Under the pieces are notes generated by a model. That model saw nothing but the letters and a program-made list of their open reading frames with translations, had not been told where the DNA came from and did not search any database. Below are positions 1 to 64,000 of a stretch of DNA of 64,000 nt, in pieces. How positions within the stretch are numbered: the first letter of the stretch is position 1; each line of letters starts with the position of its first letter. Source of the DNA: Alphaproteobacteria bacterium (GTDB lineage Bacteria; Pseudomonadota; Alphaproteobacteria; UBA828); contig CBDCQT010000012.1 of assembly GCA_965220745.1 (NCBI GenBank), forward strand, positions 832,001 through 896,000. The letters are read 5' to 3'. The position numbers and the translations under genes are program-made.

Positions 1-298
1 TCGCGAGCACCTGATCGAGATGGTCGCGGCGGTAGAGCCGGCGGATGACGGCGACTTCGACGAGGGCGCCTGCTGCCGCCGCCGCCGCGAGGCTCGCCGC
101 GAGCCCCACCCAGTAGGAGCCGGTCGCGGCGGCCACTGCCGCGCAGGCGAAAGCGCCGATCATGTAGAACGAGCCGTGGGCGAGGTTGATGAGGCCCATG
201 ACGCCGAAGATCAGCGTCAGCCCTGCAGCCATCAGAAACAGCATGAAGCCGAACTGAAGGCCGTTCAGCAGCTGCTCGACGATGAGCGAGACCGTCAA
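1..298 (-). CDS. Branched-chain amino acid-type ABC transporter permease (LivH family), N-terminal part; runs off the window edge
   Basis: Manual translation from TTG at 298: MTVSLIVEQLLNGLQFGFMLFLMAAGLTLIFGVMGLINLAHGSFYMIG..., the typical LivH N-terminus. Not in the ORF track because it is truncated. Confidence 0.88.
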   Translation of the reverse strand, partial: MTVSLIVEQLLNGLQFGFMLFLMAAGLTLIFGVMGLINLAHGSFYMIGAFACAAVAAATGSYWVGLAASLAAAAAAGALVEVAVIRRLYRRDHLDQVLA

Positions 299-453
299 GT
301 TGGTGCCTCGGTCACGCGGATGGCCCGGCGACTGCTGACTCGCATCGAATGTCGGGAGCGGCCTTCCATACCCTTGCTTTCGACTTCGGACGCTTGCGGT
401 CCACTTAGCATCTTGAGCGCCGAACTAGGTAGGGCTTGCGTCGAACGCGCTCC

Positions 454-481
454 TTGCAGACAATCTAGTCAGACTGGTCAG
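454..481 (+). promoter_or_regulatory. Putative promoter/operator of the TA operon
   Basis: TTGCAG (454-459), then the palindrome AGTC-A-GACT (467-475) and a CT(A/G)GTCAG direct repeat, just upstream of a GGAG SD and the antitoxin ATG. Type II TA operons are usually autorepressed at such sites. Confidence 0.35.
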
Positions 482-492
482 GAGCATGTGAT

Positions 493-741
493 ATGGCGAC
501 ATGGCAGGTGCAGGAGGCCAAGGCGCGCTTCAGCGAATTGATGCGCGGTGCCGACGAGGCCGGGCCGCAGACGATCACCGTGCGAGGGCGGCGTGCAGCG
601 GTGCTCCTGTCCGCGAACGATTACGACCGTCTCCGCAGCCGAAAGCCCTCGTTGACCGCGTTCATGCGCGCTTCTCCGCTGGCGGGTATCGAGCTCACCG
701 TCGACCGCGACCAAACGCCGCCGCGCGATGTCGATCTGTGA
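493..741 (+). CDS. Phd/YefM-family antitoxin
   Basis: 82 aa, WQVQEAKARFSELM...GPQTITVRGRRAAVLLS; overlaps the toxin start (GTGA). Confidence 0.92.
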   Translation: MATWQVQEAKARFSELMRGADEAGPQTITVRGRRAAVLLSANDYDRLRSRKPSLTAFMRASPLAGIELTVDRDQTPPRDVDL

Positions 742-1151
742 GCTTCCTCGTCGACACCTGCGCGCTCTCCGAACTGGTCAGGCCGAAACCGTCGAGTGAC
801 GTCTGCGACTGGTTCGACGCCGCACCGCCGGAAGCGCTGTTCGTGAGTGTCCTGACGCTCGGCGAAATTCGGAAGGGCGTGGAGAAGCTCGAAGGCGGTC
901 GTCGACGCGCACAGATCGCCACTTGGCTCGAGACGGCGTTGCCTGCGTGGTTCGAAGACCGGGTCCTGCCGGTGGATGCCGGCGTCGCGGACGAATGGGG
1001 TCGTCTGGCGGCCCGCTTGCCCAAGCCGATTCCCGCCATCGACAGCCTCATCGCCGCGACCGCTATCCGGCACCGCCTCGCAATCGTCACGCGCAACGAA
1101 TCCGACTTCGCGACCACGGGAGTGGATATCTTGAACCCGTGGAAGAATTGA
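738..1151 (+). CDS. vapC: VapC-family PIN-domain toxin
   Basis: GTG start at 738: FLVDTCALSE...LGEIRKG...AIDSLIAATA...VTRNESDF...NPW; PIN acidic residues present. Confidence 0.92.
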   Translation: MSFLVDTCALSELVRPKPSSDVCDWFDAAPPEALFVSVLTLGEIRKGVEKLEGGRRRAQIATWLETALPAWFEDRVLPVDAGVADEWGRLAARLPKPIPAIDSLIAATAIRHRLAIVTRNESDFATTGVDILNPWKN

Positions 1152-1200
1152 GTGGTCAGAGAGCCCGGCCGTCTGCCACGGCATGAATCGCCAAGAACAT

Positions 1201-1231
1201 CGGAACGGGCCGCGTTGAGCGGCCCGTTCCG
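1201..1231. terminator. GC-rich hairpin (terminator or mRNA-stabilising stem)
   Basis: Perfect 13-bp inverted repeat CGGAACGGGCCGC-GTTGA-GCGGCCCGTTCCG between the convergent vapC and SBP genes; only a weak U-tract. Confidence 0.6.
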
Positions 1232-1245
1232 CCTGCTCGTGCAGG

Positions 1246-2385
1246 CTACATCTGGCAGGCGTCGATATAGGCGTTAGCGTGGTCGGTCATGGCCACGCCC
1301 ACGATCTTGTTGGTGTAGACATCGCCTTCCTTGATCACTTCGCGGACGTAGATGTCCTGGATCGGGTGGTGGTTGGGGGCGAAGGCGAAGTCGCCGCGGG
1401 TGGACTTGAAGTCCGCCGCCCTGAGCGCATCGCGGAACGCGTCGGCATCCGAGACGCTCGCCTTGCCCATGGCCGAGATCAGCAGGTTCGCCGTATCGAA
1501 GCCCTGGCTCGCATAGAGCGAGGGCAGCCGGCCGTATTCGGCTTGGAAGCTCTCGACGAAGGCCTTGTTGGTCGGATTGTCGATGTCCTTGTTCCACTGC
1601 GAGGTGTTCTTCACACCCATCGCCGCCTCGCCGACGGCCTGCAGGATGCCCTGGTCGAAGGAGAAGGCGGGGCCGACGAGCGGGATGTCGATGCCGGCCT
1701 GGGCATACTGCTTGAGGAAGGCGATGCCCATGCCGCCTGGCAGGAAGAAGTACACGCTGTCGGCACCCGAGGCCCGGATCTGCGCAATCTCCGGCGCGTA
1801 TTCGTTCGCGCCCAGCTTGGTGTAGACCTCGTCGGCGACGGCGCCTTTATAGAAGCGCTTGTAGCCGGTCAGCATGTCGCGGCCAGCGGGATAGTTGGGC
1901 GCGAGGAGGAAGCTGTTGCTGTAGCCGGCGTCGTTCGCGTAGCCGCCGGCGGCCTCGGCCAGATTGTCGTTCTGCCAGGCGACGTTGAAGTAGTTCTCGT
2001 GGCAGCGTTCGCCGGCAAGCAGCGAGGGCCCCGCGTTGGGCGAGAGGTAGAACTTGCCCTGCTGCACCACTGCCGGCACGACGGCGATGGCGAGGTTCGA
2101 CCAGATGATGCCGGTCAGCACGTCGACCTTGTCGCTTTGAACCATCTTGTCGGCGAGCTGGACGGCGATATCCGGCTTGCGCTGGTCGTCCTCCACGATC
2201 ACCTCGATGTCGGCACCGGCTTGCTTGACGGCGAGCATGAAGGCGTCGCGCACGTCGATGCCGAGGCTGGCACCGCCGCCGGAGAGTGTCGTGATCATGC
2301 CGACCTTGAGGGTCTCGGCATGGGCAGCCGTTGCCAGCGCCATCGCTGCAACCGCCACTGTCAGCAGGCTGAGTGATTTTCTCAT
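1246..2385 (-). CDS. ABC transporter substrate-binding protein (LivJ/Peripla_BP_6 type)
   Basis: Signal peptide MRKSLSLLTVAVAAMALATAAHA; KVGMITTLSGG, EDDQRKPD, APNYPAG; same strand as the permease. Confidence 0.9.
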   Translation of the reverse strand: MRKSLSLLTVAVAAMALATAAHAETLKVGMITTLSGGGASLGIDVRDAFMLAVKQAGADIEVIVEDDQRKPDIAVQLADKMVQSDKVDVLTGIIWSNLAIAVVPAVVQQGKFYLSPNAGPSLLAGERCHENYFNVAWQNDNLAEAAGGYANDAGYSNSFLLAPNYPAGRDMLTGYKRFYKGAVADEVYTKLGANEYAPEIAQIRASGADSVYFFLPGGMGIAFLKQYAQAGIDIPLVGPAFSFDQGILQAVGEAAMGVKNTSQWNKDIDNPTNKAFVESFQAEYGRLPSLYASQGFDTANLLISAMGKASVSDADAFRDALRAADFKSTRGDFAFAPNHHPIQDIYVREVIKEGDVYTNKIVGVAMTDHANAYIDACQM

Positions 2386-2436
2386 GGGTCTTGGCCTCCC
2401 GTGGTGTGTCTTCGTCCAATCAGTCTAGGGGAGCAG

Positions 2437-3885
2437 TCACGCGCCCGCGTTGACCGGGGGCAAGCGATCCGCCCAGGGTTGTGCCCGTTCAAGCTGGCCG
2501 GCGAGGCGGAACAGCAGCGCCTCGTCGAGGTCGCGCCCGACCAGCTGGGAGCCCACCGGCACGCCGTCGGCGGTCCAGTGCAGCGGCAGCGAAATGCCCG
2601 GAAGCCCGGTCGCGTTGAAAGGCTGGGTGAAGGCGCAATCCGGTCCCATGATGTTCGCGTTGTAGTCGTCACAATCGCGCGACATGTCGTAGTAGCCGAT
2701 CTTGCGCGCCACCATCGGCACCACCGGGCATAGCCATGCGTCGTAGGCGGCCATTCGGCCCACGATGTCGCGGCACATGGCGCGGAGTTGTGCCACGTCG
2801 TTGTGATGGTCGACGCCGGAGATGCCGCGGCCCCGCTGGATCGTCGTCCAATAGAGGTTCTCGGTTTCGTCCTGCCTGAGCGTGTGGCCGACGAGCTCGG
2901 CGGAGCCATCGAACCAGGCCGCCGTGACCACGGCGCCGATCCGCATGTAGCAGTCGTAGAGCGGCCAAAAGTCGTAGGGCACCGTCTCGGGCGTGACTCG
3001 GTGGCCCAGGCTCTCCAGCAGCCTCCCGGTGTTCTCGATCCCTTCGCGCACCTCGGCGTCCACCGGAGTGCAGCCGTCGGGCGAGGCCGTGACCATGGCG
3101 ATCGAGAGGGAGCCGGGGTCCTTGCCGATCTCGTCGAGGTAGGGGGTCTCCGGCATGACCGCGTAGTAGGGATCGCCGCGCATAGGGCCGCCCACGGTGT
3201 CGAAGAAAGCCGCCGTGTCGCGCACGCTGCGCGAGACGCAGAGGAAGGTCACGCCGCCGTACCAGAAGTCTGCACCCGGCGCCATCGTGATGCGCCCGCG
3301 CGCGGGCTTGAGCCCGACGAGGCCGGAGTGGCAGGCGGGCGTGCGGATCGAGCCGCCGCCGTCGCTCGCCTCGGCCAAGGGCAGCACGCGGGCCGCCACC
3401 GCCGCCGCCGAGCCGCCGGAGGAGCCGCCGGGCGTGCGCGTCGTGTCCCAGGGATTGACCGTCGGGCCATACATCTTGGGCTCGGTGGAGAGCGCCCAGC
3501 CGGCCTCGGGCGAGTTGGACTTGCCGAGCAGCACGAAGCCCGCCTGCTTGACGCGCCTGACCTGCTCGTTGTCGCTGGTCGAGACGACATCCTTGAAGTA
3601 GGGGCAGGCATTGGTGTTCTGCAGGCCGGTCCAGTCGGTCGCGATCTCCTTCACCAGCCAGGGGACGCCCTTGAAGGGGCCGTCGGGCAGCGCCGGGTCG
3701 GCCGCCATCTCGCGGCCTTCCTCGTAGGCCTTGTAGGTGAGGAAGTTGAGCGTGCCGTTGACCGCCTCGGCGCGGCGGATCGCCTCTTCGAGCACCTCGC
3801 CCGCCGAGACCTCTCCCGACTTGACCAGGGCGGCGAGCCCCACGCCATCGAGTGAGCCGTAAGCCTCGGAAATCCCGCCCGTCAT
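2437..3885 (-). CDS. Amidase-signature family amidase
   Basis: GVPWLVKE (Lys), GGSSGGS and SDGGGSIR motifs give an intact Ser-cisSer-Lys triad. Confidence 0.92.
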   Translation of the reverse strand: MTGGISEAYGSLDGVGLAALVKSGEVSAGEVLEEAIRRAEAVNGTLNFLTYKAYEEGREMAADPALPDGPFKGVPWLVKEIATDWTGLQNTNACPYFKDVVSTSDNEQVRRVKQAGFVLLGKSNSPEAGWALSTEPKMYGPTVNPWDTTRTPGGSSGGSAAAVAARVLPLAEASDGGGSIRTPACHSGLVGLKPARGRITMAPGADFWYGGVTFLCVSRSVRDTAAFFDTVGGPMRGDPYYAVMPETPYLDEIGKDPGSLSIAMVTASPDGCTPVDAEVREGIENTGRLLESLGHRVTPETVPYDFWPLYDCYMRIGAVVTAAWFDGSAELVGHTLRQDETENLYWTTIQRGRGISGVDHHNDVAQLRAMCRDIVGRMAAYDAWLCPVVPMVARKIGYYDMSRDCDDYNANIMGPDCAFTQPFNATGLPGISLPLHWTADGVPVGSQLVGRDLDEALLFRLAGQLERAQPWADRLPPVNAGA

Positions 3886-3992
3886 GCGTCCTCTCCCTGC
3901 ATCATGCGATCGTGCCCAAGTGCCTGCTTGTTATCGCACGCCGGGCGCAGGCGTGACACCCTCGGCCTGACTGGGGGGCTCTCGCCGTTCCT

Positions 3993-6900
3993 TCAGGCCG
4001 GTGCCGGTTGGCGTGCCGCGCCGGAGCGTTCGGCCCGCAGCTTGCGGGTCGCCTCCTCGTCGAGCCGCATCGGCTCGGGCTCGATCACGACGCCGTAGTC
4101 GTCCCGCGCGCGCTCGATGGTGGTGAAGCCGTCGAACACGTCCGAGAGCACCAGCGCCGGATCGCGCTCCAGCGGATCGCCGTAGCCGCCCGAGTTCGGC
4201 ACCGTGATCTCGATGCTGTCGCCGGCGGCGAGCCGGAAGCCGGTGAACTTGGAGGGCCACGCCTCCTCGTCCGCGCCGCCCCGGTTGCGGACCACGGAGG
4301 CGTTCAGGCCCGCCATGCCGCCGAAGACGCCCCAGGGCTCGTCGGATTCGTGCCGCTCCCCCTCGCAGGTGACGATGGTGTCCACCAGCATCCTGTTGAC
4401 CCGCACCATGCCGATGCCGCCCCGCCACTTGCCGGCAGCACAGGCCTCGTTGCGCAGCTCGTAGCGCTCGGTGCGGATCGGGAAGCGCCACTCCAGCTCC
4501 TCGATCGGGTTGTTGCGGGTGTTGGCGATGAGGCAATCCACGGCGTCCATGCCGTCTCGGTCCGGACGGCCGCCGTAGGAGCCTTCGTCCACCTCCAGGT
4601 AGACCCAGTACTCGCCCTGATCGGCGTCGAAGCCGGAGTAGGAGATGAAGTGCAGGTGTGCCGAGTTGCCCGCGGTCACCCGCTCAGGCACCACCGGGGC
4701 GAGCGCGCGCAGCACCAGATCGACCGCGCGCTGCACCTGGCAGAAGCGGGCGAAGCAGGAGCGCGGGAAGTTGGGGTTGAAGATCGAGCCCTTGGGCGCG
4801 ATGACGTTGATCGGCCGGGTCATGCCCTCGTTCTGCGGCACGTAGACCGGGTGGGTCACGGTATCGAGGAAGATCATCCGCGTGATGAAGGACATGGCGG
4901 AGCAGGTCGTGCCCTCGAAGGGCACGTTGTAGCCGGTCGGCACCTCGTCGCTGGAGCCGGTGAGGTCGTAGGTGATCTCGTCGCCTTCGATGATCACCTT
5001 GACCTTGACCGGCAGCTTGCGGCCCCGGTTGACCCCGTCGTCGTCGAGATAACCCAATGCGGTCTCGTACTCGCCGTCGGGAATCTTGGCGATCTCGCGG
5101 CGCAGCATCTGCTCCGAATAGGTCATCCAGTGCTGGCCCGCCGCATCGACGGCGGCCCGTCCGTAACGCTCAATCAGGTCGAGGTAGCGCCGTTTGGCAA
5201 GCTCGCAGGCCGCGATCATTGCCTGGATATCGCCCTCGTTGGGCGTCGGCGTGCGCATGTTCTCCAGGATGTGCTTCCAGAGCCCGTCCTGCCGCACGCC
5301 TTTCACCGCCAGCTTCACGGCGCGGTAGATGTTGCCCTCGGCGTAGATGTCGACCGCGTTGATGTTGAGCCCCGGATAAGCGCCGCCGATGTCGAGCAGG
5401 TGGGCGGACGCGCCTGCGAATCCCACCAGCTCGCCCCGGTCGTAGATCGGCATCACGATGGCGCAGTCCGGCGAGTGCGTGGCCCCGTAGTAGGGGTCGT
5501 TGTGGAAGATGATGTCGCCTTCGTGGATGTCGCCATCGAGCAGCTCGATGACGTTCTGGACGATGCGCGGCATCGCGCCCATGAACATCGGCGTCGATTC
5601 CGATTCCGCCAGCATGAGGCCGTCGCGGTCGAAGATGCCCGCGCCGAGGTCTTCCGATTCGCGGATGATCGAGGAATAGGACATGCGGTAGAGCACGCCA
5701 GCCATCTCCTGAGCGATGGCGGTGAACGCGCCGCCGATGACGCGCTGCATGATCGGCGTCGCCAGGTCGTGCCCGTGCTGTGCCACCGCGCCAGCGCAAT
5801 CGATCACGATGTTGCCCCGCGCATCGATCGCCGCCTCGCAGCGGGGCGGGATTACCACGGTCGTATCGTACTGCTCGACGATGGCAGGGCCCGCGATGCG
5901 GTCGCCGGCGCGGAGCGCGGCGCGGTCGTAGAACGGCGTCTCGTGGGTCTCGCCCTTGCCCTCGACCTCGAACACAACGGGCTGGCGCAGCAGCGGCGTC
6001 GGCGCGCCATCGCCGCTCTCGATCTCCGGCCAGTCGAGGTCGGGGATGCGGCCGATGGCGACGGCCCGGATATTGATGATCTCGACGGGGGCATCGAAGC
6101 GATGGCCGTACTCGGCATCGTGTGCGCGATGGAAGCGCTCGGCCAGCTCCTCGACCCAGGCGTCGTCGATCTCGCCCGCCGGTGCGTCGAAGCGCACCTC
6201 GTAGCCCTGGCCGGCGTAGCGGCAATCGGCGAGGCGGCGGATCAGGCGGTCGCCCTCGGGCACGCCGTCGGCCTCCAGCCGCGCCAGCGCCAGGCTAGTC
6301 AGCGCTTCGAAGCGCGCGGCGAGATGGGCGCGGTCGAGCGTCGCCAGCGGCTGGCGCTCGGTGGTGACGAACTCGTGCTGCATGTCGGTGGCCAGCAGCC
6401 CGGTGGCCGAAAGGATGCCCGGATGCGGCGGCACCAGCACGCGCGGAATCTCAAGCTCCACCGCGATATCGCAGGCGAAGAGCGGGCCCGCGCCGCCGGC
6501 AGCAACGAGGGTGAAGTCACGGGGATCGTAGCCGCGCCGCACGCTGTTGAGCTCGATGGCCTGCACCATGCTGAACTTCTGGATCTGGAGCGCGCCGAGC
6601 GCGGTCTCCTCCAGCGACATGTCGAGCGTGCCGGCGAGCCCCTGCAGCGCGTTCTGGGCGAGGTCCGCGTGCAGGGTCATGCTGCCGCCGACGAGGCCGC
6701 GGTCGGTGCGGAGCCGGCCGAGCGCGACCTGCGCGTCGGTGGAGGTGGGCTCGGCTCCGCCGCGTCCGTAGCAGGCGGGGCCTGGGTCCGCGCCGGCGGA
6801 TTGCGGGCCGACCCGGTAGATGCCGCCCTCGTCGACATAGGCGATGGAGCCGCCGCCGGCGCCGATGGTGTCGATATCGACCATCGGGATCATGGCCTGG

Positions 6901-7856
6901 TAATCGCCGACCTTGGTGTCGAGCAGGTGGCGCATCCTGAGCGCGCCGCCGGCGGCCACGCCGATATCGGCGGACGTGCCGCCGATATCCAGCGTGAACA
7001 CGTTGTCGTAGCCGGCCATCTTGCCGGCCCAGATGCCGCCGATCAGCCCTGCCACCGGCCCCGACATCATCAGGTTGACCGGGCCGCCGGTCGCGCTGTC
7101 TGCGGTGGTCATGCCGCCGGAGGACTGCATGAGGCGGACGCCGCGCGCGAGCCCCGCGTCCTTCAGGCCGGACTCCAGCCGCCCGACGTAGCTCCCGACC
7201 CTGGGGCCCACGTAGGCGTTGAGGCAGGTGGTGGAGAAGCGCTCGAACTCGCGGTAGAGCGGCAGCACCTCGCTGGAGACCGAGAGGTAGGCGTCGGGAC
7301 ACTCCTCCTGAAGGATTTGCTTGATGCGCTGCTCGTGCGCGGGGTTGAGGTAGGCGTGCAGCAGGCAGACGGCGATGGCGTCCACGCCCGCCTCGCGCAG
7401 CGTGCTCGCTCGCTCGCGCACTTCCGCCTCGTCCAGCGGCACGATGATCTCGCCCTTGGGTGCGGTGACCCGCTCCTTGACCGTGAGCCGGTGGCGGCGC
7501 CTGACCAGCGGGCGCGACTGCCACGGCAGCTCCTGCTGGAGCGAGAAGTTGTGCGGCTTCTTGTGGCGCGCGATGTGGAGGATGTCGCGGAAGCCCTCGG
7601 TTGTGATCAGGCCGACTTCGGCGCCCTTGTGCTCGATGGCGATGTTGGTCGCCACGGTGGTGCCGTGCAGCAGCAGGTCCACCGCCTCCAGGCTGACCCC
7701 GGCCTTGCCGCAGAGCGCGTCCACGCCCGTCATCACCGCCCGCGCCGGATCGTCCGGCGTGGACGGCACCTTGTCGACCGTGATCGCCCCTGCCGCCTCG
7801 TCGACCAGAATCAGGTCCGTGAAGGTACCGCCGACATCCACTCCGATGCGCCGCAT
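3993..7856 (-). CDS. Fused hydantoinase A + hydantoinase B/oxoprolinase (ATP-dependent cyclic amide hydrolase)
   Basis: 1287 aa. A half: DVGGTFTD, HGTTVATN, SGPVAG, DIGGTSAD, GAGGGS. B half: SSIIRESED, NDPYYGATHSPD, AHLLDIGG, GGYGDP. Confidence 0.93.
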   Translation of the reverse strand: MRRIGVDVGGTFTDLILVDEAAGAITVDKVPSTPDDPARAVMTGVDALCGKAGVSLEAVDLLLHGTTVATNIAIEHKGAEVGLITTEGFRDILHIARHKKPHNFSLQQELPWQSRPLVRRRHRLTVKERVTAPKGEIIVPLDEAEVRERASTLREAGVDAIAVCLLHAYLNPAHEQRIKQILQEECPDAYLSVSSEVLPLYREFERFSTTCLNAYVGPRVGSYVGRLESGLKDAGLARGVRLMQSSGGMTTADSATGGPVNLMMSGPVAGLIGGIWAGKMAGYDNVFTLDIGGTSADIGVAAGGALRMRHLLDTKVGDYQAMIPMVDIDTIGAGGGSIAYVDEGGIYRVGPQSAGADPGPACYGRGGAEPTSTDAQVALGRLRTDRGLVGGSMTLHADLAQNALQGLAGTLDMSLEETALGALQIQKFSMVQAIELNSVRRGYDPRDFTLVAAGGAGPLFACDIAVELEIPRVLVPPHPGILSATGLLATDMQHEFVTTERQPLATLDRAHLAARFEALTSLALARLEADGVPEGDRLIRRLADCRYAGQGYEVRFDAPAGEIDDAWVEELAERFHRAHDAEYGHRFDAPVEIINIRAVAIGRIPDLDWPEIESGDGAPTPLLRQPVVFEVEGKGETHETPFYDRAALRAGDRIAGPAIVEQYDTTVVIPPRCEAAIDARGNIVIDCAGAVAQHGHDLATPIMQRVIGGAFTAIAQEMAGVLYRMSYSSIIRESEDLGAGIFDRDGLMLAESESTPMFMGAMPRIVQNVIELLDGDIHEGDIIFHNDPYYGATHSPDCAIVMPIYDRGELVGFAGASAHLLDIGGAYPGLNINAVDIYAEGNIYRAVKLAVKGVRQDGLWKHILENMRTPTPNEGDIQAMIAACELAKRRYLDLIERYGRAAVDAAGQHWMTYSEQMLRREIAKIPDGEYETALGYLDDDGVNRGRKLPVKVKVIIEGDEITYDLTGSSDEVPTGYNVPFEGTTCSAMSFITRMIFLDTVTHPVYVPQNEGMTRPINVIAPKGSIFNPNFPRSCFARFCQVQRAVDLVLRALAPVVPERVTAGNSAHLHFISYSGFDADQGEYWVYLEVDEGSYGGRPDRDGMDAVDCLIANTRNNPIEELEWRFPIRTERYELRNEACAAGKWRGGIGMVRVNRMLVDTIVTCEGERHESDEPWGVFGGMAGLNASVVRNRGGADEEAWPSKFTGFRLAAGDSIEITVPNSGGYGDPLERDPALVLSDVFDGFTTIERARDDYGVVIEPEPMRLDEEATRKLRAERSGAARQPAPA

Positions 7857-8071
7857 GGCTCCTCTCCCTCGAACGCCGGTGTCGCCGCATCTTCGCCGAC
7901 ACCTGCGCCGGCGACAATCACTATGGGATTAGATCGTCGCAAACGAAGGAGTTGATGCACTTGCGCTCGGCGTGAAATGGCACCCTGTAACGGGTTGATG
8001 TCGTCGCCACGTGACGGTTGAAGGTCGCCTGCAAGCCAGCGGGTCTCCGCCAACGGGCGAGCATCGTCACG

Positions 8072-9472
8072 ATGTTCCTGAGCGTCTTCGACATCTTCAA
8101 GGTCGGCATCGGCCCGTCTTCGTCCCACACCATGGGGCCGATGGCGGCGGCCGAGGCCTTCCTCGCGCTACTGGCGGAGCGGGTCGCGACGGATCCGCCT
8201 CCCGATTCATGGCTGCGCATTCACGTCTCGCTCCATGGCTCGTTGGCCTTCACCGGCAGGGGCCATGCGACGGACCGGGCAATCGTGTTCGGACTGCTCG
8301 GCCATCGCGCGGGCGACATCGACATCGACAAGGCCGAGGGCGACGTGGCGGTCCTCAGGCAGAGCAGACACCTGCCGCCGCTCGGCGGCATCACCCTCGC
8401 GTTCGATCCGCATCACCACATCTTTTTCGATTATGGCCCGCCGCTTCCGGGCCATCCCAACGGCATGGAGTTCCACGCGATCGATGCCGAGGGCGTGGGC
8501 TATCTGAGCCAAATCTACTATTCGATCGGCGGCGGTTTCATCGTGACGGCCGAGGAGCTCGCAGGCGGCCCGGCGGGCGCTGGCGACGATGCGGACGCGC
8601 AGGTCCCGTTCCCGTTCGAAAACGCCGCCTCCATGCTTCGAATGGCGGAGGAGAGCGGCAACTCCATCGCCCAGATGATGCTGGCGAACGAGCGCGCCCT
8701 CCGCTCCGACGCCGAGGTCGATGCCGGGCTTGCGGCGCTCTGGGCTGCCATGGACGCTTGCATTGATCGCGGGCTCGCGCGCCAGGGTGAGCTCCCCGGC
8801 GGGCTACGCGTGAAGCGGCGGGCGAGCGCGCTGTTCGAGCAGTTGTGTGACGAGCAGGGCTCCAACAGCGCCCAGCCGCACGTCTATGCCGACTGGCTCA
8901 CTGTCTACGCCATGGCAGTCAACGAGGAGAATGCCGGCGGGGGCAAGGTGGTCACGGCGCCGACCAACGGTGCCGCCGGCGTGATTCCGGCCGTGGTGCG
9001 CTACTACCTAGACCATTGCATAGACGCCGAAAGAGCGCGGGTCGGGGAATTCCTGCTCACCGCTGCGGCGATCGGCGGTCTGATCAAGTCCAACGCGTCG
9101 ATCTCCGGCGCCGATGCCGGCTGCCAGGCGGAGGTCGGCTCCGCCGCCGCCATGGCCGCCGCCGGTCTCTGCGCGGTGCTCGACGGCACGCCGGCTCAGG
9201 TGGAGAACGCGGCCGAGATCGCGCTGGAGCACCATCTCGGCATGACCTGCGATCCGGTCGCCGGCCTGGTCCAGGTGCCCTGCATCGAGCGCAACGGCAT
9301 CGGCGCGACCAAGGCCGTCACCGCCGCGTCGCTCGCGTTGCGGGGCGATGGCACCCACTTCATGCCGCTCGACAACTGCATCCAGGCTATGCGCGAGACC
9401 GGGCGGGAGATGAGCGCCAAGTTCAAGGAAACCAGCCTCGGCGGCCTGGCTGTGAACATGCCGGAGTGCTGA
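8072..9472 (+). CDS. sdaA: L-serine ammonia-lyase (Fe-S dependent)
   Basis: [59 protein letters not shown]-terminal Cys. Confidence 0.95.
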
Positions 9473-9494
9473 ACCTATCCGCCTTTGTTGATCG

Positions 9495-10931
9495 TCACTC
9501 GGCGGCTTCTTCCGTCCGGGATTCGACCAGCTCCTCGGCCTGAGCCTCGCGGGGGTCAAGCTCGACCGGCTCCAACGTCGGGATCGAGGACGAAGCTGGC
9601 GCGACGCCCAGCTCCTCGAACTTGCGCGCCGCCGGCAGAACCCGGCTTTCGAGCGAGCCCACGCCCCTGTTGTAGCGATCCACCGTCTGCCGCAGCGACC
9701 GCCCGAGGTCGCCCATGTGCCCGCCAAAAACCTTGATCCGCTCGTAAAGGTCGCGGCCCTGCGCCGCCACGACTTGCGCATTCTCCGCGAGCTTCTCCTG
9801 CTGCCAGCCGTAGGCGATGGTCTTCACCAGCGCGATCAGGGTGGTCGGCGTGCTGATGAGGACCCGTTGGCGCGCGGCGCTCTCGAACAATGCGGGGTCG
9901 CTCTCGATGGCCGCCGCGAAGAAGGATTCGCCGGGGACGAACATCACGACGAACTCGGGCGTCTCGGGCAGGGCCTTCCAGTAGTCCCGCGATGACAGCA
10001 TGCGCACGTGGTCCCGGACCTGGCGGGCGTGGTCGGCCATGAGCCGCTCGCGGGCCTCCTCGTCGGCGGCCTCCACGGCGCTGAGGTAGGCGTCGAGCGG
10101 GGTCTTGGCGTCGACGATGATCGACTTGCCGCCGGGAACGCGGATGATCACGTCGGGCCGCAACCGGCCCTCTTCGCCCTCGATGGTCGACTGCTCGACG
10201 AAGTCCACGTGCTCGGTCATGCCGGCCATGTCGAGCACGTTGCGCAGCTGGTACTCGCCCCAGCGCCCGCGGGTCTGGGGCCGCCGGAGCGCCTGCACGA
10301 GGCGGCTGGTTTCCGTGCGCAGGCCCGTCTGCCCTTCCGCCAGGCTCTTCACCTGCTCTTTGATTGCCTCGTAGGCGCTCGTGCGCGCCTTCTCGATCGC
10401 GTCCACCTTGTGCTCGAACCTGGTGAGGCTTTCGCCGAGCGGCTTGACCAGGGTTTCGATCGCCACGCGGCGCTTCTCCAGGTCGTCCTTGGCGCTCGCG
10501 CTGTGCTTCTCGAAGCGTTCGCTCACGAGCTTCAAGAATCCCTCGCTGTTCTTGCCGAGAGCCTCGGCTGCGAGCCCCGCAAATTTCTTCTCGAGCTCGG
10601 CACCCATGCGTGTGAGCTCCTGGACGCGCGCTTCGTGGCTCTTGCGCTCGGCCTCCAGCGCTGCTTCAAGCGCAGCTTTTTTTCTGTCGATGTCCTGAAG
10701 CCGATCCCGGAGCGCGACGGTCTCCTCTTCGAGCCCAGCCACGCGCTCTGCGGCAGCGGTGAGGCGGGCGGTCTCGGTCGCGCGTGCCTCCCGCTCCCGC
10801 GCCGCTCTCCGTGTCGAAGGCAGCACGACGGCGAAATAGCAGACCACCCCGCCTGCGAGCGCCGCCAGCACGATGACGATGATGGTCAGCTCAAGGCCCA
10901 TGTCGTCGATCCGCCGTTCCCTTGGCGCCAA
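9495..10931 (-). CDS. rmuC: DNA recombination protein RmuC
   Basis: N-terminal TM segment and coiled coil, RGRWGE, LRPDVII, IVDAKTPL, FVVMFVPGE. True start may be 10901. Confidence 0.92.
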   Translation of the reverse strand: MAPRERRIDDMGLELTIIVIVLAALAGGVVCYFAVVLPSTRRAAREREARATETARLTAAAERVAGLEEETVALRDRLQDIDRKKAALEAALEAERKSHEARVQELTRMGAELEKKFAGLAAEALGKNSEGFLKLVSERFEKHSASAKDDLEKRRVAIETLVKPLGESLTRFEHKVDAIEKARTSAYEAIKEQVKSLAEGQTGLRTETSRLVQALRRPQTRGRWGEYQLRNVLDMAGMTEHVDFVEQSTIEGEEGRLRPDVIIRVPGGKSIIVDAKTPLDAYLSAVEAADEEARERLMADHARQVRDHVRMLSSRDYWKALPETPEFVVMFVPGESFFAAAIESDPALFESAARQRVLISTPTTLIALVKTIAYGWQQEKLAENAQVVAAQGRDLYERIKVFGGHMGDLGRSLRQTVDRYNRGVGSLESRVLPAARKFEELGVAPASSSIPTLEPVELDPREAQAEELVESRTEEAAE

Positions 10932-10963
10932 TCAGGATGCGTCAATGAACAGGCGCGCCTTCG

Positions 10964-12541
10964 TCAGAAACTCAGGCGCTTCAGGTCTATGACCGCGGCG
11001 CGTGACCGGAGCTTCGCCTCCACCTCGTCCGGCACCACGGAATCGACGCCGATGAGGCCGATGGCCGCGCCGCCCGGTTCCCTGCGCCCGAGATTGAAGG
11101 TCGCTATGTTGATGCCGGCCTCGCCCAGGATCGTCGCCACCGCGCCGATCAGCCCCGGTTTGTCCTCGTTGGTGAAGTAGAGCATGTGCGGGCCGAGTTC
11201 CGCCTCGATCTCGATGCCCTCGATTTCCACGATTCGCTGCCCGCCCCTGCCGATGAGCGTGCCTGCTACCGTCTGCGCGTGCTCTTGCGACAGCACTTCG
11301 ACCCGCATGAGGGTCCGATAGTCCGCCGTCATCTCGCTCCTGACTTCGCGTACCGTGATGCCGCGCTCGCGAGCGATGAAGGGGGCGTTGACGATGTTGA
11401 TATCGTCGAGGCGCGGGGCGAGCAGACCCTGCAGGGCGGCGGCGGTGAGCAGCCGCGAATCGAGCGCGCTGGCCTGGCCCTCGTAGGCGATCGTGACGCC
11501 GCGGATTCGGCCGTCCGCAATCTGACCGGCGAAGCTCCCGATCTGCTCGGCAAGGGTGAGATAGGGGCCGAGCTTCGCCATTTCCTCAGGCGACACCGAA
11601 GGGGCGTTGACCGCGTTGACGACGGTGTCGGTCAGCAGATATTCGGCCATCTGCTGCGCGATCTGGAGCGCCACGTTCTCCTGCGCCTCGACCGTAGAGG
11701 CGCCGAGGTGGGGGGTCGCGATCACCTCGTCGAGCGCAAAGAGGGCGTTTTCCCGCGCCGGCTCCTCTTCGAACACGTCGAGCGCGGCACCCGCCACGTG
11801 GCCGCTTTCGATGGCGCTCTTCAGGTCGGACTCCACCACGAGCCCGCCGCGGGCACAGTTCACGATCCGCACGCCGGGCCTAGTCTTGGTGAGAGCATCA
11901 GCGTCGATGATCCCCCGCGTCTCGTCGGTCAGCGGCACGTGCAGCGTGATGACGTCGGCTTCGTTGAGCAGTTCGTCCATCGTCGCCAGCGTCACACCGA
12001 GGGCGGCGGCGCGGTCCGGTGCGAGGTAGGGGTCGAAGGCGACGACCCGCATCCTGAGCCCCTGGGCGAGGGTCGCGACGATGGCGCCGATGGTGCCGCA
12101 ACCCACGACACCGAGCGTCTTGTCGCGCAATTCGACGCCCATGAAGCGGCCGCGCTCCCAGCCGCCCTTGCGGGTGGAGCGGTCGGCCTGCGGGATTCGA
12201 CGCGCCAGCGCGCACATCATGGCGATGGTGTGCTCGGCCGCAGTCACAGAATTGCCGTGGGGCGTGTTCATGACCACGATGCCGCGCTTGGTGGCCGCAT
12301 TCATGTCAACATTGTCGACCCCGGTGCCGGCGCGGCCCACGACCTTGAGCCGGGCGGCCCGGTCCACCAGTTCCGCGGTCACTCTGGTCGCGGAGCGGAC
12401 GACAAGACCCTCGAAGTCTCCGATGATCTCGGCCAGCGCCTCGGGCGCGAGCCCCGGCTGCACGCTGACCTCGATGCCGCGCTCGGCGAACGCCTGCACG
12501 GCGACCTCGCTCACCTCATCTGCAATCAGGACTCGCGGCAT
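10964..12541 (-). CDS. serA: D-3-phosphoglycerate dehydrogenase
   Basis: GRAGTGVDNVD, GCGTIG, NCARGG, TPHLGAST, C-terminal ACT domain (NEDKPGLIG); follows serC. Confidence 0.95.
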   Translation of the reverse strand: MPRVLIADEVSEVAVQAFAERGIEVSVQPGLAPEALAEIIGDFEGLVVRSATRVTAELVDRAARLKVVGRAGTGVDNVDMNAATKRGIVVMNTPHGNSVTAAEHTIAMMCALARRIPQADRSTRKGGWERGRFMGVELRDKTLGVVGCGTIGAIVATLAQGLRMRVVAFDPYLAPDRAAALGVTLATMDELLNEADVITLHVPLTDETRGIIDADALTKTRPGVRIVNCARGGLVVESDLKSAIESGHVAGAALDVFEEEPARENALFALDEVIATPHLGASTVEAQENVALQIAQQMAEYLLTDTVVNAVNAPSVSPEEMAKLGPYLTLAEQIGSFAGQIADGRIRGVTIAYEGQASALDSRLLTAAALQGLLAPRLDDINIVNAPFIARERGITVREVRSEMTADYRTLMRVEVLSQEHAQTVAGTLIGRGGQRIVEIEGIEIEAELGPHMLYFTNEDKPGLIGAVATILGEAGINIATFNLGRREPGGAAIGLIGVDSVVPDEVEAKLRSRAAVIDLKRLSF

Positions 12542-12568
12542 TGCCCCCGGCCTCCGCGGCTGGGCAGA

Positions 12569-13747
12569 TCAGCCGGCCCCATGCCGGCGCACCTCGTCCC
12601 AGGCCCAATCGAGCCACGGAGTCAGCGCTTCGAGATCGTCGCGCTGCACCGTGCCGCCGCACCAGATGCGCAGCCCCGGCGGGGCGGCCCTATGGGTCTT
12701 GATATCATATGCGGCGCCCTCCGCCTCCAGCAGCGCGCACATCTGCTTGATCGCAGTCCACTGCTCGTCGGTGTCGAGCGCGCTGAACCAGGGATCGACG
12801 ATGCTGAGGCACACCGAGGTGCGGGAGCGTGTCTCGGGCGACTCCGCGAGGAAGTCGATCCATTCGCGTGCCGCGACCCAAGCGTCGATGACGTCGAAAT
12901 TGGCCTGCGTCCGCGCGATCATTCCGCGCTGGCCGCCGATCGACTCGATCCAGCGCATCGCATCGAGCGCGTCTTCGATCGCCATCATCGAGACCGTGTT
13001 GATGGTCTCGCCCCGGAAAATGCCTTCATTGAGCCGGCCGTCGCCGGTGGTGAGGCGGAAGACCCTGGGCACCGGCCAGGGCGGCGACTCGCTCTCCAGT
13101 CGCTCCACCGCGCGCGGGCCCAGGATCAGCATGCCAAACCCGGCCTCGCCACCCAGCACCTTCTGCCAGGAGTAGGTGGTCGCATCGAGCCTGGTCCAGT
13201 CCATCGGGTAGGCGAGAACGGCCGAGGTGGCGTCGCAGAGCGTGAGCCCCGCGCGGTCGGCGGCGATCCATTCCGCGTCAGGCACCCGCACGCCGGACGT
13301 GGTGCCGTTCCAGACGAAGACCGTGTCGCGGTTGGGGTCGACCTGTGCGAGGTCGGGCAGGCGGCCGTATGGCGCGTCGATCACGCGCGCATCCAGAGGG
13401 CGCAGCTCGCGCTCTCCGTCGATGGCCCAGAGCGCGCCGAAATTGTCCCAGCTCAGAAAGTCGACGCCGCGCGGGCCGAGCAGCGACCACATAGCCATCT
13501 CGATGGCGCCGGTGTCGGAGCCTGGCACGATCCCGATGCGCCATTCGTCGGGAAGCCCCAGTAGCGCGCGCGAGCGCTCCAGCACCTCCTGGATTCGCGC
13601 CAGCGGCTCTCTTGCTCGATGGGACCTGCCGAGCAGCGCGCCCGACAGGACATCGACTGACCAGCCGGGGCGCTTGGGACACGGCCCGGAGGAGAAGAGC
13701 GGATATTGGGGACGGGCGGTGGGCTTCATGGGCGGCACGGCCGGCAC
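12569..13747 (-). CDS. serC: Phosphoserine aminotransferase (alphaproteobacterial type)
   Basis: FSSGPCPKRPGW, GRSHR, SDTGAIEMAMWSLLG, WNGTTSGVRVP, SWQKVLGGE (PLP lysine), GLRIWCG. Confidence 0.95.
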   Translation of the reverse strand: MPAVPPMKPTARPQYPLFSSGPCPKRPGWSVDVLSGALLGRSHRAREPLARIQEVLERSRALLGLPDEWRIGIVPGSDTGAIEMAMWSLLGPRGVDFLSWDNFGALWAIDGERELRPLDARVIDAPYGRLPDLAQVDPNRDTVFVWNGTTSGVRVPDAEWIAADRAGLTLCDATSAVLAYPMDWTRLDATTYSWQKVLGGEAGFGMLILGPRAVERLESESPPWPVPRVFRLTTGDGRLNEGIFRGETINTVSMMAIEDALDAMRWIESIGGQRGMIARTQANFDVIDAWVAAREWIDFLAESPETRSRTSVCLSIVDPWFSALDTDEQWTAIKQMCALLEAEGAAYDIKTHRAAPPGLRIWCGGTVQRDDLEALTPWLDWAWDEVRRHGAG

Positions 13748-13760
13748 AGGCCTCTCAGGC

Positions 13761-14543
13761 TCAGACCGCGATCGTCCCTTCGAGATACTGCACGGCCCGG
13801 CCGGCGAGCCGGACCCGGTTGCCTGCGACCGTACAATGGACCGCCCCGCCGCGTGCCGAGACCTGATGGGCGTGGAGCTCCGCCTTGCCCAGGCGTTCGG
13901 CCCAGAAGGGCGCCAGCATGCAGTGGGCGGACCCGGTGACCGGGTCTTCGGGGACCCCGAGTCGGGGGCTGAAGAATCGCGAGACGAAGTCCGCGCTCTC
14001 GCCGGGCGCGGTCACAATGACCCCGCGTCGCTCGTCAAGGCGGGCCAACGCCGTCAAGTTGGGCTCGATTGCCCTGACTTCGGCCTCGGTCTTGAAGAGC
14101 GCGAGATAGTCCATGTCGGCGAACACCGCCTCGGGCTCGGCCCCGAGACCCTCGGCGAGGTCCACCGGCGACTCGACGGGGTGCGCGGCCAGCGCCGGGA
14201 AATCCATGGTGAGGCCGTCGTCGTCGCGGGTGACGTACAGGCGCCCGCTTCGGGTCTCAAAGGCGACCGATTCCGCATCCGGCTGCACGTGGCGAAACAC
14301 GACGTAGGCGCTGGCGAGGGTCGCGTGGCCGCACAGATCGACCTCGGCCAACGGCGTGAACCAGCGCAACGCATAAGCGCCGTTGGCCGGCACGAAAAAC
14401 GCGGTCTCCGACAGGTTGTTCTCGTTCGCGATCGCCTGCAGCGTGGCGTCGTCGAGCCAGGACTCTAGAGGACACACCGCAGCCGGATTGCCGCCGAACA
14501 CGGCGTCGGTGAACGCATCGATCTGGAATATCTTCAGGCGCAT
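13761..14543 (-). CDS. PhzF-family epimerase/isomerase
   Basis: QIDAF...GGNPAAV, NNLSETAF, EVDLCGHATLA, EDPVTGSAH. Start set at the ATG at 14543. Confidence 0.92.
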   Translation of the reverse strand: MRLKIFQIDAFTDAVFGGNPAAVCPLESWLDDATLQAIANENNLSETAFFVPANGAYALRWFTPLAEVDLCGHATLASAYVVFRHVQPDAESVAFETRSGRLYVTRDDDGLTMDFPALAAHPVESPVDLAEGLGAEPEAVFADMDYLALFKTEAEVRAIEPNLTALARLDERRGVIVTAPGESADFVSRFFSPRLGVPEDPVTGSAHCMLAPFWAERLGKAELHAHQVSARGGAVHCTVAGNRVRLAGRAVQYLEGTIAV

Positions 14544-14639
14544 GCAACAGTTTATTGACGATCGCGGGCAGGCGTGCAAGGTGAGGCAGGGACCGCGGCG
14601 CTGTGCGCCGCGCTGCAACGATCGGGTTCCGCCGACGGC

Positions 14640-16055
14640 ATGAACCGCGACTCCTTGCGAGATTTCCGGGCATTCATATCGGCCGCCTCAATGGGCGCGG
14701 CAGCACTTTGCTTGGCAGCGCTGACTGCACCAAACGCAGCGGCGAGCGATTTTTTTGACGGTTACGAGGCGTTTCAACGGGGCGACTACGACGAGGCGCG
14801 CGCCATCTGGTCCGAGCTCGCCTATGACGGCGACGTGGATGCGCAGTTCAACCTTGGCACACTCTACGAGAACGGCTTTGGCGTTGAGGAGGACGCCGAG
14901 CAGGCAGCGCGCTGGTACCGGGCCGCGGCAGCGCGCCGCGTCGACCTCGCCAGACTCGCGCTGGCGCGCCTGCAGCGCACGGGCGCGCTTGAGCCAGAAC
15001 CGGATGAGGACCAAATAAAGCTGCTCGAGACCGCTGCCCGGCGCGGCCTGGCCGAGGCGCAGTACGAGCTGGGCGTGGCCTACGATCGCGGGCTCGGCGT
15101 CACACAGAATCATGCAACGGCGGCAGGTTGGTATCAGCGCGCGGCCGAGCAGGGTCTGACCGATGCACAGTATAACCTGGCGACACTCTTTGACGAAGGG
15201 CTGGGGACCCCGCGTGATTTCGAGCAGGCGCGGGACTGGTACATGCGCGCTGCTGACGCCGGCGAGGCCAGGGCCATGAACAATCTCGGATATATCTATG
15301 AGAAGGGCCTGACCGGTCGACGGGACTATGGCAAGGCCGTCGTGTGGTATCGACATGCGGCCCAAACGGGTCTCGCCATCGCGCAGAGCAATCTCGCGGC
15401 GCTTCACTATCTGGGCCGCGGCGTGCCCCGTGACTTCGAACAGGCTTACCGCTGGTACAAGGCCGCCGCGGAGCAGGGCGACGCCGCAGGACAGAACGGA
15501 CTCGGCCTGCTCTACGCCAACGGCCTTGGTGTCGGGCGCGACCTCGTCCAGGCGATGGCTTGGTTCAGCCTCGCTGCCCATGCAGAAGGCCCGGCCGGCG
15601 CAGACGCCATGACCTATCGCGACCGTCTCGCGCGCCTGCTATCGGTGGAAGAGCGCGCCGAGGCGGACGCGCTTAGCCAGGAGATTCTTACCCGAACGGT
15701 CGCCGAAGAGGCGTCGGAGGAGCCCGTCTTCGGCGTGTCAATGCCGAGATCTGCGAACGGCTTCCGCGATTCCGCCATTTACGCACAAAGGCTTCTCAAA
15801 TCGTTGGGCTACTATGACGCGGCGGTGGACGGAGTCGCCGGTGAGTTCACCATCGAGGCGACGCGGCAATTTCTGAGAGAGAACGGGCTGAGAATGGAAC
15901 CGCGGATCACCCGCGAGCTGGTGGAGGCGCTGGAGGCAGTGCGAGCGGCGCGCATCGCCGAGGCTGCCGCCGCTGCCGAAGAAGCCGCAAGGCAAGAGAG
16001 CATCGAAGAGCCGGCCGACGAGATGGTCGAGCATAACGGGCAGGGCCAATCATGA
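14640..16055 (+). CDS. Exported Sel1-repeat protein with C-terminal peptidoglycan-binding domain
   Basis: Signal-like N-terminus, about 7 Sel1 repeats (e.g. DAQFNLGTLYENGFGV, AQYELGVAYDRGLGV), then QRLLKSLGYYDAAVDGVAGEFTIEATRQF (PG_binding_1-like). Start uncertain (14640 or 14690). Confidence 0.85.
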   Translation: MNRDSLRDFRAFISAASMGAAALCLAALTAPNAAASDFFDGYEAFQRGDYDEARAIWSELAYDGDVDAQFNLGTLYENGFGVEEDAEQAARWYRAAAARRVDLARLALARLQRTGALEPEPDEDQIKLLETAARRGLAEAQYELGVAYDRGLGVTQNHATAAGWYQRAAEQGLTDAQYNLATLFDEGLGTPRDFEQARDWYMRAADAGEARAMNNLGYIYEKGLTGRRDYGKAVVWYRHAAQTGLAIAQSNLAALHYLGRGVPRDFEQAYRWYKAAAEQGDAAGQNGLGLLYANGLGVGRDLVQAMAWFSLAAHAEGPAGADAMTYRDRLARLLSVEERAEADALSQEILTRTVAEEASEEPVFGVSMPRSANGFRDSAIYAQRLLKSLGYYDAAVDGVAGEFTIEATRQFLRENGLRMEPRITRELVEALEAVRAARIAEAAAAAEEAARQESIEEPADEMVEHNGQGQS

Positions 16056-16885
16056 GGCTTACGCGCGCGAAGAGTTCGACGTCCCTTGCGGCACTGGCTG
16101 CGTCGGCCGTGCTGGCATTGGCACTGCTTGCGGGCTGCGCGACAGAAGAAGAGGTCTACGTCGAACGCTCGGTCGAGGAGCTTTACAACGAGGCGATGGA
16201 CAGCCTGCTGGACGACGACTTCGAGGCCGCTGCGACAGGTTTCGCCGAGGTCGAGCGCCAGCATCCTTATTCCGTGTGGGCGACGCGGGCACAGATCATG
16301 TCGGCGTTCGTCTACTACCAGGGCAACCTTTACGACGAGGCCATCGCCGCAGCCAAGCGGTTCGTCGAGCTGCACCCGGGTCATCGCGATGCCGCCTACG
16401 GCTACTACCTGATCGCCATGTCCCACTACGAGCAGATCTCGGACGTTGGCCGCGATCAGAGCACCACGGCGCGCGCGCTGCGGGCTCTTGAGGAGGTCAC
16501 GCGCCGATTCCCCGGCAGCGTCTACGCGCGCGACGCACGCCTCAAGATCGACTTGGCGCGCGATCATCTCGCGGGTAAGGAGATGACCGTCGGCCGCTAC
16601 TACCAGCGGCGCGGGAATCACGTTGCGGCGATCGGGCGCTTTCGCAAGGTCGTCGAGCGATACCAGACCACGAGCCACACGCCGGAGGCGCTGCACCGCC
16701 TGACCGAAGCCTATCTGGCGCTGGGTCTGCCCAATGAAGCACAGACCTCGGCGGCGGTCCTCGGTCACAATTACCCCGGCAGCCGGTGGTACCAGCACAG
16801 CTATGCCCTGCTCCTCGACTCCGACCTCGAACCCGAGGCGGATGAGGGTTCATGGATCAGCCGGGTCTTCGGCGACGTGTTCTGA
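16052..16885 (+). CDS. bamD: Outer membrane protein assembly factor BamD
   Basis: Lipobox LLAGC; EVERQHPYS, RDHLAGKEMTVGRYY, EALHRLTEAY; directly upstream of recN. Confidence 0.95.
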   Translation: MRLTRAKSSTSLAALAASAVLALALLAGCATEEEVYVERSVEELYNEAMDSLLDDDFEAAATGFAEVERQHPYSVWATRAQIMSAFVYYQGNLYDEAIAAAKRFVELHPGHRDAAYGYYLIAMSHYEQISDVGRDQSTTARALRALEEVTRRFPGSVYARDARLKIDLARDHLAGKEMTVGRYYQRRGNHVAAIGRFRKVVERYQTTSHTPEALHRLTEAYLALGLPNEAQTSAAVLGHNYPGSRWYQHSYALLLDSDLEPEADEGSWISRVFGDVF

Positions 16886-16894
16886 CGCCGCCAG

Positions 16895-21369
<4,475 letters not shown>

Positions 21370-21373
<4 letters not shown>

Positions 21374-21693
21374 TGGGCGCCGCGGGAGAGATTGAGCCCG
21401 ACCACGCCGATGATGATGAGGACGATGGAGCCGATCCTGAGCGGCCCCATCGGCTCCTTGAACCAGATGTAGCCGATCATGGCGATCGCCGCCGTGCCGA
21501 TGCCGGCCCAGATCGCGTATGACAGGCCGAGATCGAGCTTTTTCAGCGCCAGCGCGAACAACACGAAGCTGACCCCGTAGAGGACGAAGATCAGCACCGT
21601 GAAGACGGGCTTCGTCAGCCCCTCGCTGAGCTTCATGGAGGTCGTGCCGCCCACCTCGAATACGATGGCGAGGGCGAGGTAGAGCCAGTGCAT
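21370..21693 (-). CDS. Small multidrug resistance (SMR/DMT) transporter
   Basis: About 107 aa with 4 TM segments; [12 protein letters not shown] (conserved TM1 Glu), YAIWAGIG. Confidence 0.9.
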
Positions 21694-21888
21694 GGTGCGA
21701 CTCCGCAAGTACCGACCGGGGCTCGTCATTCTTTGATGCGCGCCGCGGAGTCAAGGAATACGGGGCGTGTCATATTCCCGCCGGATAAGGCGACGGGCTA
21801 CCTTGCGTGCGCCGGGGTGGACGGGGACAATCGCGTCGCCAGCGCGCCTCGGCGCGACGCGTGCCTGTAAGGCGACGGTGATCATCCC

Positions 21889-22881
21889 ATGAGCGACCAG
21901 TCCGACCTCTCGAAGCCGTTGAAGACCTGGAGCCATCTCGCCGGCAAGCGGAGACGGCCGAGCGAGTACGAGATCGTCTCGACCAACCTGCTCTGGAGCA
22001 CCGACGACGAGATGCCGTGGGCGCTCTCGCCCGATATCGACATGAACAAGTGGTATCTCCGGTACCGCAACAACTCGCCGCTCAAGCACGACGACTGGGA
22101 CGCGTTTCGTGACCCCGATGAGCTGGTCTACCGCTCCTACAACGTCATGCAGGACGGGCACGAGACCTATGTCGACGGCCTGCTCCGCGACCATGCGAAG
22201 AACGATCACGACAAGGGCTTGAGCGCGGACTGGGTGGCGGCGCTGGCCAGGCTCTACACGCCCTCGCGCTATCCGCTGCACTGCCTGCAGATGGGCTCTG
22301 CCTATCTGGTGCAGATGGTGCCGGCGAGCACGATCGAGAATTGCGCGATGTTCCAGGCGGCCGACCAGCTCCGCTGGGTCTCGCGCGTGGCCTATCGCAC
22401 GAAGGAGCTCGGCAACACACACGCCGATGCGGGCTTTGTCAGTGGCGAGCGCAAGGCGTGGGAGGAGGATCCCTGCTGGCAGGGTTTCCGTGAGCTGCTG
22501 GAGCGGGTTCTCGTGGCCTACGACTGGGCCGAGCATTTCGTCGCGCTCAACGTCGTCACCAAGCCGGCGTTCGACGAGGCCTGCATCCGCCAGCTCGGCG
22601 GCCCGGCCCGGCAAAGCGGCGACACGCTGCTGGCCCAGATGCTCGACGCGCAGTGGGAGGACAGCGAGCGCGCTAAGCGCTGGACCGGCGCGCTTGTCGC
22701 GTTCGCACGCGAGACCGAGGGCAACGCGGAAGTCATGACGGACTGGGTCGCGAAGTGGGTGCCCTTGGGCGATGCCGCCATCGATGCCTATTGCGCCGTG
22801 CTGCCGACGGGCGAGGACGCTGCGGCTGAGGCGAAGGGCGCGGCCCGCGCCTTCCGCGATTCGCTTGGATTCGCGGCTTAA
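21889..22881 (+). CDS. Soluble diiron monooxygenase hydroxylase beta subunit (TmoE/TouE-like)
   Basis: KPLKTWSHLA..RRPSEYEIVS, PWALSPD..MNKWY..YRNNSPLKHDDWDAFRDPDELVYR.YN.MQDG.ETYV, RYPLH, WQGFRELLE, DWAE.FVALN; matches recalled toluene 4-monooxygenase beta subunit motifs. Confidence 0.88.
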   Translation: MSDQSDLSKPLKTWSHLAGKRRRPSEYEIVSTNLLWSTDDEMPWALSPDIDMNKWYLRYRNNSPLKHDDWDAFRDPDELVYRSYNVMQDGHETYVDGLLRDHAKNDHDKGLSADWVAALARLYTPSRYPLHCLQMGSAYLVQMVPASTIENCAMFQAADQLRWVSRVAYRTKELGNTHADAGFVSGERKAWEEDPCWQGFRELLERVLVAYDWAEHFVALNVVTKPAFDEACIRQLGGPARQSGDTLLAQMLDAQWEDSERAKRWTGALVAFARETEGNAEVMTDWVAKWVPLGDAAIDAYCAVLPTGEDAAAEAKGAARAFRDSLGFAA

Positions 22882-22918
22882 GGCGCACGGACGCGACCAG
22901 CATTTTCGGAGGAATGAC

Positions 22919-24118
22919 ATGCGCAAGGTAATGATCGGCGGGACCGGGATGACCCGGTTCGGCAAATTCCTGGACACGAATCTGCGCGCGCTCGCCGCCG
23001 AGGCTGCGACGGCAGCGCTCGCCGACGCCGATACCACGGCCGACGAGGTCGGCATGGTTTTCTTCGGCAACGCGGCGGGCGGGCTGCTCGGCGCGCAGGA
23101 ATGCGTGCGCGGGCAGGTGGCGCTGCGGCACTCCGGCTTGCTGGGCAAGCCGATCGTCAATGTGGAGAACGCCTGCGCCTCGTCCTCCACCGCGTTTCAT
23201 CTGGCGGTGCTGGCCGTGGGCTCCGGCCAGTGCGACGTGGCGCTTGCGGTCGGCGCCGAGAAGATGAGCAACGAGGACAGGTCCGTGCCGATCAAGGCGC
23301 TGGAAGCGGCGGCGGACCGCGACGAGTTCGAGGCGCTGAAGAAGCGGATCGCCCCCGGCGGCGCCGGCACGGGCTCGGTCTTCATGGACCTCTATTCGAG
23401 CCTCGCGCGGGACTATGCGGAGCAGACCGGCGCGACCGCTGCCGACTACGCCCGCGTCTCCGTCAAGCAGCGGCGGGCCGGAGCGCTCAACGAGAAGGCG
23501 CAGTTCCAGGAGGAGGTCACGCTGGAGGACGTGCTGGAGAGCCGCATGATCGCGGAGCCGCTCACGCTGATGATGTGCTCGTCGATCGGCGACGGCGCCG
23601 CCGCGCTGGTGCTGATGAGCGAGAACTACGCGCAGCGCAAGGCGGCCCACCCGGTGGCGGTGCTGGCGAGCGAGTTGCGCTCCGGCCAGGGCGACGACCC
23701 CGAGGCGCCGCCTGTGGCCGAGGCTGCAGCGAAGGCGGCCTACGAGACCGCGGGGCTCGGGCCGGACGACATCAGCGTCGCCGAGATTCACGATGCCGCG
23801 GCGCCGGCGGAGCTGATGCTCTCGGAGCAGCTTGGCTTCTGCCGGCCGGGCGATGCCGTGGGCCTGTTGCGCGACGGCATCACCGCGCTCGACGGGCGGA
23901 TGCCGATCAACCCGAGCGGCGGGCTGCTCAGCAAGGGGCACCCCATCGGTGCGACCGGCGCGGCGCAGCTCGTCGAGCTGGCCGACCAGATGCGCGGCCG
24001 ATCGGGCAAGCGCCAGCGGGAGGGCGCGCGCTTCGGCCTCGCGGAGAACGCCGGCGGCTGGATCGGCGCGGACGCCGCTGCCGCCTGCGTCACCATCTTG
24101 GGCTCGACTAGGCACTAG
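22919..24118 (+). CDS. SCP2-type (non-canonical) thiolase-family protein
   Basis: VENACASSSTA, EIHDAA, NPSGGLLSKGHPIGATG; GGAGG SD before the ATG at 22919. Confidence 0.9.
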   Translation: MRKVMIGGTGMTRFGKFLDTNLRALAAEAATAALADADTTADEVGMVFFGNAAGGLLGAQECVRGQVALRHSGLLGKPIVNVENACASSSTAFHLAVLAVGSGQCDVALAVGAEKMSNEDRSVPIKALEAAADRDEFEALKKRIAPGGAGTGSVFMDLYSSLARDYAEQTGATAADYARVSVKQRRAGALNEKAQFQEEVTLEDVLESRMIAEPLTLMMCSSIGDGAAALVLMSENYAQRKAAHPVAVLASELRSGQGDDPEAPPVAEAAAKAAYETAGLGPDDISVAEIHDAAAPAELMLSEQLGFCRPGDAVGLLRDGITALDGRMPINPSGGLLSKGHPIGATGAAQLVELADQMRGRSGKRQREGARFGLAENAGGWIGADAAAACVTILGSTRH

Positions 24119-24230
24119 CGCGGCGGCCACGAGAGGGCAGAACCAGAAGGGACCGGGCCGTCAGGCCCGGAGCGCGCGACCGCACGCCGCGCGCCCGGCG
24201 ATTGAGGGAAATGAAGAGGGGGAGAGGGGC

Positions 24231-25013
24231 ATGAGCGAGAGCGCCGTGCTGGTCGAGACCGCGGGCAGGGCAGGGGTCATCACCATCAACCGGCCGGAGC
24301 GGCTGAACGCGCTCGACGTGCCGACCTGTGGCGCTCTCGATGACGCCGTGAGCCAGGTGGAGGCGGACGAGGCGGTGCGGGTCGTGGTGTTCACCGGCGC
24401 GGGCCGCGCGTTCGTGGCCGGCGGCGATATCGCCGATCTCGGCTCGCGACAGGGCCTCGCCCACTACGAGGAGTTCGCGGCGCCGATCCATCGCCTCTTC
24501 CGCCGGATCGAGACCCTGGACAAGCCCACAATCGCCGCCGTCAACGGCTTCGCGCTCGGTGGCGGCGCGGAACTCATGCTGTCCACCGACATCCGGGTGC
24601 TCTCCTCGGTGGCCAAGATCGGCGTGCCCGAGATCAATCTCGGGCTCTTCCCCGGTGCCGGGGGCTCGCAGCGCCTGATCCGCCAGATACCGCTCTGCCG
24701 CGCCAAGGAGATGATGTTCTCCGGCGCACCCATCGGCGCCGAAGAGGCGGTGGCGCTCGGCCTCGCCAATCGGGTGGTCGAGCCGGAGGCGCTGATGGAG
24801 GAGGCGCTGGCGCTCGCCGAGAAGATCGCGGACAAGTCGCCGCTGGTGCTGCGCCTGCTCAAGCGCACCATCGACGCCGGCGCCGACATGCCGCTGCCGG
24901 CGGCGCTCGCCCACGAGCAGGCCATGATCTCGCTGGTGCTCGACAGTGAGGACGCGCACGAGGGCTGCCAGGCGTTTCTGGATAAGCGCAAGGCCAGCTT
25001 CAAGGGCGCCTGA
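24231..25013 (+). CDS. Enoyl-CoA hydratase/isomerase
   Basis: INRPERLNAL, AFVAGGDI, NGFALGGGAEL, PEINLGLFPGAGG (both catalytic Glu present). Confidence 0.93.
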   Translation: MSESAVLVETAGRAGVITINRPERLNALDVPTCGALDDAVSQVEADEAVRVVVFTGAGRAFVAGGDIADLGSRQGLAHYEEFAAPIHRLFRRIETLDKPTIAAVNGFALGGGAELMLSTDIRVLSSVAKIGVPEINLGLFPGAGGSQRLIRQIPLCRAKEMMFSGAPIGAEEAVALGLANRVVEPEALMEEALALAEKIADKSPLVLRLLKRTIDAGADMPLPAALAHEQAMISLVLDSEDAHEGCQAFLDKRKASFKGA

Positions 25014-25016
25014 GCG

Positions 25017-26189
25017 GTGGAGGTCCAGTTCTCCGAGGAGCAGGCGCTGATGCTCGAGACGGCGCGGCGCATCGGCGCCGCGTACGGTCTCGACTATTGG
25101 CGTGCGCTGGACGAAGAGGGCGCCTACCCAAGCGCGATGTGGCAGGCGATCTGCGACGCGGGTTTTGGGGGCATCGCGCTGCCGGAGGAGTATGGCGGCG
25201 CCGGGCTCGGGATGCTCGACCAGGCTTTGGTGATCGAGGCGCTCTGCGAGGCGGGGGCGGGCAGCACGCTCGCACAGATCTTCATGGTGAACCCGATCTT
25301 CGGCGGCGTCGCCATCGCGCGATACGGCACGGAGGCGATGCGCCGCGAGTTGCTGCCGCCGCTCATCGCCGGCGACATCCAGTGCTGCATGGCGCTCACC
25401 GAGCCCGACGCCGGCACCAACAGCCTGGAGCTTCGCACCTTCGCCGAGGCCCACGGCAACGGCTGGCGCCTCAACGGCCGCAAGATTTGGATCTCGGCCG
25501 TGCCGACGGCGGACAAGATGCTGGTGGTGGCCCGCACCAAGAAGGTCGAGGAGTCGCAGCGCAGGACCGACGGCATCTCGCTCTTCCTCGTCGACGTGAA
25601 GCGCGAAGGGCTGACCCACTCCACCATCGAGAAGGCCGGCACCCATTGCGTGCCGGCGAGCAACGTCTATTTCGAGAACACGCCGGTGGCGGGCGACGAG
25701 CTGGTCGGCGCGCTCCACGGCGGCTGGAAGGAGCTGCTTGACGTGCTCAACACCGAGCGCATCGTCACCGCCGCCGGTCTGGTGGGCACGGTGCGGCTGG
25801 CGCTCGGTCTCGCGGTCGATTACGCCAACGAGCGCCGCGTGTTCGGAGACCGGCCGATCGCCTCGTACCAGGGGCTGCAGTTCCCGCTCGCCCAGGCCAA
25901 GGCGGAGATCGAGTGCGCCGCGGTAATGAACCACAAGGCCGCCGCGCTGCACGACGCCGGCCTGCCCTACGGCGCGGAGGCCAACATGGCCAAGCTCATC
26001 GCCGCCCAGGCGGCGGCCGAGGGGCTCGAGCGCGCGATGCAGACCATGGGCGGCATGGGCTACGCCAAGGAGATGCACCTGGAGCGGCTCTGGCGCGACG
26101 CGCGGCTCTTCCGCTTCGCGCCCGTCTCGGAGGAGATGATCCTCAACTACATCGCCGTGCACGACCTCGGCATGGCGCGGGGGTATTGA
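25017..26189 (+). CDS. Acyl-CoA dehydrogenase
   Basis: ALTEPDAGT, LNGRKIWIS, LNTERI, QTMGGMGY, LWRDARL. Confidence 0.93.
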   Translation: MEVQFSEEQALMLETARRIGAAYGLDYWRALDEEGAYPSAMWQAICDAGFGGIALPEEYGGAGLGMLDQALVIEALCEAGAGSTLAQIFMVNPIFGGVAIARYGTEAMRRELLPPLIAGDIQCCMALTEPDAGTNSLELRTFAEAHGNGWRLNGRKIWISAVPTADKMLVVARTKKVEESQRRTDGISLFLVDVKREGLTHSTIEKAGTHCVPASNVYFENTPVAGDELVGALHGGWKELLDVLNTERIVTAAGLVGTVRLALGLAVDYANERRVFGDRPIASYQGLQFPLAQAKAEIECAAVMNHKAAALHDAGLPYGAEANMAKLIAAQAAAEGLERAMQTMGGMGYAKEMHLERLWRDARLFRFAPVSEEMILNYIAVHDLGMARGY

Positions 26190-26309
26190 GGCAGGCCGGC
26201 TGATCTGACGAGCAGCGGGGCAACGAAGGCACCCCCACCTTGTATCTCGTCCACTCGCCGTCGGGGTTATTGTGATGGCGTTGGACGCGGGCGGGAGACC
26301 GATCCACCT

Positions 26310-26580
26310 CTAGCCCGTATTTCTCACCACGGTCATGGCCTGCGCGGCGTTATCCGGCCGACAGGGTAGGAACGGCGCGCAGCGCGATGTGGTGCATCGG
26401 GCAAGCGCCGTGACGCACGCTGTCGGCCGGAGAGCGCCGCCCTTCGGGTCGCGCCCAGGCGCCCGCCCGCGGCGTCGCGAGCCTCAACCGTAGGCACCGC
26501 TACGCTTTTCGGCCCGCTCCTGGCGGATCGAACGCCTGGGCGCGACGCAGGCCGTGACCCTGGTGAGAAATGCGGGCTAG
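26310..26580. mobile_element. MITE-like non-autonomous element (271 bp)
   Basis: 35-bp terminal inverted repeats (26310-26344 and 26546-26580, 32/35 match) with CTAG at both outer ends; two internal long hairpins; no coding capacity. Confidence 0.75.
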
Positions 26581-26616
26581 TCTCGACATCGACGCGGGCC
26601 AATCAGGGAGGCACCC

Positions 26617-27642
26617 ATGCGCATCTACAACTACAAGAAGGGGACGGCGCGACGGCTCGCGGTAGAGGATGACAAGGAGCTGGTCGACCCGATCGATGCG
26701 CTGGGCGGTAAGAGCAAGCTCGCTGCGCGGGACCGCGAGGCGCTCGCCGACACGATCTCTTTCATCGAATCCGGGGAGCGGGGCTTGCGCCTCGCGCGCA
26801 AGGCGATCCGCGAAAGTCGCGGCAGCGGCAAGGGCCGCCGCAGCCTGGCCCGGACCACGCTGTTCGCGCCCGTAGAGCCCGCGGTCATCCTGTGTTCGGG
26901 AGAGAACTACTGGGATCATCGGGACGAGAAGCCGGTGGTCGAGGGCAAGGAACCCGAGTTCTTCATCAAGCTCCAGCAATGTGCCAACGGCCCATACGAC
27001 GACATCGTCTACGAGCCGAAGATCACCCGGAAGCTGGACTACGAAACCGAGCTTGCGATCGTCATCGGCAAGGGCGGGCGCCACATCACCAAGCGGGATG
27101 CGATGAAGCACATATTCGGCTTCACCGTCATGAACGATGTCACGGCCCGGGACCGGCAGGTCAAGATGCGGCCCGACGGCACCTCGCAATACGCACTCGG
27201 ACCGGGCAAGAACTTCGATACCTCCGCGCCGCTCGGCCCCTGCATCGTCACGACGGACGAGCTTGGCAACCCACAAAAGCTGGCGCTCCACACCTGGGTC
27301 AACGACGAGCTGCGCCAAAACAACACCACCGCGATGATGATCTGGAACGTCCGGGAGCTGGTCCATTTCTTTTCGGGCTTCGTCACCCTGAAACCGGGTT
27401 CGGTGATTTCCACGGGCACGCCGGGCGGAACCGCGTGGGGAAGCGATCCCGAGCTGGGCGGACGCGGTGCCCTGACCGAACGCGAAGACATCGCGCTCGC
27501 CGGGGGCTATCTCAAGGTCGGCGATGTGGTCACTAGTGAGATCGAAGGCATCGGCCGCCTGCGGGCCAGGGTCGTGCAATCCGGGCATTCGCGGAGGAAA
27601 GCCTCGGCCAGCATCAAGCCCGCGCGTAATCGAAGGGTCTAG
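26617..27642 (+). CDS. Fumarylacetoacetate hydrolase-family protein
   Basis: GENYWDH, LDYETELAIVIGK, NDVTARD, GKNFDT.APLGP, STGTPGG. Confidence 0.92.
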   Translation: MRIYNYKKGTARRLAVEDDKELVDPIDALGGKSKLAARDREALADTISFIESGERGLRLARKAIRESRGSGKGRRSLARTTLFAPVEPAVILCSGENYWDHRDEKPVVEGKEPEFFIKLQQCANGPYDDIVYEPKITRKLDYETELAIVIGKGGRHITKRDAMKHIFGFTVMNDVTARDRQVKMRPDGTSQYALGPGKNFDTSAPLGPCIVTTDELGNPQKLALHTWVNDELRQNNTTAMMIWNVRELVHFFSGFVTLKPGSVISTGTPGGTAWGSDPELGGRGALTEREDIALAGGYLKVGDVVTSEIEGIGRLRARVVQSGHSRRKASASIKPARNRRV

Positions 27643-27692
27643 TTGGTCCGCCGTGTAACGCGCGAGAGGGCGGGAGAGGGAGTCGCCCTCCC

Positions 27693-28451
27693 TCAGTTCA
27701 CATTCGCCGCCTCGCCCAGGGTCGGGCCGATTTCGCGGTTTATGACGAGGTCGGCGATGCCGTCGAGGTCCGTGGGCTCGCGGTTCAGGATGACGAGGGT
27801 GGAGCCGGATTCTTTGGCGAGCCCAGGCAACCCGGCGGCGGGGTAAACGACGAGCGACGAGCCGATGGCGAGGAAGAGGTCGCAGGCTAGCGTCTCGCGC
27901 TTCGCGCGCCTCATCTCGTCCTCCGGCATCGCCTGGCCGAAGGAGATCGTCGCCGTCTTGACCGGCGCTCCGCACAGCGTGCATACGGGCGGCACGGAGT
28001 CCCTCTCGAACGCCTCCTTGATCGGAGCAAGCTCGTAGCGGGTCTCGCAGGCGACGCATTTCGCAAAGCTGCCGTTGCCGTGGAGCTCGATCACCTTCTC
28101 CTCAGGTACGCCCGAATCCTGGTGCAGGTTGTCAATGTTCTGGGTGATCACGCTTGAGACCTTGCCGATTCGGACCAGCTTGGCGACCGCCCGGTGCCCG
28201 CGGTTGGGCGTGGCGTCGACGATGTCCCGGTCAACCAGCAACTTGCGCCGCCAGGCCTCGATGCGCGCGTCTTCGGAGGCGAGGAACTCCTGGTAATAGA
28301 TCGGCGTGGTCTGCGACCAGATACCGGTCGGGCTGCGGAAGTCCGGGATGCCCGACTCGGTCGATATCCCGGCGCCGGTAAAGACGACCGCCCGGCGCGC
28401 GTCCGCGATCATCCCGGCGAGGCGCTCGATATCGGCGCGGGCGTCCTCCAT
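27693..28451 (-). CDS. cobB: NAD-dependent protein deacylase (Sir2/CobB family)
   Basis: GAGISTESGIPDFRS, TQNIDNLHQ, ELHG, CxxC...CxxC, GSSLVVYPAA. Confidence 0.88.
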   Translation of the reverse strand: MEDARADIERLAGMIADARRAVVFTGAGISTESGIPDFRSPTGIWSQTTPIYYQEFLASEDARIEAWRRKLLVDRDIVDATPNRGHRAVAKLVRIGKVSSVITQNIDNLHQDSGVPEEKVIELHGNGSFAKCVACETRYELAPIKEAFERDSVPPVCTLCGAPVKTATISFGQAMPEDEMRRAKRETLACDLFLAIGSSLVVYPAAGLPGLAKESGSTLVILNREPTDLDGIADLVINREIGPTLGEAANVN

Positions 28452-28643
28452 CTCAGCCGCGCTCCGGGGCAGTCACTTCTCAATCTCCCATAGTGCTATC
28501 GCCGGTCACGCGCTCAAGCAGGTCCAACTGGCAGAGCTCGTCAAGAGCAGCATCACCTTCGGGATGATCGGCCTACCCCATTGAGTAGTCTAGTTTCGAA
28601 GTTGGTTGCGGCCTGTCGCCCGTCCGCCGAAAGCGGACGCGCT

Positions 28644-29507
28644 CTACCGATGCTTCTCCAGGAACGCGCTGACGGCGGCGTGGTAGCCTTGCGGGTTCTC
28701 CCAGAACGGCATGTGGGCGCAGCCGGGGAAGAACGCGTACTCCGAGTTCGGCAGGTATTGGCATGAGACGGCGCAGAGCTCCGGTAGGACGTAGTCGTGC
28801 TCGCTGGCGACGACCAGCACGGGCGTCGTCACGCGGTGCAGATCGCCCATGCGGTCGTACCAGCGGAGCGTGCCGGTACAGTTGAAGAGGTGCGGGCCGA
28901 ACATATGCCGCAGCGGGCCGTAGCCGATGTCGCCGAGGGACTTCTGCACTGGCTCGGGCCAGGTCTCCATCCGGCACATGTGCCGGTAGAGCATGATGGT
29001 CACGGCCGCCTGATATTCTGGGTGCTCGGTGGTGCCTTCGGATTCGCGGCGCGCCATCATGCGCACGGTCTCGTCGCCGAGGTTCTGCTTGCAACGGAGG
29101 AAGCCCGCCTGAACCTCGCGGAAGTCGTAGGCGATGCTGCTGGAGACGAAGCACTTCACGTTGTCGGGATGGGCGAGGCAGTATTCGAGGCCGAGCATCC
29201 CGCCCCACGAGTTGCCCACCACGGCGACACGGCCGAGGCCGAGGGCGCTACGCACCGTCTCCATCTCTTCCACGTAGCGCTCCACGGTCCAGAGCGCATC
29301 GTCGTCCGGCCGGTCGGACTCGCCGCAGCCGAGCTGATCCCACGAGACCACGCGGTAGCCCTGGTCCGCGTAGCGCAGGTGTGCGTTGCGCACGTAGTTG
29401 CACGGCACCCCTGGCCCGCCGTGGACCACCAGGATGACGTCGTCACCCGCGCCTTCGCTGAACGCCGTAACCGAATGCGTGCCGACGCGCACCGGAATTC
29501 GCTCCAT
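28644..29507 (-). CDS. Proline iminopeptidase/L-amino acid amidase-family alpha/beta hydrolase (S33)
   Basis: HGGPG, DQLGCGESD, GNSWGG, C-terminal CAHMPFWE; GGGAG SD before the ATG at 29507. Confidence 0.88.
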   Translation of the reverse strand: MERIPVRVGTHSVTAFSEGAGDDVILVVHGGPGVPCNYVRNAHLRYADQGYRVVSWDQLGCGESDRPDDDALWTVERYVEEMETVRSALGLGRVAVVGNSWGGMLGLEYCLAHPDNVKCFVSSSIAYDFREVQAGFLRCKQNLGDETVRMMARRESEGTTEHPEYQAAVTIMLYRHMCRMETWPEPVQKSLGDIGYGPLRHMFGPHLFNCTGTLRWYDRMGDLHRVTTPVLVVASEHDYVLPELCAVSCQYLPNSEYAFFPGCAHMPFWENPQGYHAAVSAFLEKHR

Positions 29508-29575
29508 TTCGTTCTCCCCGCCCGCCAGTGCGGACACCGTGTGCTACGCTCGGCTGCCGGCCACAGGAGCAGACC

Positions 29576-30403
29576 GTGCGCGCAGCCTTCATCGATATCG
29601 ACGGTACCCGCACACGTTATCTTTATGAAGGCGATGCAGGCGAAACCCTGCTTCTCATTCATGGATTCGGGCTCAGCGCCGACATCTGGGCGCATGTTCT
29701 CGACCCGCTGGCGGTACACTTCTCCGTGTATGCGCCCGACATCCTCGGCCACGGCTTCACCGACTTCAAAGAGCCCGGCGACGAGGCCGCGCCGCTGGTG
29801 ATGACCCGGCACCTCGAGGGCTTCATGGACGCGGTGGGGATCGAGCGCTGTGCCGTGCTCGGCAGCTCGCTCGGCGGCCTGCTGGCGCCGCTGCTCTATG
29901 CCGCGCGGCCGGAGAGCATCACGGCGCTGATCATCGACGGCTTGCACACGCCCGTCTCCGATACCGGCAAGCTGCCGCCGGAGACGATCAAGGCGACCAT
30001 GGCCAACGGCACCACGGCAATGACCGACGTGACCTGGCAATCGTGCATCGACCGCATGGGGCGAATCTGCCACGACCCCGCGCGCTCGCCCGCCGACATC
30101 GCGCTGATGCAGGTCACGGTCTACGCCCAGCCCGACCGGCTGCCGGCCTACCTCGCCTACGGCCAGAGCATGATCGACCATGTGGACGACGAGGCGGTGC
30201 GGATGCGGCCCGAAACCATCGCGGTGCCGACGCTCTTCCTCAGCGGCCGGCAGGACATCCGTGCACCCATCGAGGTGATCGAGAAGAACTACCGGCGCGT
30301 TCCCGGCGCAAGCCTCAGCGTGTTCGAGGAATGCGGGCACCTGCCCGAGGTGGAGCATCCTGAAAAATTCGTGGAAACGGTGACGGCGTTCCTGCAGGGA
30401 TAG
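29576..30403 (+). CDS. Alpha/beta hydrolase (esterase or C-C hydrolase-like)
   Basis: LLIHGF, PDILGHG, GSSLGG nucleophile elbow, GRQD, CGHLP; AGGAG SD and GTG at 29576. Confidence 0.88.
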   Translation: MRAAFIDIDGTRTRYLYEGDAGETLLLIHGFGLSADIWAHVLDPLAVHFSVYAPDILGHGFTDFKEPGDEAAPLVMTRHLEGFMDAVGIERCAVLGSSLGGLLAPLLYAARPESITALIIDGLHTPVSDTGKLPPETIKATMANGTTAMTDVTWQSCIDRMGRICHDPARSPADIALMQVTVYAQPDRLPAYLAYGQSMIDHVDDEAVRMRPETIAVPTLFLSGRQDIRAPIEVIEKNYRRVPGASLSVFEECGHLPEVEHPEKFVETVTAFLQG

Positions 30404-30628
30404 CCCGGACCATAGTGCGGTGCACGGCGCCCGGTGTGCGCGCCAGGATCGTGCCATGCAGCGTGCCAACGAGCAGACCCCCGAAGGGCGCCAGCCATCC
30501 CGAGGTATCCCTCCTATCCCGCTTAATCCCGGCGAATTCTGGAAGAAATTAAGGTTTGCTGGACTGGGACGGCCGAACTGAACTGCGACTGTGGTGAGAT
30601 TCTCGGCCCGGTACGGCCGTTCGTGGCC

Positions 30629-31792
30629 TTACTCCGCAGCGGCCCGTGCCGGCGCCGGAACATCCATGTTGAAGAGGCGGGCGCAGTTGAGCCCCACCAC
30701 GTTCGCCTTGGTCTCGTCGTCCACGTTGGCGAGGACGCGGTTCAGGACCTCGTGGCTGTGAGGGAAGGTGTTGCGCGGGTGGGGGAAGTCGGAGCCCCAC
30801 ATGACCTGCGTGGGGCCTGCGACATCGAAGGCGCGGTCCGCGAACTTGTCGTCCACGAAGCTGTGCCAGACCTGCGTGTGCAGATACTCCTGCACGGGCT
30901 TCTTGACCGGCGTGACCTTGAGCGAGTTCGCCACCGCGCCCTGAAGCTGCTGGGTGCGGAACAGGAACCAGGGCAGCCAGCAGATCTCGTACTCGCCGAG
31001 GATCAGCTTCAGCTTGGGGTGACGGTCGAAGATGCCGCCGAAGATGAACTCGTTGGCGAGGATCGGCCCAGCGTCGGAGAAGAGCTCCAGCCAGAGCCGC
31101 GCCACGTCGCCGCGCTCGTGATCGTGGATGATGGTGAAGGGGTCGCGTATGCGACCGGCGACGATGTGAATCGTCACGGGAATGTCCAGGTCCGCCGCCG
31201 CCGCCCAGAGCCGATCGTAGTAGGGGTCGCGGTAGGGCGGCATGTGCGGCTTCACGTCGGTGTAGATGAAGACGGTGCGCACGTTCTTCTTGGCCAGCCG
31301 TTCGAGCTCGGCCACGGCCCAGTCGACATCGTCGGGCGGCAGCATGCCGGAGGCGAGCAGGCGCTTCGGGTCGTGGCTGCAATACTCGACGATCCAGTCG
31401 TTGTAGACTTGGCAGACGTCCTGCACGAGCTGCGGATGCTCGATCCGCATGCAGAGCAGCGCGAAGGTCGAGTTGACGATTTCGGCCTGAACGCCGTCCA
31501 TCTCCATCAGCTCCAGACGAAGCGCCGGGTCCTGGTTGGAGCGGTTCACCTTGTCGGCGAGTTCGGGGTCCATGGCCGAGGATTCCTCGGTGGAATCCGC
31601 CGCGTCCTCCGGCACGACCACGCCAAGGTCGATGTAGTCGTAGCCGAAGAAGTAGTAGTTGCCGGGAATGCCGTCGTAGCGGTCGACGACGCGCGGGACC
31701 TTGTCGCCCCACTTCTTGCCGAGCGCCTTCTCCCACAGGTCCAGCGGCTCGATGATGTGGGAATCGGCGGAGATCACGTAGTCCAGGCTCAT
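30629..31792 (-). CDS. Amidohydrolase_2-family metallo-enzyme (decarboxylase/hydratase/hydrolase)
   Basis: ISADSHIIEP, VTIH, GGIFDRHPKLK, WGSDFPH. Confidence 0.88.
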   Translation of the reverse strand: MSLDYVISADSHIIEPLDLWEKALGKKWGDKVPRVVDRYDGIPGNYYFFGYDYIDLGVVVPEDAADSTEESSAMDPELADKVNRSNQDPALRLELMEMDGVQAEIVNSTFALLCMRIEHPQLVQDVCQVYNDWIVEYCSHDPKRLLASGMLPPDDVDWAVAELERLAKKNVRTVFIYTDVKPHMPPYRDPYYDRLWAAAADLDIPVTIHIVAGRIRDPFTIIHDHERGDVARLWLELFSDAGPILANEFIFGGIFDRHPKLKLILGEYEICWLPWFLFRTQQLQGAVANSLKVTPVKKPVQEYLHTQVWHSFVDDKFADRAFDVAGPTQVMWGSDFPHPRNTFPHSHEVLNRVLANVDDETKANVVGLNCARLFNMDVPAPARAAAE

Positions 31793-31820
31793 CGTCGTTC
31801 CTCTCTGGCTCGCAGGCGGC

Positions 31821-32798
31821 TTAGGCGTGGAAGGGCCTTTGCTCCGGCGGTGCGGCCGCAGCCTGCGCGAAATCGCAGTCGCGGGTTGCGTAGAACTCGA
31901 CCAGGAAGCCGTCCGGGTCGCGCAGATAGAAGCTGCGCTTGGTGGCGCTGTCGACCGACGCTACGGTCGGGATATTCCGCGCGGCCAGCGCCTCCTCGGC
32001 GTCGACGACTTGGGCTTCGTCCGCCATTTCGCACGAGAAGTGATGGCAGCCGTTCTCCAGGCCATCCGCCCTGGCAAAGAGCGCACAGTGGAAGTCGGGC
32101 GTGGGCGCGGCGCCCCGCAGGTAGGCGTAGGCGCCGTCGGGCGCCATGTAGGCCACATCCAGGCCCGCGAAGTCGGTGTAGAAGCAGAGCGAGCGCGCGA
32201 CATCCTCCACCACCATCACCGCGCGCGTGGTGCGCAGCGGATGGACCGGCGCGTCCTCGACGCGCTGGAAGTCGGGCGCGCGCTGCCACTTGGGCTCTGC
32301 GCTCGGCGGCTCGGCCTCAGGGTCCCAGCGGGCAGAGATGTTGGGGATGGGGCCGCCTTTGAAGACCGAGCGCCAGTCGTGCATCACGTCGGCGTAAAAC
32401 TCGTGGAAGATGCCGTCGGGGTCGGGCACGTAGAAGGAGTGCGAGAAGGTGTGGTCGATGGTGAGATAGTCCTGGCAGCCGGACGCGACCGCGCGCTCGA
32501 TCGCGGCCACCAGCGCCGCTTCGTTATCAACCTCCCAGCCCAGGTGGTTGAGGCCCGTCTCCTGAAAGCCCTCCTCGATGATCACCTCGCCGTCGCGGCC
32601 GCGGAAGGGGCGGCCGATCTCCACCATGCCGACATCGTGATGGCTGTTGCCGTTGGAGACGAAGCCCGCGCCGGTGCCGACCTCGATGCCGACCTCCTCG
32701 AAGCCGCAGACCTTCTCGAAGAACGCGACCGAGCGGTCGAGGTTCCGCACGCTGACGTTCGCGTGGCCGAGCCTGCGCACGCCGAAGTTCACCGTCAT
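31821..32798 (-). CDS. Two-domain VOC protein, extradiol-dioxygenase-like
   Basis: RLGHAN, HHDV, LNHLGW, IDH...FYVPDPDGIFHE; second VOC repeat ends YLRDPDGFLVEF. Confidence 0.82.
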   Translation of the reverse strand: MTVNFGVRRLGHANVSVRNLDRSVAFFEKVCGFEEVGIEVGTGAGFVSNGNSHHDVGMVEIGRPFRGRDGEVIIEEGFQETGLNHLGWEVDNEAALVAAIERAVASGCQDYLTIDHTFSHSFYVPDPDGIFHEFYADVMHDWRSVFKGGPIPNISARWDPEAEPPSAEPKWQRAPDFQRVEDAPVHPLRTTRAVMVVEDVARSLCFYTDFAGLDVAYMAPDGAYAYLRGAAPTPDFHCALFARADGLENGCHHFSCEMADEAQVVDAEEALAARNIPTVASVDSATKRSFYLRDPDGFLVEFYATRDCDFAQAAAAPPEQRPFHA

Positions 32799-32904
32799 CG
32801 CCTGCGCCCCTCCCTGCCGACTTTGACCGGACGAAAACGGTATAGGGAGCGCAGGGCACCGTCAATTTTGGGCGGCGCGCAAGCAGTCGCGGTGGCGGGT
32901 GAGA

Positions 32905-34653
32905 CTATTCGGCTCCTGCTCCGCGAAGGGCGGCGGTGGCGGCTTTGTCGAGGGTGCCGTTTGTCGCAACGGCGACGGCGTAGTCCCGCCGGGCGGCTTC
33001 GGGCGAGACTAGGTCGTTCCGCACGTCCGCAGCCACGTCCTCGGCCGCACGGCCGCGTGGGTCGCCGTAGCCAGCTCCGCCGGGGAGCACCAGCTTGAGG
33101 CGCTTGCCGGGCGGGATCGTCTGCTGGCCCTTGCCGCGCAGCTTCGTGCCGTCGTCGAGCGCGATGGTGCCCGGCGCACCGTCGAGCCCGCCGCCCCGAC
33201 CGCGCGCGGGATTGTCGATGCGCTCGAACTGCGCGAGCACGCTGAAGGGCGCGCCGTCGGCGCCGCCGATCTCCATCACCTGGCCGACTCCTCCGCGCAG
33301 CAGGCCGGCGCCGCCGGTATCCTCCGCGAGCTCCTTTCGCCAGATGACGATGGGCGCCACCGTCTCGGTGGCCTCGGCCGGAATCGTGCGCACGCCGCTA
33401 GGGAAGGCGGTCGCGGAGAGCCCGTCCTTGGTCGGCCGCGCGCCGGCGCCGCCAGAGTTGAACAGCGCCACCTCGAACTCCGGCGGATCGAACGCCGCGT
33501 TGCGCCGGGCCTCGCTGTCGATCGCGGTCGCGCCGCCCCTGAGCTGCACGATCCAGAGCGAGGCCGCGCCTTCCGCCGGCACTCGCTCGGGAATCGCCTG
33601 ATGCAGGCAGCCGAACACCAGGTCCGGCAGCATGTGACCGATGACGTGGCGGGCGGCGACCGGCCAGGGTCTGGGCACGTTGAGGATCGAGCCCTCGGGT
33701 GCCGAGACCGTGAGCGGCGCGAGCGAGCCCGCGTTGTTGGGAATGTCCTTGGCCACGATGCACTTGAGGCCGAAGCTCGTGTATGCGGTGGTGTAGTTGA
33801 GCACGACGTTGATGCCGTGATTGCTGGCGGGCGAGGTGCCGGTGAAATCGACGTGGATGCCGTCGCCCGAGATGGTCATCGCGGCCGCCAGCGTGATCGG
33901 CTCGTCGTAGCCATCCATGGTGAGCGTGTTGCGGTAGGTGCCCTTGGGCAGCTCGGCGATAGCGTTGAGCGTCGCCGCACGCGAGCGCTCGATGATCTCC
34001 TCGCCCAACGCATCGAGGTCGGTCAGCCCGAACTCGTCCATCATGGCGAGCAGACGGTCTGCGCCCGCCCGGTTGCAGGCGATGAGCGAGTGGACATCGC
34101 CTTCGAGCTGGAGCGGCTCGCGCACGTTCCAGCGCACCATCTCAAGCAGATCCTCGTTGATGCGGCCCTCGCGCACGAGCGGCATGATCGGGATGTAGAG
34201 CCCTTCCTCGAACACCGAGCGCGCGTCCGGGCCAAAGCCGCGTCCGCCGATGTCGACCACGTGGGCGGTGCAGGCGAAGGAGCCGATGATCCGGCCCTCG
34301 CGGAACACCGGCGTGACGACCGTCAGGTCGTGCAGGTGGCCGCAGGTGAGCCACGGGTCGTTGGTGATGTAGACGTCGCCCTCGCGCATCACCTCGTTGG
34401 GGTAGCGGGCGAGGAAGTGCTGCACGGCGATGGCCATGGAGTTGACGTGGCCGGGCGTGCCGGTGACCGCCTGGGCCAGCATCCGGCCCTTGGTGTCGAA
34501 GACGCCGGCGGAGAGGTCGCCTGCCTCGCGCACGGTCGTGCTGAAGGCGGTGCGCAGCAGCGTCTGCGCCTGCTCCTCGACCACCGAGATCAGTCGGTTC
34601 CACATGATCTGGGTCTGGATTTGGGCAAGGCCGGATTGGGTGTTGCCGTTCAT
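32905..34653 (-). CDS. Hydantoinase B/oxoprolinase subunit
   Basis: RTAFSTTVREAGD, NDPWLTCGHLHD, AHVVDIGG, PGGAGYGDP. Confidence 0.92.
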   Translation of the reverse strand: MNGNTQSGLAQIQTQIMWNRLISVVEEQAQTLLRTAFSTTVREAGDLSAGVFDTKGRMLAQAVTGTPGHVNSMAIAVQHFLARYPNEVMREGDVYITNDPWLTCGHLHDLTVVTPVFREGRIIGSFACTAHVVDIGGRGFGPDARSVFEEGLYIPIMPLVREGRINEDLLEMVRWNVREPLQLEGDVHSLIACNRAGADRLLAMMDEFGLTDLDALGEEIIERSRAATLNAIAELPKGTYRNTLTMDGYDEPITLAAAMTISGDGIHVDFTGTSPASNHGINVVLNYTTAYTSFGLKCIVAKDIPNNAGSLAPLTVSAPEGSILNVPRPWPVAARHVIGHMLPDLVFGCLHQAIPERVPAEGAASLWIVQLRGGATAIDSEARRNAAFDPPEFEVALFNSGGAGARPTKDGLSATAFPSGVRTIPAEATETVAPIVIWRKELAEDTGGAGLLRGGVGQVMEIGGADGAPFSVLAQFERIDNPARGRGGGLDGAPGTIALDDGTKLRGKGQQTIPPGKRLKLVLPGGAGYGDPRGRAAEDVAADVRNDLVSPEAARRDYAVAVATNGTLDKAATAALRGAGAE

Positions 34654-36755
34654 GTGGCGTCCTCCCCTTGTGACTGCCGGCGTTCCAGCACGATCGCGCC
34701 CAAGGCATCGACCGAGGCGGTGAACGCCGCGCTCACCACCGCCGTGGTGTCAGTCTCGACGATCAGCGCGGGCCCGTCCACCCGCGCGCCGGGGGCAAAA
34801 TCCGCGCGCCGGTAGACCGCCGCCTCGACCACGTGTCCGCTCCCCGGGTCGAGCACGGGCCGCACGCCGCGCGCCGGCGGCGCCGCTGCTTCAGGGGAGG
34901 GTTCGATGGGGGCGACGGCTTCCGGCACCGCGCTCACGCCGACAGACCAGCTCACGATCTCGAGGTCGAGCTTGGGGATGATGCGCCCGTAGAGCGACTC
35001 GTAGGCGGTCTCGAAGGCCTCGCGGATGATGGCGGTGTCTTGCCGCTCCCAGGTGCGGTTGGGCAGCGGCACGACCACCTCGTGCCCCTGGCCGAGATAA
35101 CGCATGTAGGCAGAGCGGTGCTCCCGTGTCGGCGCACCCGGTGCACCCTGCGCGACGATGGAGGCGGCCTCGTCGCGCATCTCCTCCAGCACCCGATTGG
35201 TCAGCTCGGGGTTGAAGGCGCTCACCACCTGGTAGGCGCTGCGCACCACCTCGTAAGCGACCGGCGCACGGAGGAAGCCGACAGCAGAGCCCACCGCCGC
35301 AGCCGTCGGGATCAGGATGCGGTCCATGTCGAGTTTTTCTGCGAGTCGGGCGGCGTGCAGGGGGGCCGCGCCGCCAAAGGCGATCATCGTGCGCTCGCCG
35401 AGCGTGGCGCCGATCTCGATGGCGTGGACGCGCGCGGCACTCGCCATGTTCTCGCCCACCATCTCGCTGACCCCGAGGGCGGCCACCTGCGGCTCCAGAT
35501 CGAGCGGCGAGCCGATCGCAGACGCGAGAGAATCGACGGCCGCCTGTTCGTCGAGCGCGATGCGCCCGCCCGAGAACTCGGTCGGGTCGATGCGCCCCAT
35601 TACCAAGTCGGCGTCGGTCACCGTGGGCTCGGCGCCGCCCTGGCCGTAGCAGGCCGGGCCCGGCTGGGCGCCCGCGCTTTCCGGCCCCACCGCGATGCGG
35701 CTGAGGCGATCCACGACCGCGATGGAGCCACCGCCCGCGCCGATCTCCACCATCTCAATTACCGGGATGCGGAGCGGCAGGCCGCTGCCCTTGAGGAAGC
35801 GATGGGCGCGGGCGACCTCGAAGGCCCGCGTCGTCTGCGGCTGGGCGTCGTCGATCAGGCAAATCTTTGCGGTCGTGCCCCCCATGTCGAAGGAGAGAAC
35901 GCGATCGAGCCCGCATTGGCGGGCGACGTGGCTTGCAAAGACGGCGCCGCCCACCGGCCCGGATTCGACGAGGCGGATGGGGAAGCGGATCGCCGTTCCA
36001 ATGTCGGCGACACCGCCACCCGACAGCATGACGAACAGCGGGCAAGCGAAGCCGGCTTCGCGCAGGCCGTCCTCCAGATTGTGCAGGTAGCGCGCCATGA
36101 CCGGCTGAACGTAAGCGTTGGCGCAGGCGGTGGAGAAGCGCTCGTACTCGCGCATCTCCGGCGCGACCTCGGAGGAAAGCGTGATCGCGAGGTCCGGCAG
36201 CGCCTCGCTCAAGATGTCGCGCACGCGGCGCTCGTGCGCCGGGTTGACGTAGGAGTGCAGGAGGCCGATCGCCGCGCTCTCGATGCCTTCGGCGGCGAGT
36301 TTGGCGGCCGTGGCTTCGACCGCCGCTTCGTCGAGCGGCAGGATTGGATCGCCCGAGGCGTTGAGCCGTTCGGGAATGGGGAAGCGCCATCGCCGGGGCA
36401 CCAGCGGCACCGGCTTCTCCATATCGATGTCGTACTGCTCGAAGCGGCTCTCCGTCCCCATCTCGATGGAATCGCGGAAGCCCTCGGTGGTCACCAGCGC
36501 GGTGCGTGCGCCCTTGCGCTCGATCATCGCGTTGGTGGCGAGCGTGGTGCCGTGAATGACCAGCGCCACCTCGTGCGGGGCGACGCCGCATGATTCCATC
36601 GCCTGGGCGAGACCTTGGCGCACGCCCTCCTCGGGCGCGTCGGGCGTCGTCAGCACCTTCGCCGTGAACCGGTCAGGCCCGCGCTCCAGCACGATATCCG
36701 TGAAGGTGCCGCCGATATCGACGCCGATCCGAACCTCTGCGTTCGCTTCCGCCAT
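34650..36755 (-). CDS. Hydantoinase A/oxoprolinase subunit (ATP-binding)
   Basis: DIGGTFTD, HGTTLATN, ESGP, DMGGTTAK, GAGGGS; 4-bp overlap with the B gene. Confidence 0.93.
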   Translation of the reverse strand: MAEANAEVRIGVDIGGTFTDIVLERGPDRFTAKVLTTPDAPEEGVRQGLAQAMESCGVAPHEVALVIHGTTLATNAMIERKGARTALVTTEGFRDSIEMGTESRFEQYDIDMEKPVPLVPRRWRFPIPERLNASGDPILPLDEAAVEATAAKLAAEGIESAAIGLLHSYVNPAHERRVRDILSEALPDLAITLSSEVAPEMREYERFSTACANAYVQPVMARYLHNLEDGLREAGFACPLFVMLSGGGVADIGTAIRFPIRLVESGPVGGAVFASHVARQCGLDRVLSFDMGGTTAKICLIDDAQPQTTRAFEVARAHRFLKGSGLPLRIPVIEMVEIGAGGGSIAVVDRLSRIAVGPESAGAQPGPACYGQGGAEPTVTDADLVMGRIDPTEFSGGRIALDEQAAVDSLASAIGSPLDLEPQVAALGVSEMVGENMASAARVHAIEIGATLGERTMIAFGGAAPLHAARLAEKLDMDRILIPTAAAVGSAVGFLRAPVAYEVVRSAYQVVSAFNPELTNRVLEEMRDEAASIVAQGAPGAPTREHRSAYMRYLGQGHEVVVPLPNRTWERQDTAIIREAFETAYESLYGRIIPKLDLEIVSWSVGVSAVPEAVAPIEPSPEAAAPPARGVRPVLDPGSGHVVEAAVYRRADFAPGARVDGPALIVETDTTAVVSAAFTASVDALGAIVLERRQSQGEDAT

Positions 36756-36819
36756 TACTTGCCTGCGTTCAAAGTGTTGGATTACACGATTTGAGAGGAT
36801 TGATTCCCGCGACCCGGCG

Positions 36820-39585
36820 TCAGTGGGCGTCGGCCCAGCTTGTGCCGGTGCCGATGTCGACGGTGAGCGGCACGTCGAGATGGGCGGCGCTCTCCATCAC
36901 CTGGGTGACGACGGCGCCGGTCTCCTCGACCTCCGCCTCCGGCACCTCGAAGACCAGCTCGTCATGCACTTGCAGCAGCATCCGCGCGCCCAGGCCCTCG
37001 GCCTTCAGCGCGCCCTGTATGGGGATCATCGCGCGCTTGATGACGTCGGCGGCGGCTCCCTGTATCGGCGCGTTGATCGCCGCGCGCTCCGAGAAGGCCC
37101 GGCGCGCCGGGTTGCGGTCGTTGATCCCCGGCAGCCGGCACTTGCGCCCGAAAAGCGTGGTCACGAAGCCTTCCGCATGGGCCACCTTCTTGGTGCGTTC
37201 CATGTAGTCCTTGATGCCGGGATACTGCGTGAAATAGGCCTCGATAAGCCGCTTCGCCTCGGCTTGGGGGACGCCGATCTGGCGCGCCAGTCCGAAGGCG
37301 CTGATGCCGTAGATGATCCCGAAGTTGATCGCCTTGGCCGAGCGACGAACCATCGGGTCCATGCCCTCCAGCGGCAGGTCGAACACCTGGCTCGCGGTCA
37401 GCGCGTGGATGTCGGTCCCATCGCGAAACGCATCCTTGAGCGCCTCGACGCCGGCGACGTGGGCGAGGATGCGAAGCTCGATCTGCGAATAGTCGGCGGA
37501 GAGCAGAACATGGCCTGGCGCCGCCACGAAGGCGCGGCGGATGCGCCGGCCTTCCTCGGTGCGGATCGGGATGTTCTGCAGGTTGGGATCGTTGGAGGAG
37601 AGCCGCCCCGTGTTGGCGGCGGTCATCGTGTAGGTGGTGTGGACGCGCCGGGTTCGGGGATCGATGTGCTCGACCAGCGCATCCGTGTAGGTGCTCTTGA
37701 GCTTGGTGAGCTGGCGCCAGTCCAGCACCCGCGCCGGCAGGTCGTGGCCCTGGGCCGCCAGCTCTTCGAGGATGTCGGCGCCGGTGCTGTAGGCGCCTGA
37801 CTTACCCTTGCGTCCGCCCTGGAGCCCCATCTCCTCGAACAGCACCTCGCCTAGCTGCTTGGGCGAGCCGATGGTGAAGGGATGGCCGGCGAGCGCATGA
37901 ATCTCGCTCTCCAGCGTCTCGATCCGGCCGGCGAAATCCTCGGACAGCGCGACGAGCTCGCCCTGGTCGACCAGGATGCCCGCTGATTCCATCTGCGCGA
38001 GCACCGCGATCAGCGGGCGCTCGATCCGCTCGAAGACCGTCGTGAGACGGTCGGCGACGAGGCGCGGCCGCAGCACCCTGTGCAGGCGCAACGCGAGGTC
38101 GGCGTGCGCCGCCGCGGTGTCCCGCAGCGCCTCGGGCGGAACCGCGTCGACGGAGACCTTGTTGCGCCCGCTGCCGAGCACGTCGGCCAGCGCTGGCGCC
38201 GGGCGGTCGAGGTGGATGCGCGTGAGATCATCGAGCGCGTGGTTGTGCAGGCTGCCGTCGAGCACCCAGGACGCGAGCATCGGGTCGTCGATCGGGCCGA
38301 CTGCGCCGTTTTTCCGTGTCAGCAGACGCAGGGTGCGCTTTATGTCGAGGCCTACCTTGAGGACGCCCGGATCGGCCAGCACGGGTGCGAGGATGGCGCG
38401 TGCCTCGTCAGGACTCAGTTGCGGGACCGCCTGCTCGGCCCCGATCAGATCCGGGCCCGCGTGACCCAAGGGCACGTAGCACGCCTCGCCGGGTGTGGTG
38501 CCAAGCGCGAGACCGACGAGGCCGGCACCCTCCGCCGATCCGTCCGCCACGAACGGCTCCAGCGCCAGCACGCCACTCGCGCGGGCCTTATCCGCCCAAC
38601 CAGCGAGCGTGTCGGAATCGGTCACCAGCGGGTAGGAAGCGGGAAGGGGAGCCGTCTCCTCCGGTTCGGCCTCCTCCTCGGCCAACGTCGACTCTCCGTC
38701 ATCGGGGTCGAGCCGGGCTGCGATCGATCGGAATCCGTTCTCCTGGAAGAAGGCGCGTAGCGCGCCTGGCTCGGGTTGCCGACGTGCGAGCGCCTCCAGC
38801 GGCATCGGCAGAGGCGCATCCCGACGCAACGTCACGAGATCGCGCGAGATGCGTGCCATCTCGGCGTGCTCGATCAGGTTCTGGCGCCGCTTGGGCTGCT
38901 TGATCTCTTCTGCGCGCTCCAACAGTTGGTCGAGGTCGCCGTAATCGTTGATGAGCTGCGCTGCCGTCTTGACCCCGATGCCGGGGACGCCCGGCACGTT
39001 GTCGGTGCTGTCGCCGGCAAGCGCCTGCACGTCAATCACACGTTCAGGTCCGACGCCGAAGCGTTCGTGCACCTGCTCGGGGCCGATCTCGCGATTCTTG
39101 AAGTAGTCGTACATGACCACGGAGTCGCCCTCGACGAGCTGCATCAGGTCCTTGTCGGCGGAGACGATGGTGACCCGAGCGCCCTCTGCCCGCGCGGCGT
39201 CGGCATAGGCCGCAATCAGGTCGTCCGCCTCGAAACCCTCGAGCTCGATCGACGCCAGGTTGAAGGCGGCGGCGGCCTCGCGCACGAGCGGGAACTGCGG
39301 AATCAGCTCTTCCGGTGTCTCGCCCCGGTTCGCCTTGTAGGGCTCATAGATTTCGTTGCGGAAGGTGAGCCGCGCGGTGTCGAAGATCACCGCAGCGTGG
39401 TCCGCATCGGTCTCGCGCAGAATCTTCCAGAGCATGTTGGAGAAGCCGAGCACCGCATTCACCGGCGTGCCGTCGGAGCGGGTCAGCGGCGGCAACGCGT
39501 GGAACGCGCGAAAGATGAAGCCCGAGCCGTCGATCAGGTAAAGGTGGCGAAGTTCGTTAGCCTCGGCGGGGGCGACATCGTTCAC
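36820..39585 (-). CDS. polA: DNA polymerase I
   Basis: 5' nuclease motifs (LIDGSG, YKANR, EADD, GDSTDN) and polymerase motifs A DYSQIELR, B RSAKAINFGIIYG, C QVHDEL. 3'-5' exonuclease motifs are degenerate. Confidence 0.97.
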   Translation of the reverse strand: MNDVAPAEANELRHLYLIDGSGFIFRAFHALPPLTRSDGTPVNAVLGFSNMLWKILRETDADHAAVIFDTARLTFRNEIYEPYKANRGETPEELIPQFPLVREAAAAFNLASIELEGFEADDLIAAYADAARAEGARVTIVSADKDLMQLVEGDSVVMYDYFKNREIGPEQVHERFGVGPERVIDVQALAGDSTDNVPGVPGIGVKTAAQLINDYGDLDQLLERAEEIKQPKRRQNLIEHAEMARISRDLVTLRRDAPLPMPLEALARRQPEPGALRAFFQENGFRSIAARLDPDDGESTLAEEEAEPEETAPLPASYPLVTDSDTLAGWADKARASGVLALEPFVADGSAEGAGLVGLALGTTPGEACYVPLGHAGPDLIGAEQAVPQLSPDEARAILAPVLADPGVLKVGLDIKRTLRLLTRKNGAVGPIDDPMLASWVLDGSLHNHALDDLTRIHLDRPAPALADVLGSGRNKVSVDAVPPEALRDTAAAHADLALRLHRVLRPRLVADRLTTVFERIERPLIAVLAQMESAGILVDQGELVALSEDFAGRIETLESEIHALAGHPFTIGSPKQLGEVLFEEMGLQGGRKGKSGAYSTGADILEELAAQGHDLPARVLDWRQLTKLKSTYTDALVEHIDPRTRRVHTTYTMTAANTGRLSSNDPNLQNIPIRTEEGRRIRRAFVAAPGHVLLSADYSQIELRILAHVAGVEALKDAFRDGTDIHALTASQVFDLPLEGMDPMVRRSAKAINFGIIYGISAFGLARQIGVPQAEAKRLIEAYFTQYPGIKDYMERTKKVAHAEGFVTTLFGRKCRLPGINDRNPARRAFSERAAINAPIQGAAADVIKRAMIPIQGALKAEGLGARMLLQVHDELVFEVPEAEVEETGAVVTQVMESAAHLDVPLTVDIGTGTSWADAH

Positions 39586-39722
39586 GGTCGGTGCTCCGTC
39601 TCCTGGATGGTCGCGGGGTGCTCTTGCGGTGGGCGGTGCGCGCCACTATGCCACGCGGGCCGGCCCCCGCACAGCAAGCCGGCGGCCTCCCGTCACCAAC
39701 CGCTGGCAATCGAGCCCCGCCC

Positions 39723-40892
39723 GTGACCGCCCCGAGTAACCCCGTCCCTTACGCGGCTCCGCGCATCTCCGCCTTCTACGCGGCCTATTTCCTGGTGGCC
39801 GGCGTGGCGCTGCCGTTCTGGCCGCTCTTCCTGCAGGCGCGTGGGCTTTCGGTGACCGAGATCGGGCTGATGCTGGGGCTCACGCTGATGCTGCGTGCCG
39901 CCGCCGGCCCCTTTATCGGCCGATTTGCCGACCGCCGCGACAGCACGCGTGGGCCGCTCGTCGCCTGCGCGCTGACAGTGTTGCTCGTCGCCGTCGCCTT
40001 CTACTGGACCTGGGGCTTCTGGCCGATCTTCATCGTCAGCACCGTCTTTACCCTGGTCTATGCCGGCGTGCTGCCGTTGGGGGAGACCATCGCGCTCCGC
40101 ACCGTCTCCGCCGAGTCGGGCTACGGGCGCGTGCGGCTCTGGGGTTCGGTCTCTTACCTTGTTGCGGCTGCCGTAGGCGGCGCGGTGCTGGAGGTCGCGG
40201 AGGTGCCGTCCGCCGAGATCATCCTCTCCATGATCCTCGCGACCATCGTGGTGATGATTGCCGGCTCGCTTGCGATGCCCGACCGTCGGGGCGGCAGCGC
40301 GCCGCCAGCGGCGCCGATCCTGAGTGTGCTGAGGGAGCGGCGTTTCCGCCTGATGGTGTACGCCACCACCGCGATCCACGGCGCGCACGCGGTGTTCTAC
40401 GGCTTCTCGACCCTCCACTGGCTCGCGTCCGGGATCTCGGAGTGGGTGATCGGACTCTTGTGGGCGGGTGGGGTCGTCGCCGAGGTCATCCTCTTCGCAT
40501 GGAACGCGCCGCTCGTCCGCCGCATCGGGCCAGTCGGGCTCCTGGGCGCGGGCGCGGTGGCCGGAGTCGTGCGCTGGGCCGTACTGGCGTTGACGACGGA
40601 GGTCTGGGCGCTGGCGCTTGCCCAGTGCCTGCACGCGTTCACCTTCGGCGCGATGCACCTGGGCGCGATGGTCTTCATCGCTCGCACCGTGCCCGCCGGC
40701 TCGGCAAATACGGCGCAGGCGCTCTTTGCCGCGACGACCAACGGACTGGGCTTGGGCGCTGGGCTCCTGCTCGCAGGCCTGCTCTACGCCGCCTGGGGCG
40801 CCAATGCTTACTGGGTGTGCGCCGCGGTCTCCGGCCTGGGCTTCATCGCGGTACTGGCGATGCGCCGCCCCGCTCGGGAGTCGGCAGCCTAG
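39723..40892 (+). CDS. MFS transporter (HcaT/MFS_1_like)
   Basis: About 12 hydrophobic segments, YGRVRLWGS, HAVFYGFSTLHW, QCLHAFTFG. Start approximate (GTG at 39723). Confidence 0.85.
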   Translation: MTAPSNPVPYAAPRISAFYAAYFLVAGVALPFWPLFLQARGLSVTEIGLMLGLTLMLRAAAGPFIGRFADRRDSTRGPLVACALTVLLVAVAFYWTWGFWPIFIVSTVFTLVYAGVLPLGETIALRTVSAESGYGRVRLWGSVSYLVAAAVGGAVLEVAEVPSAEIILSMILATIVVMIAGSLAMPDRRGGSAPPAAPILSVLRERRFRLMVYATTAIHGAHAVFYGFSTLHWLASGISEWVIGLLWAGGVVAEVILFAWNAPLVRRIGPVGLLGAGAVAGVVRWAVLALTTEVWALALAQCLHAFTFGAMHLGAMVFIARTVPAGSANTAQALFAATTNGLGLGAGLLLAGLLYAAWGANAYWVCAAVSGLGFIAVLAMRRPARESAA

Positions 40893-41074
40893 TGGCCGCC
40901 GCTGCCGACTGCGCTCTCTTTCAAGACAAAGCGGCGATCGCAGTAGGGGCAGTCGATGGCCCCGTTGGATTCGAGATTGAGGAACACGCGCGGATGGCCG
41001 AGCGCGCCGCCGCCGCCATTGCATGAGACGACCGTGTCTTCGACCTCGATGATCTCGGGCGGATCGATGGTCAC
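40889..41074 (-). CDS. zf-CHCC zinc-finger protein
   Basis: VSCNGGGGALGHPRVFL...CPYCDRRF. Confidence 0.88.
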   Translation of the reverse strand: MTIDPPEIIEVEDTVVSCNGGGGALGHPRVFLNLESNGAIDCPYCDRRFVLKESAVGSGGH

Positions 41075-41262
41075 GGGCTATCCCTCGTCAATTCCTGCTG
41101 CTCCTGGCCGCCATTTGACCGAAGCGGCGGGGCGATGATACCCATTGCCCGCCGCCATTCAACCGGGCGCCGCCGCCCAACCCGGCGCCATCCAAGCCAC
41201 CACGAGCCGAGCCCGGAGGACACCGTCCTGCATCCGACACACGCCCACGACGAGTCCGCGCC

Positions 41263-42159
41263 ATGAGTGAGGCGATCCCCTACGTCCGGGATCTCGACTT
41301 CGCCTACGGCAAGGTGGCGCAGGTCTCGCCGCTGATCCGCCGGGTCATCGCGCACAACCCGAGCGTCTTCACCTTCCACGGCACCGGCACCTACATCGTG
41401 GGGCGCGGCAACGTGGCGATCATCGATGCCGGCCCTGACCTCGCCGACCATGTCGATGCCGTGCTCGCCGCCGTGCGCGGCGAGACCGTGACGCATCTCG
41501 TCGTGACTCACACCCACATCGATCATTCGCCGGCGACACGCCACATCAAGGCCGCGACCGGGGCGCCGAGCTACGGCTTTGGCCCGCACGGGGGCGGGGA
41601 GGGGCCAGCGGTCGAAGAGGGTGCGGACCGTGACTTCGTGCCGGATCACCGGGTCGAGGACGGTGTGTCGATCGAAGGCGATGGCTGGACCTTGGAGGCC
41701 GTTCACACGCCGGGCCACACATCGAACCATTTGTGCTTCACGTTGGCTGAGGAGCAGGCGCTCTTCTCGGGCGATCACGTGATGGGGTGGTCGACCACGG
41801 TGGTCTCGCCGCCGGATGGCGACATGGGCGCCTACATGGCCTCGCTGGAGAAGCTCAAGGCGCGTGACGAGGCGACCTACTGGCCCACGCACGGGCCGCC
41901 AATCCCGAAGCCGCAGCGTTTCGTCGGCAAGCTGCTCGCCCACCGGCGCCAGCGGGAGGCGGAGATTCTGTCCGCTGTCGCGGACGGCGCGGCGACCATT
42001 CCAGAGATTGTGGCCCTGCGCTACCGGGGGCTCGACCCGCGCCTGCGTCCCGCTGCTGCCCGTACCGTGCTCGCCCATTTGATCCATCTGGTCGAGAGCG
42101 GGCGCGTCGCTTGCCCTGGCGAGCCGGATGAGGACGCGCGCTACCGTGCAGTCGTTTAG
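41263..42159 (+). CDS. MBL-fold metallo-hydrolase (LACTB2-like)
   Basis: THTHIDH, HTPGH, SGDH, PTHG. Confidence 0.92.
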   Translation: MSEAIPYVRDLDFAYGKVAQVSPLIRRVIAHNPSVFTFHGTGTYIVGRGNVAIIDAGPDLADHVDAVLAAVRGETVTHLVVTHTHIDHSPATRHIKAATGAPSYGFGPHGGGEGPAVEEGADRDFVPDHRVEDGVSIEGDGWTLEAVHTPGHTSNHLCFTLAEEQALFSGDHVMGWSTTVVSPPDGDMGAYMASLEKLKARDEATYWPTHGPPIPKPQRFVGKLLAHRRQREAEILSAVADGAATIPEIVALRYRGLDPRLRPAAARTVLAHLIHLVESGRVACPGEPDEDARYRAVV

Positions 42160-42174
42160 CGGAAAGACTGTTCT

Positions 42175-42966
42175 CTAGCGGGCACGCTTCTTAGGCGGCG
42201 AATCGCGGAACTCCTTGACCTGGGCGAGGGCGGCGCCCTGAAGCAGCTTCACATCCTGGCCACAGACGACCAGGTCGTAGCCCCGCTCGAAGGTCCACTT
42301 GACTGACTTGCCGGGGCGCGTGACCGTTGCGAGCAGTTTGCCCGTCGCCCGCATCTTGCGCTCGGCCTTCTGGATCAGCTGGATCACTTTCGGCTCCTTC
42401 ATGTCCAGCATGTGGCCGATGCTCGCCGAGATGTCGCTCGGCCCCAGGAACAGCATGTCGACGCCATCGACGGCCGCGATTTCCTCGATGTTGTCGATCG
42501 CCTCCTCGGTCTCGATCTGGCAGGCGACCAGCAGCTCCTGCGGCATTGCCGCGCGATAATCCGCGATCCGCGAGCCCCAGCCGGAGCAGCGCGCGGCGTG
42601 CGGTGCCACCCCGCGCACACCTTCCGTCGGAAAGCGGCAAGCGGCGACCGCCGCCTCGGCCTCAGCGGCGTTCTGCACGTATGGCACTACGACGCCCATC
42701 ACGCCGATGTCGAGGGCACGCTTGATGTAAACCATGTCGTTCCACGGCACGCGCATCATCGGGGTCGCGCCGGATGCGGCCGCCGCCTGCATCAGGCTGA
42801 TGGCGTTGAGGAGGTCGCCCGGCCCGTGCTCGTGATCCATGATGACCGTGTCGTAGCCGGCGTTGGCGACGACTTCGGCGGCAATGGGGCTGCCCATCGC
42901 GAGCCAGGCGCCCAATGCGGGCTCGCCCGCGAGCATCTTTCTCTTACAGCGGTTCTCGACGGTCAT
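42175..42966 (-). CDS. HpcH/HpaI-family class II aldolase
   Basis: DHEHG, MRVPWND, KRALDIG, QIET, GPSD. Confidence 0.9.
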   Translation of the reverse strand: MTVENRCKRKMLAGEPALGAWLAMGSPIAAEVVANAGYDTVIMDHEHGPGDLLNAISLMQAAAASGATPMMRVPWNDMVYIKRALDIGVMGVVVPYVQNAAEAEAAVAACRFPTEGVRGVAPHAARCSGWGSRIADYRAAMPQELLVACQIETEEAIDNIEEIAAVDGVDMLFLGPSDISASIGHMLDMKEPKVIQLIQKAERKMRATGKLLATVTRPGKSVKWTFERGYDLVVCGQDVKLLQGAALAQVKEFRDSPPKKRAR

Positions 42967-43085
42967 GCGCGGCGCCTCCCAGTGGAGTATTGGGGATCAG
43001 GAGAAACCCATCGGCCCAGGGCGTGTGGGCAATGGGCGCGGCCGGTTCTACCACGGCCGGCGCGAGCGGGACAGGCGGCGCAGGA

Positions 43086-45536
43086 CTAAGAAACGGGGGG
43101 AGGGACCGGTGTCTCGTGGCCGCCGAGCGGAGGCAGGATACTCACGTCTGGGTCGTCATCCGAGGCGGCGAGTTTGCCAAGAGCCTCGTCGTCCTCGTCG
43201 GTCCATTCGATGGGCACGAGCGGCCCGGTCAGCGCGTGCTTCAGGATGTCATCCATCGAATCGACTGAGACGATGGTGAGGTCCTTCTTCACGTTGTCCG
43301 GAATGTCGTCGAGATCCTTCTCGTTCTCCTGCGGAATCAGGACCGTCGTAAGCCCGCCCCGCAGGGCGGCCAGCATCTTCTCCTTGAGGCCGCCGATCGG
43401 CAGTACGCGTCCGCGCAGCGTGATCTCGCCCGTCATTGCGATCGACTTCTTGACCGGGACGCCCGTCAGCACCGAGACAATGGAAGTCACCATGGCGACG
43501 CCGGCAGACGGGCCGTCCTTGGGCGTCGCACCCTCCGGCACGTGCACGTGAATATCGCGTTTGCTCAGGATCGTCGGCTTGATGCCGAACTCGACCGCGC
43601 GCGACTTCACGTAGCTTTCCGCCGCCTGAACCGATTCACGCATCACGTCGCCGAGCTTGCCGGTAGAAATCACCCGGCCCTTGCCCGGCAGCGTCACCGA
43701 CTCGATGGAGAGCAGCTCGCCGCCGACTTCGGTCCAGGCAAGACCGGTCGTGACGCCCACCATGTCCTCGTGCTCGGCCTCGCCGTAGCGGTACTTGCGG
43801 ATGCCGGCATACTTCTTGAGATTGCGCCGGGTGACACGGACCTTTTCCCGCCCCTCCGCGACAATTTCCCGAGTCGCCTTGCGGGCCAGGTTCGCGAGTT
43901 CCCGCTCCAGATTTCGCACGCCCGCCTCGCGGGTGTAGTAGCGGATCAGGTCGAGCAGAGCCTCAGCCGAGATCGACCACTCGCCCTTCTTGAGCGCATG
44001 CGCCTTGGCCTGCTTCGGGATCAGGTGGCGCTTGGCGATCTGGACCTTTTCGTCCTCGGTGTAGCCGGGAATGCGAATGGTCTCCATCCGGTCGAGCAGG
44101 GCCGGCGCCATCCTGAGTGTGTTGGCCGTGGTGATGAACATCACGTCGGAGAGGTCGTAGTCGACCTCCAGATAGTGATCGTTGAACGTGTTGTTCTGCT
44201 CGGGGTCCAGCACCTCCAGCAGCGCGGAGGCCGGGTCGCCCCGGAAGTCGGCGCCCATCTTGTCGACCTCGTCGAGGAGGAAGAGCGGGTTGGACGACTT
44301 CGCCTTCTTCATCGACTGGATGATCTTGCCCGGCAGCGAGCCGATGTAGGTGCGGCGATGGCCGCGAATCTCGGCTTCGTCGCGCACGCCACCGAGCGAG
44401 AAGCGCACGAAGTTGCGTCCCGTCGCGCGCGCCACCGACTTGCCGAGAGAAGTCTTGCCGACTCCGGGCGGGCCAACGAGACAGAGGATCGGCCCCTTCA
44501 TCTTCCGCGCCCGCTGCTGGACCGCGAGATACTCCAGGATCCGCTCCTTGACCTTCTCCAACCCGTAGTGGTCGTCGTTGAGAATCTTCTCGGCGTTCTT
44601 GATGTCCTTCTTGATCCGGGTGCGCTTCTTCCACGGGATCGAGAGAATCCAATCGAGGTAGTTGCGGACCACCGTGGCCTCGGCCGACATCGGGCTCATC
44701 GAGCGGAGCTTCTTGACTTCCGCCAGCGCCTTTTCCCGTGCCTCCTTGGAGAGCTTGGTGGCCTTGATCCGTGCCTCGAACTCGGCGGCCTCGTCGCGCC
44801 CGTCCTCGCCCTCGCCCAGTTCCTTCTGGATCGCCTTCATCTGCTCGTTCAGGTAGTACTCGCGCTGCGTCTTCTCCATCTGACGCTTGACGCGCGAGCG
44901 GATGCGCTTCTCCACCTGGAGCACCCCGATCTCGCCTTCCATCAGCGAGATCACGCGCTCCAGCCGGCCGCCGACCGAACCGATCTCCAGTAGTTCCTGC
45001 TTCTCATCCAGCTTGATCGAGAGGTGCGAGGCGATCGTGTCCGCGAGCTTGCTCGGCTCCTCGATCTGGTTCACCGAGACCAGAACCTCCGGCGGCACCT
45101 TCTTGTTGAGCTTCACATATTGCTCGAACTGGCTCGCCACCGAGCGGCTGAGCGCCTCGAGCTCGCCGGCATCGCCCTCGTCTTCCTCCATCTTTTCGGC
45201 TCGCGCTTCGAAGAACGCCGGATTCTCGCGGAACTCGACGATCCTCGCGCGAGCGCCGCCCTCCACCAGCACCTTGACCGTGCCGTCCGGCAGCTTGAGG
45301 AGTTGAAGCACCGAGCCGACTACGCCGACGGAATGGATGTCCTTCGGCGCGGGGTCGTCCTGGGAAGCGTTTTTCTGCGCAACGAGAAGGATTTGCTTGT
45401 CGTCCTTCATCACGGTTTCGAGTGCCGCGACCGACTTTTCGCGGCCGACGAACAGCGGCACGATCATGTGCGGAAAGACGACGATGTCCCTAAGCGGCAG
45501 GACCGGGTAGCTCGGAAGAGACGAAACGTCCAGCAT
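43086..45536 (-). CDS. lon: ATP-dependent protease Lon
   Basis: [41 protein letters not shown]. Confidence 0.98.
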
Positions 45537-45638
45537 TGTTCCTCGTGCGCCTTGCGATTGCGCGTCAGAGCGGCAGCCGATACCGAGGCGCGCCCGCAGG
45601 TAAGGTAAGTACGGCGGCGCAGCCGTTCAAGCGGTCAC

Positions 45639-46907
<1,269 letters not shown>

Positions 46908-47136
46908 GTCCGCTCCGTGCCGTCGCTTGCGGAGACGCGCCCGTCTAAACCGCCGTTAAGCTCGCGACGCTCTTCTCCAGACAACCAGAACTCCGTGAGG
47001 TTGGCAAACACCCCGGCCCGTGTCTAGGCCGAACATTCGGTGATTTCGAGACCCAATATCTAGTGCCTCCCGGCCTACGTTTTCAGGTTAGATGCACCAC
47101 GCGGCACACTTCTCCAGCCACCTGCGGCCTCTAGCT

Positions 47137-47790
47137 TCACTTCTTGGTGCCGCCCTTGGCTCCCGAGTCGTCCGGGGTTTCCGGCCGCCGCGCCACCACA
47201 TCGTCCACGATACCGAAGTCCTTGGCTTCGTTGGGAGTCATGAACTTGTCACGTTCCAGGTTTTCTTCGATGATCGCAAGGTCCTGACCGGTATGGCTCA
47301 CGTAAATTTCATTGAGACGCTGGCGCAGCAACAAGATTTCCTTGGCGTGGATCTCGATGTCGGTGGCCTGCCCCTGGAAGCCGCCGGACGGCTGGTGCAG
47401 CATGATCCGAGCATTGGGTAAAGCGAAGCGCTGCCCTTCCGCGCCGGCCGCCAGCAGGAGCGAACCCATCGAGGCCGCCTGGCCGATGCAAAGCGTGGCC
47501 ACCGCCGGGCGCACATACTGCATCGTGTCGTAAATCGCGAGACCCGATGTCACCAGGCCACCGGGGCTGTTGATGTAGACCGAGATGTCCTTGGTCGGGT
47601 TCTCCGATTCCAGGAACAAGAGCTGCGCGGTGATCAGGCTCGCGACCTCATCGCCGATGCCGCCGGTGAGGAAAATGATTCGCTCCTTGAGCAGCCGCGA
47701 ATAGATGTCGTAGGCACGCTCGCCCCGGTTGGTCTGCTCCACGACCATTGGCACCAGGGTGTTGGCGTAGGTCTCGACGATATCCGCCAT
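47137..47790 (-). CDS. clpP: Clp protease proteolytic subunit
   Basis: [27 protein letters not shown]. Confidence 0.98.
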
Positions 47791-47817
47791 GACGCTCTCC
47801 TTATTCAGCGGGGCGGA

Positions 47818-49254
47818 TCAGCCCGACTCGCTCGACGCAGCGCTCTCGTCCTCGTCGGTTGCCGCGCTCTCTTCCTCGTCGGTCTGCTCGGTTCCAGTCG
47901 CCGACGACTTCTCGTCCTCGTCGGGATCGCGCATCAGCGTCTCCACGTCGACGACCTGTTCCGAGACCGCGGCGAGCTCACTGAGGAAGGTAATGACCTT
48001 GTCCTCGAATACCGTGGGACGGAAGCGCTCCAGTTGGTCTGGCTGGCTCCGGTAGAATTCGAGGAGGCGCTGAGGCTCCGGATGACCGCGCGCGCTCATC
48101 ATGGCCGCGCGGAGCAGATCCTCCTGCTCGACCGTAATGTCGTTGCTCCCCCCGATCTCCGCGATCAGGAGGCCGAGGCGCACGCGCCGCTCGGCGATCT
48201 GCCGAAACTCTTCCCGCGCCTCGTCTTCCGGTTGATCGAGGATCGTGGCGATCTCAGCATCGGCGCGCTTCGCGTCGTTCTCGATTTGCTGCCAGACGGC
48301 ATCGAACTCGCTCTCGACCATGCCGGGAGGCACGTCGAACTTGTAGCGCTCATCGAGGACATCAAGCAGCGAGCGCTTGAGGCGAGCCTGGGAGACCTGC
48401 TCATACTCCGACTGGATCTGCTCCCGTACCACGCCGCGCAGTGCGTCCAGGTTTTCGGCACCTCGGCGTTCGGCGAAAGCGTCGTCGACCGTCGCGGGCA
48501 GCCGCTCCTGCACCTCCTTGACTGTGATCTTGAAGATGGTGGCCTCCGCCGCTGCTGCGGGCTCATCCTGCTCTCCCGCCTCCTGTTCGGGTGCGGGCGG
48601 CGTCATCGTCACTTCCCGTTCCTGGCCTGCCTCAGCGCCCACGAGCTGCTCGGTCATTTCGGGCAAGAGCGCTTCGGCATCGAGCTCCAGCGGCACGTCC
48701 GTGCCGCTCCGCTCAGGCGCCGGTTCGCCATCGACCTCGACAGCGATGTCGACCAGAAGCTGATCGCCTTCCTGTGCCGCTCTCGGCGTCTCGACCGGCT
48801 CGAACCGCTTTTCGGCCTCTGCGAGTCGGCCAAGCGCGTCCTCCACCGATTCGTCGGTCACTTCGGCCTTGAGTCGGGTGACGGTGAGGTCGGAGAAGTC
48901 GCCGAGCTCGATATTCGGCAAGACCTCCATTCCCATGGTGAACTCGAGATCCTTGCCCTCGTCGTAGGCCGTGATCTCGATCTCGGGCTGCATGGCCGGG
49001 CGCAGCTCGCGTTCCTCCAAGACCTCGCGCGAGCGCGTCTCGATGGTCTGTTGCAGCACCTCGCCGAGCACACGCGGCTGGTAATGGCGGCGCACGATTG
49101 AGAGCGGCACCTTGCCGCGACGAAAGCCCTTCATGGTTATGGTCTTGCGCAGCTCGTCGAGCCGCCCCTCGACATCGGCTTCGAGATCGGCCGCCGGCAC
49201 CGTCACCTTGAGCTCACGTTTCAGCCCCTCGGAGAGGGTTTCCGTTACTTGCAT
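47818..49254 (-). CDS. tig: Trigger factor
   Basis: MQVTETLSEGLKRE, ribosome-binding GFRRGKVP, AERRVRLGLL; tig-clpP-clpX-lon synteny. Confidence 0.95.
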   Translation of the reverse strand: MQVTETLSEGLKRELKVTVPAADLEADVEGRLDELRKTITMKGFRRGKVPLSIVRRHYQPRVLGEVLQQTIETRSREVLEERELRPAMQPEIEITAYDEGKDLEFTMGMEVLPNIELGDFSDLTVTRLKAEVTDESVEDALGRLAEAEKRFEPVETPRAAQEGDQLLVDIAVEVDGEPAPERSGTDVPLELDAEALLPEMTEQLVGAEAGQEREVTMTPPAPEQEAGEQDEPAAAAEATIFKITVKEVQERLPATVDDAFAERRGAENLDALRGVVREQIQSEYEQVSQARLKRSLLDVLDERYKFDVPPGMVESEFDAVWQQIENDAKRADAEIATILDQPEDEAREEFRQIAERRVRLGLLIAEIGGSNDITVEQEDLLRAAMMSARGHPEPQRLLEFYRSQPDQLERFRPTVFEDKVITFLSELAAVSEQVVDVETLMRDPDEDEKSSATGTEQTDEEESAATDEDESAASSESG

Positions 49255-49329
49255 AATCCTGCGCTCATGTCGTGCTCCGCGTGGCCGGCGGGCGCCCGAT
49301 CGGGCCTCGGGCGCGAGCGGCATCGGCGA

Positions 49330-49414
49330 TGGTGCGGGCGAAGGGATTCGAACCCCCACGGCCTGAGCCACGTGGTCCTAAACCACGCGCGTCTACCAAT
49401 TCCGCCACGCCCGC
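49330..49414 (-). tRNA. tRNA-Leu(TAG)
   Basis: Reverse complement GCGGGCGTGGCGGAATTGGTAGACGCG-CGTGG TT TAG GA CCACG-...GGGGGTTCGAATCCCT-TCGCCCGC-ACCA; long variable arm; usual position upstream of tig. Confidence 0.96.
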
Positions 49415-49588
49415 GCGTCTCCGGTATGTCTCTGGTTCGTGAGTCCCTCCGGAAGCGGAGAAACTTCGCGCGCCCTATAGCACAGAAGGGCGCCAATGGG
49501 CCAAGACGCTATCGAGCAGCTTTTCCAGCTTGAACACAAGCTGGGATCGTGCTGAGAAATTCGGGTTAGTCTGACGATATCTTGCTGC

Positions 49589-49678
49589 GGATGGGTGGCC
49601 GAGCGGTCGAAGGCACCGGTCTTGAAAACCGGCAGGGGCGCGAGTCCCTCGTGGGTTCGAATCCCACCCCATCCGCCA
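49589..49678 (+). tRNA. tRNA-Ser(TGA)
   Basis: GGATGGGTGGCCGAGCGGTCGAAGGCA-CCGGT CT TGA AA ACCGG-long arm-GTGGGTTCGAATCCCAC-CCCATCC-GCCA. Confidence 0.96.
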
Positions 49679-49959
49679 CTCATATGCTATAATTCATTGA
49701 TTAACCATGATTTTTCGTGATTTTTCAGTTTCTGTGTCCCTCAGTTTGTCTCAGAAATTCGTGGTATGGTGGCCACCTGGACCCCAGCCCGCTGCTGCTC
49801 TCCAGTGCTTGTTGTTCGGCGCGGGGGAATGGCGCCGATCGGCGTTCTAACATGTTGAGGTGGCTAGGCTTTAGGGGGTCAATGTTCCACGCTTGACAAC
49901 GTCCAGGGGTCCGCGCGAAGCCCTGCACCGGTTCTTCGACGGCGTGGAGGCGTGATTCG

Positions 49960-50886
49960 ATGCTCCTTTGCTGCGGCGAGGCTCTGATCGACATGATCCC
50001 GACACCGACCGAGTCGGGGCAGGACGGTTACGTGCCGCATGTCGGCGGGTCGGTCTTCAACACCGCGATCGCGCTCGGACGTCTGGGCGTGCAGACCGGA
50101 ATGCTGACCGGGCTTTCCTCCGATCTGTTCGGCCAGCAATTGACCGCATCGCTTCACGCGAACCATGTCGACACATCGCTCGTCGTCACCTCCGACCGGC
50201 CCACCACACTCGCGTTCGTCCAGCTCACGGACGGCCATGCCTCCTACCTGTTCTACGACGAGAACTCGGCCGGGCGGATACTCGAACGGGCCGATATGCC
50301 CCCGCTGCCCGACGAGGTCAGCACGCTCTACTTCGGCGGCATCAGCCTGGTCTTCGAGCCGGGTGCCGAGGCCTATGCCGCACTGCTGAAGCGTGAGGCC
50401 GCGGCCCGCGTCGTCATGCTCGATCCCAACATCCGCCCGAGCTTCATCCGGGACATCAGGCGATACCGCGACCGTCTGGACCAGATGATCGCGCTGTCGG
50501 ACATCGTGAAGGTCTCCGACGAGGATCTGAACTGGATCTATCCCGGTCCGCAGTCGCTGTTCGAAAAGCTCGATTTCGTGCGCCAGGCCGGGCCGTCCGT
50601 CGTGATCCTGACGCGCAGCGGCAGCGGTGCCACCGCCTTCCTCAAGGACGGCACCGAGGTCTCGGTTCCGGTCGACCGCGTCGACGTCGTCGACACCATC
50701 GGCGCGGGCGACACGTTCAATGCGGGCGTGCTGGCCAAGCTCGCGGAGCTCGGGCTGCTCATCAAGGCATCCCTGGCCGCCATCGAGCGCGATCCGATGC
50801 GCGAAGCGCTGCGCTTCGGCACGCGGGTCGCAGGGGTCACCGTCTCCCGCGCCGGGGCGAACCCGCCATGGCGCCATGAGCTTTGA
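49960..50886 (+). CDS. PfkB-family sugar kinase (fructokinase-like)
   Basis: CCGEALIDMIP, GGSVFNTAIALGRLG, DPNIRP, VKVSDED, DTIGAGDTF. Confidence 0.92.
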   Translation: MLLCCGEALIDMIPTPTESGQDGYVPHVGGSVFNTAIALGRLGVQTGMLTGLSSDLFGQQLTASLHANHVDTSLVVTSDRPTTLAFVQLTDGHASYLFYDENSAGRILERADMPPLPDEVSTLYFGGISLVFEPGAEAYAALLKREAAARVVMLDPNIRPSFIRDIRRYRDRLDQMIALSDIVKVSDEDLNWIYPGPQSLFEKLDFVRQAGPSVVILTRSGSGATAFLKDGTEVSVPVDRVDVVDTIGAGDTFNAGVLAKLAELGLLIKASLAAIERDPMREALRFGTRVAGVTVSRAGANPPWRHEL

Positions 50887-50971
50887 AGGCGATATTCTCT
50901 TGATCGGTTAGTGAAGCGGGGATGCTCCTCTCAGTGGCGCCGTCTCTAGGCTGGCTGGAGGTGGACTGATC

Positions 50972-52435
50972 ATGGTTTCTCGAGTCATTCCGGTCGAGCC
51001 GTTCGATCTCGTGGTCTTCGGCGGCACTGGCGACCTGGCGCGGCGCAAGCTGCTGCCCGCGCTCTATCGCCGCATGCTTGCCGGGCAGGCGCAGCCCGGT
51101 TCGAGGATCGTCGCCGTCGGCCGCAGAGTGCTCGACGCCGACGGTTATCGCCGCATGGCCGAGGCGTCGCTCAAGGAGCATGCGGGTCCGGGCGCGCTCG
51201 ATCCCGATCGGGCGGCGGCCTTCCTCGACATGCTCGACTACGTGCACGTCGATGCGGAGGGCGAGGGTGGCTGGGCCTCGCTCGCCGACCGGCTCGAGGG
51301 CTCTGAGCGCATGCGGATCTTCTATCTCTCGGTGGTGCCGCACCTCTTCGGGCCAATCAGCGAACGGGTGGCGCGGAGCGGCTGCCGCACGCCCGACACG
51401 CGGCTGGTGGTCGAGAAGCCGCTCGGCCGCGATCTCCAGAGCGCGCGAGCGCTGAACCGCCGGCTCGCGACGCTGTTCGAGGAGCGCCAGATCTACCGGA
51501 TCGACCACTATCTCGGGAAGGAGACGGTGCAGAACCTGATGGCGCTGCGCTTCGCCAATGCCCTGTTCGAGCCGATCTGGAACGCGCGCCATGTCGATCA
51601 CGTGCAGATCACCGTCGCCGAGCGGGTCGGCGTCGGTGGCCGGGGCGCCTACTACGACGAGAACGGCGCGCTGCGGGACATGATGCAGAACCACCTTCTG
51701 CAACTGCTTTGCCTCATCGCCATGGAGCCGCCGGCGCATTTCGAGCCGGACGCGCTACGCGACGAGAAGCTCAAGGTGCTGCGCAGCCTGAAGCCGCTGG
51801 AGGGGCTCGGCGACGTGGTGCGCGGCCAGTATCTCGGCATCAACGGCGAGGCGGGCTACCTGGAGGATGCCGAGAACCCCCGATCGCGCACCGAGAGCTT
51901 CGCGGCGATCAAGGCGGAGATCGCCAACTGGCGCTGGAACGGGGCGCCGTTCTACCTGCGCACCGGAAAGCGGCTGCGGACGCGGATGTCGGAGATCGCC
52001 GTCGTCTTCAAGGACGCCCCGCATTCGATCTTCCCCGAGAGCGCGGGCAGCACGGGCCCCAACGTGCTGGCGATCAGGCTCCAGCCGGACGAGGGGATCA
52101 CGCTGAGACTGACGATCAAGGAGCCGGGCCCCGGCGGCATGAGGCTCTGCGAGGTGCCGCTCGACATGACCTTTGCCGAGACCCTGGGCGCTGACGGGCT
52201 GAGCATGCCGGACGCCTACGAGCGGCTGGTAATGGACGTGATCCGCGGCGACCAGACGCTGTTCATGCGTGGCGACGAGGTCGAAGCGGCCTGGCGCTGG
52301 ATCGATCCGATCATCGCGGCGGCGGAGACCGCGCCCGAGCGGCCGCAACCCTACGACAGCTATTCGTCGGGGCCGGAAGATGCGCTGATGCTGATGCATC
52401 GCGACGGCCGGCGCTGGCGCTCGCTCGCGGTGTGA
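50972..52435 (+). CDS. zwf: Glucose-6-phosphate 1-dehydrogenase
   Basis: FGGTGDLARRKL, EKPLG, RIDHYLGKE, DMMQNH, RTGKRL. Confidence 0.97.
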   Translation: MVSRVIPVEPFDLVVFGGTGDLARRKLLPALYRRMLAGQAQPGSRIVAVGRRVLDADGYRRMAEASLKEHAGPGALDPDRAAAFLDMLDYVHVDAEGEGGWASLADRLEGSERMRIFYLSVVPHLFGPISERVARSGCRTPDTRLVVEKPLGRDLQSARALNRRLATLFEERQIYRIDHYLGKETVQNLMALRFANALFEPIWNARHVDHVQITVAERVGVGGRGAYYDENGALRDMMQNHLLQLLCLIAMEPPAHFEPDALRDEKLKVLRSLKPLEGLGDVVRGQYLGINGEAGYLEDAENPRSRTESFAAIKAEIANWRWNGAPFYLRTGKRLRTRMSEIAVVFKDAPHSIFPESAGSTGPNVLAIRLQPDEGITLRLTIKEPGPGGMRLCEVPLDMTFAETLGADGLSMPDAYERLVMDVIRGDQTLFMRGDEVEAAWRWIDPIIAAAETAPERPQPYDSYSSGPEDALMLMHRDGRRWRSLAV

Positions 52436-53085
52436 CGCGGATCGTCGAGGCCGCGGATCGGGACGCGCTGGCCCAACTTCTGGCCGGAGACATCGCGGCG
52501 GTGCTGGAGAGGGCGATTCGAGGCAGGGGCCGGGCCGCGCTGGCGGTGCCGGGCGGCACCACGCCGGCCGCGTTCCTGACCGCGCTCGGCGGCCATGCGC
52601 TCGACTGGGGGGCCGTAGCGGTGACGCTCACCGACGAGCGCTGTGTCCGCGCCGATCATCCGCGCTCCAACCGGCGCCTGCTCGACGAAACGCTGTTTGC
52701 CGGCCCGGCCCGCGCCGCACGGTTCGTGGCGCTCGACGACGAGCAGGCGCTTTTGGCGATCCTGCCGCTTGATGCCTGTGTGGTGGGGATGGGGGAGGAT
52801 TGGCACATCGCTTCGCTCTTCCCCGGCGCCGACCGCCTGGACGAGGCGCTTTCGGCGGACTGCGGCGCCCCGACCCTTCGGCTCCACGCCCCCGGTGCGC
52901 CCGAGGCGCGCATCACACTCACCGTGCCGGCGCTGACCGGGGCGGGCCGGTGCTTCGTATTGATCCACGGCGCAGAGAAGCGCGCGGCTCTCGAACGGGC
53001 TCGGGCTGCGGCCGGCCCTGCCGATGCCCCGGTCCGGCTGGTCCTCGACGCACCGAGGCCGGCCACCGTTTACTGGGCGCCGTGA
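52432..53085 (+). CDS. pgl: 6-phosphogluconolactonase
   Basis: VPGGTTP, LTDERCV, GMGEDWHIASLFP, RITLT; lies between zwf and edd. Confidence 0.9.
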   Translation: MTRIVEAADRDALAQLLAGDIAAVLERAIRGRGRAALAVPGGTTPAAFLTALGGHALDWGAVAVTLTDERCVRADHPRSNRRLLDETLFAGPARAARFVALDDEQALLAILPLDACVVGMGEDWHIASLFPGADRLDEALSADCGAPTLRLHAPGAPEARITLTVPALTGAGRCFVLIHGAEKRAALERARAAAGPADAPVRLVLDAPRPATVYWAP

Positions 53086-53106
53086 GGCAACGATCGGGAG
53101 AGCCCG

Positions 53107-54921
53107 ATGCCACTGAACGATACCGTGCACCAGGTGACCGAGCGGATCCGCGCTCGGAGCCGGACCGTCCGCACCACTTATCTCGAGCGCATGGCCCGCG
53201 CTGCCGACGCGGGTCCCGCGCGCGCGCATCTCTCCTGCGGCAACCTCGCGCACGCCTTCGCCGCGAGCCCTGATACAGACAAATCGCGTCAGGCCGAGGG
53301 CACCGCCGGCAACATCGGTATCGTCACCGCCTACAACGACATGCTCTCGGCCCACCAGCCGTTCGAGGGCTTCCCCGCGCTGATCCGCGAGGCAGCCCGG
53401 CAAGCGGGCGGCACCGCCCAGGTCGCGGGCGGCGTGCCCGCGATGTGCGACGGTGTCACCCAGGGCCAGCCGGGCATGGAGCTCTCGCTCTTCAGCCGCG
53501 ACGTGATCGCGCTCGCGGCTGGCGTGGCGCTCTCGCACAACTGCTTCGACGCCGCGATCTTCCTGGGAGTCTGCGACAAGATCGTCCCCGGCCTCGTGAT
53601 CGCGGCGGCCACCTTCGGCCATATTCCGGCGATCTTCGCGCCGGCGGGGCCGATGACCTCGGGCCTGCCCAACGACGAGAAGGCCGCCGTGCGCCAGCGC
53701 TTCGCCCGTGGCGAGATCGGCCGGGACGAGCTGATGGCCGCCGAGATGGCCTCATATCACGGCCCCGGCACCTGCACGTTCTACGGCACAGCGAACTCGA
53801 ACCAGATGCTGATGGAGGTCATGGGCCTGCACCTGCCGGGCGCGAGCTTCGTCAATCCCGGCACGCCGCTGCGCGAGGCGCTCACGCAAGCGGCGGCGCG
53901 GCGGGCGCTGGAGATCACCGCTACCGGCAACTCCTACACGCCTGTGAGCGTCGTGCTCGACGAGCGTGCCTTCGTCAATGGCATGGTCGGCCTGCACGCC
54001 ACGGGCGGCTCCACCAATCTGACCCTGCACCTCATCGCGATGGCCCGCTCCGCAGGCGTGCTGATCGACTGGTCCGACATGGCGGCGCTTTCCGCGGTCA
54101 CGCCGCTGATGGCGCGGGTCTATCCCAACGGGCTGGCCGACGTGAACCACTTCCACGCCGCCGGCGGGCTCGGCTTCATGATCGGCGAGTTGCTGGAGGC
54201 CGGGCTGTTGCACGGCGACGTGCGCACCGTCGCCGGCGACGGACTGGCCCGCTACACCGAGGAGCCGGTGCTGGGCGACGACGGGCTCGTCTGGCGCGAG
54301 GGCACGCGCGCGAGCCTGAACGAGAAGATCCTCCGCCCCGCAGCCGATCCGTTCCAGGGCACCGGCGGGCTCACCGTGCTGACCGGCAACCTCGGCCAGG
54401 CGGTGATCAAGACCTCGGCGGTCAAGCCCGAGCGCCATGTCGTCGAGGCCCCGGCGCGGGTGTTTCACGATCAGGAGGAGATCAAGGCCGCGTTCCGCGA
54501 CGGCGCGCTCGAGCGCGATTTCGTCTGCGTGCTGCGCTTTCAGGGCCCGCAGGCCAACGGTATGCCCGAGCTGCACGCGCTGACGCCGGTCTTGGGTTCC
54601 GTGCAGGACCGCGGTTTCCGCGTGGCGCTGGTCACCGACGGGCGCATGTCCGGCGCATCGGGCAAGGTGCCTGCGGCCATCCACGTCACGCCAGAGGCCG
54701 CGGCGGGCGGCGCGATCGCGCGGGTGCGCGACGACGATGTGATCCGGCTCGACGCTATGGCGGGCCGGCTCGATATGCTTGGCGATGCGGCGGAGTTCGC
54801 CGCGCGCGCGCCGGCAGAGGCCGATCTCTCGGCCAATGCCAGCGGCATCGGCCGCGAGCTCTTCACCGCCTTCCGCAATAACGTCGGCCCTGCAGAAGCT
54901 GGTGCGGCGGTCGTCGTCTAG
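53107..54921 (+). CDS. edd: 6-phosphogluconate dehydratase
   Basis: [51 protein letters not shown]. Confidence 0.97.
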
Positions 54922-55016
54922 GCGATCGTGAGCCCGCACTAAGCCGTTTGGGAGAGGTTTCGTCGCGTCACCACTTCGCCTAGCTTCAGGGCACAGCAGC
55001 CGCGCAAGACCACGCC

Positions 55017-55601
55017 GTGCCGGACATCGAAGCGTCGTTCAGCATCGACCAGCCTGCCAGTCGCGTCTGGGATTTCTTCCAGGACGTACCCGAGGTCGTG
55101 ACCTGCATGCCGGGCACGGAGCTTCAGGGCCAGACCGGCGAGGCGACCTATACGGGTAAGGTGACGGTCAAGCTCGGGCCCGTGACGGCCGCTTTCGAGG
55201 GCGACGCCACCATCGCCGAGACGGACCACGACGGCCGAAGCGCCAGGATCGAAGCCTCGGGCATCGACCGCCGGGGCGGCAATCGCGCGAAGGCGAGCGT
55301 CGCCTACGAAGTCCGGGAGCAAGACGGTGGAACCCAAGTCAGGCTCCACGGTTCCATCAAACTGTCCGGCGCGCTCGCCCAGATCGGCCGCAGCGGCATC
55401 GTTCAGGACGTTGCCAACCATCTCACCGCACAGTTCGCCGCGCGCCTTCACGAAAAGCTCGCGCGCGACGGCGACGAGGCGGATGCTAGTGCGGGCGCCC
55501 AAGACCCGCCCCAGGCCATCGCGGGCTCGCAGCTCACGCGTATCGTCGTGGTGGCGTGGTTCAGACGCCTGGTCGCAGCTCTGCTTGGACGCACCACCTA
55601 A
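55017..55601 (+). CDS. CoxG/SRPBCC-family protein
   Basis: VWDFFQD..V..CMPG, VKLGPV, LSGALAQIGR, amphipathic C-terminal tail; convergent with the Mo-enzyme operon. Confidence 0.85.
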   Translation: MPDIEASFSIDQPASRVWDFFQDVPEVVTCMPGTELQGQTGEATYTGKVTVKLGPVTAAFEGDATIAETDHDGRSARIEASGIDRRGGNRAKASVAYEVREQDGGTQVRLHGSIKLSGALAQIGRSGIVQDVANHLTAQFAARLHEKLARDGDEADASAGAQDPPQAIAGSQLTRIVVVAWFRRLVAALLGRTT

Positions 55602-57994
55602 GAAGTACGCGCCTGCTTGAGCATCCGATGGATCGCGTCGGGCGTGAGCGGCGCCTCGCGGATCGGTGCGATGCCGAAGGGTTGCAACGCATCTTCCACC
55701 GCTGACGCATACACCTGGGCCACCGGGATGGTGCCCGCTTCGCCGACACCCTTGACGCCGAGTGGGTTGAGCGGCGACGGCGTCTCCGAATGCATGATCT
55801 CCGCGTTGGGCACTTCGGTCGCGTAGGGCATCAGGAAATCCATGAAGTTGGCGTTGAGCGGGGTTCCCTCCTCGTCGAACTCGCATCGTTCGTAGAACGC
55901 GCCGCCCACGCCTTGGGCGATCCCGCCCATCACCTGGCCGTCCACGATCGTCGGGTTGATCATCCGCCCGCAGTCGTGACTGCAGATGTAGCGCTTGACC
56001 TCGATCGTGCACAGCTCGGGATCGACCTCGATCACGGCTGCGTGAGCGCCGAAGGCCCAGGTCGCATGGGGCGGGCTGTAGTAGTCGGTCGCCTCGATCC
56101 CCGGGGTCCTGCCTTCGGCAAGCGGCGGCCCGTCGTGACGGCTCGCCGGCGCGAACTGGGTCGCGCTCTTGGAGGGCTCGTTGAAGGCGTAGCGGAGCGG
56201 ATTGGTCGCGGTCGCGATCTCCGCCAGCGTCGCCCGGCGGTCGGTTCCCTTCACCCACGCCGCGCCGTCGTGGAGCTCGATGTCTTCTTGGCTGCACTCC
56301 ATCATGTTCGCCGCCGCCTCGACGATCTGCGCGCGCGCCTTCACCGCGGCCATGTGGATCGCGCTGCCGCTGCACACCGCGGCGCGGCTCGCGAAGGTCG
56401 CCACTCCCCATTCAAACGCTCCGGAGTCCCCCTCGACCACGATCACGTCCTCGACCCGTGCGCCGGTTTGTTCGGCGGCAATTTGGGCGAAGACCGTCTC
56501 GTGACCCTGGCCCTGATCGGTGAGGCCGGTGTTGACGTAGACCTTGCCGGTGATCGGGTGGATCTTGATGTGCCCGCCCTCGTAGGGGCCGAGCCCGGTA
56601 CCCTCGACGTAGAACCCGAGACCGAGACCGAGATAGCGCCCCTCGTCGCGGGCGGCCGCTTGCTCCGCACGGAAGCCCTCGACATCGATGGCCTCGCTTA
56701 GCTTGTCGAGCGACTCCTCGTAAGCGCCGCTGTCGTAAATGACCTGGAGACCGTCGGCGAAGATCAGGCCTTCGCGCGGATAGGGAAACTCGTCCTTTCC
56801 GATGAAGTTTCTCCGGCGGACCTCGAAGCGGTCGAGGCCGAGTTCGTCCGCGAGCTGATCCATGGCGCGTTCGATGGCGTAGCAGGCGTGCGGCCGTCCG
56901 CAGCCGCGGTAGGGAGTCACTTGCACCATCGGTAAATAAACCGGGCGGAACGTGACCCGGAAATTGGGGATGCGGTAAGGGCCCGCGATCGACGTCGAGC
57001 TCACGTGGGCGACGGCGATTCCGTAGGGGATAAACGCCCCCGTGTCGTGCAGGAACTCGTCCTTGAGGCCGATCACGCGGCCGTCCTTCATGGCCGCGAT
57101 TTCGAGGGTGTGAATCTGCGTGCGCTCCTGGGAGGCGCCGATGAAGTTTTCGACCCTGTCCTCGATGTACTTGACCGGGCGCCCGAGCTCCATCGAGGCC
57201 AGCGGCACCAGCACCTCGTCGGGGTGGAACATCATGATCTTCTGGCCGAAGCCGCCGCCCACGTTGGGCGCGATGACGCGTACCTTGTCCTCGTCGATTT
57301 GGAACAGGGAGGCCAAGCCGCCGCGCACCGAGAGCGTCGCCTGCGTGCCGTCCCACACCGTGAGCTCGCCGGTCACCGCTTCCCAGCGCGCCGCGATGGC
57401 GCGGCATTCCATCGGCGCCGCGGTGCTGCGCTCAAGCCGGATCTTGACCCGCGTGATGTGCTCGGCCTCTGCAAACGCCGCGTCGGTATCCCCGGTCTCG
57501 ACGCGGAACCTGCCGGCGGTGTTGTTGGGTACGTCCGGATGTATACGCGGCGCATCGTCCGCGACCGCCTTTTCGAGGTCCATCTCGACCGGCAGGGGGT
57601 CGTAGTCGATGTCGATCAGGCGGACAGCATCCTCGGCGACGTAGCGGTCGACCGCCACCACCATCGCGACGCACTGGCCAACATAGAACACGTCATCGCG
57701 GGCGAGCGGGCGCTGGGTCTTCGGATGGGTGAGGTCGGGAGCCGGTATCAGCAGTGGCAGTTCGGTATCGAGCGCGCCGATATTGTCGCAGGTGTAGACC
57801 TTGACCACACCGTCGAGCGCTTCCGCCGCGCTGATGTCGATTGCGCGGATCTTCGCTCTGGCGACCATGCTGCGGGCGAACGCCGCGTGGAGCGCGCCGG
57901 GAAGATCGATGTCGTCGATGAAGCTTCCCTCGCCACGCAGGAGGGCGGCATCGGCGTTGCGTGCGATTGGTTCGCCGAACTGGCGCGTCGACAC
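55598..57994 (-). CDS. Xanthine dehydrogenase-family molybdopterin-binding (CoxL-like) subunit
   Basis: GGGFGQK, PYRGCGRP, GQGHET, TFASR, GQVMGG, KGVGEAG (catalytic Glu). Confidence 0.93.
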   Translation of the reverse strand: MSTRQFGEPIARNADAALLRGEGSFIDDIDLPGALHAAFARSMVARAKIRAIDISAAEALDGVVKVYTCDNIGALDTELPLLIPAPDLTHPKTQRPLARDDVFYVGQCVAMVVAVDRYVAEDAVRLIDIDYDPLPVEMDLEKAVADDAPRIHPDVPNNTAGRFRVETGDTDAAFAEAEHITRVKIRLERSTAAPMECRAIAARWEAVTGELTVWDGTQATLSVRGGLASLFQIDEDKVRVIAPNVGGGFGQKIMMFHPDEVLVPLASMELGRPVKYIEDRVENFIGASQERTQIHTLEIAAMKDGRVIGLKDEFLHDTGAFIPYGIAVAHVSSTSIAGPYRIPNFRVTFRPVYLPMVQVTPYRGCGRPHACYAIERAMDQLADELGLDRFEVRRRNFIGKDEFPYPREGLIFADGLQVIYDSGAYEESLDKLSEAIDVEGFRAEQAAARDEGRYLGLGLGFYVEGTGLGPYEGGHIKIHPITGKVYVNTGLTDQGQGHETVFAQIAAEQTGARVEDVIVVEGDSGAFEWGVATFASRAAVCSGSAIHMAAVKARAQIVEAAANMMECSQEDIELHDGAAWVKGTDRRATLAEIATATNPLRYAFNEPSKSATQFAPASRHDGPPLAEGRTPGIEATDYYSPPHATWAFGAHAAVIEVDPELCTIEVKRYICSHDCGRMINPTIVDGQVMGGIAQGVGGAFYERCEFDEEGTPLNANFMDFLMPYATEVPNAEIMHSETPSPLNPLGVKGVGEAGTIPVAQVYASAVEDALQPFGIAPIREAPLTPDAIHRMLKQARTS

Positions 57995-58013
57995 GTCCGG
58001 GGTCTCCGTTTCT

Positions 58014-58550
58014 CTATCGCGAGCCGCGCATCAGTTCCGCGCTTCGGCGGAAGGCGGCCACGATGTTCTTGTAGCCGGTGCAGCGGCACAGGTTGCCCGA
58101 GAGAACCTCGCGAATGGCGTCCTCCGAAAGGTCCGGATCGGGATTGTTTTCGAGGTAGTCCACGATCGACATGACGAAGCCGGGGGTACAGTAGCCGCAC
58201 TGCAGCCCGTGGCATTCGCGAAAGGCTTGCTGGACGGGATGAAGCGAGCCGTCTGGCGCGGCAACGCTCTCGATCGTGCGAATGTCGGCGCCGTCGGCCT
58301 GGACGGCGAAGGCGAGGCAAGAGCGCCCGGCCTTTCCATCGATGATCACCGTGCAGCAGCCGCAGACTCCATGTTCGCAGCCGACGTGGGTTCCCGTCAG
58401 GCGCAGCTCATGGCGGATGAAGTCGCTCAGCAGCATGCGCGGGCTGACCTCGCGCTCGACCCGCTCGCCGTTGACGGTCATCGAGACGGCGACACGCGGA
58501 TCGGAGGACTGCCCGATCAGCTCCTTTCGCGCCGTCGGTCTCGCCATCAC
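58014..58550 (-). CDS. 2x[2Fe-2S] small subunit (CoxS-like)
   Basis: GCEHGVCGCCT, RSC, QCGYCTPG, NLCRCTGY. Confidence 0.95.
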   Translation of the reverse strand: MMARPTARKELIGQSSDPRVAVSMTVNGERVEREVSPRMLLSDFIRHELRLTGTHVGCEHGVCGCCTVIIDGKAGRSCLAFAVQADGADIRTIESVAAPDGSLHPVQQAFRECHGLQCGYCTPGFVMSIVDYLENNPDPDLSEDAIREVLSGNLCRCTGYKNIVAAFRRSAELMRGSR

Positions 58551-59416
58551 TCTCGCTCCCGCGCGCGTTCAGCAGCCTTCGCAACGGTGCGCCGGACCAA
58601 TGTCGAGGCGAGGTCCCTGCGGTAGTCCGCGCTGGCCTGGCGGTCGTCGGCCGCCGTCGCATAGTCGCGGGCCGCTTCGGCAGCGCGCGCGAGCGCGTCT
58701 CCCTCCAGCGGGGTGCCCAGCAGCGCGGCCTCGGCCTCGGCGAGTCGCGTGGGCTTCGAGGCGACGCCGCAGGCGGCGAGACGCACGGCGGTGCAGACAC
58801 CGTCCTTGAGGGTCACCAAAGCGCAGACCCCGGCCAACGCATAGTCGCCGTGGCGGCGTGCGACCTCCTGAAACGCGTATCCGGTATGCGGAGGCAGGGC
58901 CGGTATGCGCACCTCGGTCAGCAGCTCGCCCGCATTCAGCGCTGTCGTCATGTGAAACAGGAAGAAGTCATCGGCGGCGATGGTCCGTTCGCTCCCGACG
59001 CTGCGCGCCACCACCGAGCCGCCCGTCGCCACCAGCATGCAGGGTAGCTCCGCCGCCGCGTCGGCATGGGTGATGCTGCCGCCGACCGTGCCGCGATTGC
59101 GGATGACGATGTGCGCGACGTTGCCCAGGACTTCCGCAATGAGAGGGTTCGCCCGTTGAACCGCCGCATCGCGTTCGAGGTCCCGTTGACGAGTCATCGC
59201 GCCAACCCTGATGACGTCGCCCTCGACTGCGTGCCCCTTGAGCGCGCCGATCCTGCGGAGGTCCACCAGCGTCGACGGCGCGGCGATGCGAAAGTTCATC
59301 GTCGGGATCAGGCTTTGCCCGCCTGCCAGCGGCCTCGCCAAATCGTCGCTCGCCAGAACCTCCAGCGCCTCCTCGACGCTTTGCGGCGCCACGTACGCGA
59401 ACAGCGCAGGTTTCAC
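58547..59416 (-). CDS. FAD-binding medium subunit (CoxM-like)
   Basis: GTG start at 59416: KPALFAYVAP, LAGGQSL, RNRGTVGGS, RRHGDYA. Confidence 0.93.
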   Translation of the reverse strand: MKPALFAYVAPQSVEEALEVLASDDLARPLAGGQSLIPTMNFRIAAPSTLVDLRRIGALKGHAVEGDVIRVGAMTRQRDLERDAAVQRANPLIAEVLGNVAHIVIRNRGTVGGSITHADAAAELPCMLVATGGSVVARSVGSERTIAADDFFLFHMTTALNAGELLTEVRIPALPPHTGYAFQEVARRHGDYALAGVCALVTLKDGVCTAVRLAACGVASKPTRLAEAEAALLGTPLEGDALARAAEAARDYATAADDRQASADYRRDLASTLVRRTVAKAAERARERE

Positions 59417-61332
59417 TCCGCGGCCTCCTGGACCGCCTCGGCGGCGAACCAACCGTCGTCCGGGTCGTCGTGACCCGCCGGGCGCGCGATTCCCTTGCTG
59501 CGCTTCATCTGCTCGAAATAAGGCCCGCGACTGAACATGGGGAGCGGTCCACGTTCGGCCCGTATGCGCGCCCGCAAGCGATCGGTCTCCGCCTGGTCCA
59601 CCGTGTAGCGCCGGCTCCGGCGTGCGAGCACGACCCCGTAGTCGTCGCGCGCCGCCTGCTCCGAAACCAGGCCGCACAGCACGTCGTAGCACACCATCTC
59701 GGGCTCGCGCGCCAGCGGGTCGCCCCAGCCGCCGCCGCCCGTCGTGCGGATCCTGATGGTCGAGCCGCCGGCGACGGGGACGCGGTCCTCCATGCCGGCG
59801 AGCTCGCGCTGTGTGCCGTCCGGCTTGTCGATCTCCAGACTGTAAGTGCCGCCGTACTTGCCGCCGTTGACACCGTAGGTGTTGATCATCGCGCGATCGG
59901 CGTTGGAAAGCGCCTCGCAATCTTCGAGCGCGCGCACGCGCTTGTCGTAGCCGAATCCGCCGCGCCGGCAGCCGGCACCGCCCGAATCCGTGGCGAGGCC
60001 CAGGCGTTCGACGATGACAGGGTAGCGGGTCTCAGAGAACTCCGCGGGCAGGTTGCGCGAGTTCGGCACCACGTGAACCACGTCGCTGCCGTCGGCCCAG
60101 GGGCGCCCCGGTCCACCGCCGCCGAGCACTTCGCGGAACAAAAAGAAATCGTGGCCGATGCGTCCGCCGTGCAGGCCCCAGATTCGGATCGTCTCGTGGT
60201 CGGCCGGCATGCGCCCGCTGGTCGCCTTGGCCAGCAGCGCCGCAAAGATTCCGAGCGAGCGCAGCAGCGGGAAGAAGCGCAGGCCCGTGGCCTTGCCGAA
60301 GCTCGGCGTCACCAATGTCCCCTTGGGCGGGAACTTCAGCTCGATGACATCCAGCACACCCTCGTTCATGTCGATCTCGGCCGCCCGCTCGGGCGTCGCC
60401 GCGAGCGAGCGGAGCACGGGCCCCATCCACTTGCGGGCGAACTTTCCGTCCGCGTAGTCGATGGGCCAGTTGATCGGCCCCTTCGCCTCCTTCGAGGTGC
60501 CGGTGAAGTCGAGGACGATCCTGTCGGCGGTCTTGGTCATCGTCAGGCGCAGCGTGTGCATCTGCGGCCCCTCGACGCCGTCGTCTTCGATGTAGTCCTC
60601 CCAGGAATAGACGCCGTCCCGAATCATGGGCAGCAGCTCGCGGCGTATGGTCTCCGCGCAGTTCTCGATGATGGCGTCGTAGGCGGCCTCCAGCGCCTCC
60701 ACGCCGTAGCGTTCCGCTAGCGCCACGATGCGCTGGCCACCAAGCCGGGCGGCGCCGATCTCGGCATCGAGATCGCCGCGCAGATGCTCCGAGAGGCGCG
60801 AGTTGCGCGAGATGATCTTGAAGACCGCCTCGTTGATGTTCCCGCGCTCGTAAATCTTGATGGGCGGCACCACCAACCCTTCCGTCCACATGTCGGTCGC
60901 ATCGGCCGGCAGGCTGCCGGGGACCGAGCCGCCTACGTCGTCGTGGTGCCCAAAAACCTGGCTGAACCCGATCAGCCGGTCGCCGTAGAAGATGGGGATG
61001 GTCGTGCAGAGATCGGGAATGTGGCCGATCCCGCCCGCGCTGTTGTAGGGATCGTTCCAGAAGAAGATGTCTCCCGGGTGGACATCGCCTTCGTCGAAGT
61101 ACTCGAAGACCGGCTCCACCAGGGCGGCATAGGAGCGCCCGGTCAGCTTGCGCCCTTTCGCATCGAAGAGCGCGACGCGGTAGTCGTGCTGGTCCCGGAT
61201 CATCGGCGAGCGCGCCGTTCGCTCGACCGCCGCCTCGATCTCGAGCTCGGCAGTGCGGATCGTACCGGTAATGACCTCGAGCTCGATCGGGCCGAGCGGC
61301 GGTCTTGCGTCCTTGGCCGTGACTGCGCTCAT
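59413..61332 (-). CDS. Hydantoinase B/oxoprolinase subunit
   Basis: RSPMIRDQHD, NDPYNSAGGIGHIPD, GHHDDVGG, GGGGWGDP. ATG at 61332 overlaps the A-gene stop. Confidence 0.92.
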   Translation of the reverse strand: MSAVTAKDARPPLGPIELEVITGTIRTAELEIEAAVERTARSPMIRDQHDYRVALFDAKGRKLTGRSYAALVEPVFEYFDEGDVHPGDIFFWNDPYNSAGGIGHIPDLCTTIPIFYGDRLIGFSQVFGHHDDVGGSVPGSLPADATDMWTEGLVVPPIKIYERGNINEAVFKIISRNSRLSEHLRGDLDAEIGAARLGGQRIVALAERYGVEALEAAYDAIIENCAETIRRELLPMIRDGVYSWEDYIEDDGVEGPQMHTLRLTMTKTADRIVLDFTGTSKEAKGPINWPIDYADGKFARKWMGPVLRSLAATPERAAEIDMNEGVLDVIELKFPPKGTLVTPSFGKATGLRFFPLLRSLGIFAALLAKATSGRMPADHETIRIWGLHGGRIGHDFFLFREVLGGGGPGRPWADGSDVVHVVPNSRNLPAEFSETRYPVIVERLGLATDSGGAGCRRGGFGYDKRVRALEDCEALSNADRAMINTYGVNGGKYGGTYSLEIDKPDGTQRELAGMEDRVPVAGGSTIRIRTTGGGGWGDPLAREPEMVCYDVLCGLVSEQAARDDYGVVLARRSRRYTVDQAETDRLRARIRAERGPLPMFSRGPYFEQMKRSKGIARPAGHDDPDDGWFAAEAVQEAAE

Positions 61333-63371
61333 GCCTCTTTCTCCAGAATGAGGTTGCCGTAATCGTCGTTCCTGACGGCCCAGCCCTCGGGCACCACGAG
61401 GGTCGAGCCGTACTCCTCGACGATACCCGGCCCTCGCGTGGTGAAGCCGCGGGACAAGCTCTCCCGGCGCCAGATGGGGCAGGATACCCAGCCCCGGCCG
61501 CGCCAATAGACATCGCGCACACCGGCCGGGCTTGCGTCGTCCGATCCCAGCTCGATCGCGCGCACGGAGGGGCGGTGCATGCGCCCGATCGCCTGCACGC
61601 GCAGGCTTACGACCTCGACGTCCTGGCTGCCCTCGTAGTGGAAGCCGAAGGTGTCGTCATGGACCCGGTGAAAGTGCGACCACATGTGATCGACGGCTGC
61701 GGCACCGGCAAGGCCGGACGGGATCGCGACCAGCACCTCGTGGCCTTCGCCGACGTAGCGGACGTCGGCGCTCCGTTCGAGCACGATTGCCTCGCGCGCC
61801 ACGCCCTCGGCCGCGATCTCGTCGCAACCCAGCTCTTCGAGATCGGCCCACAGTCCTTCAAGCTCATCGACGGTGGCGGTCGATTGCTGGCGCACCAGCG
61901 TGCGCACGTAGTCGCGCTTGATGTCGCAGACGTGCAGGCCGAAGGCGGAGAGGTTGCCCGGATTGGGCGGCGAGACCGCGACCTTGATCCCCAGAAAGTC
62001 GGCCACATCGGCGGCGAACAGACCGCCGGCGCCGCCGAAGGCGATCATGGCGTAGTCGCCGGGGTCGAGACCGCGCGTCGTCGTCACCTTGCGAATGCCC
62101 TGGACCTGGTTGGAGGCCGCGATTTCCAGCACGCCGGCGGCTGCTTCCTCTGCCGAGAGGCGGAGATTATCGCCGAGCGCCTCGAACGCCTCGCGCGCGG
62201 CATCGACATCCAGCTTGAGCCCGCCGCCAATGAGTGCGCCAGGCAAGCGCCCCAGCACCACGCCTGCGTCAGTCACCGTGGGTCCGGTTCCGCCGCGCCG
62301 ATAGCAGATCGGGCCAGGATCGGCGCCCGCGCTCTGCGGCCCGACCTTGAGCGCACCGTAGGGGTCGATCCAGGCGAGCGATCCTCCGCCGGCGCCGACG
62401 GCCACGACATCGAGCATCGGAGTCTTGACCGGATAGTGCTCGATGGTGGTGTGCGTGGAGAGTTGCGGCGTGAGCCCGCGCACCAACGAGACATCGGTGG
62501 ACGTGCCACCGACATCGAGCGTCAAGATATCGTTGTATCCGGCGAGGCTCGCCATGTGGGTGGCCCCGAGGACGCCGCCCGCAGGTCCCGAGAGCAGCAT
62601 CGTCACCGGCTTCTCGCCGGCAGCCTCGCTGGAGACGATCCCGCCGTTGGACTGCATGATCAGGAAGGGCTTGTCACCGGACTCTTCGGCGATCTTGTCG
62701 CGGGCACGTCCCAGATAGGTCTGGCAGTAGGGCTTCACCATCACGTCGATCAGCGTGGTCATCGCACGTTCGTACTCGCGGTATTCCGGTAGGACGACCG
62801 ACGACAGCGACACGAACGTGTCGGGAAAGTTCTCCGCGATGATCGCGCCGACGCGCTGTTCATGCGCCGGGTTTGCATAGGAGTGGAGCAGACAGACGGC
62901 GATGCGCGTGACACCGAAATCGACGAGATGGTCCACCGCCTCGATCACGCTTTTTTCGTCGAGAGGCGTCATGACGGAGCCGTCGTGGCTCATGCGCTCC
63001 GTCACCTCCTGGACCAGATGGAGCGGCACGAGGCGGGGCGGCTTCACCCAGAAGAAGGAGTTGCCGTAGCCGTCGGGCACGGACTGGCGCGCGATCTCGA
63101 TGATGTGGCGAAACCCGGCGGTAACGAGCAGGCCGAGGCCTTCGAAACGGTGCTCCAGCACGGCGTTGGTTGCCGTCGTGGTGCCGTGCAGGATTTGACT
63201 CAGTTGCGCATCGTTCCTGCCGACGACTTCCTGAATCCCGTTGATGAGGCCGCGGCTAGGGTCGTCAGGCGTGCTCGGCGTCTTGATGGCAAGCTGCTCG
63301 CCCGTGCTCTCATCGATCGCGATGACGTCCGTGAACGTTCCCCCGGTATCGATGGCGATTCGCAAGCTCAT
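61329..63371 (-). CDS. Hydantoinase A/oxoprolinase subunit
   Basis: IDTGGTFTD, HGTTTATN, SGPAGG, DVGGTSTD, GAGGGS; GGAG SD before the ATG at 63371. Confidence 0.93.
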   Translation of the reverse strand: MSLRIAIDTGGTFTDVIAIDESTGEQLAIKTPSTPDDPSRGLINGIQEVVGRNDAQLSQILHGTTTATNAVLEHRFEGLGLLVTAGFRHIIEIARQSVPDGYGNSFFWVKPPRLVPLHLVQEVTERMSHDGSVMTPLDEKSVIEAVDHLVDFGVTRIAVCLLHSYANPAHEQRVGAIIAENFPDTFVSLSSVVLPEYREYERAMTTLIDVMVKPYCQTYLGRARDKIAEESGDKPFLIMQSNGGIVSSEAAGEKPVTMLLSGPAGGVLGATHMASLAGYNDILTLDVGGTSTDVSLVRGLTPQLSTHTTIEHYPVKTPMLDVVAVGAGGGSLAWIDPYGALKVGPQSAGADPGPICYRRGGTGPTVTDAGVVLGRLPGALIGGGLKLDVDAAREAFEALGDNLRLSAEEAAAGVLEIAASNQVQGIRKVTTTRGLDPGDYAMIAFGGAGGLFAADVADFLGIKVAVSPPNPGNLSAFGLHVCDIKRDYVRTLVRQQSTATVDELEGLWADLEELGCDEIAAEGVAREAIVLERSADVRYVGEGHEVLVAIPSGLAGAAAVDHMWSHFHRVHDDTFGFHYEGSQDVEVVSLRVQAIGRMHRPSVRAIELGSDDASPAGVRDVYWRGRGWVSCPIWRRESLSRGFTTRGPGIVEEYGSTLVVPEGWAVRNDDYGNLILEKEA

Positions 63372-63411
63372 GAACTCTCCCGACGCCGGCTGCCCCCGGT
63401 TGCCGGCGCAG

Positions 63412-64000
63412 CTATCCACCGTTACCGGCGCGGCCAGCCTCGATCAAGGCGAGAATCATCTCCGGCTTGAGCGGCAGCGTCGTGATCTCGACGCCGAAGG
63501 GCGCGAGAGCGTCGCAGATGGCGTTGGCGAGCGCGGCAGGCACGGGCCCCGGCCGGCCTTCGCCCACGGCGCGCACGCCCAGAGGATGGTCCGGGCAAGG
63601 CGTCGGCGAGTGGCCCACGGTCACGTTCGGGACATCCGCCGCAGACGCGAGCCGGTAGTTCTCAAAGTCCGCCGTCAACTGCTGACCGTTCTCGTCGTAG
63701 AGGAACTCCTCGAACATGGCGTTGGACATGCCCTGCACCACGCCGCCCTGCACCTGGCCTTCGACGACGATGGGGTTGATCACCGTGCCCACATCCTCGC
63801 AGGTGGCGTAGTCGAAGATGGTGAACTGCCCGGTCTCGATATCGACCTCGACCTTGGCGGCCTGCGCGGTGAAGCAGATCATGGGCTTGGGCGCCTCGAA
63901 GTAGGCCGTGTGCTCGAGCCCCGGGTCCTCGCCGGGCGGCAGGTTGATCGAGCCCATGACGATGCGATCCGCCAACGCGGCGAATTCGCGGCGAATGTTG
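63412..64000 (-). CDS. C-terminal part of a second xanthine dehydrogenase-family Mo subunit (extends beyond the window)
   Basis: VEVDIETG, DVGTVINP, GQVQGG, GVRAVGE, ANAICDAL. Confidence 0.9.
   Translation of the reverse strand, partial: NIRREFAALADRIVMGSINLPPGEDPGLEHTAYFEAPKPMICFTAQAAKVEVDIETGQFTIFDYATCEDVGTVINPIVVEGQVQGGVVQGMSNAMFEEFLYDENGQQLTADFENYRLASAADVPNVTVGHSPTPCPDHPLGVRAVGEGRPGPVPAALANAICDALAPFGVEITTLPLKPEMILALIEAGRAGNGG

What the first reader, a model, noticed from the sequence alone, without database searches (positions are those of the whole stretch)
55017..64000. Candidate uncharacterised pathway: ATP-dependent lactamase genes embedded in a two-large-subunit Mo-hydroxylase operon
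Seen: on the minus strand the order is MoL#1 (partial) - hydantoinase A - hydantoinase B - coxM - coxS - MoL#2. A/B, B/coxM and coxM/coxS each overlap by 4 bp, implying translational coupling, and a CoxG gene converges on the end. Known: xanthine-oxidase-family enzymes hydroxylate C-H next to ring N to give lactams, and hydantoinase/oxoprolinase-family A+B enzymes open stable cyclic amides using ATP. Inferred: an O2-independent 'oxidise then ring-open' route for an N-heterocycle, possibly with two successive hydroxylations by two L subunits sharing one M/S pair. The RSPMIRD..D / GRSY.ALV / RQSVPDGYGNS.FWVKP motifs resemble, from memory only, an actinobacterial subfamily found with cox genes, which would suggest transfer.
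Basis: partly seen in the sequence, partly recalled or inferred. Interest (0 to 1): 0.75.

Follow-up and report, generated by a model that had tools for sequence, protein, structure and literature searches.

The report
Pyrimidine-breakdown operon with inserted extra hydroxylase
These genes most likely let the bacterium break down the DNA/RNA bases uracil and thymine by first oxidising the ring with a molybdenum enzyme and then cutting it open with an ATP-driven enzyme that has no described role in that old pathway, while the second molybdenum enzyme is a separate unit that some close relatives carry inserted in front.

Summary
The gene order, three 4-bp overlaps and convergent coxG are real. 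L#1 has its own M and S genes just beyond the window. It sits in an 8.7-kb cassette (BMP ABC importer + M1S1L1) that is cleanly absent in three relatives and free-standing in others. B nests among proteobacterial homologues, so there is no sign of recent actinobacterial transfer.

The conserved unit is A-B-M2-S2-L2. A Mo hydroxylase accompanies B in 68 of 80 loci. Orthologues of L2, A and B lie beside a barbiturase 98% identical to PDB 5HWE. In 301 Mycobacteriaceae-type genomes, all 16 with barbiturase-type genes carry the B orthologue, and 18 more carry B without barbiturase. Neighbours include uracil-type permeases, upp and malonyl-CoA enzymes.

Best reading (0.62): oxidative pyrimidine catabolism. 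M2S2L2 makes barbiturate or 5-methylbarbiturate, and A/B opens it using ATP; barbiturase is optional. The substrate is inferred, not assayed. 'Oxidise then ATP ring-open' is already proposed for indoleacetate. NCBI labels this L family a CO dehydrogenase, but the defining motif is missing. The scan found this core before on other DNA.

The parts
55017..55601 (+). coxG-like accessory gene (194 aa), convergent, 3' end overlaps L2 by 4 bp; part of the conserved core
   Evidence: PF06240; in 26 of 80 orthologous loci; junction
55598..57994 (-). L2: Mo-hydroxylase large subunit (798 aa), NF040766 clade; candidate uracil/thymine dehydrogenase large subunit
   Evidence: NF040766 989 bits > cutoff 950; loop PYRGCGRP and catalytic Glu in GVGEAG; 46% to, and best own-genome hit of, the L gene 5.4 kb from a barbiturase
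58014..58550 (-). S2: 2x[2Fe-2S] subunit (178 aa)
   Evidence: PF00111 + PF01799
58547..59416 (-). M2: FAD subunit (289 aa)
   Evidence: PF00941 + PF03450
59413..61332 (-). Hydantoinase/oxoprolinase B subunit (639 aa), metal-binding hydrolytic subunit
   Evidence: PF02538; D50/H104/D107/H129 align with CapB D41/H99/D102/H124
61329..63371 (-). Hydantoinase/oxoprolinase A subunit (680 aa), ATP-binding subunit
   Evidence: PF01968/PF05378/PF19278; DTGGTFTD, DVGGTSTD and GADPGP motifs
63412..64000 (-). 3' end of L1, the second Mo-hydroxylase large subunit (802 aa in full), a different family (34% to L2). In window numbering continued along G000:C12 the gene spans 63412-65820 and is preceded by its own S1 (65817-66332) and M1 (66337-67218)
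   Evidence: loop SPSRSFGALP and catalytic Glu in AVGEGR; S1/L1 overlap 4 bp
63384..64000 (.). In-window end of an 8.7-kb cassette (about 63384-72095 in continued numbering) holding M1S1L1 and a divergent BMP/PnrA-family ABC importer (67337-72021, + strand), lying between an upstream solute-binding gene and hyuA
   Evidence: Alignments of L010-L012 jump from 72095-72096 to 63374-63383; L177, L180 and L188 hold it without A/B; importer families PF02608, PF00005, PF02653; binding-protein tree

Best explanation
The conserved core A-B-M2-S2-L2(-coxG) is the upper part of oxidative pyrimidine catabolism. M2S2L2 hydroxylates uracil and thymine at C6, taking oxygen from water (family chemistry), giving barbiturate and 5-methylbarbiturate. 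The A/B pair phosphorylates and hydrolyses the ring with ATP, giving ureidomalonate or its methyl form. Amidohydrolases that vary between lineages (amidase, creatininase-family, isochorismatase-family, nitrilase-family, or AllFGH-like proteins plus carbamate kinase) release the nitrogen, and (methyl)malonate goes to its CoA ester and is decarboxylated. A/B is the constant ring-opener; classical barbiturase is an optional addition. M1S1L1 with the importer is a separate cassette inserted upstream in one sub-lineage, with an unknown substrate. Shown: gene anatomy, families, catalytic motifs, co-occurrence, cassette boundaries. Inferred: every substrate assignment, co-transcription, and the direction of the cassette event.
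For: (1) The L2, A and B orthologues of G491 lie in one island with a barbiturase identical to PDB 5HWE at 363 of 369 residues. Their best hits in our genome are L2, A and B (46/45/50%); S is also best, M is not. (2) In 301 genomes of the family of G088, 16 have barbiturase-type PF09663 (E<=1.7e-144) and all 16 have the B orthologue; 18 more have B without PF09663; the 11 with weaker PF09663 hits have no B, and 5 of these read in full show the cyanuric-acid-hydrolase signature. All 16 have the L2 orthologue (11 in the island; 5 by genome search). (3) In 251 Actinomycetota, L2 is in 24, B in 20 (all within the 24), and PF09663 in 13 of the 24 versus 3 of the other 227; those 3 have the cyanuric-acid signature. 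(4) Island neighbours: an NCS2 permease scoring best to RutG and uracil permease, upp over cutoff, PucR, XdhC, amidases, CoA transferase and a fused carboxyltransferase; AllG and carbamate kinase. (5) In the 80 B loci, malonyl-CoA synthase, decarboxylase or carboxyltransferase occur in 13, creatininase-family in 40, BMP importer in 32. All 9 tested of the 10 malonyl-CoA-synthase genomes lack PF09663, so there A/B is the only candidate ring-opener. (6) Our genome (99.96% complete) has no dihydropyrimidine dehydrogenase or RutA over cutoff and has a cytosine-deaminase-like gene beside a barbiturase-like gene on C11. (7) L2 lacks the xanthine dehydrogenase residues Glu232, Arg310, Phe344 and Phe459, and a separate XdhB-type gene with those residues exists on C5. 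(8) The pathway is described as giving malonate from uracil and methylmalonate from thymine (passage of PMC7662398).
Against: No enzyme of this clade has been assayed in anything I could read. Our genome has no match to malonyl-CoA decarboxylase PF05292 (that search rang in no control genome either), none to malonate decarboxylase PF16957, no malonyl-CoA synthase over cutoff, and only a 29% creatininase-family hit, so its lower pathway is unidentified. In 7 of 80 loci the partner is an XdhB paralogue that keeps the purine-binding residues (4 of the 7 aligned); none of the 7 genomes has an L2 orthologue and 5 have another XdhB. 12 of 80 loci show no Mo enzyme (4 are short contigs), and 4 of 5 such genomes tested have no L2 orthologue anywhere. 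Barbiturase-family genes coexist with A/B in 30 of 55 genomes tested from the 80 loci, so A/B is not a simple replacement and its exact substrate is open. Genomes are related, so the co-occurrence counts overstate independence.
Confidence: 0.62

Rival explanations
1. Same architecture, but the substrate is a purine or another nucleobase-like heterocycle (for example an oxygen-independent opening of urate-type rings), and the pyrimidine genes nearby are only co-clustered nucleobase catabolism.
For: An XdhB-type enzyme with intact purine residues replaces M2S2L2 in 7 of 80 loci. PucR regulators, AllG/FdrA and carbamate kinase are known from purine/allantoin clusters. BMP importers often carry purines (own knowledge).
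Against: L2 lacks the XDH purine residues. The permease scores best to pyrimidine transporters, 344 bits RutG and 239 uracil permease versus 140 xanthine permease. Barbiturase is strictly nested within B-carrying genomes. Two XdhB-type loci also carry malonyl-CoA synthase.
Confidence: 0.15
2. One reading: M1S1L1 performs a first hydroxylation on an imported, less oxidised or modified pyrimidine and hands the product to M2S2L2 and A/B, so the fused eight-gene operon is one pathway.
For: L1 ends 40 bp before hyuA on the same strand. The arrangement is kept in our genome and 5 relatives' loci. The cassette's binding protein is sister (SH-aLRT 99) to 19 binding proteins linked to the core elsewhere (the sample was drawn from these loci).
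Against: The cassette is cleanly absent in L010-L012 and free-standing in L177, L180 and L188. 12 of 17 L1-orthologue loci are not next to A. 0 of 79 metagenome L1-family loci carry this A/B; their frequent neighbours are SDRs, SMP-30 lactonases and zinc dehydrogenases. L1 has its own M and S.
Confidence: 0.12
3. A/B is an N-methylhydantoinase of creatinine degradation, and the Mo hydroxylase is incidental.
For: The best solved structure for both A and B is N-methylhydantoinase 7HK5. Creatininase-family (40 of 80), isochorismatase-family (15) and cytosine/creatinine-deaminase-like genes are neighbours.
Against: B scores only 216 bits against 7HK5 (phmmer), versus about 615 against the barbiturase-island B (BLAST). 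The creatininase-family gene scores 110 against a cutoff of 235. This reading explains neither the Mo enzyme, barbiturase nor the malonate genes.
Confidence: 0.05
4. M2S2L2 is an aerobic CO dehydrogenase, as NCBIfam names it.
For: It passes NF040766 'aerobic carbon-monoxide dehydrogenase large subunit'; the best PDB hit is CoxL 8UEM, and coxG is adjacent.
Against: It fails TIGR02416 (512 vs 991). The Cu-binding loop AYxCSFR of 8UEM is replaced by PYRGCGRP, or PYRGAGRP in actinobacterial members. Hits to nicotine and quinoline hydroxylases score almost as well. The neighbours are catabolic amidohydrolases.
Confidence: 0.02

Closest known systems
Oxidative pyrimidine pathway (uracil/thymine dehydrogenase EC 1.17.99.4, barbiturase EC 3.5.2.1, ureidomalonase), described from Rhodococcus erythropolis; EC 1.17.99.4 recalled and seen in earlier scan notes
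   Same: L2, A and B orthologues share an island with a near-identical copy of solved barbiturase 5HWE, with uracil-type permease, upp and malonate-CoA genes in such islands. The described pathway oxidises pyrimidines to barbiturate and yields malonate and urea (passages of PMC3758960).
   Different: The described route has no ATP-dependent ring-opener. No barbiturase lies in any of the 80 loci, and more than half of the B-carrying Mycobacteriaceae-type genomes (18 of 34) have none. The extra M1S1L1 cassette has no counterpart.
Anaerobic indoleacetate pathway (iaa) of Aromatoleum aromaticum and Azoarcus evansii
   Same: An ATP-dependent hydantoinase-like A/B pair (IaaCE) is proposed to open the ring of 2-oxoindoleacetate (passage of PMC8453981). 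That a xanthine-oxidase-family enzyme makes this lactam is recalled; the primary paper was not held. It is the precedent for 'oxidise then ATP ring-open'.
   Different: Different substrate and neighbours. Its B-type subunit is 564 aa against 639 aa here. I did not compare the sequences directly.
ATP-dependent lactamases: caprolactamase CapAB (6YRA), N-methylhydantoinase (7HK5), 5-oxoprolinase
   Same: Domain content, ATP motifs and the Asp-His-Asp-His metal site are conserved.
   Different: Far below the CapA and CapB cutoffs (517 and 227 vs 1000); a separate subfamily with its own motifs.
NF040766 'CODH_aero_grp5' and form I Mo-Cu CO dehydrogenase
   Same: L2 passes NF040766, as do the barbiturase-island L genes (1412 and 1482 bits).
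   Different: It lacks the AYxCSFR loop and fails TIGR02416; the name looks like a mis-annotation for this clade.

Membership tests
Hydantoinase/oxoprolinase A+B (ATP-dependent lactamase) family | A subunit with actin-like ATP motifs and GxxPGP | tested here: met
   PF01968/PF05378/PF19278; DTGGTFTD, DVGGTSTD, GADPGP
Hydantoinase/oxoprolinase A+B (ATP-dependent lactamase) family | B subunit with Asp-His-Asp-His metal site | tested here: met
   D50/H104/D107/H129 align to CapB D41/H99/D102/H124
Caprolactamase CapAB | Score over NF050156/NF050157 cutoffs | tested here: not met
   517 and 227 vs 1000
Xanthine-oxidase-family Mo hydroxylase (M/S/L) | FAD, 2x[2Fe-2S] and MoCo subunits with catalytic Glu | tested here: met
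   Both M1S1L1 and M2S2L2 are complete; the Glu730 equivalent is present in both
Form I aerobic CO dehydrogenase | AYxCSFR loop and TIGR02416 cutoff | tested here: not met
   L2 PYRGCGRP, L1 SPSRSFGA; 512 and 465 vs 991
Xanthine dehydrogenase XdhB | Glu232, Arg310, Phe344, Phe459, Gln197 | tested here: not met
   L2 has I/V/C/P/S and L1 A/L/F/S/C at the aligned columns (mapped through the 1JRO alignment; residue numbers recalled); TIGR02965 207 and 199 vs 849.5
Oxidative pyrimidine pathway | Mo enzyme orthologous to the one encoded beside characterised barbiturase | tested here: met
   L2 is the best own-genome hit of the L gene 5.4 kb from a 98% 5HWE match, 671 vs 437 bits. That this gene is the uracil/thymine dehydrogenase is inferred from position.
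Oxidative pyrimidine pathway | Barbiturase present | tested here: inconclusive
   Not in the operon; a gene on C11 has Asn194, His324, Lys328 and Val348 but Asp for Ser349
Oxidative pyrimidine pathway | Ureidomalonase and malonate use in this genome | tested here: inconclusive
   No PF05292 or PF16957 match, no NF005702 over cutoff; many amidases and CoA transferases unassigned
Oxidative pyrimidine pathway | Uracil/thymine oxidation to barbiturates and ring hydrolysis | not testable with these tools
   Needs enzyme assays
iaa anaerobic indoleacetate pathway | Orthology to IaaCE and its Mo enzyme; linked CoA ligase and B12 mutase genes (recalled) | not tested
   No direct sequence comparison; no mutase among the 50 recurrent neighbours scanned

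The most novel reading that the evidence does not exclude
A/B is an undescribed ATP-dependent barbiturate/5-methylbarbiturate amidohydrolase that is the true core ring-opener of oxidative pyrimidine catabolism, making that 'rare' pathway far more widespread than barbiturase counts suggest. In this lineage the captured importer + M1S1L1 cassette extends it upstream, so a less oxidised or modified pyrimidine is hydroxylated twice by two complete Mo enzymes without oxygen and then opened with ATP. The first half alone has about 0.55; the probability given is for both halves together.
Probability: 0.1. Interest if true: 0.75.

Novelty: new variant of a known kind. Interest (0 to 1): 0.55.

Why it matters
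The oxidative pyrimidine pathway has been known since the 1950s and is called rare because barbiturase homologues occur in about 3% of genomes (PMC3758960). It yields methylmalonate from thymine (PMC7662398), yet the passages I read name no enzyme that opens 5-methylbarbiturate. If the reading holds, it supplies testable genes for the dehydrogenase and for an ATP-driven ring-opener. It would roughly double the pathway's count in the Mycobacteriaceae-type sample (34 versus 16 of 301), extend it to many Proteobacteria, and correct an NCBI 'CO dehydrogenase' label that can inflate estimates of CO oxidisers. The two-large-subunit feature itself is a lineage-specific cassette and of modest interest.

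Tried and rejected
Shared M/S pair: rejected, M1 and S1 lie upstream.

Recent actinobacterial transfer: rejected by tree, identity and GC. Actinomycetota rows branch outside the proteobacterial clade, so an ancient origin there is not excluded; the root rests on long outgroup branches and the tree was a quick search.

A/B as a simple replacement of barbiturase (my first idea): rejected, they co-occur.

Co-transcription: the promoter scan found 0 sites (2.3 expected) and 9 terminator-like sites (8.9 expected), which is uninformative. Two RNA runs held only 0.06-0.08 of the words; when laid, their listed contig pieces were short (up to 552 bases) and came from relatives, and contigs cannot show a transcript, so the test is inconclusive.

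Substrate of L1: best PDB hit quinoline 2-oxidoreductase, plasmid hits at most 37%, neighbours not diagnostic. The binding protein's best structure is an 'atrazine periplasmic binding protein', not diagnostic.

Literature: searches returned no papers; one irrelevant paper; the listings showed no description of this cluster. Soong 2002, Seffernick 2012 and Ebenau-Jehle 2012 were not held. The library covers open-licence papers only, so absence from print is not shown. I have an unverified recollection that the R. erythropolis dehydrogenase genes were cloned.

A recalled cotinine (Nocardioides) parallel was not tested beyond a search listing. One search used a wrong frame and gave nothing. No structure or complex prediction was run, because it would not decide the substrate.


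Full report
1. Observation. The window is G000:C12:832001-896000, in a 4.8-Mb genome of about 67% GC whose closest homologues are alphaproteobacterial. A/B, B/M2 and M2/S2 overlap by 4 bp, S2 and L2 are 19 bp apart, and coxG converges with a 4-bp overlap. Reading on past 64000 shows a complete L1 (802 aa), then S1 and M1 on the same strand, then a divergent BMP-family ABC importer. There are therefore two complete M/S/L sets, and L1 and L2 are only 34% identical. GC (65-70% per gene) matches the genome. Coordinates above 64000 continue the window numbering along the contig.

2. What is conserved. A scan of genome contigs with B found 143 relatives and kept the best 80 loci. Of these 80, 79 show A, 61 show the M2/S2/L2 clade, 7 show an XdhB-type enzyme instead, and 12 show no Mo enzyme, 4 of them on short contigs. 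Creatininase-family genes occur in 40, a BMP importer in 32, IclR in 27, coxG in 26, isochorismatase-family genes in 15, malonyl-CoA synthase, decarboxylase or carboxyltransferase in 13, L1 in 3 and barbiturase in 0. As a control, 3 of 38 B paralogues in our own genome, this one included, lie within 10 kb of a Mo large subunit. The link is a property of this subfamily.

3. L1 is a passenger cassette. Among 60 relatives I fetched 17 loci of close L1 orthologues; 5 adjoin hyuA (three of these are the genomes of L007, L009 and L017) and 12 do not. In L010-L012 the DNA alignment jumps from 72095-72096 to 63374-63383, so 8.7 kb holding the importer and M1S1L1 is cleanly missing; the same block stands alone in L177, L180 and L188. 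None of 79 metagenome loci of the L1 family carries the orthologous A/B; one has an unrelated pair, and many contigs are short. Outgroup loci L013, L015, L016 and L056 lack L1, so insertion is the likelier direction, though branch support near the tips is low. One hint of a functional link remains: the cassette's binding protein is sister to 19 binding proteins that accompany the core elsewhere, in a sample drawn from these same loci.

4. The core belongs with barbiturase. In 251 Actinomycetota genomes the L2 orthologue is in 24, the B orthologue in 20 (all among the 24; two more show B cut at a contig end), and PF09663 in 16, of which 13 are among the 24. These tallies include three genomes flagged unpublished (G176, G233, G023), each with L2 and B and without PF09663. 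The 3 PF09663 genes outside the 24 have the cyanuric-acid-hydrolase signature; of the 13 inside, 8 were read and show the barbiturase residues, 1 is divergent and 4 were not fetched (signature from passages of PMC3758960). In 301 genomes of the family of G088, which carries Mycobacteriales-type arabinosyltransferases, 16 have a barbiturase-type gene, all 16 have B and L2, 18 more have B without PF09663, and the 11 with weaker PF09663 hits have no B. In G491 the barbiturase matches PDB 5HWE at 363 of 369 residues (its R. erythropolis origin is recalled) and lies 5.4 kb from the L gene of an NCS2-M-S-L-coxG-A-B block. The best hits of that L, S, A and B in our genome are L2, S2, A and B; for M it is a paralogue. 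These islands hold a permease closest to RutG and uracil permease, upp, PucR, XdhC, amidases, a CoA transferase and a fused carboxyltransferase, and others add FdrA, AllG and carbamate kinase. Related genomes are not independent, so the Fisher values overstate the case.

5. Mechanism. Mo hydroxylases insert oxygen from water next to a ring nitrogen (established knowledge), and both L subunits keep the catalytic Glu. L2 lacks the purine-binding residues of xanthine dehydrogenase and the Cu loop of CO dehydrogenase. A keeps the ATP motifs and B the metal tetrad of caprolactamase. The oxidative pathway runs pyrimidine to barbiturate to malonate and urea, or methylmalonate from thymine. I infer that M2S2L2 makes barbiturate and 5-methylbarbiturate and that A/B opens them. 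Two facts favour A/B acting on barbiturate itself: 9 of the 10 genomes with malonyl-CoA synthase in the cluster were searched and none has PF09663, and B is about twice as common as barbiturase in the Mycobacteriaceae-type sample. Retention of both in many genomes (30 of 55 searched among the 80 loci) suggests that A/B also does something barbiturase cannot, most simply the methylated substrate; barbiturase's narrow specificity is recalled, not read. Our genome has no dihydropyrimidine dehydrogenase or RutA over cutoff and has a deaminase-barbiturase-like pair on C11.

6. Results against. The lower pathway is not identifiable in our genome. Seven loci use an XdhB paralogue (purine residues intact in the 4 aligned), and their genomes lack L2; this shows the need for some Mo hydroxylase but leaves a purine possible. 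Four of five tested genomes with A/B and no Mo enzyme nearby have no L2 at all. Co-transcription could not be shown.

7. Origin. In a quick maximum-likelihood tree of 106 distinct B proteins (from 111 hits covering at least 88% of B) and 3 paralogues, ours lies deep in a 73-row Pseudomonadota clade; a few Actinomycetota and Chloroflexota rows branch outside it and the main actinobacterial clade of 26 rows is separate. The quoted motifs are shared by both clades.

8. Known and new. ATP-dependent opening of an oxidised heterocycle is proposed for IaaCE (passage of PMC8453981), so the logic is not new. I read passages of PMC8453981, PMC3758960, PMC11898903 and PMC7662398, saw other papers only as listings, and could not obtain three primary papers. 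Ten searches showed no description of this cluster, within an open-licence library. Earlier notes of this scan reached the same pyrimidine reading on other DNA; I had written the hypothesis before seeing them, and they are not independent support.

9. Verdict. A real, conserved and probably undescribed variant of oxidative pyrimidine catabolism (0.62), directly testable with two enzyme assays. The two-large-subunit feature is a lineage-specific insertion. Novelty: new variant of a known kind. Interest 0.55.

Noticed in passing
G000, whole genome: Very large expansions: 18 Mo-hydroxylase large-subunit genes and about 38-43 hydantoinase-B-type genes in 4.8 Mb.
   Followed up: partly
window about 3909-7850 (minus strand): A second, unrelated hydantoinase A/B pair in the same window (A 40%, B 30% to the pair studied).
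   Followed up: no
L002:2782-8257: A third hydantoinase B/A pair converging with a strongly divergent GroEL/cpn60 paralogue (PF00118 only 162 bits) inside a catabolic region with a racemase, an M20 hydrolase and two related solute-binding proteins.
   Followed up: no
G000:C11:402767-405046 (L152:8692-11061): A cytosine-deaminase-like gene directly followed by a barbiturase-like gene with Asp in place of Ser349; it passes the NCBIfam cyanuric acid amidohydrolase cutoff although its residues are barbiturase-type.
   Followed up: partly
L028, L037, L041, L059, L060, L063, L085: An XdhAB paralogue takes the place of M2S2L2 next to A/B; a likely non-orthologous displacement.
   Followed up: partly
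NF040766 family (window 55598-57994; L156, L164, L110, L051, L070): The NCBIfam name 'aerobic CO dehydrogenase large subunit' covers this barbiturase-linked clade, which lacks the form I loop.
   Followed up: yes
L180 and L181 (G560:C6): Two near-identical copies of the importer + M1S1L1 cassette about 420 kb apart, one next to insertion-sequence-like genes.
   Followed up: no
L003 (Rhodococcus sp. ZPP plasmid pRZP2): A plasmid copy of the NCS2-M-S-L-G-A-B unit without barbiturase in the 32 kb shown; L and A each align in two pieces, suggesting frameshifts.
   Followed up: no
L087 (Serratia entomophila plasmid): An M-S-L set 54% identical to L2 with no A/B nearby, among fimbrial and biosynthetic genes.
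   Followed up: no
G000:C12:923573-931513: Integrase followed by terminase-like, capsid-like and protease-like ORFs: a prophage-like element, judged by eye from translations.
   Followed up: no
window 49330-49678: Divergent tRNA-Leu(TAG) and tRNA-Ser(TGA) between tig and the pfkB-zwf-pgl-edd block; not at the edge of the cluster.
   Followed up: no
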